Shown here in pieces: positions 1-64,000 of a stretch of DNA of 64,000 bases. The DNA is from Chiloscyllium plagiosum. Lineage: Eukaryota. The stretch is from NCBI RefSeq assembly GCF_004010195.1, contig NC_057718.1, positions 70,167,382 through 70,231,381 on the forward strand, written 5' to 3'. Position 1 is the first letter of the stretch, and each line of letters starts with the position of its first letter. The translations under genes and the position numbers were made by a program. Under the pieces are notes generated by a model that made no database searches, was not told the DNA's origin, and saw only the letters and a program-made list of their open reading frames with translations.

Positions 1-755
1 GGAATATCCTCCCTCAGCACAGCTGTAATGCTATCCCTTATCAAAAATGTCACTTCCCCTCCTCTCTTGCCTCCCTTCCTGTAGCATTTGTATCCTGGAA
101 CATTAAGCTGCCAGTCCTGCCCTCCCTGAGCCATATTTCTGTAATTACTATGATATCCCAGTCCCATGTTCCTAACCATGCCCTGAGTTCATCTGCCTTC
201 CTTGTTAGGCCCCTTGCATTGAAATAAATGCAGTTTAATTTATTAGTCCTACCTTGTCCCTGCCTGTCCTGAACTGTTTGACTCGCTTCTGTTCTCAACT
301 GTACCAGTCTCAGATTGATCGCTTTCCTCACTATTTCCCTGGATCCCAACCCCCCACCTTACTAGTTTAAATCCTCCTGAGCAGCTCTAGCAAATTTCCT
401 TGCCAGTATTTCCCCTTCTAATTTAGGTGCAATCTGTCCTTCTTGACCTGGTCACCTCTTCCCCAAAAGAGATTCCAATGATCCAAAAATGTGAATCCTT
501 CTCATATATACCAGCTCCTCAGCCATGCAATCATCTGCTCTATCTTTCCATTCCTGCCCTCACTAGCTTGTAGCACCGGGAGTAATCTAGATATTACTAC
601 TCTCGAGAGCCTCCTTCTTAAATTTCTGCCTAACTCCCTTTAATCTCCCTTCAGAATCCCTTCCTCTGTCATTGGTTCCAATGTGGACAATGACCTCTTG
701 CTGGCCCCTCTCCCCTGTGAGAACATTCTGCACCCTCTCTGAGACATCCTTGAGC
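1..755 (-). mobile_element. CR1/HER1-type LINE fragment (ORF1 SGNH-esterase end and ORF2 AP-endonuclease start), decayed
   Basis: Minus-strand peptides VIVHIGTND (ORF1 esterase motif) and LNCIYFNARGL..KADEL..WDIIVITEIWL (APE N-terminus). Confidence 0.85.
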
Positions 756-3700
756 ATATACTTTACAGAAGAGATTTTTCGTCCCTTTTCAGTATCCACA
801 CACTTTTTCCATGGCCAGGGATCCTTTTTTTTATATTAACTCATGGAACATGGATGTTGCTGGCTAGCCAATATTTTATTGTCCATCCCACGTTGATGTA
901 GGTAGACCGACAATGCACCATGAGGGAAGAAATTCTAGGATTTTGATGCAGAAAAAGTCCAGGAGCAGCAATATAATTCCAACTCAGACTTTTGAATGTC
1001 TGGGAGGGGAACATGCAGATGGTGATGTTCCTGTATATCTTCTAGGAATCACTTCCTTTGAACTCCTTTTGCCCTATTTAAAATTGTTCTTTATCCTCTT
1101 GAGCCCTGTTTCATTTTAACTGCACTTTATATTCACTAGGCGTCTTCTCCCAGATGATCTTTCTTTTGTTCCTTCACAAATTTTCTTAGTCATGCTTTCA
1201 ACTGAATTCCATTACTTTTTCATTGCATCTTCAATGTGCCTTGGCTATTTCTCCTTCAACCATCTGAATGTCACTTTTACTTGCAAATCTTTAAACTTCT
1301 TCCACTTGATATTCTATTTACCTCTTCCCTGCTGCCATCTTGTTTTGTTTGCTATTAGCTCTGCTGTCAGGATTTTGTGTTGGTGGCTAATGACTTGTTT
1401 GTAGATTTTTGCTATCTTTCTACACACTTTCAAAATATGCTGTTGCTCAGACCACTATATTGTTAAAGATGATTTATTCACTATATTGGTTCTAACTTCA
1501 TTTGCTTCTCTAAAACTGTGATCACCACAAATAACTTCATACCCCATCTTTCTCTCTCTACATGTCTATTTAGGTGACCTCTCACCACAAGTCTATTACT
1601 ACTTGCTATTGTTCAAATTGTACTTTCTATTTTTTCCAATAATTTTTCTTTCTCCTTTGGTCTAACCTGATCTAAGATACAAAACAACCATCTATGTTTC
1701 ATATTTTGTCCCTGCCTTACAGATTTACTTTAACTATTCTATTTACATTGTCCCTCAATTCACCAACTAATGCTGTTCCAACACCTTTTCTTCTGTCTCA
1801 TGGTAATAGAAATAATATACACAACCAGTCTATCTTGATTTGCTGCCCTTCCACTCTGCTTCCTGGAGACCCATGATATGCATTTCTTTCTTCACTATCA
1901 GGTCAGTTATTACACAGCTTTTCCATGTTGGGTCATCAACATTTAGACTTGCTATTTTTTGTTTTGTCATAAATTCCCCTCCCCTTTGGCTTTCTTCTTT
2001 AGTCATTCTTGTTCATTGGATGATAACATTTGTCCATTGTTGGCAATATTCGGCAGAGTCCTTGCATTTCATTTACAGGATAAATCCTAATGTGAGCATT
2101 ATTTCCATTCATGGTGGCAAGTTTTACAGATGAATGCCCTCTCTACGTCACCATCCCTGTTCATCTGTGTTTGGATCTGGCATTGATACACACTGGCTTG
2201 CCTGCAACAGTTGCTGGATTGATAACACTAGTTATAATGGACTTTAAAATGACAACAAGTTTCAACCTGAGCTCCTGATACCACAAGAAATTTCCATTGC
2301 AGGGGCAGCCTTTCAGAACATTAACCAAAAACCTTTTCAACACAACCTTTATCAGGCCTGACTACTTTTCTTGAGCATTGCAAGACTAGTCCCACGCCCT
2401 CCTCCAGTCTATGTTTCTTTCAAATTTATTTTTAGAAGATGAAAATACATAACCTAGTCACCCTATGAGCCAATCACATAATGTGGGTAGAGTCACTCAT
2501 AAGCTAGAGTAGATGGGGATGTTAATTTTCAACTGTCCAGGCCAGAAATTTTGAAAATCTTCTCCTCCTTTATTACCTTCCTTAAAATCTACCTCTTGCC
2601 TGTCCCACCATATCCTTGTATTGAATGTTACACCAAACTCTCATGTTTCTCCAATTACTCCCAAGAACTCAAGATTGACCCCTAACAGTCACATGCTCTA
2701 CTTCACCCACACAGCTTTCAATGATACCAACTTCACATTCACTTTTCAGGTGCTATTCAGCTGCAGCAGGCAGATCACACAAACACTGTGCATCAGCAGC
2801 AGCACTGTTATATTTAAATACAATTTATAACCGCAGAACACAATTGTCATTTTTCCAAATACAGACTTTAACTTTCTATCCTTTGTCTTAATGAGCAGTG
2901 TTGCCCAAGGAAGAAGAGTGCAACAGAGAACAGTTACATCTTCAACTCCTCAGCCTTACAGAAGATGTGGTACTGTTTATCAAGAAACCAGTATCAATGC
3001 AACCTCTAGCATGCAGCATTGATATAAGTATTCAGAGTAAAATTATGTTAACTGCCTTCTACCCCTTTTCAATTCCCATTTGCCCCTCATCCTGTTATCT
3101 AGCATGAGAAGATGGTGTATCCATGGACATTTTCCTTTACACTGACCTTCGCTAGCCATAACCTTCATGCCCCAAATCTCTTGAACTCCTTCTGATTTTC
3201 TACTTGCTACAGTCAGAAGCATCATCATAAAATTTGAGACTGTCAGCTCAAATACTTGCACAACACAAACTCTGGAAGCTAGTGAAATGTCTGATCTATG
3301 CAGCAGAGTTGATTATTTTGGATAGCTTATGTATCACTAATTGAAGAGCAAAATTGCAGGTGTGTTCTGTTGCTGGGAGTTAGGATAAGTACTTTGATAA
3401 AGTGTTGACAGGAGAACAAGACTAAACAAACACCAATGAGATGCTCGATATATTGTCAGGCCTGACATGTAGACTTTTGTTACTGCCAAGAGACTTGAGA
3501 GGCCTGTCTTCAACATGGCATTGCACTTGGAACCTATTATTCCCAGGAGGAAGTGTTAGAAACTCAAAAAGAATAATTACAGATCCTTCCAAGGACTTGA
3601 CAGACAGGGATGATGATTCCCCTGGCCAGGGGATATATCTGAAAAAAAGACCACATCTCAGGATCTGTGGTAGGTCATTTCCACCAGAGATGAAATGGAA

Positions 3701-5546
3701 TTACTTCACTCAAAGTAGTGAACTTTTATATTTCTCAACCAGAAAAGGCCTGTGGAGAGAGTCACTGAATATTTTTAAGAAATACATAAATAGAATTCTA
3801 GAAGCTAAATGTGTCAAGGAATATAGGAATAGAGTTGAGATAGAGGATCAGCCATGATTATGTTGAATGGTAGAGCGAGCTCAATTGTCCAAATGTCCTA
3901 TTGCTGGTTTTATTTTTTATGTTTCTGTGTTACAAAGAATACCTTAAAGCCAATGTCTCAGATTCTTCCATTAATATCTGATGTGTCCTGTCCTGTTGAG
4001 ATTCATATTTTAGAGAGAGTAGTCCTTAAACTCTTCAACATTGACACTGGACCCCTAGAGATACATGATATCAGATCAAACTTGGGCAAACAAATCTTTT
4101 CCTGATTCTGAACTACCACCTTTCCACAACTGACAAAACAGTACTTCTCCATATTGAAAATTACAAAAAAGACAACTAAGGGTGACAAAGGAAGTACTCT
4201 GAATGTTGAACATTAACGTGCATTGTTAAGAGTGGCTCAGAATACCACTAATGACCAAACAGCTTAAGTCCTAAAGGCCAGACTGGGTTTGTGGCAGGTC
4301 GTTACAGAATGAATAAGAGGGAAAACCCGACTTGGCCTTGCCCTCATCAATCAACTTGTCAAAGTTGATGACTGTATTAGCATGATAATATACATGACAG
4401 TGACCATAACACAGTATTTAGAAGAATGAAAATTATGCTAGACCATGAGGTTACAGATTGTGGTTCAAGACAATTCAAGTGCTGCTGTTGGCCCACCGTA
4501 CTTCATGGATATCCAGTTTTGAACTGCTAGGTGTGTTCTGAATCACTCCTCATGTGGTGTCACACAACATGACAAATGGAGGATAACCTCAGTGTGAAGT
4601 GTGATGTTGTCCCAACAAGGACTGTGCAGTGGTCAGTTTGTCACTTGTACCAATGCAATAGTAGACAGTTGCATCTGGCTCAGTCCTAGCTTTGAGATGA
4701 AAGCGCCTGAGACATAGCTCAAAGTTATGATTCTGTAAGATGACACGAACAGGTTATTGCTTGCCTCTTTTGTAGAACTGCTTTCCCAATTTTGATACCA
4801 GCTCCAAATGTTTGAGAAAAGGACTTTGCTGGGTTGATTAAGTTAAATAAGATTTTGTCCATTCAAGAGTCTTGGTCAATGTTGAATGCTTTGTCCAGTT
4901 TTATTCTTATTTGGCTTTTGAGTGGTGATTTCATGAACTGAAACATTCATTCAGTGGGAAGTTCAGTGTTCACAACATTGCTGCGGATGCAGTATCGTGT
5001 ATAAAGCTGACAAGATAAAGCTAACATACTTCATTCCCTGAAAGGCATCAGTAAATTTATTTTTTCATTAGTTTGATAGTTTCATGGCTATTATTGAGGC
5101 TAGATTTTTATTCCTGATAATAGTTATTTAAATAAAATGAAATTTCCCAGCAATAAACTTCGAACTCCAACTTGGCCTCTCAAGTGATACTTCTCTAAAA
5201 TGTTATAACCATGCTACTTAGAAAAAAATACAGATTCAGGTTGCATAACAAAGACAGGGAATTTCATGAGAACACCTTCCACTTTTTAAAATGGGGTTTC
5301 TGCCCAACTTCCTTTGAAGTTCCAGCAGTGGAGAGGATATTCTCAAACCTAAGGACATTCTCAATCACTGTCATCTCACAAGTATCAGACACTAGAAGCT
5401 GTCTGCTGTGGTTCCTCTGTCTCTGCAGCTAATCTAAATATTTTTACCTTTGTTGGTGAATAACTACAGTTACACTACTGAATGAAACAGTACCATGACA
5501 TCTCATTTTTTCCAGTTGTCACATGGTGCTTGCTTTATATGGTAGG

Positions 5547-5643
5547 AGGAAGTTAATTTACAGCTTTGAAAGTGTACAGTAAAATGCCGTGATGTAGTTT
5601 CCTTCCTGAACTATAAGTATTTCCACCTGCCCCTTTATATAAA
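5547..5643 (+). promoter_or_regulatory. Putative core promoter of the TAGAP-like gene
   Basis: ETS-like AGGAAGT at 5547, TTCCTTCCTG near 5599, TATATAAA at 5636-5643, followed ~130 nt later by a consensus donor AG|GTAAGC at 5775/5776. Confidence 0.5.
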
Positions 5644-5667
5644 CCATGTGATATAGTTGCACTGTTT

Positions 5668-5775
5668 AGAGTCTTCGTACTTGCATGTTGGATTACCAGC
5701 TTTATACGTGGCTCAAACTTTAAATGCTGTTCACATGCAGTAAGGGCATGGGAGTTGGCACAATTTTCTTCATAG
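5668..5775 (+). other. TAGAP: Putative non-coding exon 1 (5' UTR); start approximate
   Basis: Lies between the TATA box and the donor CATAG|GTAAGC; could splice to the acceptor at 6862. Confidence 0.45.
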
Positions 5776-6617
5776 GTAAGCAGTTTGTCTTTAGTAATTT
5801 AATCAACTATTTATGCAATTATAATAAGTAAGTAAGCTGATAAAATTAAAATGAGAATGATAGTTGTGTTTGACAGATTTGTCTGCTTTCAGGTTAGGTA
5901 GTAACCCCAACGTTACCCAATCGTACAATCCTCCAAGACCTCTACGCTATTCCAACACTGGCATCTTACACATTTTCTATTTCAATTTCTCCATCATTGA
6001 TAGTCATGATTTCAGCTTAGATTGTAATGTCCTTCTTAAACCTCTTGTCCTCTCAACTTCTTACTCACTTTCCTTTCTGTGATCCTTCAACTTTAGTCTT
6101 CAAACAAGTTTTTGGTCATCTATCTTAATATCTCCTTCTGTGGATCAGTATCATATTTTGTTTAATAATGCTCCAGAGAAGCATGTTGGATGATCTACTA
6201 TGTAAAAGGTGCTCGGTGAATGCAATTTGTTGGTGTTTATATTGAAATTATGTGACGCGCATTAAGATGTTCAAGAAATGACAACAGAAGCTGGCTTGTC
6301 TGAAATTTAAAATTTGGATGGGATCCTCTCCACTGCAGCAATCATCTTCATAATGTAGTCTCCTATGCAACACGATCAATAGAGTTCATTTTAATCTCCT
6401 CCATCCTTCGCCACCAAACCCCACCCAAGCCATTCAACATCCTTCCTTGGAACGATATCACAATTTCTTCACTGTGGGGAGGTCAGAATCCTGGAACTCT
6501 TCCTAACAGCATTGCAGATGGCACTCACACTCCACAGAGTGTAGCAGATCAAGAAGGTAGCTCACCATCACCAGGGCAAATAGGAATGAGCAATTAACAG
6601 TGGTCTAGCCAGTGAAG

Positions 6618-6727
6618 AAAGCTGAAAAGGTGTTGCTGGATAAGCGCAGCAGGTCAGGCAGCATCCAAGGAGCAGGATAATCGACGTTTCGAGCATGAGC
6701 CCTTCTTCAGGAATCTTTAGGCCCTTC
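6618..6727 (-). mobile_element. Short Penelope-like 3' fragment with hammerhead core
   Basis: 17-bp TSD TGGTCTAGCCAGTGAAG at 6601-6617 and 6728-6744; minus strand reads CTGAAGA-agggctcatgctc-GAAACGTC. Confidence 0.75.
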
Positions 6728-6912
6728 TGGTCTAGCCAGTGAAGCCTACATCCTATGAAAGGACAAAAACAATTCTAATATGTTTTCACTCATATTAAAA
6801 GGAGATTAATGTACCAACTTGAATACATTTTTCACTGACAAACTTCTATTCCTTGTCTTTAGAAATATAAGAACAGAACGAACAGGCTAGCTTTACATCA
6901 CCAGCAATACTA

Positions 6913-6939
6913 ATGAAGTTTTTAAGTAACTCTGGTTTG
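6913..6939 (+). CDS. TAGAP: TAGAP-like coding exon 1 (MKFLSNSGL)
   Basis: Acceptor TTTAG ending 6862, ATG 6913, donor GTAAGT 6940; parallels TAGAP N-terminus MKLRSSHNA. Confidence 0.8.
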
Positions 6940-9900
6940 GTAAGTTACAGGATTTTGCATGTAATTGCTTTTTGAGTTCAATCACATCGCCATTTAACCT
7001 TATTTACTCAACACTGTACAAAAGTTATCTTGGTTCTAGCAGTAACCATTGTAAAGAATATCAGTCAACAAGCAGCCCATAGCATGACATTATTAGTAAA
7101 AGAATAAGTCTTTATGATACTGAAACATGATACTGAATCATACTGAAACAAAACTAAACAGCTCAATAAAAGATTTTCAAAAGTCCCTAAATCATGAAAA
7201 AAAGTTTTTTCTCGCATTTTATGCTTGTGGATATTTGCTATTTATTTTTAATGAAAGAAAAATGAGATGAAATACTTTTGAAAAAAAAAGTATTATTTAA
7301 ATTGCCCAGTTATCTGTGTGACATTCTTGTCTGTGTGACATACTGTTGCATATATAATTAGTGAGAGTGTGTACTCTCTGGTTACTGCTGAGCTGAAATA
7401 CAGAAATTTAGTTGTGGAACTACATAAGTGTGTGTTTTGTGAGTTACAGGCATATTTGTAATTGTGGGTGTGTACTTATGTAGGTGCATGTGTAAGAGGG
7501 CGATGTTGTTTCTGTGTTTCTGGGTGTAACAGTGTCCAAGTGTGGAGGGGTATAATGGTATGAAGGGGATCTTGTTTTTATATATATGTGTGAGAACTGA
7601 TCAAAATGAAGATTACAATTAATATTTTTCTGCAATTTACATGATTAGTACATGAACTGTTAGTTATGAGGCTTATACCATACCATCAGGTATCCCGAGA
7701 AATGAGATGGTGAGATAGATGGACAGAAATGAAAGGTACTGAGCAATTGTCATCTATCTTCTAGTGTTGAAGTACTTCTGTCCACATTTAACCAAAATAA
7801 ATTTGCTATTTTCTTTTGACAGTCTAAAACACTAACTATAAGTAGTATGGAAGAAGCCAGCGAGACAGTGAAGAGAGTGGAACAAGAACCTGTCGAGCTA
7901 GTGAGTAATAAGTAATTTTTTTACTCTAAGGGATTTCCAACCTTTAGACTATGTTTAGTTTGTTCTAAGTAGACATACTTAGATTCTATTTGATAGATTC
8001 ATGTTCTTACTATTTTTATTAAGTCTTGAATATTTTAAATTGAGGTGGGTAAATAAGGTAGATAAAAAATATTCAAGATAAAATATTATTGGGTGGTGGT
8101 GAGTGGTGATGGGGTGGGGAGAAAGTGAGGTCTGCTGGTGATGGGGTGGCACTACAGTGTCTCAGTTTTGTTTTTGGGTGTTTCAGAGTTCCTCAAGCAT
8201 CTCACTGCAGTATGTTTTAACCTTCAGAGACATGATCAGAACAGTGGAATGGTGCTGCCAAAGAGTGAGGACTTGTCAAATTCCCTGATTGGTGAGTTTG
8301 AAAACAAGCTAACACATTCTCCCGCCAGATGCAGCAGCCTGTGGTTTGTCGGCTGTTTTTGTGCTGATGTAAACTTGAAGCAAGTTATTTATAAAGCACC
8401 ATGCATCATCAACTTAACTTTTAAAATATTTAAAGTCATATTAGAAAACATAAGCTTTTGAATCAAATATTATTGGACACAGCATTTAACTTAGATAATA
8501 TTTTAAAGGCAAGTTGCAGACAATTTGTTAGGAGTCTTTAAAGGACTGATCAATTTATACCAGTGATTGACAATCTATCAGTGTGCACATGTCATTTGTT
8601 ATTACTAATGGAAAGGGAATCCTCAAAAAAAAATCCACGGTAGGTTTTAGTTTGTAATGATTAAAGCATTCTCTATGTTCATTTTTCCATGTTATTACTA
8701 TGTTAGCTTCCCATGTACATATGCTAAGTTTGGAGAGAAGCTGTTCTCTTTAGGAGGAGAACCAATGATTTGTATAAAGTCAGCTTGTTGGTATTAGTTC
8801 CAATGATTTTCTTTTCAAATTCAGTGTGATCCAAATTGAATTTTAAAGTGAAGACTTTTTCTCTATTTTTAATTATTTCTTATCAAATCCAATTTTCAAT
8901 TGCTGATTTAAAATATTCTGAGAGGTTACAGATGATTCGTATGTCATCCATTGTGGGCAATTTTCCCACAATGTTCAAACTGGAGTGTGTTAAAAACTGC
9001 ACTCCTCCATCAGTATTTTAAAATAACGTCTGTTATTTTAAAACTCAGAGAATAGAGGAAGTGTAAAGACGGAAGCTCCTTTTAGGGTGTGCCAAGTATT
9101 CTAACCTCATTATATACTCTTGTAGGTAATGAATGCCCCTTTGCCACTAAAATGAATCAACTCCACATACCAGCCAAACAGCAAGCAAAATGTGATATGT
9201 CAACTCTCAAGTCAGGAAGAAAGCCTTCAAAACCATCAGAGAAACACCGATGTCAAATTCAGTCAAATTCAAGTATGTTGGTGCAAACTGCTTCTGGAAG
9301 CTCTGCTAACAATACAGGGAGACCAAAAGCTATTCCAAAAATGTATTGCAATATTGCAAAATGCTTTTAATGCATTGCAGAATGCTTTATACGGTCTTTA
9401 GTCTGCAAGTACAATTCAGGCAGATCTCACATGACTCTTCTACAAAAAAATTTATCAACTTGAAATATTATCTCTGATTCACTTGACACTGATGTTGCCT
9501 GACCTGCTAAATATTTCTAGTCAAGCATTTTTATCTTTATTTTAGATTTTGAGTATCTCCAGTATTTTGCTTTGTGTCACTCTGTCTTTGTGCTGAAAAC
9601 TATGTAATAGGATTGCAAATTCTGATATTGCATTTTACTGCTGTCTAATAACTGAGAGGCGCAAACCCACTTTGTACCCTAAATCCAGATATTTTCCTAG
9701 GAGTTTTGTTATGGTTATTTTGGCCCCTGAAAACATTTTTTATCAGAATGAAGATTGATATAAAAATCAGACATTTTGAACTCGATGTTCTGATGGATAA
9801 AATTGGATTCATACATGGTAAAGTATGAACATTTTCTTTCTTTCTCATCCAGTTGAATTACAGGCTGGCTTGAAGCAGAACAAGAAAACCAAACTTAAAA

Positions 9901-12900
9901 ATCTTTGGTCTTCCCGCAAAAACTCAACACAAAGTGAATCCATGTCTTCACACGATGAAGGTCTCTTTGATCGGGATCTTAAAGATATTTGCGATCATGA
10001 TGAGATGATTGCAAAGCCAATTCTTGTAAGTTAACAATAACACCTATTTTTGGTCTAATAGAGAAAGAGTTAGCACTTACCAGACAATGAACAATGACAT
10101 TAAACTAAGCTAAACTAAACTGAAGAACCAAGCTCATATTCTGGCCCAATTATCCCAAGTTTGTATATTTGAACTGGCTCAATCGTCATATCAAACTGAT
10201 GTGTTCATTCATGATAATGATTTAAAGAAACTTTGATATTAAAAGATAATACAATTTTCCTGCATACATTAGAATCTACAGATCCAGATGAGAGCAAAGA
10301 ATTGCAAACTGAAAGCTGCTTTTGTAGTAAATTATCTCTTAAAGCAATTAAGAATTCTGATTTTGTGTTTCATTTCACTCTAGAACATCCTGACTGTGCT
10401 GTTCAAGAAAGGGCCCTCATTTGTTGGAATATTTCGGAAGTCTGCAAATGCCAAAGCTTGCAAGGAATTAATTGATAAACTAAATACGGCAAACAATGTC
10501 ACCCTGGAGGAGTTGCCCGTTGTTCAACTGGCTGTTGTTTTCAAGGTAGATCACTGTTCTAAGGAGCAATGTAGCACTTTAATTGCAGTTCTTTTTCCAT
10601 ATTAGACATCCTCATGACTAACTTAAAGTAAATGCTTGCAGGAATTCCTACGTCGTATTCCAGATAGCTTGTTGTCGACAGAACTGTATGACAGCTGGAT
10701 GGCAGCCATGGAAAAGGAAGATATTAATGAAAGAACTGTGAAGCTAAAACAGTACGTTTCACCCTATTGTGAGAAATAAGTTGGGACCTCTAATTTGTTG
10801 GAGTACCATTTATGTTTTGAAATGTCCTTGCTAGGCTATGATACCAAATTGCTTTTCAAGTCAAGATCAAGAAGATTCTCAAAAAAATCTGTATTGCATG
10901 AATTCCTATCATACTTCTGCTGTTATATTTTATTAATTGGCTCAAAATAAACTAACAGCAAATCAGAATCAGAAGGTCACATGACAAATAAAAAGACCTA
11001 AGAAATGGCTTGGGAAATTAATGGCTTTGATGGTATAGATAATATAGCATAAACTGCAATTATTATAAAACAGCATATCTTTGACCTACAGTGAACACCA
11101 ACAGGAATATGTAACAGTTTTAAAAATGTTATCAAAACAAATAATTAAATACATTGGAGTCTATATTCCTCCATGCTTTCTCAAGTATATCAACAATCAC
11201 TGCATTTTCTTTTCATACAATTATTCGTTAAAATGAACTGTTCTGACTATCAGATTGTGAAATAGGTCTCCAAATATGGGCATGGTTTCTGCAGACTGGA
11301 CTCATGTGATATGAGATATTTTGCCAAAATTTGAGAATCATTCATTTGATTTTGTTCAAACCAGTTACAAAGATTTGAAACCCATAGCAGGGGATTTCCC
11401 AATGCATATTTACAGAAGTATAGCTATTTTGGAGAAGTATTTAATTGAGTAAGCACAGTTTTAATTTGCAGCTAACCAAATCGGTATTCTATTATTTTCC
11501 CATAGGCTTCTGACAGAACTTCCAAGCCACAACACTATTTTGCTTCGCTATTTTTTGTGTGTGCTGTATTATATCAACAAACATTCAGAAGTGAACAAGA
11601 TGAATGCACACAATCTTGCCATCTGCATTGGCCCAAATATGCTCTGGCCAAACAAACCTGTGACTGCTGAATTACAGAAAGAAGTCCTTGCAAGGGTAAA
11701 TAAACCGTGTGCTTTTTAATATATATTCAGTGTTGAGATGTGGTCATTGCTAGCTAGGCCAACATTTGTTTTCCATCCCTAACTGCCCTAATAAAGTGAT
11801 CGAGTAGTCTGTTTGAGCTGTTGCAGTCCATTTTGACCTAGAGGTATTATTTCCTGGATGTGTAAAGACTGAGGGCAGATTTTTGTTGATACATCGATGG
11901 CCTTGCCTGCTGGCTAGAGGGCTAGTGATAGATCCACACTGTGCCTTTAGAAGATGGAGCTCTGAATCACAAGCTAAGCAGGTTTTGGCAATCATGAACA
12001 TTGGCAAGCCTTCAACTGGAAGCATGAATATTGGAACAGAATTTTTGGCCCACTTGACAGCAGCTCTTGTTTTCAGTAGTGCCACATGTCTGCTGCACTA
12101 AGAAAATGCACTGAACTCCTGGAATTATAATATGATTCTGGTCACAGATAATTAATATGGGGAGTGAGGTTTTTGCCAGGTGGGTTTCATAGGGAGATAG
12201 ATGTAGGAGGAGTTGGCAGAAAAGAAAGGGGGCTTGTTTTCAGTGAACCGTACCCCTTCCTAATGTCAAGGACTTTGATCAGGCACTGAGGGCCTTTTAT
12301 TGAGGAAAGACCTCCCCATACCCCCTCTGAGGTGACAAGCTGCCTGCATAATGGTGACAGGCCTGCATGCCACTGAGTTAATATCAGTGGCAAAGGATAG
12401 GGTTTTAATTAGTCATTAACACCTTCATTGAACCTCTACTGTTGCTGAGTCAAAACCATCATCCTAGTTGCACTGTGGATATATCTACAGCCTAAAGACT
12501 GATGACGTTGAAGAAGACAATTCACCACCAGCTTATCAAGAATAATTAGGAAGAAGCAGTAAATTTTGGTACAACCAGAGAGTGACACTCACATTCCATT
12601 AATGAAGTAAAAAAAAACTTAAGGGCCTCAGTTTGCAGCAAGATGGGAAGACTGACCATGGTCTTCCTTCCCAGAACTTCATTTCAGGTAGAAGGGGAAA
12701 GGTGCAGAAATTCAGATACACTATCATCCTGCCTACATAAATTTCCTTCCTACCTCTTAACCCAGCATCAGGGAAAGCAGAACATTCTAGGTTTTGTATA
12801 ACTCTGTAATACAGTAAACATTAAGAATGCTGAATTACAGGGGGAAAAAAATAATTTGAACCAATAATCATTGATAGTCATTCTATCGATCACTTTAATA

Positions 12901-15900
12901 TGAAACCCTAAAGGTTCTATCCTCTAACCAAAAATATACAAAAAATGTGGAATTTTTTGATTTAAGTTGAATGTCAAACAGAATCATCACAACTAAACTT
13001 CCTTAGACACCCCTCTGAACTCATCTTCTACAACTCATTAGCTCTTTGATTTATTTCTTTTTCTCCCCTGTAAGGAATATTGGAACATTTTCTATGTCAA
13101 AGCCCAATATAGATGCAGAAGATTATTGTTGCCTGTTCATTGTGTGGCAGTCTCCTTTGATGTTGTAAATATCAGTTGGGCCAGCGTAATGCTCAGCACA
13201 TGATTCACTCTTAGTATCTTGAAGGGGAGCAATTGTAATACTAAAAGACAATGATACCTAAAATCTTTACAGTGTGTGAAACTACATTATAAAATAGCAT
13301 TATGAAGTAGATGAGAAATCTAAGGAAATTTAAATCTGAAAACCAATCAGCTGGGGCCATTTGATTTGATTATTAAATTTTTCATATCTGGGTGATTTAG
13401 CTGTCAATGATAAATACTGGTTGTGACAACATTGAACACATAGAAATGAATAGAGATGGAAATTTTGACATGAGACACACGGTGGTCGGGGATCTTATTC
13501 AGCTCATAGTGTTTACAGGTATGACAAATTTCAGCTCTGAGGATAGCTTGAACAAGTTGGAACTGTTCTCCCTGGAGTGAAGAAGTCTGAAAGGAGAGCT
13601 GATTGAGGTTTCTAAAATCATGAGTGGGCTGAAGAGAGTGGATAAGGTGAAGCTGTTCCTGCTTGTAAAAGAAACAAGAATGGAAGGGCATAGATTTAAG
13701 TAATGTGCAAATGTCACAGATTGAGTTATTAGTATGGAATGCCAATGCACAGGCTGGAAGTGTGATAGAGACAGGTTCAATTGAGGCATTCAAAGGGGCA
13801 CTGGATGTTTTTTTTGGCTAGTAGTGGTGTGCAGGGATTTGGGGAAAAGACAGGAGATTAACACCAGATAATTGAGCTGAATTAGATGACAGAGCTGATT
13901 AAGCAGAATAGCCTCCTTCAGCACTGTAATAATTCTGTGATAGTAATGTAAGAAAGCTATTTTGAATTTATTAAGTGCTTTAAGACCATTACAGAGCAGG
14001 CCAATTGTAAGAGCCATCAAATATCAAGGAACAATGACAGGCGGAGAAAGACAACTGTGTGGTATACAAAGATTTTGAAGAAATGATTTTACAGTACTTA
14101 ATTCCTAGTTAGTGGCTGTGACTGTTGTCCTGTAGGAAGGGAAGCTGCTGTCCTTACCTGGTCTGACCTACATGTGACTCCAGATCCATAGCAATGTGGT
14201 TGATGCTTAACTGCCATCTGGACAATTGGGGATGGGCAATAAATGCTGGCCTAGCCAGCAACTCCCTCATTCCATGAATGATTTTTTAAAAATTTCTAAT
14301 TTGATTTTCAAATTGTCTGCTAAATCGTCCTTAATATCAGAGATATTCACTAGGGAACAATTTAGGTTTATTCTGATTGATGTTTCTGGTATGATTATCA
14401 AAGCTAAATATTTTCTATACAGGTTGTGGATCTGATGCAGTTTCTCATTGAGAACTGTTGTCTAATACTTGGGGATGATATAACCACACTTCTTGGCGAA
14501 CCAGTGCTAGTGCTACCAGAATGCAGTGATAAAGCAGGTAAGTCAAACATGGTTTGTCTAGTACATCACATTAAGAGTTTCATTTGGTAAGGTGTAACAC
14601 ATACAAGTATTTCATAACTGATACTTGAATTACATTAAAATGTAGTTATTATTGTATTGAAGGCTAATATCACAGCAAGTTTACGTGCAGCAAGTTTCCA
14701 TAAACAGAAAACAAAATGTTGGGGGTGACATGGTGGTTTCAATTCCACCCTCAGCCAACTGTCTGTGTGGAGTTCGCATATTCTCCCTGTGTCCGCATGG
14801 GTTTGCTCCAGTTTTGTCCCATAGTTCAAAATGTGCAGGTTAGGTGGATTGATCATGGTAAATTGCCCAAAGTGTCCAGGAATATGCAGGCTACGTAGTT
14901 TGGCCATGGAAAATACAAGGTTACAGGGAGCGGGTGGGTGTCGGTCTGGGTGGAATGCTCTTGGAGACTTTGTGTGGACTTAGTGAGCCAATCGGCCTGT
15001 TTCCACAATGTAGAGTTTCTAAGATGTTTATATTTTGTTCCTGATGGAAAAATGTGGTCAGGACTTTGGGACAATATTTCTTTTTTAAAATGAACAATAG
15101 GTTTTTTTTCACATTCAAGCTAAGAGGAGACTGGTTTGATGCTTCACCCAAAAGGTGACATCTGTGCGCATGTTAAAATCCTTCACTCAAACCTATGGAA
15201 TTTTCTACCTGAGAAGGCTGTGGAGGCCAAGTCACTGAATATATCCAAGAAAGAGAATTTATTTTAGGTTTTTTGGGTTTTAAAGGATTCGGTGGTATGA
15301 GGAGAAAGCTGGAATATAGCATCAGGATGGAGAACCAGCCATGATCAAAATGAATGGTGGAGCAGGCCAGAGGGCTGAATGGCCTATGCCTGGTCTTATT
15401 CTGTAATTTTATGTTTCTAAGCTCTGTAAATAGACTTGAATTCTTGACCCTCTCACTCATAACCAAGAGTGCTTCTAGCTAAACCAAAGTGTTTGTCATT
15501 TTATTCACAGACATGTTATCTTCTCAGCAAAATGACTCTGCTTATGATAGCACTGACCAGGATGACTGGAAAGATGGGTGGAATGAGAAAAGACGACGTG
15601 CAAACTCAAGCTGTTACCAACTATTGAGGAGCAATGGAGAGCTGAGAATGGACAGAAAACAGAATGGTAAAATGGACATTGATGCTGGAGACTGCACTCC
15701 AACTTCTTGTAGCACTGAATCAATGGATGCTACTTATGGAGTACCCTTGAGAGCTGAGGCCACACCCCCGCCTGCACTCACAATTGAACATTATACTGTA
15801 AGGATAAACAGACGCTGCTCATTACCAATAATAGGTTTCAACTCCAGCTCAAAAATGATCAACCAGCAGGAATTATTAGCAAGAAGTCATGATGATTGCT

Positions 15901-16901
15901 CAATCTCATCTGATGGCCTGCATTTTAATAGGCAACAAATGGCAAAACAGGTATCTGCGGAAAGTTTCACAAAGTTTAGCGGCAGCATGGCAGGCAACCT
16001 TAATGCCAGTTCACATTCTGAGCTTTCTATAGCCTCCTCCTCCAAGGCCTCTTCCATTTCCTCTTTGGCTAGTTCATATTCAAACATATCAGAAAACTCT
16101 GTTTTTATCAATTCGCCACTTGTCTCCCCGACTTATTGCAGTGAGGAGAATTCCTCCTTTTCAGAGTGTCCAGAAAAACCTCAAGCAAATTCTATTCAGG
16201 TCCCTGATAATAATGCAAAACCTATGAAAGAAAAAGTCAAGAAACTGCTGAGAAAAACTCAAAGCTGGGACCCTGCAAGGACATTTAACACAAACCAGAA
16301 ATCCTGCAAGGAAAATAGCTGGAAAGAAAAAGTTCCCACTTGTGAGACAGTGCACGAAGACCAAGTCAATCAGAGCAATGCTGTCAGGTACAGGGCACGC
16401 ACAATTTCTATTGATGAGGTTTTTCAGCAAGTCGATAGCAAAAGACTTTGTAACCCACCTCCATATCAACAAGCTGTTGAAGAAAATAATCCAATTCCCC
16501 CTGATGTTACAAGGAAAGGAATGACTGTGAAAAACATGAGAAGATTGTCTCAATTGGAAGAAGTAAAAAAACTCTATTGTCCAATTATTGCTGGGCAGAA
16601 AACTAGACCTTGTTCTTTAACAGAGGATCTACTCTATTCTTTGTGGCAAGATCATTGCACAAACCATTTTGATTCTTGTGCTAAGCAGGGACAACCTAAA
16701 CCTGCTGATCAGTGTAAAGAGTCACACAACAATTTTGAAAACGATATGCACCCTACAGGATTTGAAAAGGCACAACAATATAGGGGGAGAGCGATGTCTG
16801 AATGCATAAGAAGAAGCAATCATGAACAGTTATGCAGACATTTCAGTCAAAGCCTTGAGGACTCTGAACAGATTCAGCATGCTAAAGAATCTTATGTGTA
16901 A
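6913..16901 (+). CDS. TAGAP: T-cell activation RhoGAP (TAGAP)-like protein, 10 coding exons, ~818 aa (769 aa if the 9126-9272 exon is skipped)
   Basis: join(6913-6939,7823-7900,8228-8291,9126-9272,9853-10025,10384-10545,10642-10751,11506-11695,14423-14537,15511-16901); all introns GT-AG with matching phases; 2457 nt open; RhoGAP motifs GIFRKSANAK and NLAICIGPNM, QNDSAYDS, C-terminal AKESYV resembling human TAGAP AKESYI. Orthologue versus paralogue not resolved. Confidence 0.88.
7823..7900 (+). CDS. TAGAP: TAGAP-like coding exon 2 (SKTLTISSMEEASETVKRVEQEPVEL)
   Basis: TTTTGACAG acceptor, GTGAGT donor; resembles TAGAP SKTLNANNME. Confidence 0.85.
8228..8291 (+). CDS. TAGAP: TAGAP-like coding exon 3 (RHDQNSGMVLPKSEDLSNSLI)
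   Basis: CCTTCAG acceptor, GTGAGT donor, phase 0-1; resembles TAGAP SEDSICQLI. Confidence 0.8.
9126..9272 (+). CDS. TAGAP: Coding exon 4, ARHGAP20 RA-domain-like (GNECPFATKMNQL...RCQIQSNS)
   Basis: CTCTTGTAG acceptor, GTATGT donor, 147 nt, phase 1-1, open; resembles ARHGAP20 GHEYPYGIKMSHL...CQF. Confidence 0.75.
9853..10025 (+). CDS. TAGAP: Coding exon 5 (..KNLWSSRKNS..GLFDRDLKDICDHDEMIAKPIL), RhoGAP start
   Basis: Pyrimidine tract plus CCAG acceptor, GTAAGT donor; resembles TAGAP LFDQPLSIICGDSDTLPRPIQ. Confidence 0.88.
10384..10545 (+). CDS. TAGAP: Coding exon 6, RhoGAP with arginine finger (GPSFVGIFRKSANAKACKEL)
   Basis: AG/GT bounded, 162 nt; catalytic Arg intact. Confidence 0.95.
10642..10751 (+). 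CDS. TAGAP: Coding exon 7 (EFLRRIPDSLLSTELYDSWM...)
   Basis: TTGCAG acceptor, GTACGT donor; RhoGAP FLRxIP motif. Confidence 0.93.
11506..11695 (+). CDS. TAGAP: Coding exon 8 (..NKMNAHNLAICIGPNMLWP..)
   Basis: CCCATAG acceptor, GTAAAT donor; RhoGAP C-terminal motif. Confidence 0.95.
13490..13945 (+). mobile_element. Decayed CR1 3' fragment (intronic)
   Basis: Degenerate LFSLE.R.LKGELIEV.KIM.GL.RVD motif of the CR1 ORF2 C-terminus. Confidence 0.75.
14110..14285 (+). mobile_element. DeuSINE/SacSINE1-like 3' portion
   Basis: CCTTACCTGGTCTGACCTACATGTGACTCCAGA Deu-like block plus GGGATGGGCAATAAATGCTGGCCTAGCCAGC tail; related decayed tails near 840-890, 6560-6610 and 11745-11790. Confidence 0.6.
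14423..14537 (+). CDS. TAGAP: Coding exon 9 (VVDLMQFLIENCCLILGDDI...)
   Basis: ATACAG acceptor, GTAAGT donor; FLIENC end of RhoGAP domain. Confidence 0.92.
14720..15021 (+). mobile_element. HE1-type (V-SINE) tRNA-derived SINE
   Basis: TGTGTGGAGTTCGCATATTCTCCCTGTGTC V-domain-like core and GGCCTGTTTCCAC tail. Confidence 0.8.
15511..16901 (+). CDS. TAGAP: Terminal coding exon, Ser-rich tail ending AKESYV
   Basis: TTCACAG acceptor; 470-aa ORF in track; QNDSAYDS, RRCSLP, SIDEVFQ, PPPY, MTV and AKESYV motifs parallel TAGAP. Confidence 0.95.
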
Positions 16902-17563
16902 TATGGGCAAAAGCTACTCTTTCTATGGTAGTGTTCGATTAAAGCACTAATACAGTCAAAAAAAGCTTTTGTCATGTTGCAAAGTTCTTACATGTTGATC
17001 TTCAATTAGTGAAGTCTTATGGTATAAAATGGCATTGTAATGTACTATTATTTGGAATCTTTGAAACTCCCTGGGACAATTGTAACCTAATTTTCTGAAT
17101 AAGAAACTAACAGGATCAGGTGAAAACCTGATTTTACACTCTGCCCAAATAGGGGCATTTTCAACCTATTCTGTCAGTTTGGAATCTGATGAGACTGCTT
17201 AAAACAACCTGGCTAAGTTTACCCATTGAGGTCAATGTATAATATTGGACAAGGTTTAAAATCAGCATTCCACTTGATCTAGTTAAGTTCTCACCCAGTG
17301 AGTTGCAGTAAAACTGTCCCCCGCTCCCTCCCTATCTATTACCAATAATTACACAATATTGAAATGAAAATCTGTGTCATGTAATTTCAATAGGAAATGA
17401 TGGAAGGGACTCAAAGTTGTTGCCATGAGTCATATTTGAAGTGATATCACTAAGCATTGTACATTTTGTGTGACATTTCATGTAAATAGTATACATAAAA
17501 TTATCAGATATCTCTACGTATGTAAAGGTCTTTGCAAAAATGTTTAAACTTTTTCACTACGAT

Positions 17564-17569
17564 AATAAA
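17564..17569 (+). terminator. Probable polyadenylation signal of the TAGAP-like gene
   Basis: AATAAA ~660 nt after the stop codon, followed by U/GU-rich sequence. Confidence 0.6.
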
Positions 17570-17900
17570 AATGTTTCCATTGGATCCTGTTCCACTTGTT
17601 TCATAATTTAAATTACTGCTATGTAAACACCATCATAGTACCTTTAGCCCATTGTTGGTTTAATATTCTAGTCTTTCAAAACTTTTGAAACAGTATTCTG
17701 AGATTCAAATATTTGAAGTTTGGTTAATTAATATAATTACATTGCAATCTGATACATCAGTCTGGGGAAAGTGTATAAGGACTCATGAGGAAGCATTTTA
17801 ACTGTAAGGAATGCATGGATTTGGATGCAGGAAAGGGGAAGATATGACAAATTCAAGCTTATTGGTGCCAACTCATCAACTTCTTCACGTAACTTAAGTA

Positions 17901-18127
17901 TAAAGTTAAAAATCACACAACACCAGGTTATAGTCCAACAAGATTAATTTGAAGCACACTAGCTTTCGGAGCGATGCTCCTTCATCAGGTGATAGTGACT
18001 ATCACCTGATGAAGGAGCGTCGCTCCAAAAGCTAGTGTGCTTCCAAATAAACCTGTTGGACTACAACCTGGTGTTGTGTGATTTTTAACTTTGTACACCC
18101 CAGTCCAAAACCAGCATCTCCAAATCA
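17901..18127. mobile_element. Palindromic Penelope-derived mini-element with hammerhead cores
   Basis: 95-bp inverted arms 17902-17996 and 17998-18092; 11-bp TSD TAACTTAAGTA at 17890 and 18128. Confidence 0.8.
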
Positions 18128-18289
18128 TAACTTAAGTAAATAAACTCATATGGAGAGACAGATCATTTATTAGCATAAGCTAATTGCTCGATTGAAAGGA
18201 TATTTCAGTATTGTTTTCAAATTTAATGGAACTTTCATGGGTTTCCCAGGCTTCCTGATACAAGGTGAAAAAAAAAACAAGAGCAGCTG

Positions 18290-18607
18290 AACATAGAACA
18301 TAGAACAATACAGCACAGAACAGGCCCTTCGGCCCACGATGTTGTGCCGAACATTTGTCCTAGCTTAAGCACCCATCCATGTACCTATCCAATTGCCGCT
18401 TAAAGGTCACCAAAGATTCTGACTCTACCACTCCCACAGGCAGCGCATTCCATGCCCCCACCACTCTCTGGGTAAAGAACCCACCCCTGACATCTCCCCT
18501 ATACCTTCCACCCTTCACCTTAAATTTATGTCCCCTTGTAACACTCTGTTGTACCCGGGGAAAAAGTTTCTGACTGTCTACTCTATCTATTCCTCTGATC
18601 ATCTTAT
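18290..18607 (-). mobile_element. Young CR1/HER1 3' end
   Basis: ORF MIRGIDRVDSQKLFPR..TRGHKFKVKGGRYRGDVRGGFFTQRVVGAWNALP; (TGTTCTA)n tail. Confidence 0.92.
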
Positions 18608-19526
18608 GACACAGAGACAGACAGCCTTTCTAATTCTGTATTTGCAATACAGTGATATTAAAATCTTCAAAGACCCTCAAAATTAACCCAAACAGTTCCT
18701 AACCATACTTTTGAATAACTAATCCCAGACATTGTGAACAGTCAATTCCAGGCACTCGATTGTATCTTAAACAAAAGGCTTAGCAATTTATTGATAACAC
18801 AGAAACTTTAGCAGAGTAATCTAGTCAATGATTTGATCCCAAAAGCCTTTTTCTCACTGAATTTACACAAAACACAGACAAACAAACAGGGATAAATAAA
18901 AGAAAAAAAAACTAAACTGTCCAGATTTCAGGATGTGTTGTTCCACAGATGCAGATGATAGGTTCTTGGTTGATGTTCTGAAAGTGTCAATCAGTCACTT
19001 TTACAATTCTCTCAGATAAAGGCAATAATGCTATACTTATAACTTAGTTTCCTAATATCTCAGTATCCAAGAGCTGCTAATGGGTAATTAGGCAGGGAGC
19101 TTCAAAGTATCCATGTTGTCGCATCAATAGCCAGATTGCTTCTTACAGAAAACTCAATGCTAAAGCCAATTCAAACTCTGACTACTGCCTGGCAGACTGT
19201 CTCCTCCACACGGTCCTAGTTACTATGCACCATCTTCCATAAGGTCTTTTCCAGATTTGTTTGAATGAATTCTCAGGTACAGACCTCATTAATAGCCAAC
19301 TTCTACTATCTGCTTAAACAGAAGGCTCTTCCCCAGTGACGAAGCACTTGCAGAACCTTTTGACCAAGAACCAACCAGCAAATAATTTCCAGGCTGGCCT
19401 CACAAATAAGCAAAAATTTGTTTGGTCTGTTTTCCTTTTCATAAAATTTGTTACCCACTGTCCAAATACCAATAAAAGTTCCCAGTTCATAACTCCAAGC
19501 CTAAATTGACAAAAGAATAAAACAAA

Positions 19527-20122
19527 GTTTGTGTGAAGATTTGTAGCTCGGGTGCTCATTGTTGTGGTTCTGTTTGCCGAGCTGGGAATTTGTGTTGCAG
19601 ATGTTTCGTCCCCTGTTTAGGTGACATCCTCAGTGCTTGGGAGCCTCCTGTGAAGCGCTTCTGTGATCTTTCCCCCGGCATTTGTAGTGGTTTGAATCTG
19701 CCGCTTCCGGTTGTCAGTTCCAGCTGTCCGTTGCAGTGGTCGGTATATTGGGTCCAGGTCGATGTGCTTATTGATTGAATCTGTGGATGAGTGCCATGCC
19801 ATGACAAGCAACATGAATTCGACTGGGACAACACTACTATTATAGGACAAGCCAAACAGAGAACAGCCAGGGAATTCCTAGAGGCATGGCACTCATCCAC
19901 AGATTCAATCAATAAGCACATCGCCCTGGACCCAATATACCGACCACTGCAACGGACAGCTGGAACTGACAACCGGAAGCGGCAGATTCAAACCACTACA
20001 AATGCCGGGGGAAAGATCACAGAAGCGCTTCACAGGAGGCTCCCAAGCACTGAGGATGTCACCTCGACAGGGGACGAAACATCTGCAACACAAATTCCCA
20101 GCTCGGCAAACAGAACCACAAC
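19527..20122. mobile_element. Penelope-like element 3' end (GIY-YIG C-terminus) with inverted pseudo-LTR
   Basis: HEFDWDNTTIIGQAKQRTAREFLEAWHS..SINKHIALDPIY; 241-bp inverted arms; 13-bp TSD AGAATAAAACAAA at 19514 and 20123. Confidence 0.9.
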
Positions 20123-20187
20123 AGAATAAAACAAAAAATAGTGAAAAATCAGTAATAGCTCCAACAAGTGGTAACTTCAAGTTACCG

Positions 20188-20815
20188 AGTCATAGAATTA
20201 ACAGCATGGAAACGTACCCTTCGGTTCAACTAATCCATGCCGATTAAGTTTCCTGAACTAAACTAGTCCCACTAAATTGAGTTTGACCCATATCTCTCTT
20301 AACCTTTCCTATTCATATATCTGTCCAAATTTGTTTTTAACCTATCCCTTCATCTACCTTTTCCTCTGGCAGTTCATTCCACTTACAAACTACTCTCTGT
20401 GAAAAGGATGCTTCTCAGGTCTCTTTTAAATCTTTCTTCTTCCATTTTAAACTCCCCCACCCTAAAGAAAAGAGCTTTGCTATTGATATTATCTATGCCC
20501 CTCATGATTTATAAACCTCTATAAGGTCACCCCTCAACCTCCTAAGCTCCAGAGAAAGAAGTTCCAGCCTCTCCTGATAATTTAAACCTTCTAGTCCCAG
20601 CAACCTCCTGGTAATTCTTTTTGAACCATCTCCAATTTAATAATTTCCTTCCTATAGCAGGGTGACCAGAAGTGTACACAATACTTTGAAAGTGTCCTCA
20701 CCAACGTCCTGTACAGCTTCAACATGAAACAACACTCCTGTACCTAATGGCCTTAGTATTGAAGAGAAGCCTTCTTAACCACCCTGTCTACCTGTGATGC
20801 AACTTCCAAAGAACT
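20188..20815 (-). mobile_element. Decayed CR1 3' fragment
   Basis: Reverse complement of a RLRGDLIEVYKIM-type region plus CR1 tail. Confidence 0.75.
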
Positions 20816-21849
20816 TCTAGGTCTCTCAGTTCGTGGAATTATTGTAAACAAATACTCAGTATTTACAGCTGCTTTCAGGCTGAGCGGGAAAGGATTTGTT
20901 CGTGATGCTTCGGCTGAGAGATTTTCTGACTCACAACAGGGTGAGTGCCACTTTTTCCTAAATTAGATCTCAGATCTGGGACAGTGTGATCTTCACTGGC
21001 AACAGCTGTGCTGATGAGAGTCCAGTCACTCGACAGTAGAGGTGAGCAGCAGAGGGGTTCATCTTCCTAGGAGCACCACCTGCACAATTGGATCTACAGA
21101 CTTCCCCAGTAGTGTCAGACAGCAATTCTTCAGGATATTCTGATTTATGCATGAAGTTATGGCAGTTATCTGCTGCCTGCTGGAAAAAGACAGGGTACAT
21201 GCTGAAGCTAATGACCATATGATTGACAAAGTCAAAGTCATCATCTCCCTCAACATTTTAGCCTCTGGATTTCTTAAGGGTTCTGCTGGAGTCATGTAAT
21301 TTTTTCATCCTTTGTGGGAAGTGAGCATTGTTGTCAAGACCAATTTCCCTTGAGACTCAGTTGGGCAGTCAACTTTTTCAACCGCTGCAATTGCCTGGTG
21401 TAGGTATACCCACTGTGCTTTTAGGAATGGGGTTTCAGGATTTTCATCCAGGAACAGTGACAGAACGACAATGTAGTTCCAGGTCATGATGATGTGTAAC
21501 TTAGAGGGTGATGCTCCCATGCATTTGTTGCCCTATTTTTTCTATGTGGTCGAGATCAGGAGTTTGGACAATGCTGTTAAAATGGATTTGATGAATTGCT
21601 GGAATGAATAGTTCATATTGTACACACTGATGCAACTGTACTTTTGCAATGGAGTGAGTGCATGTCTATGTTGACGTGTTAACGTTTGATTAATTTGGCT
21701 TTATTATTCTGATGGCATTAAACTTCATGGGTTTTATTGGAGTTGAAGCCAATCAGGCAAGTGGAAAGTAATCCATTGCAATCCTGAATTGTGCCTTTCT
21801 GGGCAAACTTTGGGAGACAAGAGGGGTGTTACATACTACAGAAATTCAG

Positions 21850-23680
21850 ACACTTGAAAAATTTAAAATTGGTAAGGAGGCAGTATTGATAGACTGTTTC
21901 TACCTACAGTTGATATCGCACCATGATAAATGAAATGCATCCAAGGATACTGAAGGAAATGTTGGTTGAGAGGAGGCACTGGCATAATTCTGTGATCTTC
22001 CGTAAGCATGTGTAGGTGCCAGAGAAGTGATAATTGCAAATATTACACTGTAGCTACAAACAGGCATAAAGCTAAGCCCAGCAATTATAGTTCAGTCAGT
22101 TTAGTTTCACACAGTGGAAAATTTTAGAAAGGACCATTTAAGCCACAATTAATAGTAACTTAGATTATTTGAGGATTGTATTTAACTAACTTGCTGGAGA
22201 CTTTAAATGAGGTAACAGAGAAGATTGAAAGGGTAATGCTGTTGATGTACATGTGTTTGCAGAAAATATTTCACAAAGTGCCGCACAACAGACATTTGGG
22301 AAACGTTACCATTCATGGAATGAGGGACCACAGCAATATGGATACAAACTTGGCAGAATGATAAAAAAACAGAAAGCTGGGGTAAATGCATGTTTATTTT
22401 TGGACTGGAGAAAGAGACCCGGGAATTGGACTTATCAACCATGTTCCTCCTCATGTATTATGATGATCTACACCTTGGTGTACAGGGCACATTTTTAAAA
22501 TCTCCAAATAATTCCAAACTTGGTAAAATTGCAAACTATGTTGAGGATAGCATAGAGGCTCAAGAGGACATAGTCAGGCTGGTTCAATGGATGGATAGGT
22601 CATAGAGTCATAGAGTCATATAGCACAGAAGTGGCAGCTGAAACTTAATGCAGACAAATGTGAATCAATTCATTTTGATCGAAAAAAATTGGAAACTCAA
22701 TATAAAATAAACAGCACAAAGAATATAATCCCTACAGTGTGGAAACAGGCCCTTTGGCCCAACAAGTCCACCTGACCCACCAAAGAGTATCCCACCCAGA
22801 TCCACTTCCCTGACATTTCCCCTGACTAATGCACCTACCCGACATATCCCTGAACACTATGGGATATAGCATGGCCAATTCACCTAACCTGCACAACTTT
22901 AGACTGTGGGAGGAAACGCATGCAGACAAACGGAGAACATGCAAACTCCACAGAGACAGTCACCCAAGGCTGGAATTGAACCCCAATCACTGGTGTTGTG
23001 AGGCAACAGTGCTGACCACTGAGCCACAAACCACAAACTGAAGAGGATTTATACATATTTAAAGATTGCAGAAAAGGTGGTTAATAAACAATGTAGAACC
23101 TTTGGTTTTATTAATAGTGACATTGAGTATAAAAGCAATCAAGTTATGTTAAGCTGATAGAGAATACTGGTTTAGTTCTAACTAGAGTATTGCACTCAAT
23201 AGGAAGGATATAAGGCATTAGAGAGAGTGCAGAAAAGATTTATGAGATTGGTACCATGCAGGAAAGAGGAGCTTCAATTACATAGATAGATTGGAGAACC
23301 TGAGACTCTGTTCCTTCAAAATTTATAGACATTTAATGAGGAGTGTGGACAGATTAGATAGGAAAACAACTGTTCCCATTGGAGAAAGGATCAAGAACAA
23401 AATAACACAGATTTAAGGTTATTGGCAAAAGAAACAATGTTGACATGGGAATAAACCTTTCTACATAGTGAGTGGTTAGCTTCTGGACTGAGCTGCCTGA
23501 GAGAGCAGTGAAGCATTATATCATTTGAAAGGAAATTGAATTTTTAATGGAGAAGTAAGAAAGTGCAGACTATGTGAGAAAACAGGCTAGTGACACGAGG
23601 TAAATTGCTCCTATGGAGTGGCAACCCAGATGTAGTGAGCCAAATGATCTTCTTGAGTGCTGTAACAATTCTGTGATTTT
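21850..23680 (+). mobile_element. Decayed CR1 RT region interrupted by an HE1 SINE
   Basis: Degenerate NY.SVSL, LTNLLE, QKIFHKVPH and LERVQKRF motifs. Confidence 0.75.
22725..23027 (-). mobile_element. HE1-type SINE
   Basis: Reverse complement of GTGGCTCAGTGGTCAGCACTG tRNA-like head through GGGCCTGTTTCCACACTGTAG tail. Confidence 0.85.
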
Positions 23681-23934
23681 AAATTATCTCTTATAACTTG
23701 CTTTTGTAGCCATGGTATTTATAGGACAGTTCCTGATCAATGGTAAGCACCAGGATGTTGGTAATGAAGAATTTAGTGATGGTAATTCATATAATGTCCA
23801 CAACAAATGATTCAATTCTCTCTTGTTGGAGATGGTCATTGCAAGATGTATGATAATTGCCACTTATTAGTTCAAGCCGGAATATTGCTCAAGTGTTGCT
23901 GCTTACAAGCGTAAACTGCATCAATATCTAATAG

Positions 23935-25340
23935 ACCAAAAGACATAGGAGCAGAAGTAGGTCATTCAGCCCATTTGGTCTGTTCTATCATTCAATGAGA
24001 CCATGACTGATAACACTCAATTCCACTTTCCTGCTATTATCCCTTAACCCTTGATCCCCTGACTGATTAAAAATCTGTTATCTCAGCCTTGAATATAAAG
24101 ACCAACTTCAACAGACCTCTGTAGTAAGGAATTCCACAGATTGACAACACTGAGAGAAGAAATTCCTTCTTACATGTGACCCCTTATTCTTAGATTATGG
24201 TCTCTGGTTGAACACTATCCCACAAGGGGAAACAAGCTACTCCACATCTACCCTTTCAAGTCCCCTAAGAATCTTACATATTTCAATAAGGTCAATTCTC
24301 ATTCTTCTAAATTTCAATGAATATAAGCCCAAACTAATCAATTCTCTCATAAGACAGTCCACTTGGTATCAGCCTAATGAGCCTTCTCTTAAATACCCCA
24401 AGGCTTGTACATCTTTCCTTAGATAAGGGGCTACAGTCTGACTAGTTCCTTGTATAGCTTTAGCAAAGCCTCCCTATTTTATATTCCATTCCCTTTGAAA
24501 TAAAAGCTAACATTTTTGTTGATATATGTATTTAAGAGGGATTTTTCTGTCCTGCTGCTCTCAAAGAGAGGTGTGGTAAACCTGGTCTACTCCCTGGAAA
24601 GCAAAGTAAATAGCTTTGGGTTTTTAAAAAATAAGACAAAAGAAGCATAAGTGGGTGGAGTCAGGTTCACACAGAGTCAGAGTTCTGGTTTTTGCTTTCA
24701 GTTGTTGAAATTATAGCTTTTGGAATTGAAGCTGGTAGATATAGCTCTCTCTATCTTTGCTGCTGCAAAAAGCTTGAGCTCTCTCTCTGCTACCGGATTC
24801 ATTCTGTTGTTGTTCCTTCTCCTGGACTGAAGGAGATAGCAAGTGAGGGAAATCTGTTTCGCTGAATTTGCCTCTGCCAAGGGTTGGTTTATGGGATGCT
24901 GTTATATTGGAACAATTGATAAGTAGTAGTTAAACAATATATTATTTTGTTAAGTATTTTGATAGATTTACAGTTATGCCAATTCTTCTTTCTGTGTTTT
25001 TAGTTTAAATGTGGTGTAAGAGTAAAGTGCGCTTGCTTCAAGCCTTTTAGTTTGACCATTCAAACCATACCTGGAATGAAGCATCTTATATTCGCCTTTA
25101 AATAAGGTAAAAATTAAGGTCCAGGCTATTTCCTTCATATGGTTTGAGGGGGTTTGGTCTGGGCCTAATACATTCTAGTTTCCTCCCCTATTACCTACTA
25201 AACCTGGATACTAGATTTTTGTGATACATGCACAAGGACTCCTAAATTCCTCTATACTGGAGTTTCCGTAGTCTTTCTGCATTTAACTAATATTCAGTTT
25301 TTCCTAATTCCTGTCGGAAACTGCACAACCACATCATTAG
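23935..25340 (-). mobile_element. Decayed CR1 3' fragment containing a probable solo LTR (about 24517-25172, TG...CA)
   Basis: CR1-like sequence is interrupted at AACATT and resumes after ~655 bp bounded by TGTTG...ATACA. Confidence 0.55.
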
Positions 25341-27059
25341 TAGCAGGCTGCCAATATTTAACATTGTGCAATTTTCAGTGAACATCACCACTGCTAATCT
25401 GTATTGGAGACAAGATCATCGATGAAGCAGCTAAAGATACTTGGGCCTAGGACATAACCATGAGGAACTCCTGTAGTGATATCCTTGGACTGACATTGTA
25501 AGCAATGGCTCACAAATGCAGAAGACAAATAATTACAATTTCATTGCAAGGGTAGATAATTATATGAATTCAGCAATGATTCCAGGTAAAAGAAGTTTGT
25601 ACCAATTGTTCATTCTAGCCTGCATGAACACACAGCCACTCTCATGTTCTGCACATGGCAATTGGTGTTGGCATGCTGATTATGGCATTGACTTTCAGTT
25701 CTAGAAGCACAGGCCTTGGAGTCCCACACAGCCAGGAAAAAATTTAGAAGAATGCTAGTGGGCACGAGATTTGATCATCTGTCTGACTTCCTAAGGGGCT
25801 GTGAGTAACCAACTGCACTGTCTTTGCAATCTGGGCTCTTCCAGATCGATCACATTCATGAATGGCGAGGATTTACACCCCATTGATGGGCTGCAATTAT
25901 AGAATAATGAAAATGTATTCATTTTGGTGAAGTCAAGATTTTGGGAATTGCTCTGTAGCTCTGCACAGGTACAGTCTATTCTTTTGTTGCTTTTGGATCT
26001 ACTAAGCAGACTTAAGATATAGTTACTGAGACACTAGGATTATACACTTCAAACTTGTCTGACGATACCCATTAGAAATTCAACCAATGCAGCCCAACAA
26101 CTCTCCAATGAATACCATCTAGCCAAAAGATTTACTCTTCCCTTCCCTACTGTTCCTCCATAATACAACTCCTGTAGCTTTAGTAGAAGCAATCATCCTC
26201 ACTCATTCCATTGGAATACTCATGTTTAACATTCTGAGCTTTAGAATCTGTGTAATACATATAAGGATTGCTCTGCTTGCATTTACCATGTCTGACTTGA
26301 CCGTAGAGGTGGGAGGCAACTCTTGGAATACTGACTATCCTGTGGTTGTGTGGATGATGGGTGTTTGACAGGATTGGGGATTGAGGGCACTGGATAGGAA
26401 TTGGCAGTTCCTCAGCTGTCTGCCCACTTCCATAACTCCTTTCACCAGCATTCCAGCCACAAATCACAGTTGTCTATTGGCCAGAGTGCATTTTGATGCA
26501 GGTCTGTTCTAAGGCCAATTTGAGGATATCTGTCTTCATATTTATGGCAGAAGCCATTTCTATGTCTAAAGTTTGTTTTGGTTTGCAGATGTCAATGCCT
26601 GTGTACACACTTGTTTGTTGTTCCACTGAGTTGGCTGCTCCATCTTGCACCCGAGATATTAATCCATTTCTGCAAGAAGTAAGCTCTCCATCTTTCTGAA
26701 AATTATGTTTGTGTCATTATGTCACATAGTCTCACTTGCTACTCAATTAATACATCAGCGATTGCAATATTTATATCCAGTTAAGCAGAACTTGGAGAGG
26801 TCTCTGACACAGACTCTTCATTGTTGTCCCTGCCACTATATGCTGCTATGGTCTCTTTTGCATGAAAGTCACCTGGTGAAAACCAAGCTATCAATTTATT
26901 AGCTCTGCTGAAGGGCAAGTTTTAGAATAGTGTATGGTGATCATGGTTCAATGACAATGCACCCTCAGCAGGAATAAGCTCCTTTGAGGAATTATCATTC
27001 ATCACATCACCAAATACTGCTCTGACAAAAATAAAAGGTGTAAGTTATGAAGGGTTCGG

Positions 27060-27256
27060 AAATGTCGATGTTGGACTGTGGTGTACAAAGTTAAAAATCG
27101 CACAATACCAGGTTATAGTCCAACAGGTTTATTGGAAGCTCTAGCTTTCAGAGCTCTGCTCCTTCACAACCACCTGATGAAGGAGCAGAGCCCTAAAAGC
27201 TAGTGCTTCCATATAAACTTGTTGGACTATAACCTGGTGTTGTGTGATTTTTAACT
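27060..27256. mobile_element. Second palindromic hammerhead mini-element (same family as 17901)
   Basis: Inverted arms AGTTAAAAATCGCACAATACCAGGTTATAGTCCAAC / GTTGGACTATAACCTGGTGTTGTGTGATTTTTAACT; CTGATGAAGGAGC core. Confidence 0.8.
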
Positions 27257-28615
27257 GAAGTATAAATAACTAGCTTAAAATGCTGTAATGTATTAATCAG
27301 AATTATACCAGCTCTTTATACATTGGCTAGAAGTCAAGAGGGCTGGTAAAATGGCAGCACAAAGCTTTAGGAAGGAAACCTCATGTATCCCACTGCCAGA
27401 GGACATTACAAGAGCATATAAAACCAGGAGGAGAGTGGAACATTCTAGATTATTTTCATTCCTCTTAGCATATAGCAGCAGTTCATCAGCTCTCTGAAGC
27501 AGCAGTCAGTTAAGCCAAATTTACTGACCTATTGATAGATATTTTATCACCCATCCAACATGTGACTGGCATTGGAACACCTCCCTCTGCACGCAACGGG
27601 CCACAAGCAGCATTGAGGTGACCTTCCAGTGGCATTGTTGTGTTGCATTACCGTTCATTACTATAATTGCTAGGATAAATTTCTCTGGCCTCAGCATACC
27701 TGCCCTTCTTCGATGGTACTACAATAGGGAGCTTGCTGCTTTAGCATTGATTTCTGTGGATCTCTGATAGTGAATTGTGTCACCACATAGCCCGGAGATC
27801 CCTGATTCACTATCTCTGATTAACAGGGATGTCAAAACACCACTGATTTCTAGTGCCTCTTCCTATGGTCATGCCCTGCTTCATACTCCATGCTCACTCC
27901 TCCTGAAATGATGAAGAGAAATGATTTAAGACAACAACAACATGTGTTTAACTGATGAGAGCGCATTTGATGAGAGTGACTATCAGGGAGAGGCATGAAA
28001 TTGCTCAAAGATGCGTGTGTTTGGCAATTCATGAATGCATGAAAGAAAGTGCAAAGAAAGGTAAATGAATGTGGAGAATGACGGAATGGAGAAGCTTAGC
28101 AAGTTGCACCCACCCTTCCTGACCTGGTTAGGTCACTAAAGCTATTTGCATATGGAGATAATGAGTGTGGTACTGCATTCATGCTACTGATCACCTGGGT
28201 CTCGGCCAACCAAGACTCCTTTGTGTCAACAGCATAGTTTTTTTTTCCCATTCTTGTGCAAGTGTATTTTCCTCACATTTCCTATAATTCAGAATCAAGG
28301 AAGTCATTCAGTGCATCATGCATGCGCCAGTTCTCTGAAGGAGCAATTCATCTTATGCCACTCGTATGTCATAAAACCATGGAATCCCTATAGTGTGGAA
28401 GCTGGCGATGTGACTCATCAAGTAATATGAAGCCTCTGAAGAGCAATCAAACCAGGCCCAACCCCCCTCTACTATATCACTGTAACATTGCATTTCTCAC
28501 GGCTAATCCACCTAGTCTGCACATTCCTAAACACCATGGACAATTTATAAATGGACAATCCACCTAATCTGTATGCCTTGAGATCCAACATCTTTTGAGC
28601 AACAGTCCTTCTAAG

Positions 28616-30336
28616 ATTTTGGGAGTTCTCTGTCACAGGCGAGGTGAGCTTTTCTGGGTGTTTGGTTTAATTAACAGAAGGGTTCACCGCTGTGTCGTAA
28701 CAGTTTGGGGACTTGTCTAGGACTTGGACAGGTTTGGACAAATCCAGTCTGAGAAAAATAGATAAGACCTATAAGAACCTCGGGGAGATTATTCTGCTGG
28801 AGGAGTTTAAAAACTCACTTCCAGAGATGGTAAGAATTCATGTGGATGAACAGAAGTTCAAGAAGTGAGAAGAGTGGAAGAGATGGCAGATGAATATATA
28901 TTGGTGCATAAGGCAAAATTTAACTTCCGGCAAGTATTTTCATCCTTGAGAGATAGAAATTGGGAAAAGGGGAGATTCTACACAACAAAACAAAGAGAAG
29001 AGCACACTGGTAATAATTAACTACAAGTGAAAAAAAGATACCCAGGAGGGTGAAAAGCTTCAAGTGTTTCAAATTAGATTAGATTTCACTTCGGGCCAAC
29101 AAGTCCACACCGACCCACCGAAGAGCAACCCACCCAGACCCACTCCCCTACATTTATCCTGGCACCTAACACTATGGGCAATTTAGCATAGCCAATTCAC
29201 CTAACCTGCACAATAGTGTTTATGTGATGAACAATATGTTGGAAACAGTTGTGTACACTAACCACAATCCTCTTACATTCTTGGAAAGATTTAAAGACAA
29301 AAATATGGGATTAATTTGTTGGAGTCTTATGTCACAGACTTTTTGTTTACAAGTTGTACATGTTGTGGGTCATAAAAATGTGATAGCAGATGTGTTATCA
29401 AGGACTTAACAGGAAAAGTATAGATAAGATTGGGCAGATTTCAATGTTTTGTGCAAAAAATAATATGAAAGTATAATGTAGTTAAATGACCTATGTATTT
29501 CATTGTAATGGGATTAAGAATTAGGAAATATAAGAACCGATCTTTTCATAATGATGGTTCATTTTTTTCTTAATGGGAGGCAGCTGTTATGAAGTTGAAA
29601 CCATGTATCTTTAAGAAAGAGTAAATGTTATTCTGAACTGAGAACTGATGTGTGACATGACAGATGGCAGTCCAGAGTGTACTGGAAAATTGAAAGTACG
29701 TAACATTTGGCTATGAAAAGAATGTATGAGTTGGTTGCTATTTGACATCAATTCAAATTTAATTCAAATCAATTTAAATTATGCCGCTGGATAGTAAAAT
29801 TCAATCAAGTTTGAATTTATTGTTTTGCCAACATCAATCCAATGAGACCATCCTATATTGGGGATATAAAAATGCGAATTTTTAAAATTGTAGAGGGAGC
29901 AACTGTCATTGAGAGAGACCCAAGAAATTAGGAAACACTCTCTATCAAAGGTACCTTGTCATAAGAAACATACTTGCAGTAAAAATAAAGAAGATGACCC
30001 AGGGAATTCAGCAGTTGGAAGAAGAAAGACACCTAAGACGACAGCCGCTGTATGGTTTTGAAATTAAGTTGATGTAATTTTAATAGGTGTTGTACTGGAA
30101 CAACATATCATTATAGAGTTGGAGGCAGGTATAAAGCAATTAAGAGAAAGGGGGACTTAGAGTTGTGAATAGTTTTTATTTAATTTTAGTGTTAAATAAT
30201 AAATTGATATTATTTTCTTTAAATAGTGGAATTTGGGAATTCTCTGTCACTCATATTTTAACAGATTACGAGATGAGGTCAGTTTTTCTGGGTGTTTGGT
30301 CTAGTTAACAGAAGGTTTCACCGCCATGTCATAACA
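28616..30336 (+). mobile_element. Deleted Gmr1-like Gypsy LTR retrotransposon (5' LTR end, PBS, gag fragment, RNase H end, 3' LTR 29585-30336)
   Basis: LTR TGTTATGA...TCATAACA; decayed tRNA-Pro-like PBS TGGGGACTTGTCTAGGA after 28702; LREIILLEEFKNSLP gag-like; VYTNHNPLTFL..NVIADVLSRT-stop shortly before the LTR; partial HE1 at 29073-29211. Confidence 0.8.
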
Positions 30337-30499
30337 CATGGTCTAAAAATTATGGCCAGACCCTTTATTGAGAGACATTGGGAAGAATGTTTACACATGA
30401 AGGGTAGTAGAGGTTTGGAACTCTCTCCCACAAACAGCAGTGAATGCAGAATCAGTTGTTCATTTTAAATCTGAGATAGAAAAATTTTGGTCAAAGACA

Positions 30500-31560
30500 G
30501 GAATATAGAATTAAGCTTTGATTTGTCACATGTACCTAAGTATAGTAAACGTTTTGCTTATGAGCAGTACAGGCAGATCATAGTAAACAAGGACCTACAG
30601 ATCATAGGGTGAAAAGAAAACTACAACTGAATAAATTAAGTCCATCGATGGAAAGTTGGCTTCTGTGAGGGTCTGGGCTGTGCGCACACCCTTCTGCAGT
30701 TCTTTGTAGTCCTGGGCAGATCAGTTGCTTTACCAGGCTGTTATGCACCTGGACAGTATGCTTTCAATGGTGCATCTGTAAAAGTTGGTGAGGAGCCTTG
30801 TGGACATACCAAATTTCCTAAACTGCCTGAGGAAAGAAACAGCATTGGGCCTTCTCGATCATTATAACTATGGTTGAAGTTCAGGACAAGTTGTCATACC
30901 TAGGAACTTGGTGCTCTCCACTCTCTCAACCTCTGCTCTGTTGATGTAGATGAGGGTATGTTCTCCTACCTTCTTTCTGAAGTCAATTCTACCTTCAGTT
31001 CTTTAGTTTTGCCGACATTGAGAGAGAGGTTGTTCTTATTGCACCATGACACCAAGCCCTCTATCTCCTTTCTGCATTCTGCCTTGTCATTGTTTCATAT
31101 CCATTCTACAAACGGTGATCTCATCAGCAAACTTGCAGATGGCAGTCGTTCAGAATTTGACAACACAGTTGTGGGTGTACAGGGATCACAGTAGGGGTCT
31201 AGGTACACATCCTTGAGATGCTCCAGTGTTGAGTGTCATCGTGGAGGAGGTGCAGTTGTCTATATTCACTGATTGCGGTCTGTGAGTCAGAAAGCTGAGG
31301 AACCAGTTGCAGTGGGCAGAGCTGAGACCCAGGTCTTAGAGATTTGAGATCAGTCTGAAGGGGCAAATGGTATTGAAGGCAGAACTGTAGGTGATGAACA
31401 GGTGTCTGGCATAGATGTCCTTGTTTCCCAGATGTTCCAGGAATGAGAGCAGGGCTAAGGAAATGGCACCCACTGTGGACCTATTACCTCAATGGGCAAA
31501 TTGTAGAGGAACGAGACACTTTGGGAGACTAGAGTTGATGTGGGCCATGACTAGTCTCTG
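30500..31560 (-). mobile_element. Rex1/Babar-like LINE 3' part, decayed
   Basis: Minus strand reads NFYRCTIESILS.CITAW and KFADE-type RT motif; inserted within a CR1 tail (about 30360-30500 and 31565-31650). Confidence 0.7.
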
Positions 31561-31744
31561 AAAGACCAGATTAGCCATGATCTTCTCATTGAATGTCAGA
31601 ACAGGCTTGAGGGGCTGAATGACCTACTCTTGTGTCTAGCTTCCTATGATCGTAAGAAACTATCTTTTGTTATGTTATGTAATCAATGTTATGTAGATAA
31701 TCGCAGCAGCCATTTTGCTACTATCAAGAACCCACAAGTTTTTT

Positions 31745-32098
31745 TTAGAATTAGAATTAAAATTAGAATCCCTACAGTGTGGAACCAGACCGTCCAGCCC
31801 AACAGGTCCACACCGACCCTCGGAAGAGTACCCCACCTAAACCCATTGCCCATTACTCTACATATACCCCTGATTGAGGCATCTAACTTACACATCCCTG
31901 AACATTATGGGAAATTTAGCATGGCCAGTTCACCTAACCTACACATGTTTGGATTGTGGGAGGAATCCGGAGCACTTGGAGGAAACCCACGCAGCCACGG
32001 GAGAATGTGCAAACTCCACACAGACAGTCGCCCAATGCTGGTATCAAACTCAGGTCCCTGGTGCTGTGAGGCAGCAGTGCCAACTCCTCAGTTACCAC
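31745..32098 (-). mobile_element. HE1-type SINE
   Basis: Full head, V-domain and (TTCTAA)n tail on the minus strand. Confidence 0.88.
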
Positions 32099-33148
32099 AC
32101 TTTTATTTGAAGGAATGTTCACCCGGATTCTGGATGTGCCTCAGCAGAAAAAGCAGATCTTAATGTTTCATTCAAAAAATAGCACTACTGATAATATAAC
32201 ACTTTCTCAGTACGGTATTGGAGTATTAGCCCAGATTCTTGTGCTTAGATCCCTTGAATGAGACTTGATCATACAACCCTCTGACTGAGAGATGTTGTAC
32301 ATATGCTCACAAAGCAGGTATTTGTAACCAGAGGAGTTTATTGAACTACATCCAAGATATACATAGTAGGAAGAAATACCTGCATGATATCTGACAATAA
32401 GATTTTTCACACACTGCCTATTACATGACCAATGTCACTGCTGGTGATGTCATCAACTATCCTATTGATAACCACTTCCATTGTACTATACCTCCCACCG
32501 AGTATTCGTTCTGTCCATGAATCTTTATATTCTTTTATAATTAACTTGTGCTCAGTATATTTCCTTCTATTCATTAATTTGTGTTCCTCTCCTCTCCACA
32601 AAGTGTCTTGTGGCAAAGCTTCAATTGCCAATAGTGGTCTTGCTGCTTCTGAGGAATAGGTACTGTCTGTGTGTTTTTCTGTTAGGAGAGAAGATGACTG
32701 TTGTCTGTTCCTTTTCTTTGGGGAACTGTTTTATAGCCGAACATCATACATTGCTTGTACTGGTGAGGTGAACAATTTATCATTATTCCCTGGGTTTTGT
32801 TGGGTTAATCTGACTGGACTTTTTCCAGTCTGGCTTGAGTAAGAAATGGCCACAGTGATAATTACCAGGAAAATAGTGCTTCAGGTCCACTCACAGTGCC
32901 CCGATGGTGCATCATGTGTCATTTCCTCATAGGAGTTGATCTGTGAAGCACTTCTGTGGGACTCTTCAACCTTGTTGGGCTGCTTCAGTCACATTCTTCA
33001 GTGTGATGGTCTTTGTTATGTCTGCTGGCCATCTGCTTGAGAAATAGTTGTCTTATGCCACAAAGACAAATGATTTCCCTGCAGAAAAATTTAAAAAGAG
33101 TTAATCACAGAAAAGCTCTCTCTTCAAACAGACAATGTCAAATGTAAC

Positions 33149-33353
33149 TCCTTCTTTACTCAGCGAGTCGTGAGTTCATGGAATGCCCTGCCAGTAGCAG
33201 TGGTGGACTCTCCCTCATTATGGGCATTTAAGCGGGCATTGGATAGACATATGGAGGATAATGGGCTAGTGTAGGTTAGGTGGGTTTGGATCGGCGCAAC
33301 ATCGAGGGCCGAAGGGCCTGTACTGCGCTGTATTCTTCTATGTTCTATGTTCT
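33149..33353 (+). mobile_element. Young CR1 3' end, same family as 39841-42520
   Basis: 7-bp TSD ATGTAAC at 33142 and 33354; (TGTTCTA)n tail; near-identical to reverse complement of 39841-40040. Confidence 0.88.
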
Positions 33354-33962
33354 ATGTAACAAAGAACAGGGGAAGCTACTTCTGATAAGAAGGCAAGCTG
33401 TAGACTTGATAGTTTCAGAGAAGTACTTCAACATATTGGATGAATAAAATCTAAAGAATCATCAATAAATGTTAAGGATAGAAAATTGTCTAAGGATTTA
33501 ACTCCAGAACGCGTCAGCAGCAAAACTAAGAAGAACAACACTGTACAAGGATCAAAGCCAAAGACAGACATTGTTGTGTGGAATCATAGTTAAATCATTA
33601 ATTGAGTAACAGCCAAGTTGTATTGTGAGGCTTAACTTACTTACTTGAGGGATCTTATTTGGTTTCTACATATAATTAAGTTTAAATCATTGTTTCAGTA
33701 TTTAATTGTTTGAAATATTCCTTAATAAGTAACCAAATTAAAGGTAGCTTGTGGTAATTCACACACAACAATCTTAACATCCCAAGGGAGAGTAGAGTCT
33801 GCACTTGTCTGTGGCTCAGTCTCCTGAACAGTGCCTTTGATGCCTCTGACCTGCAATGTATTATAGAAAGAATCTTCATAGTTTCACTTTGCCAGCAGCA
33901 GAAATTCTCCCATGCCTTTTGTTACACGCTTGTTTGGTTCTTTCTGAGTTCATAGCAGAGTA

Positions 33963-34650
33963 TAGAATCCCCATAGTGTGGAATAAAGCCATTTGGCCCA
34001 TCAAGTCTGCACAGACCCTCTGAAGAACATCCTGCCCAAACCCAATCCCCTATCCTATCCCTGTAACCCTGCATTTGCCATGGCTACTCCACCTAACCTG
34101 CATATCCCTGGACAATATGGACAATTTAGCATAGGAGAAAGTGAGGACTGCAGATGCTGCAGATCAGAGCTGAAAATGTGTTGCTGGAAAAGTACAGCAG
34201 GTCAGGCAACATCCAAGGAGCAGGAGAATTGACGTTTCAGGCATGAGCCCTTCTTCAGGAATGAGGAAAGTGTGCCCAGCAGGCTAAGATAAAAGGTAGG
34301 GAGGAGGGACTTGGGGGAGGGGCGTTGGAAATTCAATAGGTGGAAGGAGGTTAAGGTGAGAATGATAGGCCAGAATTGGGGTGGGGGCGGAGACGTCAGG
34401 AAGAAAATTGCAGGTTAGGAAAGTGGTGCTGAGTTCGAGAGTTGGGACTGAGACAAGGTGGGGGGAGGGGAAATGAGGAAATTGGAGAAACTGGAGAAAA
34501 GAATTTAGCATAGCCAATCCACCTTGCTTGCATACCTTTGGACTGTAAGACTGGAGCACCTGACAGAAACCCAAGCAGACACGGGGAGAATGTGCAAACT
34601 CCACAGAGATAGTCACCCAAGGTTGGAAACAAGCATGGGTCCCTGTCACT
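33963..34650 (-). mobile_element. HE1-type SINE interrupted by a Penelope-like 3' fragment (34135-34501)
   Basis: 12-bp TSD AATTTAGCATAG at 34123 and 34502; insert has CTGAAGA..GAAACGTC core on the minus strand. Confidence 0.85.
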
Positions 34651-35931
34651 GTTAGGCATAGTCTTCCAGGTGTACAACATTTTTCTAGCCCTGTAAACAA
34701 TAAGTGACCAAACCCCTCTCTATAGCTCCCCACCTGTGTTTCCATGATTTTCCTGACTAGTTGCACTGGGCACACAGGCTGACCATGACTGTCTCCCCAA
34801 ACTGAAAAGGTATTGTGACTATCCCAAGTGGCACACCTGACAATTTCCAAGACCCTGGATTGATATCGGATACTACCCTTGACATACCACGCTGGAACCT
34901 CCTCACTGATAGATATCTTCCGAGATTTGACTCGGACTACTCTCCTTGGACATTGTGATATGGCTGTTTGCTTGAAGCACATGCAATGAATTTGCCAATT
35001 TAACTGACAGCAAATGCTGCAGGGATGAGATTGATGTAGTAATTAGCTGTACAGTAACATGTTCAACCTTTGTCAATGTACTTGTGTGTGAAGCACATGT
35101 GACTAGTGCCCATGGAGCATGCTTTGACATTATAAACTTCAGAACTTTACAAGCTGTTCAGGGATTGAAAGAATCAATGAAGATAAAACATAGCTACCAT
35201 CAATCCTGAGGAAGGGTCAGTGGACCCGAAAGGTTAACTTTGATTTCTCTCCACAGATGCTGTCAGGCCTTGCGTTTTTCCAGCAATTTAATTTTTGTTT
35301 CTGATTTCCAACATCAACAGTTCTTTTGGCTTTTAACGAAGATAAACTGTTAAACTCAAAGGGATCAGTAATAACCCTCTGTCTGGAATAAACTTTAAGG
35401 GACAATGACACGTTTGCAGGAATCAAAAGCAATCATTCATGTCTAGAAAAAGAAAGTGAAGCTACATGAATAAACTGTTTTGGCTTCTACTTGAAAACTA
35501 GCTGCTGTATCGCCACAAGGACAACTGATTGCCCTACTGAAGAGTTAATCACAGAAAAATTGTGTTCAAATAGTCAAAACCAAATTTAACAAGGAACAAT
35601 TAAGCTACTTCTGATAAGAAGGCAAGCTGCACACTTGCAATAATTTGGATGTAAGAATCTAAAGCATCATCAATAATATCATGTCATAGACTTGAAGGAT
35701 GAAAACCAACACCAGAACAATTCAGCAGCAGAACTTTACAGAGCAACCCTGCACAAGGATCAACCCCTGAACACTTCTACAGACAGACATTGCGGGCTGG
35801 AATCATAGTTAAATTCCACCAGTAACTAGGTAATAGCCAGGTTAAGTTATGAGGCTTAACTTGTTTACTTGAGGGATGTTATTATGGTTGCTACATAAAG
35901 TTTAAATCATTATTTTAGTACTTGATTGTTT

Positions 35932-36241
35932 TAGATCAGATTCCCTACAATGTGGAAACAGGCTCTTCGGCCCAACAAGTCCACACCAACCCTCCGAAGA
36001 GCAAACCACCCAGACCCATTTTCCTTTGGGCTAATGCAGCTAACACTATGGGCAATTTAGCATGACCAATTTACCTGACACGCACATCTTTGGACTGCGG
36101 GAGGAAACCGGAGCATCCGGAGGAAACCCACGCAGACACGGGGAGAATGTCTCTGTGGAGTTTGCACATTCACCCAAGGTTGAAATTGAACCTTGGTGCT
36201 GTGAGGCAGCAGTGCTAACCACTGAGCCACTGTGCCGCCCA
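35932..36241 (-). mobile_element. HE1-type SINE
   Basis: GGGCGGCACAGTGGCTCAGTGGTTAGCACTGCTGCCTCACAGCACC head on the minus strand. Confidence 0.9.
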
Positions 36242-37694
36242 TTGTCTATGAGATTTCTTAATAAGTAGCCAAAGTAAAGGTTACTTTTGGTGATTTACCC
36301 ATGATAATGCATGGAGTTCAATATGGAGGTCGATCAAAGCAAACAACAAGCTGAATTCACTAGGGATGGTTTATGATTTCCAGATTGGATTTCTCGATGT
36401 CTAGAGTCAAAGAGTATAGTACTGAGGAAGGGCTTATACCCTGATGAAGGGCTTATGCCAGAATATTGATTCTCCTGCCCCTTGGATGCTGCCTAACCTG
36501 CTGTGTTTTTCCAGTACCACACTCTTCCACTCTGATCTATAGCATCTGCAGTCTTCACTTTCTCCTTTCTCAATATTTAGCTTGTTTGACATGTTTGACA
36601 CATTAGGAAGCCAAATATTAATGGGGCAAGTTTGGCTGTTAACATGATGTTTAGCAAGCAGTAGACCTCCTTAAATTGCAACACGCCACTGGCTAGCTCC
36701 AGGTAAGTGAAGAATATTCCTCCTCTCCTAACTTATAACTTGTAGACATTGGACAAACTTTGTAGAGTCAGGAGGTGTACTACTTACTGCTGTACTCCTA
36801 GCCTCTGACCTGTTGTTATAGCCATTGTATTTATTTAGCAAGTATTGAGTTCTTGGTCTGTGATAACCTCCAGGATGTTGGCAGTGGCTGATTCAGTAAT
36901 GGTAGCACCACTAGATATCAAGGGGCAGGGTTAGATTGTCTCTTATTGAGATGATCACTGCCTGGCATTTTGTGGCTCAAATGCTACTTGCCACTTGTCA
37001 GCCCAAATCTGAATATTGTCCAGATCTTGTTGCATTTGATCATGGACTGCTTCAGCATCTGAGGAACCATGATTGATGCTGAACGTTGTGCAATCATCAG
37101 CCAACATCCCACTTTAACCTTATGATGGAGGAAAGGTCATGATACTAGGAATAACGAACAAGGCTTGTAAATAAAAAGGCAGCCTCTTTACACAGGCAAA
37201 GAAGCTAAAGGGAGAATCTAATAGAGATTGAGAGAAATAAAACAGGATTTGAGAAGATAAGAAGTAAAAAACTGTTTTGATACAAAAATAAAGTACTGCA
37301 AATGCTGGTAATCTTAAATAATAAAGAAAATGCTGAAAATACCCAGCAAATCTTGACAGCCGTTGTGGAGCCAGGAAGAGAGTTCAAATATCAAGCCAAA
37401 TATCATTCTTTTTTGACAAAGCGCCATATTCAACTCAAATGGTCAACTCTATTTCTCTCTCTGTAGATACACCCAGACCTACTGATCATTGCTTTGTTTT
37501 TAATGAAAGTTGGTTTCATTGATTTAGGAATTAATATTCTGAAGATATTAGAAGGATAGGTGAGATTTGGAAAATATGTTTTTACAGTGTTGTTAGAACT
37601 GCAAATATTTCATGTGGCTATTAGCATTGAGTAAGCAACATAATATAAATTTCTCCTACTATATTACAATGGTCATGGTATTTCAATAGACAGT

Positions 37695-38341
37695 TTGGGA
37701 GAGTGGTCCAGGAAATGGCTGATGGAATTCAATGTGAGCAAATGCGAGGTCTTGCACTTTGGAAAAAAGAATACAAGCATGGACTACTTTCTAAACGGTG
37801 AGTAAATTCATAAAGACACCACAGGAAGGACATACTGGCACTGGAGCGTGTCCAGCGGAGATTCACACGGATGATCCCTGGAATGGTAGGTCTAACATAC
37901 GATGAACGGCTGAGGATCCTGAGATTGTATTCATTGGAGTTTAGAAGATTAAGGGGAGATCTAATAGAAACTTACAAGATAACACATGGCTTAGAATGGG
38001 TGGACGCTAGGAAATTGTTTCTGTTAGGCGAAGAGACTAGGACCCATGGACACAGCCTTAGAATTAGAGGAGGTAAATTCAGAACAGAAATGCGGAGACA
38101 TTTCTTCAACTTTCTCAGAGAGTGGTGGGCCTGTGGAATTCATTGCCGCAGAGTGCAGTGGAGGCTGGGACGCTAAATGTCTTCAAGGCAGAGATTGATA
38201 AATTCTTGATGTCACATGGAATTAAGGGCTACGGGGAGAATGCAGGTAAGTGGAGTTGAAATGCCCATCAGCCATGGCGGAGTGGACTCGATGGGCTGAA
38301 TGGCCTTACTTCCACTCCTATGTCTTATGGTCTTATGGTCT
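37695..38341 (+). mobile_element. CR1 3' fragment with internal deletion
   Basis: LYSLEFRRLRGDLIETYKI..TRTHGHSLRIRGGKFRTEMRRHFF; (TGGTCTTA)n tail. Confidence 0.9.
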
Positions 38342-39840
38342 AATATTTTAAATGTTGCTGACTCAGCTTACTGAGGGACAGTTATCAGTCTGAAGCTTGA
38401 ACTGAGAGTCCAGTGGTGTTGATTACTTTTAAAGCTTATAATTACTCATCTCAGCTTTTTTTGGCTCTAATGAAGAGAAGGTTTGTTGAAACCAAATGAT
38501 CAGAAACTTTGCACACAGTCAGGAAGGGGAGATCAGAGTGAGGCACAACTGAGGGAACATTTAAATAACTCCAAAGATGCTGGCATCCTATCACCAAACC
38601 AACCTTAGTCTACATCTGCACTTCACATGGGCTCTCACCAGACAGCTCAGAGCCAGTCTCCAGAATGAGGGGACTCTGAACCTCCTGTTTACATCTGTCA
38701 TCCAGGGCTTCCTGATTAATCCAAGTTAATAACCACAATCAAAGATTGCATCATTAATGAGATCTACCTGGCTCTCGTTCAAATCACTACATTCTTTCTC
38801 CCCAGATCCTGGGATGCAGGACCATTTTTTTTTGTAGCCACACCTAGGACATTTTTTGCCCCAGGTCTGGTTCCTCCAACTTGGAGCTGAACATGGGTGG
38901 TGTGTACTGGACTGTAGCCAGTCTCACGCACCCAGAACGTTTCAGGAGAGATTCCTTCTCTTGTACAGGTAATAATGGTAGAGGCTGCATCCATCTCAGA
39001 CTCTGAAGTTTCTTCGAGCTGAACGGAAGGGTCAAACCCACAGCTTCTGATTGCCTTTCAGGCTGTTCTGAGGGGCTCAGTATGTTTTTCTCCTGCCTGA
39101 TTTGCAAGGTAGCAGATTCATGTGATCCATATGTTTGTTCACGATCCAAATATTATATGTCACAGGACTCTACTTTGCATTAACCTCACCTTGTACCCGT
39201 GCAGGGCCATCTCGATGGTTTCAACACCAAACTTCGTCCCCTGAAGTAAACTGTCTTGCTGAGAGGAGACACGTAGCCAGTATAGTGTCCCTGCTGCCAT
39301 TTCACCCAGTAGGAGGCAGTTTAAGGCATCTGCATTTGCAACTTTGCCTCCTGGACGGTTTTCCAACTTATACACAATGAGAATAAGGGTCGACCACTGA
39401 ATTCGACCAGAAGCTGTAGACAGCATGGACTTTTCTTTTTAGGTAGACTTAGCAGGGGCTTGTGGTCCATGATTACTACAAACTTACATCTGCAAAAGGT
39501 ATTAATGGAACTTTCTTGCACTAAAGATATCTGCCAAACCTTCCTTCTCTATCTGCATATGTCTTCATTCATCATTAGCCAAAGTCCAAGAAGCATATGC
39601 TATTGGGTGTTCTTCCTCGTTGGACCACCGGTGAGCCACCAGTACCCCAATATCATATGGGAAGGCAATGCACGTCAGCACAACCTCTTACTTGAGATTA
39701 TAGTGCGCCAATACCTTAGATGACAATAGCTGCTTTCTCACTTCCCTAAAAGCTACTTCCTGGCTACGTGAACATTTCCAAGGCTGATCTTTTTTAATAG
39801 CAGGTGTAAGGATGCCAAGATGCAGGCAAGGTTACGTATA

Positions 39841-42520
39841 TAGAACATAGAACATAGAAGAATACAGCGCAGTACAGGCCCTTTGGCCCTCGATGTTGCG
39901 CCGATCCAAGCCCACCTAACCTATACTAACCCACTATCTCCCTCCATATACCTATCCAATGCCCACTTAAATGCCCATAAAGAGGGAGAGTCCACCACTG
40001 CTACTGGCAGGGCATTCCATGAACTTACGACTCGCTGAGTGAAGAACCTACCCCTAACTTCAGTCCTTATCTACCCCCCCTTAATTTAAAGCTATGCCCC
40101 CTCGTAATAGCTGACTCCATACGNNNNNNNNNNNNNNNNNNNNNNNNNNNNNNNNNNNNNNNNNNNNNNNNNNNNNNNNNNNNNNNNNNNNNNNNNNNNN
40201 NNNNNNNNNNNNNNNNNNNNNNNNNNNNNNNNNNNNNNNNNNNNNNNNNNNNNNNNNNNNNNNNNNNNNNNNNNNNNNNNNNNNNNNNNNNNNNNNNNNN
40301 NNNNNNNNNNNNNNNNNNNNNNNNNNNNNNNNNNNNNNNNNNNNNNNNNNNNNNNNNNNNNNNNNNNNNNNNNNNNNNNNNNNNNNNNNNNNNNNNNNNN
40401 NNNNNNNNNNNNNNNNNNNNNNNNNNNNNNNNNNNNNNNNNNNNNNNNNNNNNNNNNNNNNNNNNNNNNNNNNNNNNNNNNNNNNNNNNNNNNNNNNNNN
40501 NNNNNNNNNNNNNNNNNNNNNNNNNNNNNNNNNNNNNNNNNNNNNNNNNNNNNNNNNNNNNNNNNNNNNNNNNNNNNNNNNNNNNNNNNNNNNNNNNNNN
40601 NNNNNNNNNNNNNNNNNNNNNNNNNNNNNNNNNNNNNNNNNNNNNNNNNNNNNNNNNNNNNNNNNNNNNNNNNNNNNNNNNNNNNNNNNNNNNNNNNNNN
40701 NNNNNNNNNNNNNNNNNNNNNNNNNNNNNNNNNNNNNNNNNNNNNNNNNNNNNNNNNNNNNNNNNNNNNNNNNNNNNNNNNNNNNNNNNNNNNNNNNNNN
40801 NNNNNNNNNNNNNNNNNNNNNNNNNNNNNNNNNNNNNNNNNNNNNNNNNNNNNNNNNNNNNNNNNNNNNNNNNNNNNNNNNNNNNNNNNNNNNNNNNNNN
40901 NNNNNNNNNNNNNNNNNNNNNNNNNNNNNNNNNNNNNNNNNAAATGACAAACAGCAATGGTCCTAAAACAGATCCTTGCGGAACACCGCTAGTGACGGCA
41001 CTCCAAGATTAACCTTTGCCATCAACTACTACCCTCTGTCTTCTTCCATCCAGCCAATTCCTAATCCAAACCTCCAACTCACCCTCAATGCCATATCTCC
41101 GTATTTTTTGCAGTAGTCTACCATGGGGAACCTTATCAAACGCCTTACTAAAATCCATATATACCACATCTACCGCTTTCCCCTCATCAACCTCCTTCGT
41201 CACCTTTTCAAAGAATTCAATAAGGTTTGTGAGGCACGACCTTCCCTTCACAAAACCATGCTGACTATCCTTGATCACATTATTCCTATCTAGATGTGCA
41301 TAAATCCTATCCCTTACAATTCTCTCTAAGACTTTGCCCACAACGGAAGTGAGACTCACCGGCCTATAGTTACTAGGGCTATCCCTACTCCCCTTTTTGA
41401 ACAAGGGAGCCACATTTGCTATCCTCCAGTCTTCTGGGACTACTCCTGTAGACAAAGAGGACATAAAAATCAAGGCCAATGGCTCTGCAATCTCCTCCCT
41501 TGCTTCCCAGAGAATCCTAGGATAAATGCCATCAGGCCCAGGGGACTTATCTATTTTCACCTTTTCCAGGATTTCCAACACCTCTTCTCTACATACCTCA
41601 AAGCCATCCCTTCTACTTATTTGTGCCTCAGTATTTTCATCGACAACAATGCCCTGTTCCTGAGTGAATACTGAAGAAAAGTATTCATTCAGTGTCTCTC
41701 CAATCTCTTCCGCCTCCACACGCAACTTCCCCCTACTATCCTTGACTGGACCTATTCCTACCCTAGTCATTCTTTTATTCCTAACATACCTATAGAAAGC
41801 CTTAGGGTTTTCCCTAATCCTATCTACTAAGGACCTTTCATGTCCCCTCCTTGCTGCTTTTAGCTCTCTCTTCAGGTCCTTCCTGGCTACCCTATAACTC
41901 TCAATCGCCCTAATTGAACCTTCACGTCTCATCTTGAGATAGGCCGCCCTCTTCCATTTAACAAGGGATTCCAATTCCTTATTAAACCACGGCTCCCTCG
42001 CATGACCCTTTCCTCCCTGCCTGACAGGTACATAATTATCAAGGACACTCAGTAGTTGCCCCTTGAACAAGTTCCACATATCATTTACACTCTTGCCTTG
42101 GAGTCTACTTTTCCAAGCCACACATCCTAAGTCATGCCTCACCGCATCATAATTTCCCTGATCCCAGCTATAACTCTTGCCCTGTAGTACACACTTATCC
42201 CTCTCCATCACGAGAGTAAAAATCACTGAATTATGGTCACTATCCCCAAAGTTCTCACCTACCTCTAATTCTAACACCTGGCCTGGTTCGTTACCCAGAA
42301 CCAAATCCAGTATGGCCTCACCTCTTGTTGGCCTGTCTACATATTGTGTCAGGAAACTCTCCTGCACACATTGAACAAACACTGACCCAACTAACGAACT
42401 TGAGCTATAGCTTTCCCAATCAATATCAGGAAAGTTAAAGTCCCCCATAACAACCACCCTATTACTGTCACTCATCTCCTGAATCACCTTCCCTATCCTT
42501 TCTTCAATGATTCTAGGACT
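39841..42520 (-). mobile_element. Young 5'-truncated CR1/HER1 LINE inserted in the Gypsy pol region; spans the gap
   Basis: 492-aa uninterrupted ORF 41009-42487 with APE end (MGDFN, LDLVL, SDH) and RT (KSPGPDG, NYRPVSLTS, QHGF, DFSKAFDKV); 3' tail at 39841. Confidence 0.97.
40124..40941. other. Assembly gap (818 N)
   Basis: Run of N. Confidence 1.
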
Positions 42521-45500
42521 ATTAGGAGTATGAATTTCATATTTAATTCATCAAGCCTCAGAAAGACCTGAGCTCTGGTACAAATGTGGGAGCCAGGGCA
42601 CCTTTTATCACCTTCACATGTCTTCCAAAGGGTGAAACCTGGTCTTGTAAACTGTAGCCCAAGTAGGTCACTTGGCATGCCTGGAACACATTTTTCCCTT
42701 CTAAGACATATGCCCAACTGCGCTAAGCATTTAAGCACTATTTCTAAATTCTCCAAGTGCTTTTTATTGTATTCCCTGTTATTGGAATGTCATCCAGATA
42801 AATGACAACCTGGGGTAGCCCTTGTAAAATCTTCTCCAAGGTTCACCGGAAAAGGACGCAGCTACTGATACCCCAAATAGCAGTCTTGTATATTGGTACA
42901 AACACTTATTGGTATGAACTGTGGCATACTTACGGGACTCATCTAGTCACTATTGCAAATACAGAAGACTCATGTCCAGCTTTGTGAAGGACAGCCTCCC
43001 CCAGTTTTGTGTACAAGTCTTCTATGCAAGGGATTGGGTATTTTTCCCACGGTTTCACATTCGCTTAAAATCCCCACAAAAGCAAACCGAGCCATCAGGT
43101 TTCACAATCAATAGAGAGCTGTACTGGTTTGATGATTCCTCCTTTCCAGCCTCCTGATTTCTATCTCTACGTTTGCTTATAAGGCAAATGGCCCTGGGCT
43201 GGCTTTGCAAAAATCACAATTGCTTCCTGGTCAACATGTAAGGTGGCCATGGCTCCTTAGATAGTCCCTAGACCTTCCTGAAAAATGTCTGGGTATTTAA
43301 TTAGGACTTCACTCAAGCAGCCTTTTTAATCAAAAACCGTTGAACCAATCAAGGTAAATCTTAATCAATTCTGTCCCATCAAGCTTGGGTCGAAGCATTT
43401 TACTACAATCAGTGATAACTTGTATCAACTACTTCTCATTGGAGGCCGGAACCAAAATCATGCTCTTAAACTGTAATGGGTTCCTAATATAGATTCTCAG
43501 CCTGGCCAAACTTAAGGGTTGGAGTCCAGAGTGAATCTAGTTGAATAAAACCCAAAAGAACTGTGGACATTGGAATACTGAAACAAACAAATGGCTGGAA
43601 AAGCGCATCAGGTCTGACAACATCTGTGAAGAGTAATCAGACTTAACGTGTTGGGTTGAGTGACCCTTCCTCAGTACCTGGTGAGCTTTTCCAACCTTTT
43701 CGGTTTTCAAATCTTGAAAAATACTGCTTCTGCAATCACTGAAACAGCTGCATAGGTATTTGACCCCCATTAAAACCAGGTGACCATTTAACCAGACATT
43801 TTTTGACTGGCTCTGATTTGGATGAAACTTAGCAATTTAACTGAGCCAAACCACATGTAGATAGACTTTTATGGGTACGGATTCACCTGGATACCAACCT
43901 GTGAGCTCTCCGACTCAAGTCAGGCCTCAAAGGCCTCCTTTGAAATGTCCAGTTGGCATACTGACAGCAACCACAATGGCTTGCCACATCCTGAAAAGCA
44001 TTTTAAACACTCAGCCAAGCTTTGGTTTTGTTTTCTGGTTTTGCTATGAGCTGGTCCAGAGTCCCTCTGCTCTTGATATGTCCTGCATGAGAATATGCAA
44101 TTGCCTACACTCAAGCTCAGTCATTCTGGTGAAAGAGTCCACTTCCGCTGGGATCCCCTGTAGCTCACATTCTTCACTTGCCACATTCTCTAATGTCAAT
44201 GCCAGTTGTCGTGCTTGTTTGAAGTCCAGTTGGGTTTCAGCTAGTAGGCACTTTTGCATGATTACGTCATTAATCCCACATATAATCAAATAGTCTCACA
44301 GCATTTCATTCAGGATTAGCCCAAAATAACATGCCTCTGCTAATTGTCTTAACTTGTCAAACATCCCAATATGGATGCTCCTAGTTCTTCAACTGCCAAA
44401 TAAACCAATAGCACCTCAGAATTAGAGGAGGCTTGGTGTCATAATAATTCATCAATTCTTGAAAAGTTTTAGTAGCTGGTGCCTCAGGGAAAGTTAGGCT
44501 CCTATTAACCAAAAATGCTGTGGGTCTGCAAGCAGTCAGAAGGATTACTTATTGCCTTTCATCTGCCCCCAATGTCATTTGCTTGGAAAAAAATAGTGTA
44601 TCCTTCTACATGCTAGGCCCTTTCTTCAACTGTAGGACTAGACAAGTTAAGCTTTCCAAATAAAGGCAAGATGCCAGAAATGCATTCCTCAGCTCAGAGT
44701 CAACTGGTGCGAGCAAATTTTCTTCAGGACTACTGTTTTCTCTCGTAGCCACTGAATTAATTCCAAGGAAGCAAAAATCCCATCACCAAATCATCCTTTA
44801 TTTACACATACACACAACATGAACTGTAAATACCTTGCTCACAGCCAGTCCCTAGAATGAGGAGACTCTCTGAATCTCCTGTTTAAATCTGTCGGCCAGG
44901 CCTCCTGACTGGCTCTAGTGAATAACGGCAAGCAAGGATTTCATCATCAATGAGGTCCATCTGAGAGGCGAGGTGAGGCAAGGGGAGGGGGCTCTTTTGA
45001 ATTATAAATTGTAAGGTCTTTAATCAAGATAAATTGAAGCCCAGGATCATAGGCCCAGCACAAAGCAGCATTGAGTGACATTACAAGAATACTGTAAGTT
45101 CATTGGTTATTAAAAGCTGCTAATATACTTTCAGGTTAAAGATAAGTGGGATAAATATTTACAGATTAAGAACTAAAGACCAGTGACAATTCCTTTATTT
45201 AAAAAAAACAAATTAAGAACTAAGTAAATAAAATTGAGATGCAAGACAAAATGTTAAGTTGTTCCTGCACGATGTGAGAGTTGGCGGACCCCATTATGAT
45301 TCATGTAACCACGTCTGTCATAAGTGTTAGTTGCTTGAGGAACATCAGCTTAGAGTTGATGAGTTGGAGTCTGAACTTCAAACACTGAGACACATTAGGA
45401 AGGGGGTGAGTTACCTGGACACTGTGTCGGGAGGCAGTCACACCTCTTAGACTAACTACTTCAAATTTGATCAGTGCTCAGGGATAAGAAAATGTGACTA

Positions 45501-46100
45501 TGAGGAGGACAGGTAAAGAGATCTAGGAGGTAGTGCTGCAGGAGATTCAGCCCTTGAGCTTGTCTAACATGTTTGAGTATTGCATAAACATGGATACAGA
45601 ATTGGCTAACTAACAGAAAGCAAAGAGTGGGGATAAATGGGTATTTTTCTGGTTGGCGATCAGTGGCTTGTGATGTGCCTTAGGATTAGTGGAGCTGAGT
45701 CCACGAAAACATTAGTCACGGTCTTATTGAATTGCGGAGTAGGCTGGAGAGACCAGATGATCTATTCCTGCTCCTATTTTTATGTTCTTATGATCTTTTT
45801 CTTGTTCCTTGTGTGGGCAACAATGAGGCTGTAGAGAGGATGAGCAAAGATACAGGGAATCATTCAAGAGGGGGGAGTAAAGAGAAATGTAGTTGTAATT
45901 GGGGTGGTATAGTGAGGGGAATAGACACTGTTCTTGCTGGTCAGAATCAAGAACCTTGAAGGCTATGCTGCCTGCCTAGTGCCCAATTCAGGCTATCTCA
46001 TCTGGGTTGCAGAGGAACATAAATTGTAGGGGAAAGGCCCAGTTGTTATGATCCACTTAGGTACCAGCAATATAGGTAGAAAGAGGAAGGAGATTCTGTT

Positions 46101-46336
46101 GCGTGGATTTCCTCCGAGTGTTCCGGTTTCCTCCCGCAGTCCAAAAATGTGCAGGTTAGATGAACTGGCCATGCTAAATTGCCCGTAGTGTTAGGTGAAG
46201 GGGTAAATGTAGGGGAATGGGTCTGGGTGGGTTGCTCTTTGGAGGGTCGGTGTGGACTTGTTGGGCTGAAGGGCCTGTTTCCACACTGTAAATAATCTAA
46301 TCTGATCTTCTAATCTAATCTAAGTAATCTAATCTA
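46101..46336 (+). mobile_element. 5'-truncated HE1-type SINE
   Basis: V-domain, tail and (TAATC)n end. Confidence 0.88.
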
Positions 46337-47233
46337 AAAATATGGGCAGCTAGGGGCTAACTTGAAAAGCAGAACCAAAAAGATAATAATCTCTGAATCA
46401 CTGAGCCATGTGCTAATTGGCACAGGGTTAAAAAGATTAAAGAGGTAAACATTGGTGTGGAAGAAACATGTTCAAATTTGTGTGATATTTGCACCAGTTG
46501 TAGGATGGAGGGAGTGGTTCCCTTGGGACAGACTCTACCTGAATCATGCTGGAACCAGAGTCCTGGCAAATCGCATAACTAGGGCTGTAGATAGAACTTT
46601 AAGCTAAATAGTTGGAGTTGGGTTCAGTTGCATGGAAAATTATAAAATCAAAGATAAAGGAGAAGGTAAGATTGCAGGCATGATCATTACAAGAACATAA
46701 AAGGAAGGGATAGATTGTGCAAATGTCATATAGGGCAAAGGAACCGTAAAAGTGTTGGGAAATTGGATAATAGAATGAATTTAAACGTATGAAGCATTTG
46801 GAATCAGGAAGATGAACTTAATGCAGGGAAATTAATATGTTCTTACAGCCATTATGGAAACACTGTTACAAGGAGATCAAAACTAGGAGCTTATTTGAGA
46901 GGAGATAGAGAACAGCAAGGGAAAGAAAACCTTGGTAAGAATAGCATACAGACTTTTAAACAATAGTCACGCTGTGGGAAAGACTATAAATCAACAAACA
47001 AAAGGAGCATGTAAAAAGAATAGAGCAATAATTATAGGTGTCCTTAATCTTCAGATTCATTGGGTTAATTTAATTGGAAAGGATAATTATGACAATGAAT
47101 CCATCGAGTGTGTTAGATATAGTATCCAATAGTAATATGTCATGGAGCCAACCAGGGAGCAGGCTATCTTGGATTTGTAAATGTGTAATGAGGCAGGTTT
47201 AATAAATGACCACAGAATAAAAAATCCCCTAGG

Positions 47234-47299
47234 CAACATGGGTGCTGGGGAAAAAATAAGCACTACCGCTGTTAGGCAGTAGTGTGGGGGTAAAACAAA
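47234..47299 (+). mobile_element. Short poly(A)-ended non-LTR retro-insert with a 3' stem-loop
   Basis: 15-bp TSD AAAAAATCCCCTAGG at 47219 and 47300; homologous to the reverse complement of 53545-53584. Confidence 0.8.
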
Positions 47300-48047
47300 A
47301 AAAAATCCCCTAGGACACAGTGATCATAACATAATAGAATTTAATATTCAGTTTGAGGGAGAAACTTGGATTGGAAACTATTGTGTTTAACTTAGATAAA
47401 GGAAATTACAATGAAATGGGGATAAAGTTCACTTAAGTGAACAGGGTGGATAGATTAGCAGAAATGACAATAAGCAAGCAATGGAAGATATTTAAGGTGA
47501 TAATTCTTGACTCTCAGTAAAAATACATCTCAGTAAGAAAGGGAAAAACCAACCATGGCTAACTAACGTACTTAAGGAGAATATGACGTTGAAAGAAAAT
47601 GTATATAAGGAGGCCAAAGTTAGGGATAAATATGGAATTGAGCAATGAAGGACCAAAAAGATAATAAAGACAGAGACAATAAATTATGAGGGCACTAGTA
47701 AGGAATACAAAAACAAACTATAAGAGCATTTTAAAAAATATAAAAAGAAAGAGCTCAAAGTGAACATAGTCCCCCTAGAAAATGAATTTGTGGAACAACG
47801 AAATGCAGAGGAGTTGAACAGATCTTCTGCATCAGTCTTTACAATGGAAGATATTTCAAACATCCCATTAATACAAAAGAATACAGAAGGATTTGAATAC
47901 CATCACCATCACCTGAGAAGGAGTATTAGACAAACTAATTGAACTAGAGGTAGGTAAGTCCTCTGGCCCTGATAGTCTACATCCAAGGATCGTAAAGTGG
48001 AGGTAGGACATGATATTGGTTTGCTCTCAGCAACATGGAGGTCCAGA

Positions 48048-50345
48048 CTAACACAGCCCCTCATTTGTCAGCAGGTTTGATGGTGAAATGTGAATTGGTG
48101 CATATTCAGAGGGGGTGAGGTTGGAGTGGGTGAGGGGGGGTGGAGAAATCAAAGTGGTTGATGTCATATCAGAAGTCAGCAATAAAGAGGTCCAGGGTGG
48201 GAAAGAGGTCAGGAGGGAGTGTCCAAAAGGAGGAGGAAGGTTGGAGACAGGTAAAGGGGTCTTTGGAAGATGATTGAGAGTCTTTGACAAGGAAGAAATC
48301 ATGGTGGCGGAAGCAGTGGAAGAAGACCTCTACATCAAGGTGGGCATGGAACTCGTTGGGGTCGGGGTTGAGGGGCACAAGCGTGAGCCCTTTACTAAGG
48401 ATAGAATGTTTGGCCTCAGAGTTCGATGTCAGGGAGAATGGTGAAGGATCAAGGGGTAGGATTTTGGGGTGGGGATCTAGAGGAGACTCAAGGTGGAGAG
48501 GGGGTAGGGCAATAGCATGTGATAGGTGAGGGTTAGACATGGTGCAGTGGGGGCACTTCCCACCTACATCTGGGACACAAACCATGCCTTCCATCTCTTC
48601 AGAAACTTCCAGTTCCCCAGCCCCAGTGCTTCATCATCATTATGGACATGTAGTCCTTATACATGTCCATATTCAACAAATGTGTAGGCCCTCAGCTTTT
48701 TTCTCTCCAAAGGACCCTCCAGACCCTTCTCCTTCTAGTACCCTCCTCCGCCTTGCCAAATTAGTCCTCATCCTCAATACATTTTCCTTCGACTCTTCCC
48801 ATTTCCTCCAAATCCAGGAGATGACTGTGGGCACTCGCATGGACCCTAGCTATGCCCGTCTCTTTGTTGGTCATGCCAAAGAGTCCCTTTTCATTACATA
48901 CACTGGTACTGTTCCCCAACTCTTCTGCCATTACATTGATGACTGCATCAGTGCTCATCCTGTGCCCAGGCTGAACTGAAGCAGTTCAGTGACTTCAGCA
49001 ATAACTTCCACCCTGCCTTCAAATTCACTTGGTTTATTTTGGACACATCCCTCTTCCCTTTGACATCTCCACTTCCAGCTCTGGTTGCAGTTTACATACC
49101 GACATTTACTATAAACCCACAGACTCCCATAACTACCTGAACTATACCTCCTCCCATCACATATCCTGAAAAACTCCATCCTGTTTTCCCAATTCCTCTG
49201 CCTCCATTGCATTTGCTCTGATGAGGTAGACGTTCCATTCCCAAGCATTCGAGATGTCCACCTATGTTAAACAATACCTTTCTCCCCCCTCTGTCACCCA
49301 GACAGCCCTCCACCACACCTCTTCCATTCCCTGCTCCACTGCTCAAAACTACATCCCAACAAAAATAAAAAGACAGGGTTCCCCTTGTCCTCACCTTCCA
49401 CCCCACCAGCCTCTGCATCCAATATATCATCCTCAAAAACTTCCATCAACTCCAATTAGACCCCACCAACAACAACATCCTCCCCTCCCTACTGATTTCT
49501 GCCTTCTGCAAGGACCATTCCCTTTGTCACTCCTTGGATAGTGCCACACTCCCCACCAACACTCTCCACCAGTACCTTGCCCTGCAACTGTAAAAGATTC
49601 AAACCTGCCAGCATACCACCTCCCTCACCTCTATCCAGAGACCCCAAACAGTCTTTCCAGGTGAAACAGAGGTTCACCTCCATCCCCTCCAACCTTGACT
49701 TACTGTATCCAGTGCTCCCGATTAGGTCTTTTCTACCTCAATGAGACCAAATATAAACCAAGGGAACATTTCACCCAGCTTCTCAGCCAGACCCGAAAGG
49801 GCCAGTCTGAACTCCTGTTCACCGCCAATTTCAATTCCCCTTTCCATTCCCTCTCGGACATGAGCATCCTTAGCCTTCTCCATTGCCACAGTGAAACAGA
49901 CCACAAATTGGAGGAACAACATCTTATTTTCTGCCTGTGCAGCCTACTGCCCAAAGGACTCAACATTGGGAATGGAACGTCTCTAATTTCAAATAACCTT
50001 CCCACCCATACTCCAACTCCCTTTCCTGTCCTGCCTCCTCCCTTCCATTCCACCTACTGATCCTTCCTTCCAGATACCAAGCAAATTCCTTCCTCCCATC
50101 GACCAATCAGGTCATACCCACTACCTGTGTTCACCTATCACTACTTCATCATTCCACCCCTCTTCCCACCCAAACCACCACCTTCCCCTTTATCTGCAGC
50201 ACCCCCTAACTGACCTCCATTCCTGAAGAAGGATTATACCTGTAATGTTGACTTCTCCACCTCGTGATGCTACCTGGCTTGTTGTGTTCTTCTAGCCTTC
50301 TGCTTTTCCACTTTGGATTCCAGCATTCACAATTTTTTTTGTCAT
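48048..50345 (+). mobile_element. Decayed Penelope-like element (RT plus GIY-YIG) with an inverted 5' segment (48048-48545)
   Basis: FLQIQEMTVGTRMDPSYARLFVG..HYIDDCI RT; YCIQCSRLGLFYLNETK..KLEEQHLIFCL..PKGLN endonuclease; LSKGLTLVP N-terminal block on the minus strand. Confidence 0.85.
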
Positions 50346-51010
50346 TAACTGAAGAGAAAAAAAGAGGTCAGAGTTACAGTAGAGAGCGAGATTAAAATAG
50401 CAAGTGTCGGGAAGCTCATGGTCCCACTCTCAGAGAAAAGTGAGGTGTTCCACAAAATGACCAGCCAGACTGAATTTAATCCATCCCAGTGGAGTATATA
50501 AAATTGAAAGTAGAACTAGAAAATTGCCTCTTAAACTGGATGAATTTAGTGTCTGATCTATGATGGAAAAGGACAAGGCAAAGGACACTTTGCCTTCTCT
50601 TGCACCTGCATAGGAAGTTGCCAGGAGTGGTTGATTGGAGGCAACTGAAGAATGGACTAGGGTATTGTGGAGTGAGTAGCCCTTTTGGAATGCTGAAAGG
50701 GGATAAATTATATTGGGTGGTTTCACTGTACTTGGAATGATGAATATATGGACTACTGAGATGGAAGGTGAGCCCCATCATTATTTGGAATAGAGTTGAA
50801 AGAATGAGAGCATTAGAGTTGGAACTTGGACAGTCAAAATGAAGAGCTGAGTCAATCACGATTGAGGGAGCCCAGGTACACATATTGCCAGCACTGGTAT
50901 GAAGGTAGTATCACTAGAACAGATGCAATGGAAATAGACAATTTCGGAAAATGGAATTGAGTCTTTACAGGATGCAGGGATGGAGGATGTGAAGTCAAGG
51001 TTGTTGTAGG

Positions 51011-53754
51011 TGAAATAACTCCATCAAGATCTGTATCTGGTAATCAAGTTACCCTTTATTTACTCATGCACAGTACATGATACTGACCTAGCTAGCACAG
51101 AGCCAGCTACTAGAGGGAACAGAACTCCTGACACTCCTGTTTATATCTTTCAGCCAGGGTTCCCTGATTGGACTAGGTTAACAGCCCCAGTCAGGGAACT
51201 CACATACTGTGAGGTGCACCGAGCTGACCTTGTTCCAATTGATACATCCCTACCCCTCTAAATCCTGGGATGCAGCCCCATTTGTTTTCCTGTAGCTTCT
51301 CCTAGACCATTTTTGCACCAGGTCCAATTCCTCAGACTCTGCCTCAGATTCTGGCATCATGTACCAGACTGTAGTCCACCTCTTGTGCCCAGATCGTCTC
51401 AGTCAAAACTCATCTTCTTCAAGTGGTAACAGCATCAAGGCTGTTACCACTTGTCAGAGGTTTCTTTGATGCTAAACGGAGGGGGAGAACCTTCAGGTAC
51501 TGACAGCCTTGCCAGATGTTCTGAGTGGCCAGGTATGTTTTGCTCCTGCCTTGCCTAGCCGAATTTTGTGCATCACAGGACCCAATTTCATGTTGACCAT
51601 GCAAATTACCCATGCAGATCCATTCCCATGGTTTTAACACCAAACTTCATCCCTGAAGTAAACTGCCTCTCCCATTTAAAGGAGTCTTATGGCTAGCAAT
51701 GGCATTGCTGTTGGCATTTCAACCCCTACCAACCCAGCCGCACTCACGAATGATCAAATTTAACGTAGTGCGGAGTCTTCACCCCATTAGCAACTCTGCT
51801 GGAACTGTCCCTGTAGCTGCATGAGGGTTGGTCCTATGATCAAACAGGAATTGGAACAGTTTGGTATTGAGTGAAGCTGTAGGCTGTTTCTTTCAGCCTG
51901 CCTTCAAAGTTTGGATAGTTCTTTCTGCCAGATTTCTTAAGCTCGTCAAAAATCCCGATATACATTCGAGCTGTAGAGTAAAATTGATAGCGTCTCAAAA
52001 TTAGAAGACGCTTGGTTAGCTAAATGTGCCAACTCTTGAAAAGTTTTAGTATCTGGTACTTCCAGAAAAGTTAGGCTCCTAATAACCAAACAAGCAGTCA
52101 GGAAAATTACTGGTTGCTTTTCATCTGCCCCAATATCATTTGCCCATTTTGGACCTACTCTTTGATTGCAGGATCAAAAGAGTCAAAGCTCACAAATAGT
52201 GGCATAATGCCAGAAATATTTATCCCAATTCAAAGACAACTGTTGTGAGGGAATCTCTTCAGGGCCATGTTTGTGTCTCATCACCACTGAAATAACTCCA
52301 CAAAGGCTGATATCCCATTACCAAGTCACCTTTTATTTATACGTATGGAGTTCATGACACTGACCCAGCCAGCACAGAGCAGGCTCCTAGAGTGAATAGG
52401 AACCCTGACTCTCCTGTTTTTTTTCCCGTTTATAATATTTTATGAAATACACAGTTTACAAAACAATTAACATTAACAGCTGTATACAAAGAAACAGCAA
52501 TTTTACAAGGGAGAGGAATGGAAAAGCCAGACCCCAAACCTTAATGTTCAACCAGTTTTCAGGGAAATGAGGACAAACCTCAAATCCCAGTTTCAATCAT
52601 TACAAACAGTAACAATGACATTTGTAGATATAAGACAGTCACGTAATACTGACCCCAAGCAATCCAGCAAACTCCCCGTTCCTCCCACTTGCTGGCCACT
52701 CTAAGACAACCTGACCCTACACACCTTCTGGCTCTCGGTCCACCTCATGTCTCTTCCAGTTCTTGGTCTGCCCTGACACACCTTCCAACCCACCTCTATA
52801 GCGGACCATTCTGCTTCCCCACCCCCCACCCCACCCCCGCACCCCCCAGGATGGCAGCGATCAGGATGGCCTACCCACCTTCCGGCTTCCCTAACCGCCC
52901 TTAGCACCTTCCAGCCACCTCTAGGACAGCCTACCCTGGTACGCACCTGGGGTGACGGTGCTGAGGATGGCCTACCCGTTTTCCAGCTACTCTCCTGTTT
53001 TTTTTATTCAAGACAACATTTATTATTTAATTATACAAAATATGGAAACATTTAATTAAGGAAACAGCTCGTCATACAATAACTTCCAAACAAAACAAAA
53101 ATCTCAATCTATTTAATTCTCATTCATATAGCAGCATTATTTTAAACAATTGTGGCCAGTAAGGTTACATTTTTAAAAATGAGAAATCTGAAGTCACAGT
53201 ACTGAAGCAGTATTTGGGATTCAGGAACAGATATATACTCTCCTGTTTTTTTTGTAGAGTCCTTGTCACTGATTCAGCTCCCTCAGAGCCAGCTCTCAGA
53301 GTGAACAAAACCTCTGACACTTTTGTTCTTTTTTTTCTTTTCACACTGATCCAGCTCCCTCAGAGGCAGGTCTCAGAGTGAACAGAACATCTGACACTCC
53401 TGTTACTCTCCTGTTTATTTTTTTTTTATTTTATTAAACAAATTACAAACCAGTTTAAATCTCCTGCTTATTTTTTTTTTTTTTTCTCCTGGTTATATTT
53501 TATTAAACAAATTACAAAACAATTTACAAAAAACATTTTTTTTTAACCCCCACACTACCCCCTAAGTGCGGTAGTGCTTATTTTAAATCTCCTGTTTATT
53601 TTTTTTTATTTTATTAAACAAATTACAAACCAGTTTAAATCTCCTGTTTATATCTGTCATCCAGTGTTCCCTGATTGGACCAGCTTAACATCCCCCAATC
53701 ACAAAATTCATATTCTGTGATCTCCACCTGGCTGATCTCCTTCCAATCACTACA
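51011..53754 (-). mobile_element. Internally deleted Mag-type Gypsy element with 5-bp TSD; 3' LTR 51011-51246, 5' LTR 52288-53754 expanded by stacked insertions
   Basis: TSD GTAGG at 51006-51010 and 53755-53759; LTR termini TGAAAT...TACA; PPT at 51247-51259; CpG-decayed PBS GTGGTGATGAG; integrase-end and gag-start remnants; LTRs homologous to 38561-38791. Confidence 0.9.
52408..53650 (-). repeat. Array of at least seven poly(A)-tailed inserts separated by repeated target (AC)TCTCCTGTTT(A)
   Basis: Target copies at 52408, 52989, 53237, 53405, 53460, 53485, 53588 and 53640; the first seven are followed by T-rich runs. Confidence 0.85.
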
Positions 53755-56612
53755 GTAGGAATCAGTGATAGTATAGCATTAAATATATTGCCACATAAAA
53801 GAATTAGTAGTTTTAATTAATAATTTATTACACCTAATAGGGATTACGCCTCACTGGAGTAGTGTGTTGGAAATGAAGCAATGCTATTCTCAGAGTCAAT
53901 TATTTAAAAAAATTGCAGAATTATTCAATGACCTTGGCTTTCAGACTCAGGTTGATAGAAAGCATAGACCAGGTTACTAAACAAGAATTACGACTTATTA
54001 TAAATAAATAAACACTAGCTACGGGCAAACTATTATAATCCATTGGCATAAAATTCTCCTCATTAAAACTCAAACTCCCTTTATAAATTCCCCCTTATAA
54101 ACTCCCTCTTACACACTGAAACCAACACAGACAGAAGAAAATGCATGGCATTATAGGTGGAAAGAAATATTAAGAAAGTAATTCAGTGGTTTCTGTTCAC
54201 AGGATCTGCTGAGTGATTCTTCTACTATTCACAACACAGTTTTTTGGTCTTCATTTTCCAGATGTTTTATTGAGTTACACGAGACACAGGGTGTCTGGTT
54301 AACTCTTATAAAAAGTCTCTGACTTGTTAACTAAAAGTAAAACCTTGCAGCAACTGCTGAGGGATTTTTTTTTCCCTTCAGACATAAAACAGATTTTGCT
54401 CCAGAGAGAGCTTCTGAACTGATAGAAATCTGATGGCTTCTCATCATCTTATTCACAGGCACAAGCTGATCAACTAATTGGGAACCAATACACAGCTGTT
54501 AGCAGGCAGAAGGCCCTTGTCATCAATAACTGATCACTTGTCCACAAAACAATTAGCTCCTTGTTGCCAGCGGAACCTCCATTTGTATAAACCCTTGGCT
54601 ACAGCTTGCCTGCACCTTCATCTACTACTGCTAGAACCAGCAGCTGTGCAAACAGTACTTACAATGAATGTCAGGTTACTTGCTTTCAAAGCATGGAAAA
54701 ATCATTCAGCAATCCTCAGTTTTTAAAACAGCTCTTTTCCTATTCAGTCCACAATGAAAAAATAGAAAAATGAAAAGCATAGACTTTACAACTGCAATTC
54801 ATTTAATTTCATTTCAATATAATACATAGGTTGAGCAAAGATCTATTTTCTACAATGTAGGAATAGATTTGTTTCCAGAATTCAATTATGAAATTTGAAT
54901 TTACCTTTGGCTTTGTCAGCTTTATTTCCTTGAGAATTAGAATAACACAGTTGTACCACATTAGATGGCTAATTTTAGGCAAATATTTCAAGTTGTGCTA
55001 ACTATTTGTAATGAGTTTAACTACATTGTTTGACTTGAAAGTGTGGAAACAGCATATCTGTGGGAGATGCTAAATGTCTTTGAATTACAGTTAAATCAGA
55101 TCTTTGAATAATTATTGCAATAACAAAATGAACCAGTGAAAAGCAATCCTTTAGCTGCAGTCAACTGAATTGCACACATGGGATAGGAAAGAATGTTTCT
55201 TCTAAAATACTATATATTTTTCTGATTCAAAGTTCAATAGCCTAACAGGATCAAAACTGTTGATCACTAAAGATTACCAAACAGAAGCTGCAAAAAATTG
55301 GGTGCAGTGCTGGAGTTATAGGTTTCCGAACCCTTGGAGCATTGGCCACTCCTACTCAGAGATTCCTTTCAGTCCATTAATCCTGCGCTGCCATTCAATT
55401 AGATCATGGCTAATCATCTACCTCAATGTCACTTTCATACACTATCTTCATATTACTCTCCAGAAACCTAATGATTTATATCATGAACCTACTCGTAATT
55501 AAACTTCCAAAGCCTCTAGGGTAGAGAATTCGTTTCTATACTTATCATCCAGAAATGTGGCTGAGATCTTGCAGGAGTTGTTGGTAATGTTTGATGTACT
55601 GTGGACAACAGATTGTCTGTGTCTCACTGTGCGTCTGTCCTTCAATGTACAGAAAGAGAAAAATACTTTTTCTTTCAATTACTCATTGCAATGTCCCAAA
55701 AATAGAAATAGTGGTTAACAGTCCTGTGCAGTCACATGACTGAGCTTATTGTGAAACAAAGCAAAGCTTGGAAACTTAAATTGCATAACAAACAGGAAAG
55801 GCAAATAATGTTTGCAGTTTTTGTAAAGTTGTTTTGTAGCTACTGAATTTTGTAAAATATTGACTTCAATATTTTGCTAATTATCAATGCTATGCAGAGA
55901 AAGGAGAAGTGAAACGCTGGCAAATTTTTCTTGAGGGTACATGTTGTTCTGAGTGAAAATGGAAAAGGAAACCAGAGGTAAGATGGCACACATGATTGGT
56001 TTTTCTATGAAATTCAACCAGATAAATAGTCACTGTGGCTTGGCACAAGTTTTGAAACATTTCCTGTGTCTTTCACCATGCTCAAACTTGTACAGTTTCA
56101 GTTTGAAAAAGATGCATTGCAGTTGAAAATTGGTTAACAAAAACCTTTGCTTTGTTGCAGAACTGATAATAAGAATCATAGGTTGTACAATCATAGATAT
56201 TTTTTCCCATAAGAAACAGTTTTTAATTTGTCTGTGGATTCAATTTCCAATTTGTATAAGTGCAGTAAACATTTCCAGCTCTTCTTGCCTAGACTCGTAA
56301 TCATGGAGTATAGAAAATGCCCTTCAGCCTAAAAACATCTGAACTGCCAAAAGAATCATGACCTAAATTAAACCCTCTTTCCTGCACCAGGACCACAGCA
56401 TTGAATATTATGGCTCTTCAAGACTTCACTGAAGTACTTTTTATGGTTGTGAGGTTCCTGCCTTAACTACTCTCATAGACAATGCATTCCAGTCACACAC
56501 CGCCCGGATGAAAAGACATCTACCTCAAATTCCCTCTAAAACCTCCTTCTCTCACTTTAAAATTTTTCCCCTTTATTATTGGCACTTTGACTAAGGGACA
56601 ATGGCTTTCTAT

Positions 56613-57594
56613 TGTTATGAAGTTGAAGGTGTATATTATACCTTTAAGAGAGTATGAAGGCTGTTTTGACAGTGAGATTTAACGGATAAAGTATAGATAT
56701 GATTGAATTATAGATATGATTGTTATATGTATGTGTATTTCATTGTAATGGAGTTAAGAATTAGAAAAAAAAGAAGCCACCTTTTCATTGTGTTGGTTCT
56801 TTGTTCCTTAAGAGGGGAGGTATTACAAAATTGAAGGCGTGTTCTCTACTTTTAAGAGAGAGTGAAAGATGTTTTAGCAGTGAGAATTTGCAGGCAACTG
56901 TCATGTAACTGACTAGCAGTCTCGGAGTATACTGGAAAATTGAAAATATGTAACATTTGGCTGTAAACTAGATACTTCAGCTTTTTTGACTATCATGTGA
57001 ATTTAATCAATCGGTTTAACTTATGCCCCAGGATACAAAAATCCAACTGAATTTGAATTTTATTGGTTTGAGAACATCGAACCAATGAGACAATCCGTTG
57101 TTTTGGGTATACATAAGCCGGCATTTTGAGAGTTAGCCAGAAACAGAGTGACAATCTGCCATCTACAGAGACTGCCATTGAAAATACTCTCCATCAAAGG
57201 TACCTTTCTCATATGAAACATCTTTACAGCAAAATACCAAAGATGGCCCTGGGAAATCTGTAGCTAAATGAAGACAAATGCCAATGATGACAGCTGCTGT
57301 CCGGTTTTGAACAATTAAGTTGATGTAATTTTAATAGGGGCTTTTATTGGATCAGTATATTGTTATAGAGTTGGAGGTAGATAACAGAACTTTAAGAGAA
57401 AAGAGGCTTGGATTTGTAAATAGTTGTTGTTTAATGTTCACATTTAGAGTTAAAAAATAAATTGATTCTGTTTTCTTTAAATAGTGGAATTTGGGAGTTC
57501 TCTGTCACTCATACTTTAACAGATTATGAGGTGAGGTAAACTTTTCTGGCTGTTTGGTTTAATTAGCAGAAGGGTTCACTGTCGTGTGTTAACA
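56613..57594 (+). mobile_element. Gmr1-like LTR remnant (truncated 5' LTR, PPT, 3' LTR), same family as 29585-30336
   Basis: TGTTATGA...TTAACA termini, 4-bp TSD CTAT at 56609 and 57595, AAGAGGGGAGG PPT before 56820; inserted in a minus-strand CR1 tail. Confidence 0.85.
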
Positions 57595-58232
57595 CTATAC
57601 ACCCTGTCCATGCCCCATTTAATCTCATCAGGACATGTCTCATGCTTCAATGTTCCAAATAAAACAACCGAGCTTTCCAGAATCTCTGAAATGCTTCATC
57701 CCAGGCAACATCCTGATGAATTCGTCTTTGCACTTTCTTCATTGCAATCACATCTTTCTTTAGTGTGGTGACCAGAACAGTGCAGAGCATTCCTGAGACC
57801 ATACTCTTCATTATCAACAACACCGCCAATTCTTATATCATCTGCAATCATACTAATTATACCTTTTACAATCACATCCAAGCTGTTAATGTACATAACA
57901 AACACCAAAATTCCTGATTTGGAGATGCTGGTGTTGGACTGGGGTGTACCTAACCAAAGTTTTTTCTATAGCTCTAATAAAATCTCCCTGCTCTTATAAT
58001 CTATGTCACGACCAATAAGGCAAGGACCTGTACACCTTATAACTATGTTATTAACTTCTCTTGCCACCTTCAGGGATCTGTGGACAAGCACCCCAATATC
58101 TCTTTGTTTCTCTGATCTTCCTAGCATCCTGCTATTCAATTAGTATTCCCTTGGCAGCAGTGTAGATTAAAGGTCAATGACTTACACCTATAACCAATGG
58201 TGTACCACAGGATTCCGTATGAGGAATTTTGC

Positions 58233-58407
58233 TAAGTTAAAAATTAGTTTTCAGAGTGCTGCTCCTTCATCAGGTGGTTGTGGACCACGTGATGAAGAAG
58301 CAGCACTCCGAAAACCAGTGCTTCCAATTAAACCTGTTGGACTATAACCCGGTGTTTTGTGATTGTTAACTTCGTACACCCCAGTCCAACACCAGCATCT
58401 CCAGATC
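58233..58407. mobile_element. Third, partly deleted palindromic hammerhead mini-element
   Basis: CTCCTTCATCAGGTGG / CCACGTGATGAAGAAG arms and GTACACCCCAGTCCAACACCAGCATCTCC end. Confidence 0.7.
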
Positions 58408-59600
58408 AGGAATTTTGGTGTTTGTTATGTACATTAACAGCTTGAATGTGATTGTAAAAGGTATAATTAGTATGATTGCAGATGATATAAGAATTGACGG
58501 TGGTGTTGATAATGAAGAGTATGGTCTCAGGCTACAGTCTTATATTGATCAGCTAGTAAATTGGGCACAGCAATGGTGGATGGAATTGTGATAGTGTGAG
58601 ATGTTGCACTTTAGGAGATCTAATAAAGGAGGGTTATGCACAATGAATGGTAGTACTGAGGAATTTGGAGTGGCACAGTGGCTCAGTGGTTAGCACTACT
58701 GCCTCACAGCACCAGGGTCCTAGGTTCGATTCCAGCCTTGGGTGACTGTGCAAACTCCCACAGACATTCTCCCTGTGTCTGTGTGGGTTTCCTCCGGGTG
58801 CTGCGGTTTCCCCACAGTCCAAAGATGCGCAGGTTAGGTGAATTGGCCATGTATAGTGTTAGATGCATTAGTCTGATGGAAATGGGTCTGGGTGAGTTAC
58901 TCTTCCAATGGGTCGGTGTGACTTGTTGGGCTGAAGGGCCTGTTCCCACATTGTAGGGATTCTAATCTAATCTAATCTAACAAAGGGATATGGTGTATAA
59001 GTCCACAGATCCCTGAAAGGTGTCCACAAAGATTGACAGGTTAGTGAAGAAGGCATATGAGGTATTCGCCTTCATTAGACAGAGCATAGAATATAGCAGC
59101 AGGGAAGTCTTGTTGCAACTTCATAAAATTTTGATTAAGCCACAGAAAGAATACAGCATGCAGTCCTGGTTGCCACACTATCAGAAAGAGAGGGTGCAGA
59201 AGGACATTCAACAGGATGTTACCTGGGATGGAATGCTTCAGTTATGAGGAGAGACGGGTTAGACTGGGTTTGATTTCCTTGGAGCAGTGGTGGCCGAGGG
59301 GGTATCTGAATGAGATATACAAAATTATGAACAGAATACTCTGGGTAGATCATGAGAATCTTTTTTTCCATGGCAGACATGTCTCAGACCAGAAAGCATA
59401 AGTTTAGTGGAAATCTGAAGAGCAAGGTTTTCATCCAGAGGTTGATAGACATAGTTAATATGCTGCTTGAGAGGCAGATACTTTTGCAACATGTAAAAAG
59501 CATCTACATGATCACCTAATAGTTTTGTGTTCATTGATCAGCATAAACATGATGAGCTGTAGGGCCTGTTTCTGTGTTGTGTGATTCTTTGACTTTGTGA
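58408..59600 (+). mobile_element. Decayed CR1 RT-to-3' fragment containing an HE1 SINE (58667-58980)
   Basis: IISMIADDIRI, LQSYIDQL, REVLLQLHKIL motifs; SINE head GTGGCACAGTGGCTCAGTGGTTAGC. Confidence 0.8.
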
Positions 59601-61330
59601 CCTTCTCCATTCTGCCAGGGTAAGTGCTACCATCTTTTTTCTGCTACCCCACACTCACTCCATCTCTGCTACTGCACACACCACTCATTAATGCATGCCA
59701 CATCCTGTCTCACTTTCTCTCACCCACTCAATGCCCCCATTAACCTTGCATGCCCTCTATGCTGCCTTCTTTCTCATTCAATTTGATTCTGGCCTATCAT
59801 TTACCTCAAAGTTATTTTCCTGCACTATCTCAAACCTCTTCATATCATTAGTCTCCAGAAACCTACTCATTTATATATTTAACCTCCTCCATGATTAAAC
59901 TTCCACAGCTCCAGGGTACAGAATTCCTGTCTATGAGGCTGGAATCTTGCTTGAGTTGTTGGTGATACTGGATGTACCTTGGACAGCAGATGAACTGTGC
60001 CTCACTGTCCTGCAATGTGTAGAAAGAGAAAATCCTTTTTCTTTCAAATATTCATTACAATGTTCCAAGAATAGAAATAGCAGTTAACTGTTCTGTATAG
60101 GCACATGACTGAGTTTATTTTAAACCAGAGCAAAGCTTGCAAATTTAAATTGCATCTCTCCACTTTTTACCCTACATGCACTGGCATTAACAGCAACTTT
60201 TTCTGAATCAATCGCTACCTTTGTCTTATTCCAGGAGAAAACAGCACAAAACGAACCAGGACAAGTGGTGGGCACCTGACATTCAGCTACTTATATCTTA
60301 CAAAAAGAGGATCTTGGTCCTTGCCAGCAAGGATTGGAATCAGTCCTATGGAGACAGAGACATCCATGTCCCAGCAGGAAAGTAAGACTGTACTGCCAAG
60401 ATTATGCTCTATTCCCAAATGTGGCCTACCTTGTTCAGGAACTGGGAAGACATCAGAGACCCAGAAAATACTCAAGGTCCATCTTCAGAAGGGAATGGAA
60501 GCAGGTTATCAGGAAGGATAACGCTTAGAGTATGGCCAAGAAGGAATAGACGTAGGGCGACACGGTGTCACAGTGGTTAGCACTGCTGCCTCACAGCACC
60601 AGGGACCCGGGTTCAATTCCTGACTCAGGCGACTGACTGTGTGGAGTTTGCACATTCTCCCCGTGTCTGCGTGGGTTTCCTCCGGGTGCTCCAGTTTCTT
60701 CCCACAGTCCAAAGATGTGCAGGTCAGGTGAATTGGCCATGCTAAATTGCCCGTAGTGTTAGGTAAAGGGGTAAATGTATGGGTGGGTTGCACTTCGACG
60801 GGTCGGTGTGGACTTGTTGGGCCGAAGGGCCTGTTTCCATACTGTAAGTAAGCTAATCTAATCTAAGTAGTGACACTAGAGTTGAAAGGTCAATACTATT
60901 GAATGCATCTTTATTTTATTTATTCAATTTGCCACAATACCAGCCTCCTTCACTGCTCAAAACTTCTGTCAATCACCACAACACTCCTCCTTAACACTTA
61001 GAATTCCTAATTAACATTCAGATATTTCACTCATCCTCATACATAAGCCAATGCTGCCAGCCTTACATAGCTCTTGCTGCTTCCACACACTTCCAGCTAT
61101 CCGGTGATGCCAGGTACATTAACTAAATGCATTGCTACGTAACTGCAGACACTTTTTCTTCTCCCGTTGGACAAGGTGACTCATAATAGAACAGAATAGA
61201 GCAGAATCAAAAGAGGACAATGATACCTGTATCTCCTAAGCACGAGGAAGGAGATAGTTCTCTGCATCATAGTATTAGCTGAAGGTATGTTTGCTCCTGC
61301 CTTCTGGCCCTTCTGAATTCACAGCTCAAT
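59600..61330 (+). mobile_element. Possible PIF/Harbinger Myb/SANT-gene remnants (interrupted)
   Basis: CCAGG|GTAAGT donor and TTCCAG|GAGAAAACAGCACAAAAC acceptor exon resembling Harbinger accessory genes; similar remnant on the minus strand near 27300-28220. Confidence 0.3.
60555..60866 (+). mobile_element. Young full-length HE1-type SINE
   Basis: tRNA-like A box and B box (GGTTCAATTCC), V-domain, CR1-derived tail, (CTAAT)n. Confidence 0.93.
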
Positions 61331-61379
61331 GTTATACTGTTATCTGGCATGAACAAGCTGAAGATGGTGTGTTCAAGAT

Positions 61380-62087
61380 CAGCAGTTGTGAAATTCAGGG
61401 ATCTAGGGGTTCAAGTACATAATTCTTTCAAGTTTGCATTACATATAGACAGGGTGATTAAAAAGGTGTTTAGCAAGCTTACCTTCATTGCTCAGTCCTT
61501 TGAGTATAAGAGTCAGGAAATCCTGTTGAAGTTGTGCAGGACATTGGTGAGGTCTTTTCTGGGCGTACTGGTCACCCATTTATAGGAAGGATATTATTAA
61601 GCTGGAGACAGTTCAAAAGAGATTTACTGGGATGTTGCTGGGTATGGAAGGTTTGAGTTGTAAAGAAAGATTGGATAGACTGGGACTTGTTTCACTGGAG
61701 TGTAGGAAGTTGAGAGGTGACTTGATGGAAGTTTATACAATCATGAGGAGTATTATAGGGTTAATGGTGGTTGTCATTTCCCTAGCTTGGGGGATTTCAA
61801 GATTAGGGGGCACATTTTTAGGTTGAGAAGAGAGCATTTTAAAAAAGACATGAGGCAAATATTTTACACATTGGGTGATTCACATGTAGAATGAACTTTC
61901 TGGGGGAGTAGTAGATGTGGGTACAACTACAACATTTAAAAGACATTTGGATAAGTATATGAATAAGAAAGGTTGAGAGAGATATGGACTAGGGGCAGGA
62001 AGATGAGATTATTTAGTTTGGGATTATGTTCAGCATGGACTGGTTGGACCAAACGGTCTGTTTCCATGTTGTATGACTCTATGACTC
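61380..62087 (+). mobile_element. CR1 3' fragment
   Basis: RDLGVQVHNS, ERLDRLGLVSLECRKLRGDLMEVY; (ATGACTCT)n tail. Confidence 0.85.
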
Positions 62088-62767
62088 TCACCCGATCCAA
62101 CTTCATTCACTCCTTAGCTCCTACTTTCAGACACCCAAGAACTGTCCAGCCACAGGAGCCCAGGAACAAGAAAGGGACAAAATCCTAGAACAGGAGAAAA
62201 GGCCCAATCACTTTGCTTTATGCCAGCAAATATCAGCTCAGACTTATACATGTTGGTGTTTGGTTAGCAATTGGGATCAGCGCATGTTAAAATGTGAGTG
62301 GTAGGCCAAGGATAAAGGAGAGTTCATTTGCCAGCTTACTTGAGGGAGAAGTGGCAGGTGAGCTCTGTTGAGGGGGACTCAGGATGATTTCAGTGAGGCA
62401 GCTTTGCAGGAAAGCAGTTAATGGCGATACATACTGAGATACTGGCTGCATTGAATGGCCTGCCAGACTGTCTCCCATCACTGTCAAGATCATAATTCTA
62501 ATTTGCTTTCTTTGCAACCTTTGATCCTTACGCCCAGTTGTGCTGCTTTAAGAGGCACTGCCTTTGCAGCAAAACTGTCTATGTGGTTGCCATTCAACTA
62601 AATTCAACAGCCGGGTTTAGGAGGACATCTTAAGACTAAGGATTCCTCTGAAGAATTATCATGTTTTCAAAAAAAAATGTCGCCACTGCTGCAAATCCTA
62701 CAACAGAATGACTATAGGCATGCTCCGGTATCCACATGAGTTGGATACTGACATTAGATTAAAACAG

Positions 62768-63053
62768 ATTCTGGATTAGAGTGGTGCTGCAAAAGCACAG
62801 CAGTTCAGGAAGCATCTAAAGAGCAGGAAAATCGATGTTTTGGGCAAAAGCCCTTCATCAGGAATACAGACACCTCCTCTCATTTATCTCTCCACCCTTC
62901 AGGCACTCTGTCTTTATTCCTGATGAAGGGCTTTTGCCCGAAATATCGATTTTCCTGCTCCTCGGTTGCTGCCTGAACTGCTGTGCTTTTCCAGCACCAC
63001 TCTAATCTAGAATCTGGTTTCCAGCATCTGCAGTCATTGTTTTTACCTAGTTG
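62768..63053. mobile_element. Inverted-repeat Penelope-like 3' fragment with hammerhead core
   Basis: Arms about 62765-62870 and 62910-63016; 11-bp TSD GATTAAAACAG at 62757 and 63054; CTGATGA-agggcttttgccc-GAAA. Confidence 0.85.
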
Positions 63054-63099
63054 GATTAAAACAGGCCCCATTGGAACCCCTGTCTTCCACCAGGAGATT

Positions 63100-63635
63100 G
63101 CTTCCACAGGGCTCAAGACAGTTACAAATGGGCAATAATAATGTGTCTTGGCTACTGGAAACATGTCTCCCAAACAAATATTTAACAAATAGTGGCATGT
63201 GCTGCTTTCCAGGTGGTACTCATTGTAGTTGTTCACCCACTTTGCCCAGCATGGAAACATGCGGAATATTTCAGAGAACATCTCTGGGACACACACACAT
63301 GCAAGTCCTTGGCCGCCTCTACTGCCAAACTCTAGCCACCTGACAGCTTGAGGAAGAACGCCACATATTCTGCCTTTGGACCCTCCACCACATGGGATCA
63401 ATGTTGATTTCACTAGTTTCCTCATTTCCCCTGCCTCACATTAACTTGGTACCCCCTATCTTCGTTTACCTATCGCATTCCCAACTACCTCCCCCCCAGC
63501 CCCACCTCCTTCCCATTTATTTCTCAGCCCCCTAGCCCCAACCCCCCGCCCCCAACCCACACCACCACATTCCTCTCAAAGAGCTTAAGCTTGAAACTCT
63601 CCCACTTCTCGGATGCTGCCTTTTCCAGCACCACA
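63100..63635 (+). mobile_element. Decayed Penelope-like GIY-YIG 3' fragment
   Basis: LEEERHILPLDPP.HGINVDF-like C-terminus similar to 49900-49970, and a C-rich 3' region. Confidence 0.65.
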
Positions 63636-63759
63636 CTTGCCAGCATGGAAATATGTCAATCTGCTGATTTATGCCTTGATATGCAACTTTGGTCGTGGTT
63701 TCATCTTCAAATTCATCTTCACAGGCCGAGGAAGTTGGCACTCTTTGTGTACATTGTCA

Positions 63760-64000
63760 TAGAATGTTGAACATTACAGCCTATTAGCCCTTCAGCGCTC
63801 AATGTTGCGCCGATCTGTGAAATCAATCTGACGCCCATCTAACCTAAACTATTCCATTCTTATCCATATGTCTATCCAATGACTACTTAAATGTTATTAA
63901 AATTGGCAAGTCTACTACTGTTGCAGGCAGGGCATTCCGTGCCCTTACTATTCTCTGAGTAAAGAAACTACCTCTGACATCTGTCCTATATCTATCACCC
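63760..64000 (-). mobile_element. CR1 3' end (continues beyond the window)
   Basis: Similar to the 18290-18500 tail; FFTQRIVRARNALP on the minus strand. Confidence 0.8.

What the first reader, a model, noticed from the sequence alone, without database searches (positions are those of the whole stretch)
52408..53650. Serial retro-insertion hotspot at the TATA box of a Mag/Gypsy LTR: candidate LTR-targeting non-LTR retroelement system
Seen: the empty sister LTR reads ACACTCCTGTTTATATCT at about 51131-51148 (minus strand GATATAAACAGGAG, a TATA-like box). In the other LTR this position is opened by about 1.2 kb of stacked inserts. ACTCTCCTGTTT occurs at 52408, 52989, 53237 and 53405, and TCTCCTG(T/C/G)TTA at 53460, 53485, 53588 and 53640. 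The first seven are followed by T-rich runs (poly(A) tails on the minus strand), and the LTR resumes (TATCTGTCATCC...TACA) after the last. The inserts include at least three unrelated sequences (about 570 bp GC-rich, about 235 bp AT-rich, 40-90 bp TTATTAAACAAATTAC type), all in one orientation. Known: 11-12 bp TSDs with poly(A) are hallmarks of L1/Tx1 target-primed reverse transcription, and Tx1-clade elements include target-specific families that insert into other repeats. Inference: L1/Tx1-like families here repeatedly target this LTR promoter, regenerate the target with each TSD, and would disrupt the host element's TATA box. Two short inserts (53417-53459, 53599-53639) are near-identical and may be a local duplication.
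Basis: partly seen in the sequence, partly recalled or inferred. Interest (0 to 1): 0.78.

Follow-up and report, generated by a model that had tools for sequence, protein, structure and literature searches.

The report
LINE stacks mRNAs at LTR TATA
Pieces of a Tx1-type jumping gene, of a non-coding passenger element and of an ordinary messenger RNA sit stacked at one short site just behind the TATA-like box of another transposon's end-repeat, here and at many other places in this shark genome; the Tx1 enzyme likely put them all there, a variant of a targeting habit already known from frog and crocodilian relatives.

Summary
The array is real: all eight target copies sit at the stated coordinates, plus two degenerate ones. 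The inserts are: family A (non-coding, about 1.85 kb full length, 5' head resembling the LTR's R region); the 3' UTR end of NDUFAF8 mRNA; two LTR-R fragments; A-type tips; and a tip of family C, a Tx1-clade LINE whose RT is 64% identical to Xenopus Tx1L. Genome-wide, 22 of 29 A copies and 24 of 56 C copies lie at this LTR site, against 0 of 29 for a control LINE. About 9 of 30 LTRs of one subfamily are occupied. Spliced SNX1/2 and RPL30 retrocopies occupy the same site elsewhere. Corrections: here the TATA box stays intact upstream of the stack; the LTRs are only 75% alike, so 'sister' is unproven; the twin short inserts are probably separate events. TE-targeting Tx1 elements, including LTR-targeting ones, are published (Kojima 2015), and this scan found the same system at eight or more other loci of this genome. 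Site-directed insertion of cellular mRNAs is the least known part. Promoter borrowing and the enzyme's role are inferred, not shown.

The parts
51005..51246 (-). Empty LTR (3' LTR position, next to a polypurine tract at 51247-51257) showing the unoccupied target
   Evidence: family abundant, 5415 candidates
51247..52287 (-). Deleted, decayed internal region of a Gypsy-like LTR element (gag-like start joined to integrase end and polypurine tract)
   Evidence: six-frame reading with stops; related stretches carry weak integrase-core hits beside the tract
52288..52407 (-). R/U5 part of the occupied LTR, with AATAAA at 52332-52337 on the minus strand
52408..52419 (.). Target copy 1 (left copy of the duplication); further copies at 52989, 53237, 53316 (degenerate), 53393 (degenerate), 53405, 53460, 53485, 53588, 53640
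52420..52988 (-). 5'-truncated copy of non-coding family A with tail; likely the oldest insert (78% to its best relative)
53001..53236 (-). 3' UTR end of NDUFAF8 mRNA with AATAAA and poly(A): a truncated processed pseudogene
   Evidence: one other match in the genome, 92-93%, in the last exon of a three-exon NDUFAF8 gene; RNA reads carry the parent's letters
53249..53404 (-). Two A-tailed fragments of LTR R region (or of element 5' heads), 93-95% like other LTR copies and unlike the host LTR's own R
   Evidence: same class in 9 of 50 other occupied LTRs
53417..53459 (-). 3' tip of an A-type subfamily with tail
53470..53484 (-). Tail-only insert between two target copies
53495..53587 (-). Composite insert: A-type 3' tip (53495-53535) joined without a target copy to the 3' tip of Tx1 family C (53536-53585); likely a template jump
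53598..53639 (-). Second A-type 3' tip with the same 5' junction as 53417-53459; likely the newest insert
53640..53654 (-). Regenerated target with intact TATA-like box (TATAAA at 53647-53652 on the minus strand)
53650..53754 (-). U3 part of the occupied LTR
   Evidence: crossed by an X1 contig into unique flank
44753..44975 (-). Third, empty LTR of a related subfamily with the same target motif

Best explanation
This is a stack of separate poly(A)-tailed insertions at one site behind the TATA-like box of an abundant Gypsy-like LTR, likely all made by the ORF2 protein of a Tx1-clade LINE (family C). Inferred steps: the endonuclease nicks the T-rich strand at or within a few bases of CCTG-TTT-AT; the freed end primes reverse transcription on a poly(A) tail; the second nick 10-12 or more bases away duplicates the target, so U3, TATA and one target copy are rebuilt on the 5' side of each insert and the next insert lands in front of the last. 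RNA choice is relaxed, as in mammalian L1, so the enzyme also copies family A, LTR-R fragments and cellular mRNAs (NDUFAF8 here; SNX1/2 and RPL30 elsewhere) into the same site. The 5' junction likely forms by pairing of the cDNA with sequence behind the nick, which makes new copies reuse an older neighbour's start. Full-length A and C begin with LTR-R-like sequence and would be transcribed from the host LTR's promoter (about 55% likely; untested).
For: Shown: LTR half in register at the insert for A 22 of 29, C 25 of 57 (24 of 56 with one locus counted once), control LINE D 0 of 29; target motif beside the tail A 19 of 29, C 21 of 56, D 2 of 29. 184 of 718 forward-strand anchors of one LTR subfamily carry a T6 run at the site; 9 of the first 30 anchor loci are occupied, read by eye. 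In 50 T-run loci the run starts 14-25 bases after the anchor in all 50; C occurs in 37, A in 5, R fragments in 9. C ORF2 has APE-type endonuclease and RT domains, is 52% identical to Xenopus Tx1L over the N-terminal 623 residues and groups with Tx1L and turtle relatives at 100/99. Truncation points, tails and host LTR subfamilies differ between loci. Identity to closest fetched relatives rises towards the TATA: A 78%, NDUFAF8 piece 92%, R fragments 93-95%, tips 100% over 31-43 bases. SNX1/2 insert maps to three exons with GT-AG introns removed; RPL30 copy lacks the parent's intron. Adjacent C copies share a 5' start in 11 of 43 pairs against 3.9% between loci; the longer such pairs are 88-98% identical with different tails. 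LTR-R-like heads: A in L098, C in L240, L241, L245.
Against: About half of the sampled C copies show neither LTR half in register, so the preference is partial; loci reach only 1.5 kb each side and many hold gaps, so some stacks may be missed. No enzyme assay links C to A or to the mRNA inserts; A shares no detectable sequence with the C slices compared, and another targeted family could be the carrier. Only 1 of 12 apparent ribosomal-protein retrocopies lies at the site. In 35 closed stacks the TATA side was auto-called intact in 13 and altered in 22 (several show the same variant on both copies and a few are mis-calls), and in L382 the TATA is deleted, which weakens a clean promoter-borrowing model. 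C heads in L241 and L245 stop about 35-40 bases short of the nick and both have a truncated C piece in front. The short tips are too short to date firmly. No intact C copy was found among 20 RT-bearing loci.
Confidence: 0.82

Rival explanations
1. The inserts entered one master LTR once and were spread by the LTR element's own copying, so there is no repeated targeting.
For: The LTR family is very abundant; a few occupied loci look like copies of each other (L322 and L339 share the same start).
Against: Insert kind, truncation point, tail and host subfamily differ between loci; single-copy mRNA pieces occur at the site; the other LTR of this element is empty.
Confidence: 0.02
2. The site is a general hot spot (bent TA-rich or open promoter DNA, or an existing T tail) that any poly(A) retroelement uses; family C has no special sequence preference.
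For: The nick region resembles the L1 TTTT/A consensus (PMC1950540 passages); 3 of 30 anchor loci carry other inserts near the site; a SINE-like insert with tail sits at the site in L332.
Against: Control family D, of like abundance and age in the same genome, is at the site in 0 of 29 copies; C copies outside recognisable LTRs often still follow a CCTG-type motif.
Confidence: 0.08
3. Targeting is real, but part of the stack arose by DNA-level tandem duplication, unequal crossover or assembly error rather than by separate retro-insertions.
For: 53417-53459 and 53598-53639 differ only in tail length; L171 has near-repeated blocks; no read piece spans the whole array.
Against: The twin tips are 140 bases apart with unduplicated sequence between; same-start pairs elsewhere are 88-98% identical with different tails and 3' ends; three junctions are crossed by X1 contigs and one by a contig of a second organism.
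Confidence: 0.08

Closest known systems
Tx1-8_Crp and Tx1-4_AMi, crocodilian Tx1 families (Kojima 2015, PMC4494074; passages, sections 15 and 20 read; supplements not available)
   Same: [quoted passage not shown]
   Different: The main text gives no position in the LTR, no TATA link, no stacks and no mRNA cargo; the supplementary figures that may show the position could not be seen.
Tx1L of Xenopus laevis (P0005; PMC1950540 and PMC4494074 passages)
   Same: Closest named protein: 52% over endonuclease to RT, 64% in RT, one clade at 100/99; a sequence-specific endonuclease that aims at another transposon.
   Different: Targets the piggyBac-type DNA transposon Tx1D and is described as stringent; family C hits an LTR and only about 4 in 10 sampled copies are there.
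Tx1-Mar with SINEU (Kojima 2015)
   Same: Non-autonomous elements share the target of a Tx1 family, and transcription from the flanking target element is proposed.
   Different: Target is a Mariner element and heads come from snRNA; family A has an LTR-R-like head and no Rfam match.
R2 in 28S rDNA (PMC6895275 passages; PMC4494074 section 20)
   Same: Works like it in two inferred respects: transcription from the target's promoter and pairing of cDNA with target sequence at the 5' junction.
   Different: R2 has a restriction-like endonuclease; its RNA matches the upstream target, whereas the heads here match sequence behind the nick.
L1-made processed pseudogenes (PMC3747384 passages; bioRxiv 10.64898/2026.06.26.734816 passages)
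   Same: Truncated, intron-free, poly(A)-tailed mRNA copies with target duplication; the preprint links Tx1/CR1 content to retrocopies in non-mammals by correlation.
   Different: L1 scatters them at TTTT/A; here three were seen at one defined repeat site.

Membership tests
Tx1 clade (family C) | ORF2 with N-terminal APE-type endonuclease followed by RT | tested here: met
   PF03372 at 17-222 and PF00078 behind it in L247
Tx1 clade (family C) | RT groups with Xenopus Tx1L | tested here: met
   100/99 clade with P0005 and turtle proteins, 27 rows, midpoint root, P0043 left out as too short
Tx1 clade (family C) | ORF1 with zinc knuckle upstream of ORF2 | tested here: inconclusive
   zf-CCHC hit E 8e-4, just under cut-off, in L233
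Target-specific Tx1 family | More than 20% of flanks in one repeat (Kojima 2015 criterion) | tested here: met
   C 24 of 56, A 22 of 29, control 0 of 29
Target-specific Tx1 family | Endonuclease nicks the target in vitro | not testable with these tools
   no bench work
Tx1-Mar group holding Tx1-8_Crp / Tx1-4_AMi | Phylogenetic grouping with Keno and Tx1-Mar | not testable with these tools
   Repbase sequences not available; supplements not readable
Processed pseudogene (53001-53236) | Single parent gene, ends at a poly(A) site, genomic parent lacks the tail, target duplication | tested here: met
Processed pseudogene (53001-53236) | Intron loss | tested here: inconclusive
   insert lies wholly in the last exon; intron loss is shown only for the SNX1/2 and RPL30 inserts at other loci
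SINE (family A) | Head from tRNA, 7SL, 5S or snRNA; 3' tail shared with a partner LINE | tested here: not met
   no Rfam match; no blastn match to four C slices. It works like a non-autonomous passenger but is not filed as a SINE
Ty3/Gypsy host element | TG..CA LTRs, polypurine tract, integrase last before the tract | tested here: inconclusive
   ends and tract seen; integrase-core hits below Pfam cut-off beside the tract in L098 and L032; RT recognised by eye only
Mag lineage of Gypsy | RT/integrase phylogeny with Mag | not tested

The most novel reading that the evidence does not exclude
A shark relative of Tx1L combines a site-choosing endonuclease with L1-like relaxed poly(A) recognition, so it writes any polyadenylated RNA, cellular mRNAs included, into one site directly behind an LTR promoter, and it and its passenger carry an LTR-R head that rebuilds that promoter: a promoter parasite that also makes promoter-adjacent retrocopies.
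Probability: 0.45. Interest if true: 0.7.

Novelty: new variant of a known kind. Interest (0 to 1): 0.46.

Why it matters
If the inferred steps hold, this is a natural case of site-directed insertion of arbitrary mRNA copies. Most retrocopies land without a promoter; these land a few bases behind a TATA-like box. It would give a testable link between Tx1 elements and retrocopies in cartilaginous fish, which a 2026 preprint shows only by correlation. The stacks also record the order of insertions and how 5' junctions form. About a quarter to a third of one LTR subfamily is occupied, so the effect on that repeat is large. The general habit, Tx1 elements aiming at other transposons including LTR elements, is already in print.

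Tried and rejected
Several L1/Tx1 families: rejected, only C encodes ORF2; A has no tblastn match to the 91 ORF2 relatives and its longest stop-free sense frame is 120 aa. TATA disruption at this locus: rejected from the sequence. R fragments as local duplications of the host LTR: rejected, they are closer to other LTR copies. The motif count misplaced the 3' end of C and was replaced; its LTR counts stand. The 30 loci were chosen on an exact TATA-side 26-mer and gave a lower occupied share (about 5 of 30); I used the anchor sample instead because it does not depend on the junction. The reverse-strand count (604) counts one locus several times and was dropped. One search used wrong coordinates; its loci served only. 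One search listed ORFs of the wrong flank (L094). Rfam: no match in L098, L245 or the window. Pfam on 13 host-element frames: 2 weak integrase hits, 11 blanks; PDB search blank. No RNA holder was listed for the array. C 3' ends are covered by poly(A) RNA reads, but priming on genomic A-runs could give the same, so I do not count it as expression. Literature searches with no fitting paper: Tx1+shark+LTR (0 papers), LINE+LTR+TATA+tandem, Chiloscyllium+Tx1 (2 unrelated listings), (listings only, apart from the papers named).

Full report
Observation. The eight target copies are at the stated places. The motif occurs 9 times in the window against 0.19 expected, 8 of them in the array. The occupied LTR runs 52288-53754 and the empty one 51005-51246, beside a polypurine tract, so the host element reads on the minus strand. 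The two LTRs are 75% identical and lack a clear flanking duplication, so 'sister' is unproven. Contigs of run X1 cross 52902-53045, 53293-53375 and 53606-53950 without differences; X1 may be the assembly's own sample. A contig of organism B crosses 53207-53303 with one difference, so that junction likely predates the split of the two organisms. No piece spans the whole array.

What the inserts are. From the R/U5 side: (1) 52420-52988 is a truncated copy of family A, 2425 candidates genome-wide, best others 78% over the whole insert. Full-length A is about 1.85 kb, stands three times in tandem in L098, has degenerate GC-rich internal repeats, no ORF2 homology, no Rfam match, and begins with about 60 bases of LTR-R-like sequence. 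(2) 53001-53236 has one other match in the genome, 92-93% alike and without a tail. That match is the end of the last exon of a gene whose two upstream exons encode NDUFAF8; the middle exon matches a record named Chiloscyllium plagiosum NDUFAF8 at 100%, so the genome is likely this bamboo shark or a close relative. RNA reads over the insert carry the parent's letters. (3) 53249-53404 holds two A-tailed LTR-R fragments, 93-95% like other LTR copies. (4) 53417-53459, 53495-53535 and 53598-53639 are 3' tips of an A-type subfamily. (5) 53536-53585 is the 3' tip of family C, joined to an A tip with no target copy between. (6) 53470-53484 is tail only.

Family C. Copies are 95-96% alike at the 3' end, 3328 candidates. 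Of 20 RT-bearing loci fetched none is intact. L247 gives 1081 codons with one stop, an APE-type endonuclease and an RT domain, 52% identity to Xenopus Tx1L ORF2 over 623 residues and 64% in RT; it groups with Tx1L and turtle proteins at 100/99 in a tree of 27 rows. 5' ends in L240, L241 and L245 resemble LTR R.

Targeting. An LTR half lies in register at the insert for 22 of 29 A copies and 25 of 57 C copies (24 of 56 with L078/L079 counted once), against 0 of 29 for family D, another abundant poly(A) LINE of this genome that looks Tx1-like by eye but was not placed in the tree. The motif directly beside the tail was found for A 19 of 29, C 21 of 56, D 2 of 29. These are top-scoring hits, not random draws, but the queries held no flank. 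From the LTR side, 184 of 718 forward-strand anchors of one subfamily have a T6 run within 30 bases, and 98 have the strict empty site. Of the first 30 anchor loci I read 9 as occupied, 18 as empty and 3 as carrying other inserts nearby. In 50 T-run loci the run starts 14-25 bases behind the anchor in every case; C is present in 37, A in 5, R fragments in 9, and 7 had no library match, one of them a plain T expansion.

Cellular mRNAs at the site. Besides NDUFAF8, L309 holds a 620-base insert that maps to three exons of one gene with both GT-AG introns removed and encodes the C-terminus of a sorting nexin 1/2. A retrocopy-first test with three ribosomal-protein families returned 23 loci, of which I read 12 as intron-free copies; 1 of the 12, an RPL30 copy 97-99% like its parent, heads a stack of A and C in this LTR. 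The other 11 have no LTR at their ends and mostly look older; I did not date them. With 5415 LTR candidates and a window of about 12 bases, chance placement is of the order of 1 in 50,000 per insertion (my estimate; the LTR count is a lower bound).

Order and junctions. Identity to the closest fetched relative rises towards the TATA box: 78, 92, 93-95 and 100%, as expected if each insert lands in front of the last; the tips are short and weakly dated. Adjacent C copies in a stack share their 5' start in 11 of 43 pairs, against 3.9% between loci. The longer pairs are 88-98% identical with different tails and 3' ends, three short overlaps of 24-55 bases are identical. This fits pairing of new cDNA with the older neighbour's end rather than DNA duplication (inference). 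The three rightmost junctions in the window all end in the same TTTAAA before the target, which explains the twin tips without a duplication; a duplication is not excluded.

TATA box. In the window the box is whole at 53647-53652, upstream of the stack. Among 35 closed stacks elsewhere it was auto-called intact in 13 and altered in 22; several altered ones show the same variant on the left copy and a few are mis-calls. In L382 it is deleted. So insertion separates U3/TATA from R/U5 and sometimes damages the box. Promoter borrowing rests on orientation and on the R-like heads; no transcription start was observed.

Known systems. Kojima 2015 (PMC4494074; passages, sections 15 and 20) describes Tx1 families that prefer other transposons, two crocodilian families that prefer LTR retrotransposons, trans-mobilised SINEU at the shared target, and possible transcription from the flanking element. 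Its supplements could not be read. Tx1L's specific endonuclease is described in PMC1950540 (passages), relaxed poly(A) recognition by L1 in PMC3747384 (passages), cDNA-target pairing for R2 in PMC6895275 (passages), and a correlation of Tx1/CR1 content with retrocopies in bioRxiv 10.64898/2026.06.26.734816 (passages). Searches for a shark or TATA-site case found none. Earlier notes of this scan report the same system at eight other loci of this genome and an RPL30 retrocopy at an LTR TATA box in another shark genome; they are unchecked leads, not support.

Verdict. It is a new variant of a known kind: a partly target-specific Tx1L relative with passengers. The site-directed mRNA retrocopies and the reuse of 5' junctions are its most interesting features. 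The enzyme's role and the promoter step remain inferred.

Noticed in passing
window 47245-47307: A family C 3' tip on the plus strand inside a decayed LINE, outside any LTR, with a short duplication (AAAAATCCCCTAGG-like) on both sides: an off-target insertion whose site still resembles the motif.
   Followed up: partly
L309 (G000:C2:130631300-130634100): Spliced SNX1/2 retrocopy of 620 bases as the first insert of a stack; parent at C2:69760205-69761721.
   Followed up: yes
L382 (G000:C9:96686683-96689832): Truncated RPL30 retrocopy heading a stack of A and C; the TATA box is deleted at its 5' junction.
   Followed up: yes
L064-L137 (tails of family C): Tails of C are long and mixed (A with scattered G and T on the RNA strand) while family D tails are short and pure; many C copies also lack their last 20-70 bases yet carry such tails. 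Mixed tailing of the RNA or RT slippage; unexplained.
   Followed up: no
L098 345-5990: Three full-length family A units head to tail in one LTR, each 5' end rebuilding R, target and, for the last, TATA.
   Followed up: partly
L103 912-2530: A family D LINE inserted into the GC-rich repeats of a family A copy with a 13-14 base duplication.
   Followed up: partly
window 53640 and run X5: An X5 contig matches 53640-53950 exactly but its first 32 letters do not lie on the window: possibly another allele of the stack's newest insert.
   Followed up: no
L253, L328, L330, L331, L250, L267: Short A-tailed pieces of the 5' head or 5' UTR of C or A inserted at the site, with variable 3' ends and no poly(A) signal.
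   Followed up: partly
L332: A SINE/CR1-like 3' piece with a T-rich tail and target duplication at the same LTR site.
   Followed up: no
window 57792-58531: Inverted repeat with 158-base arms, 97% complementary, 424 bases apart; likely a small DNA transposon.
   Followed up: no
window 40023-40941: Run of N (assembly gap) of about 900 bases upstream of the third LTR element.
   Followed up: no
L032 and window 51247-52287: The same kind of internal deletion (gag start joined to integrase end) occurs at another locus, so a non-autonomous deleted form of the host LTR element may exist.
   Followed up: no
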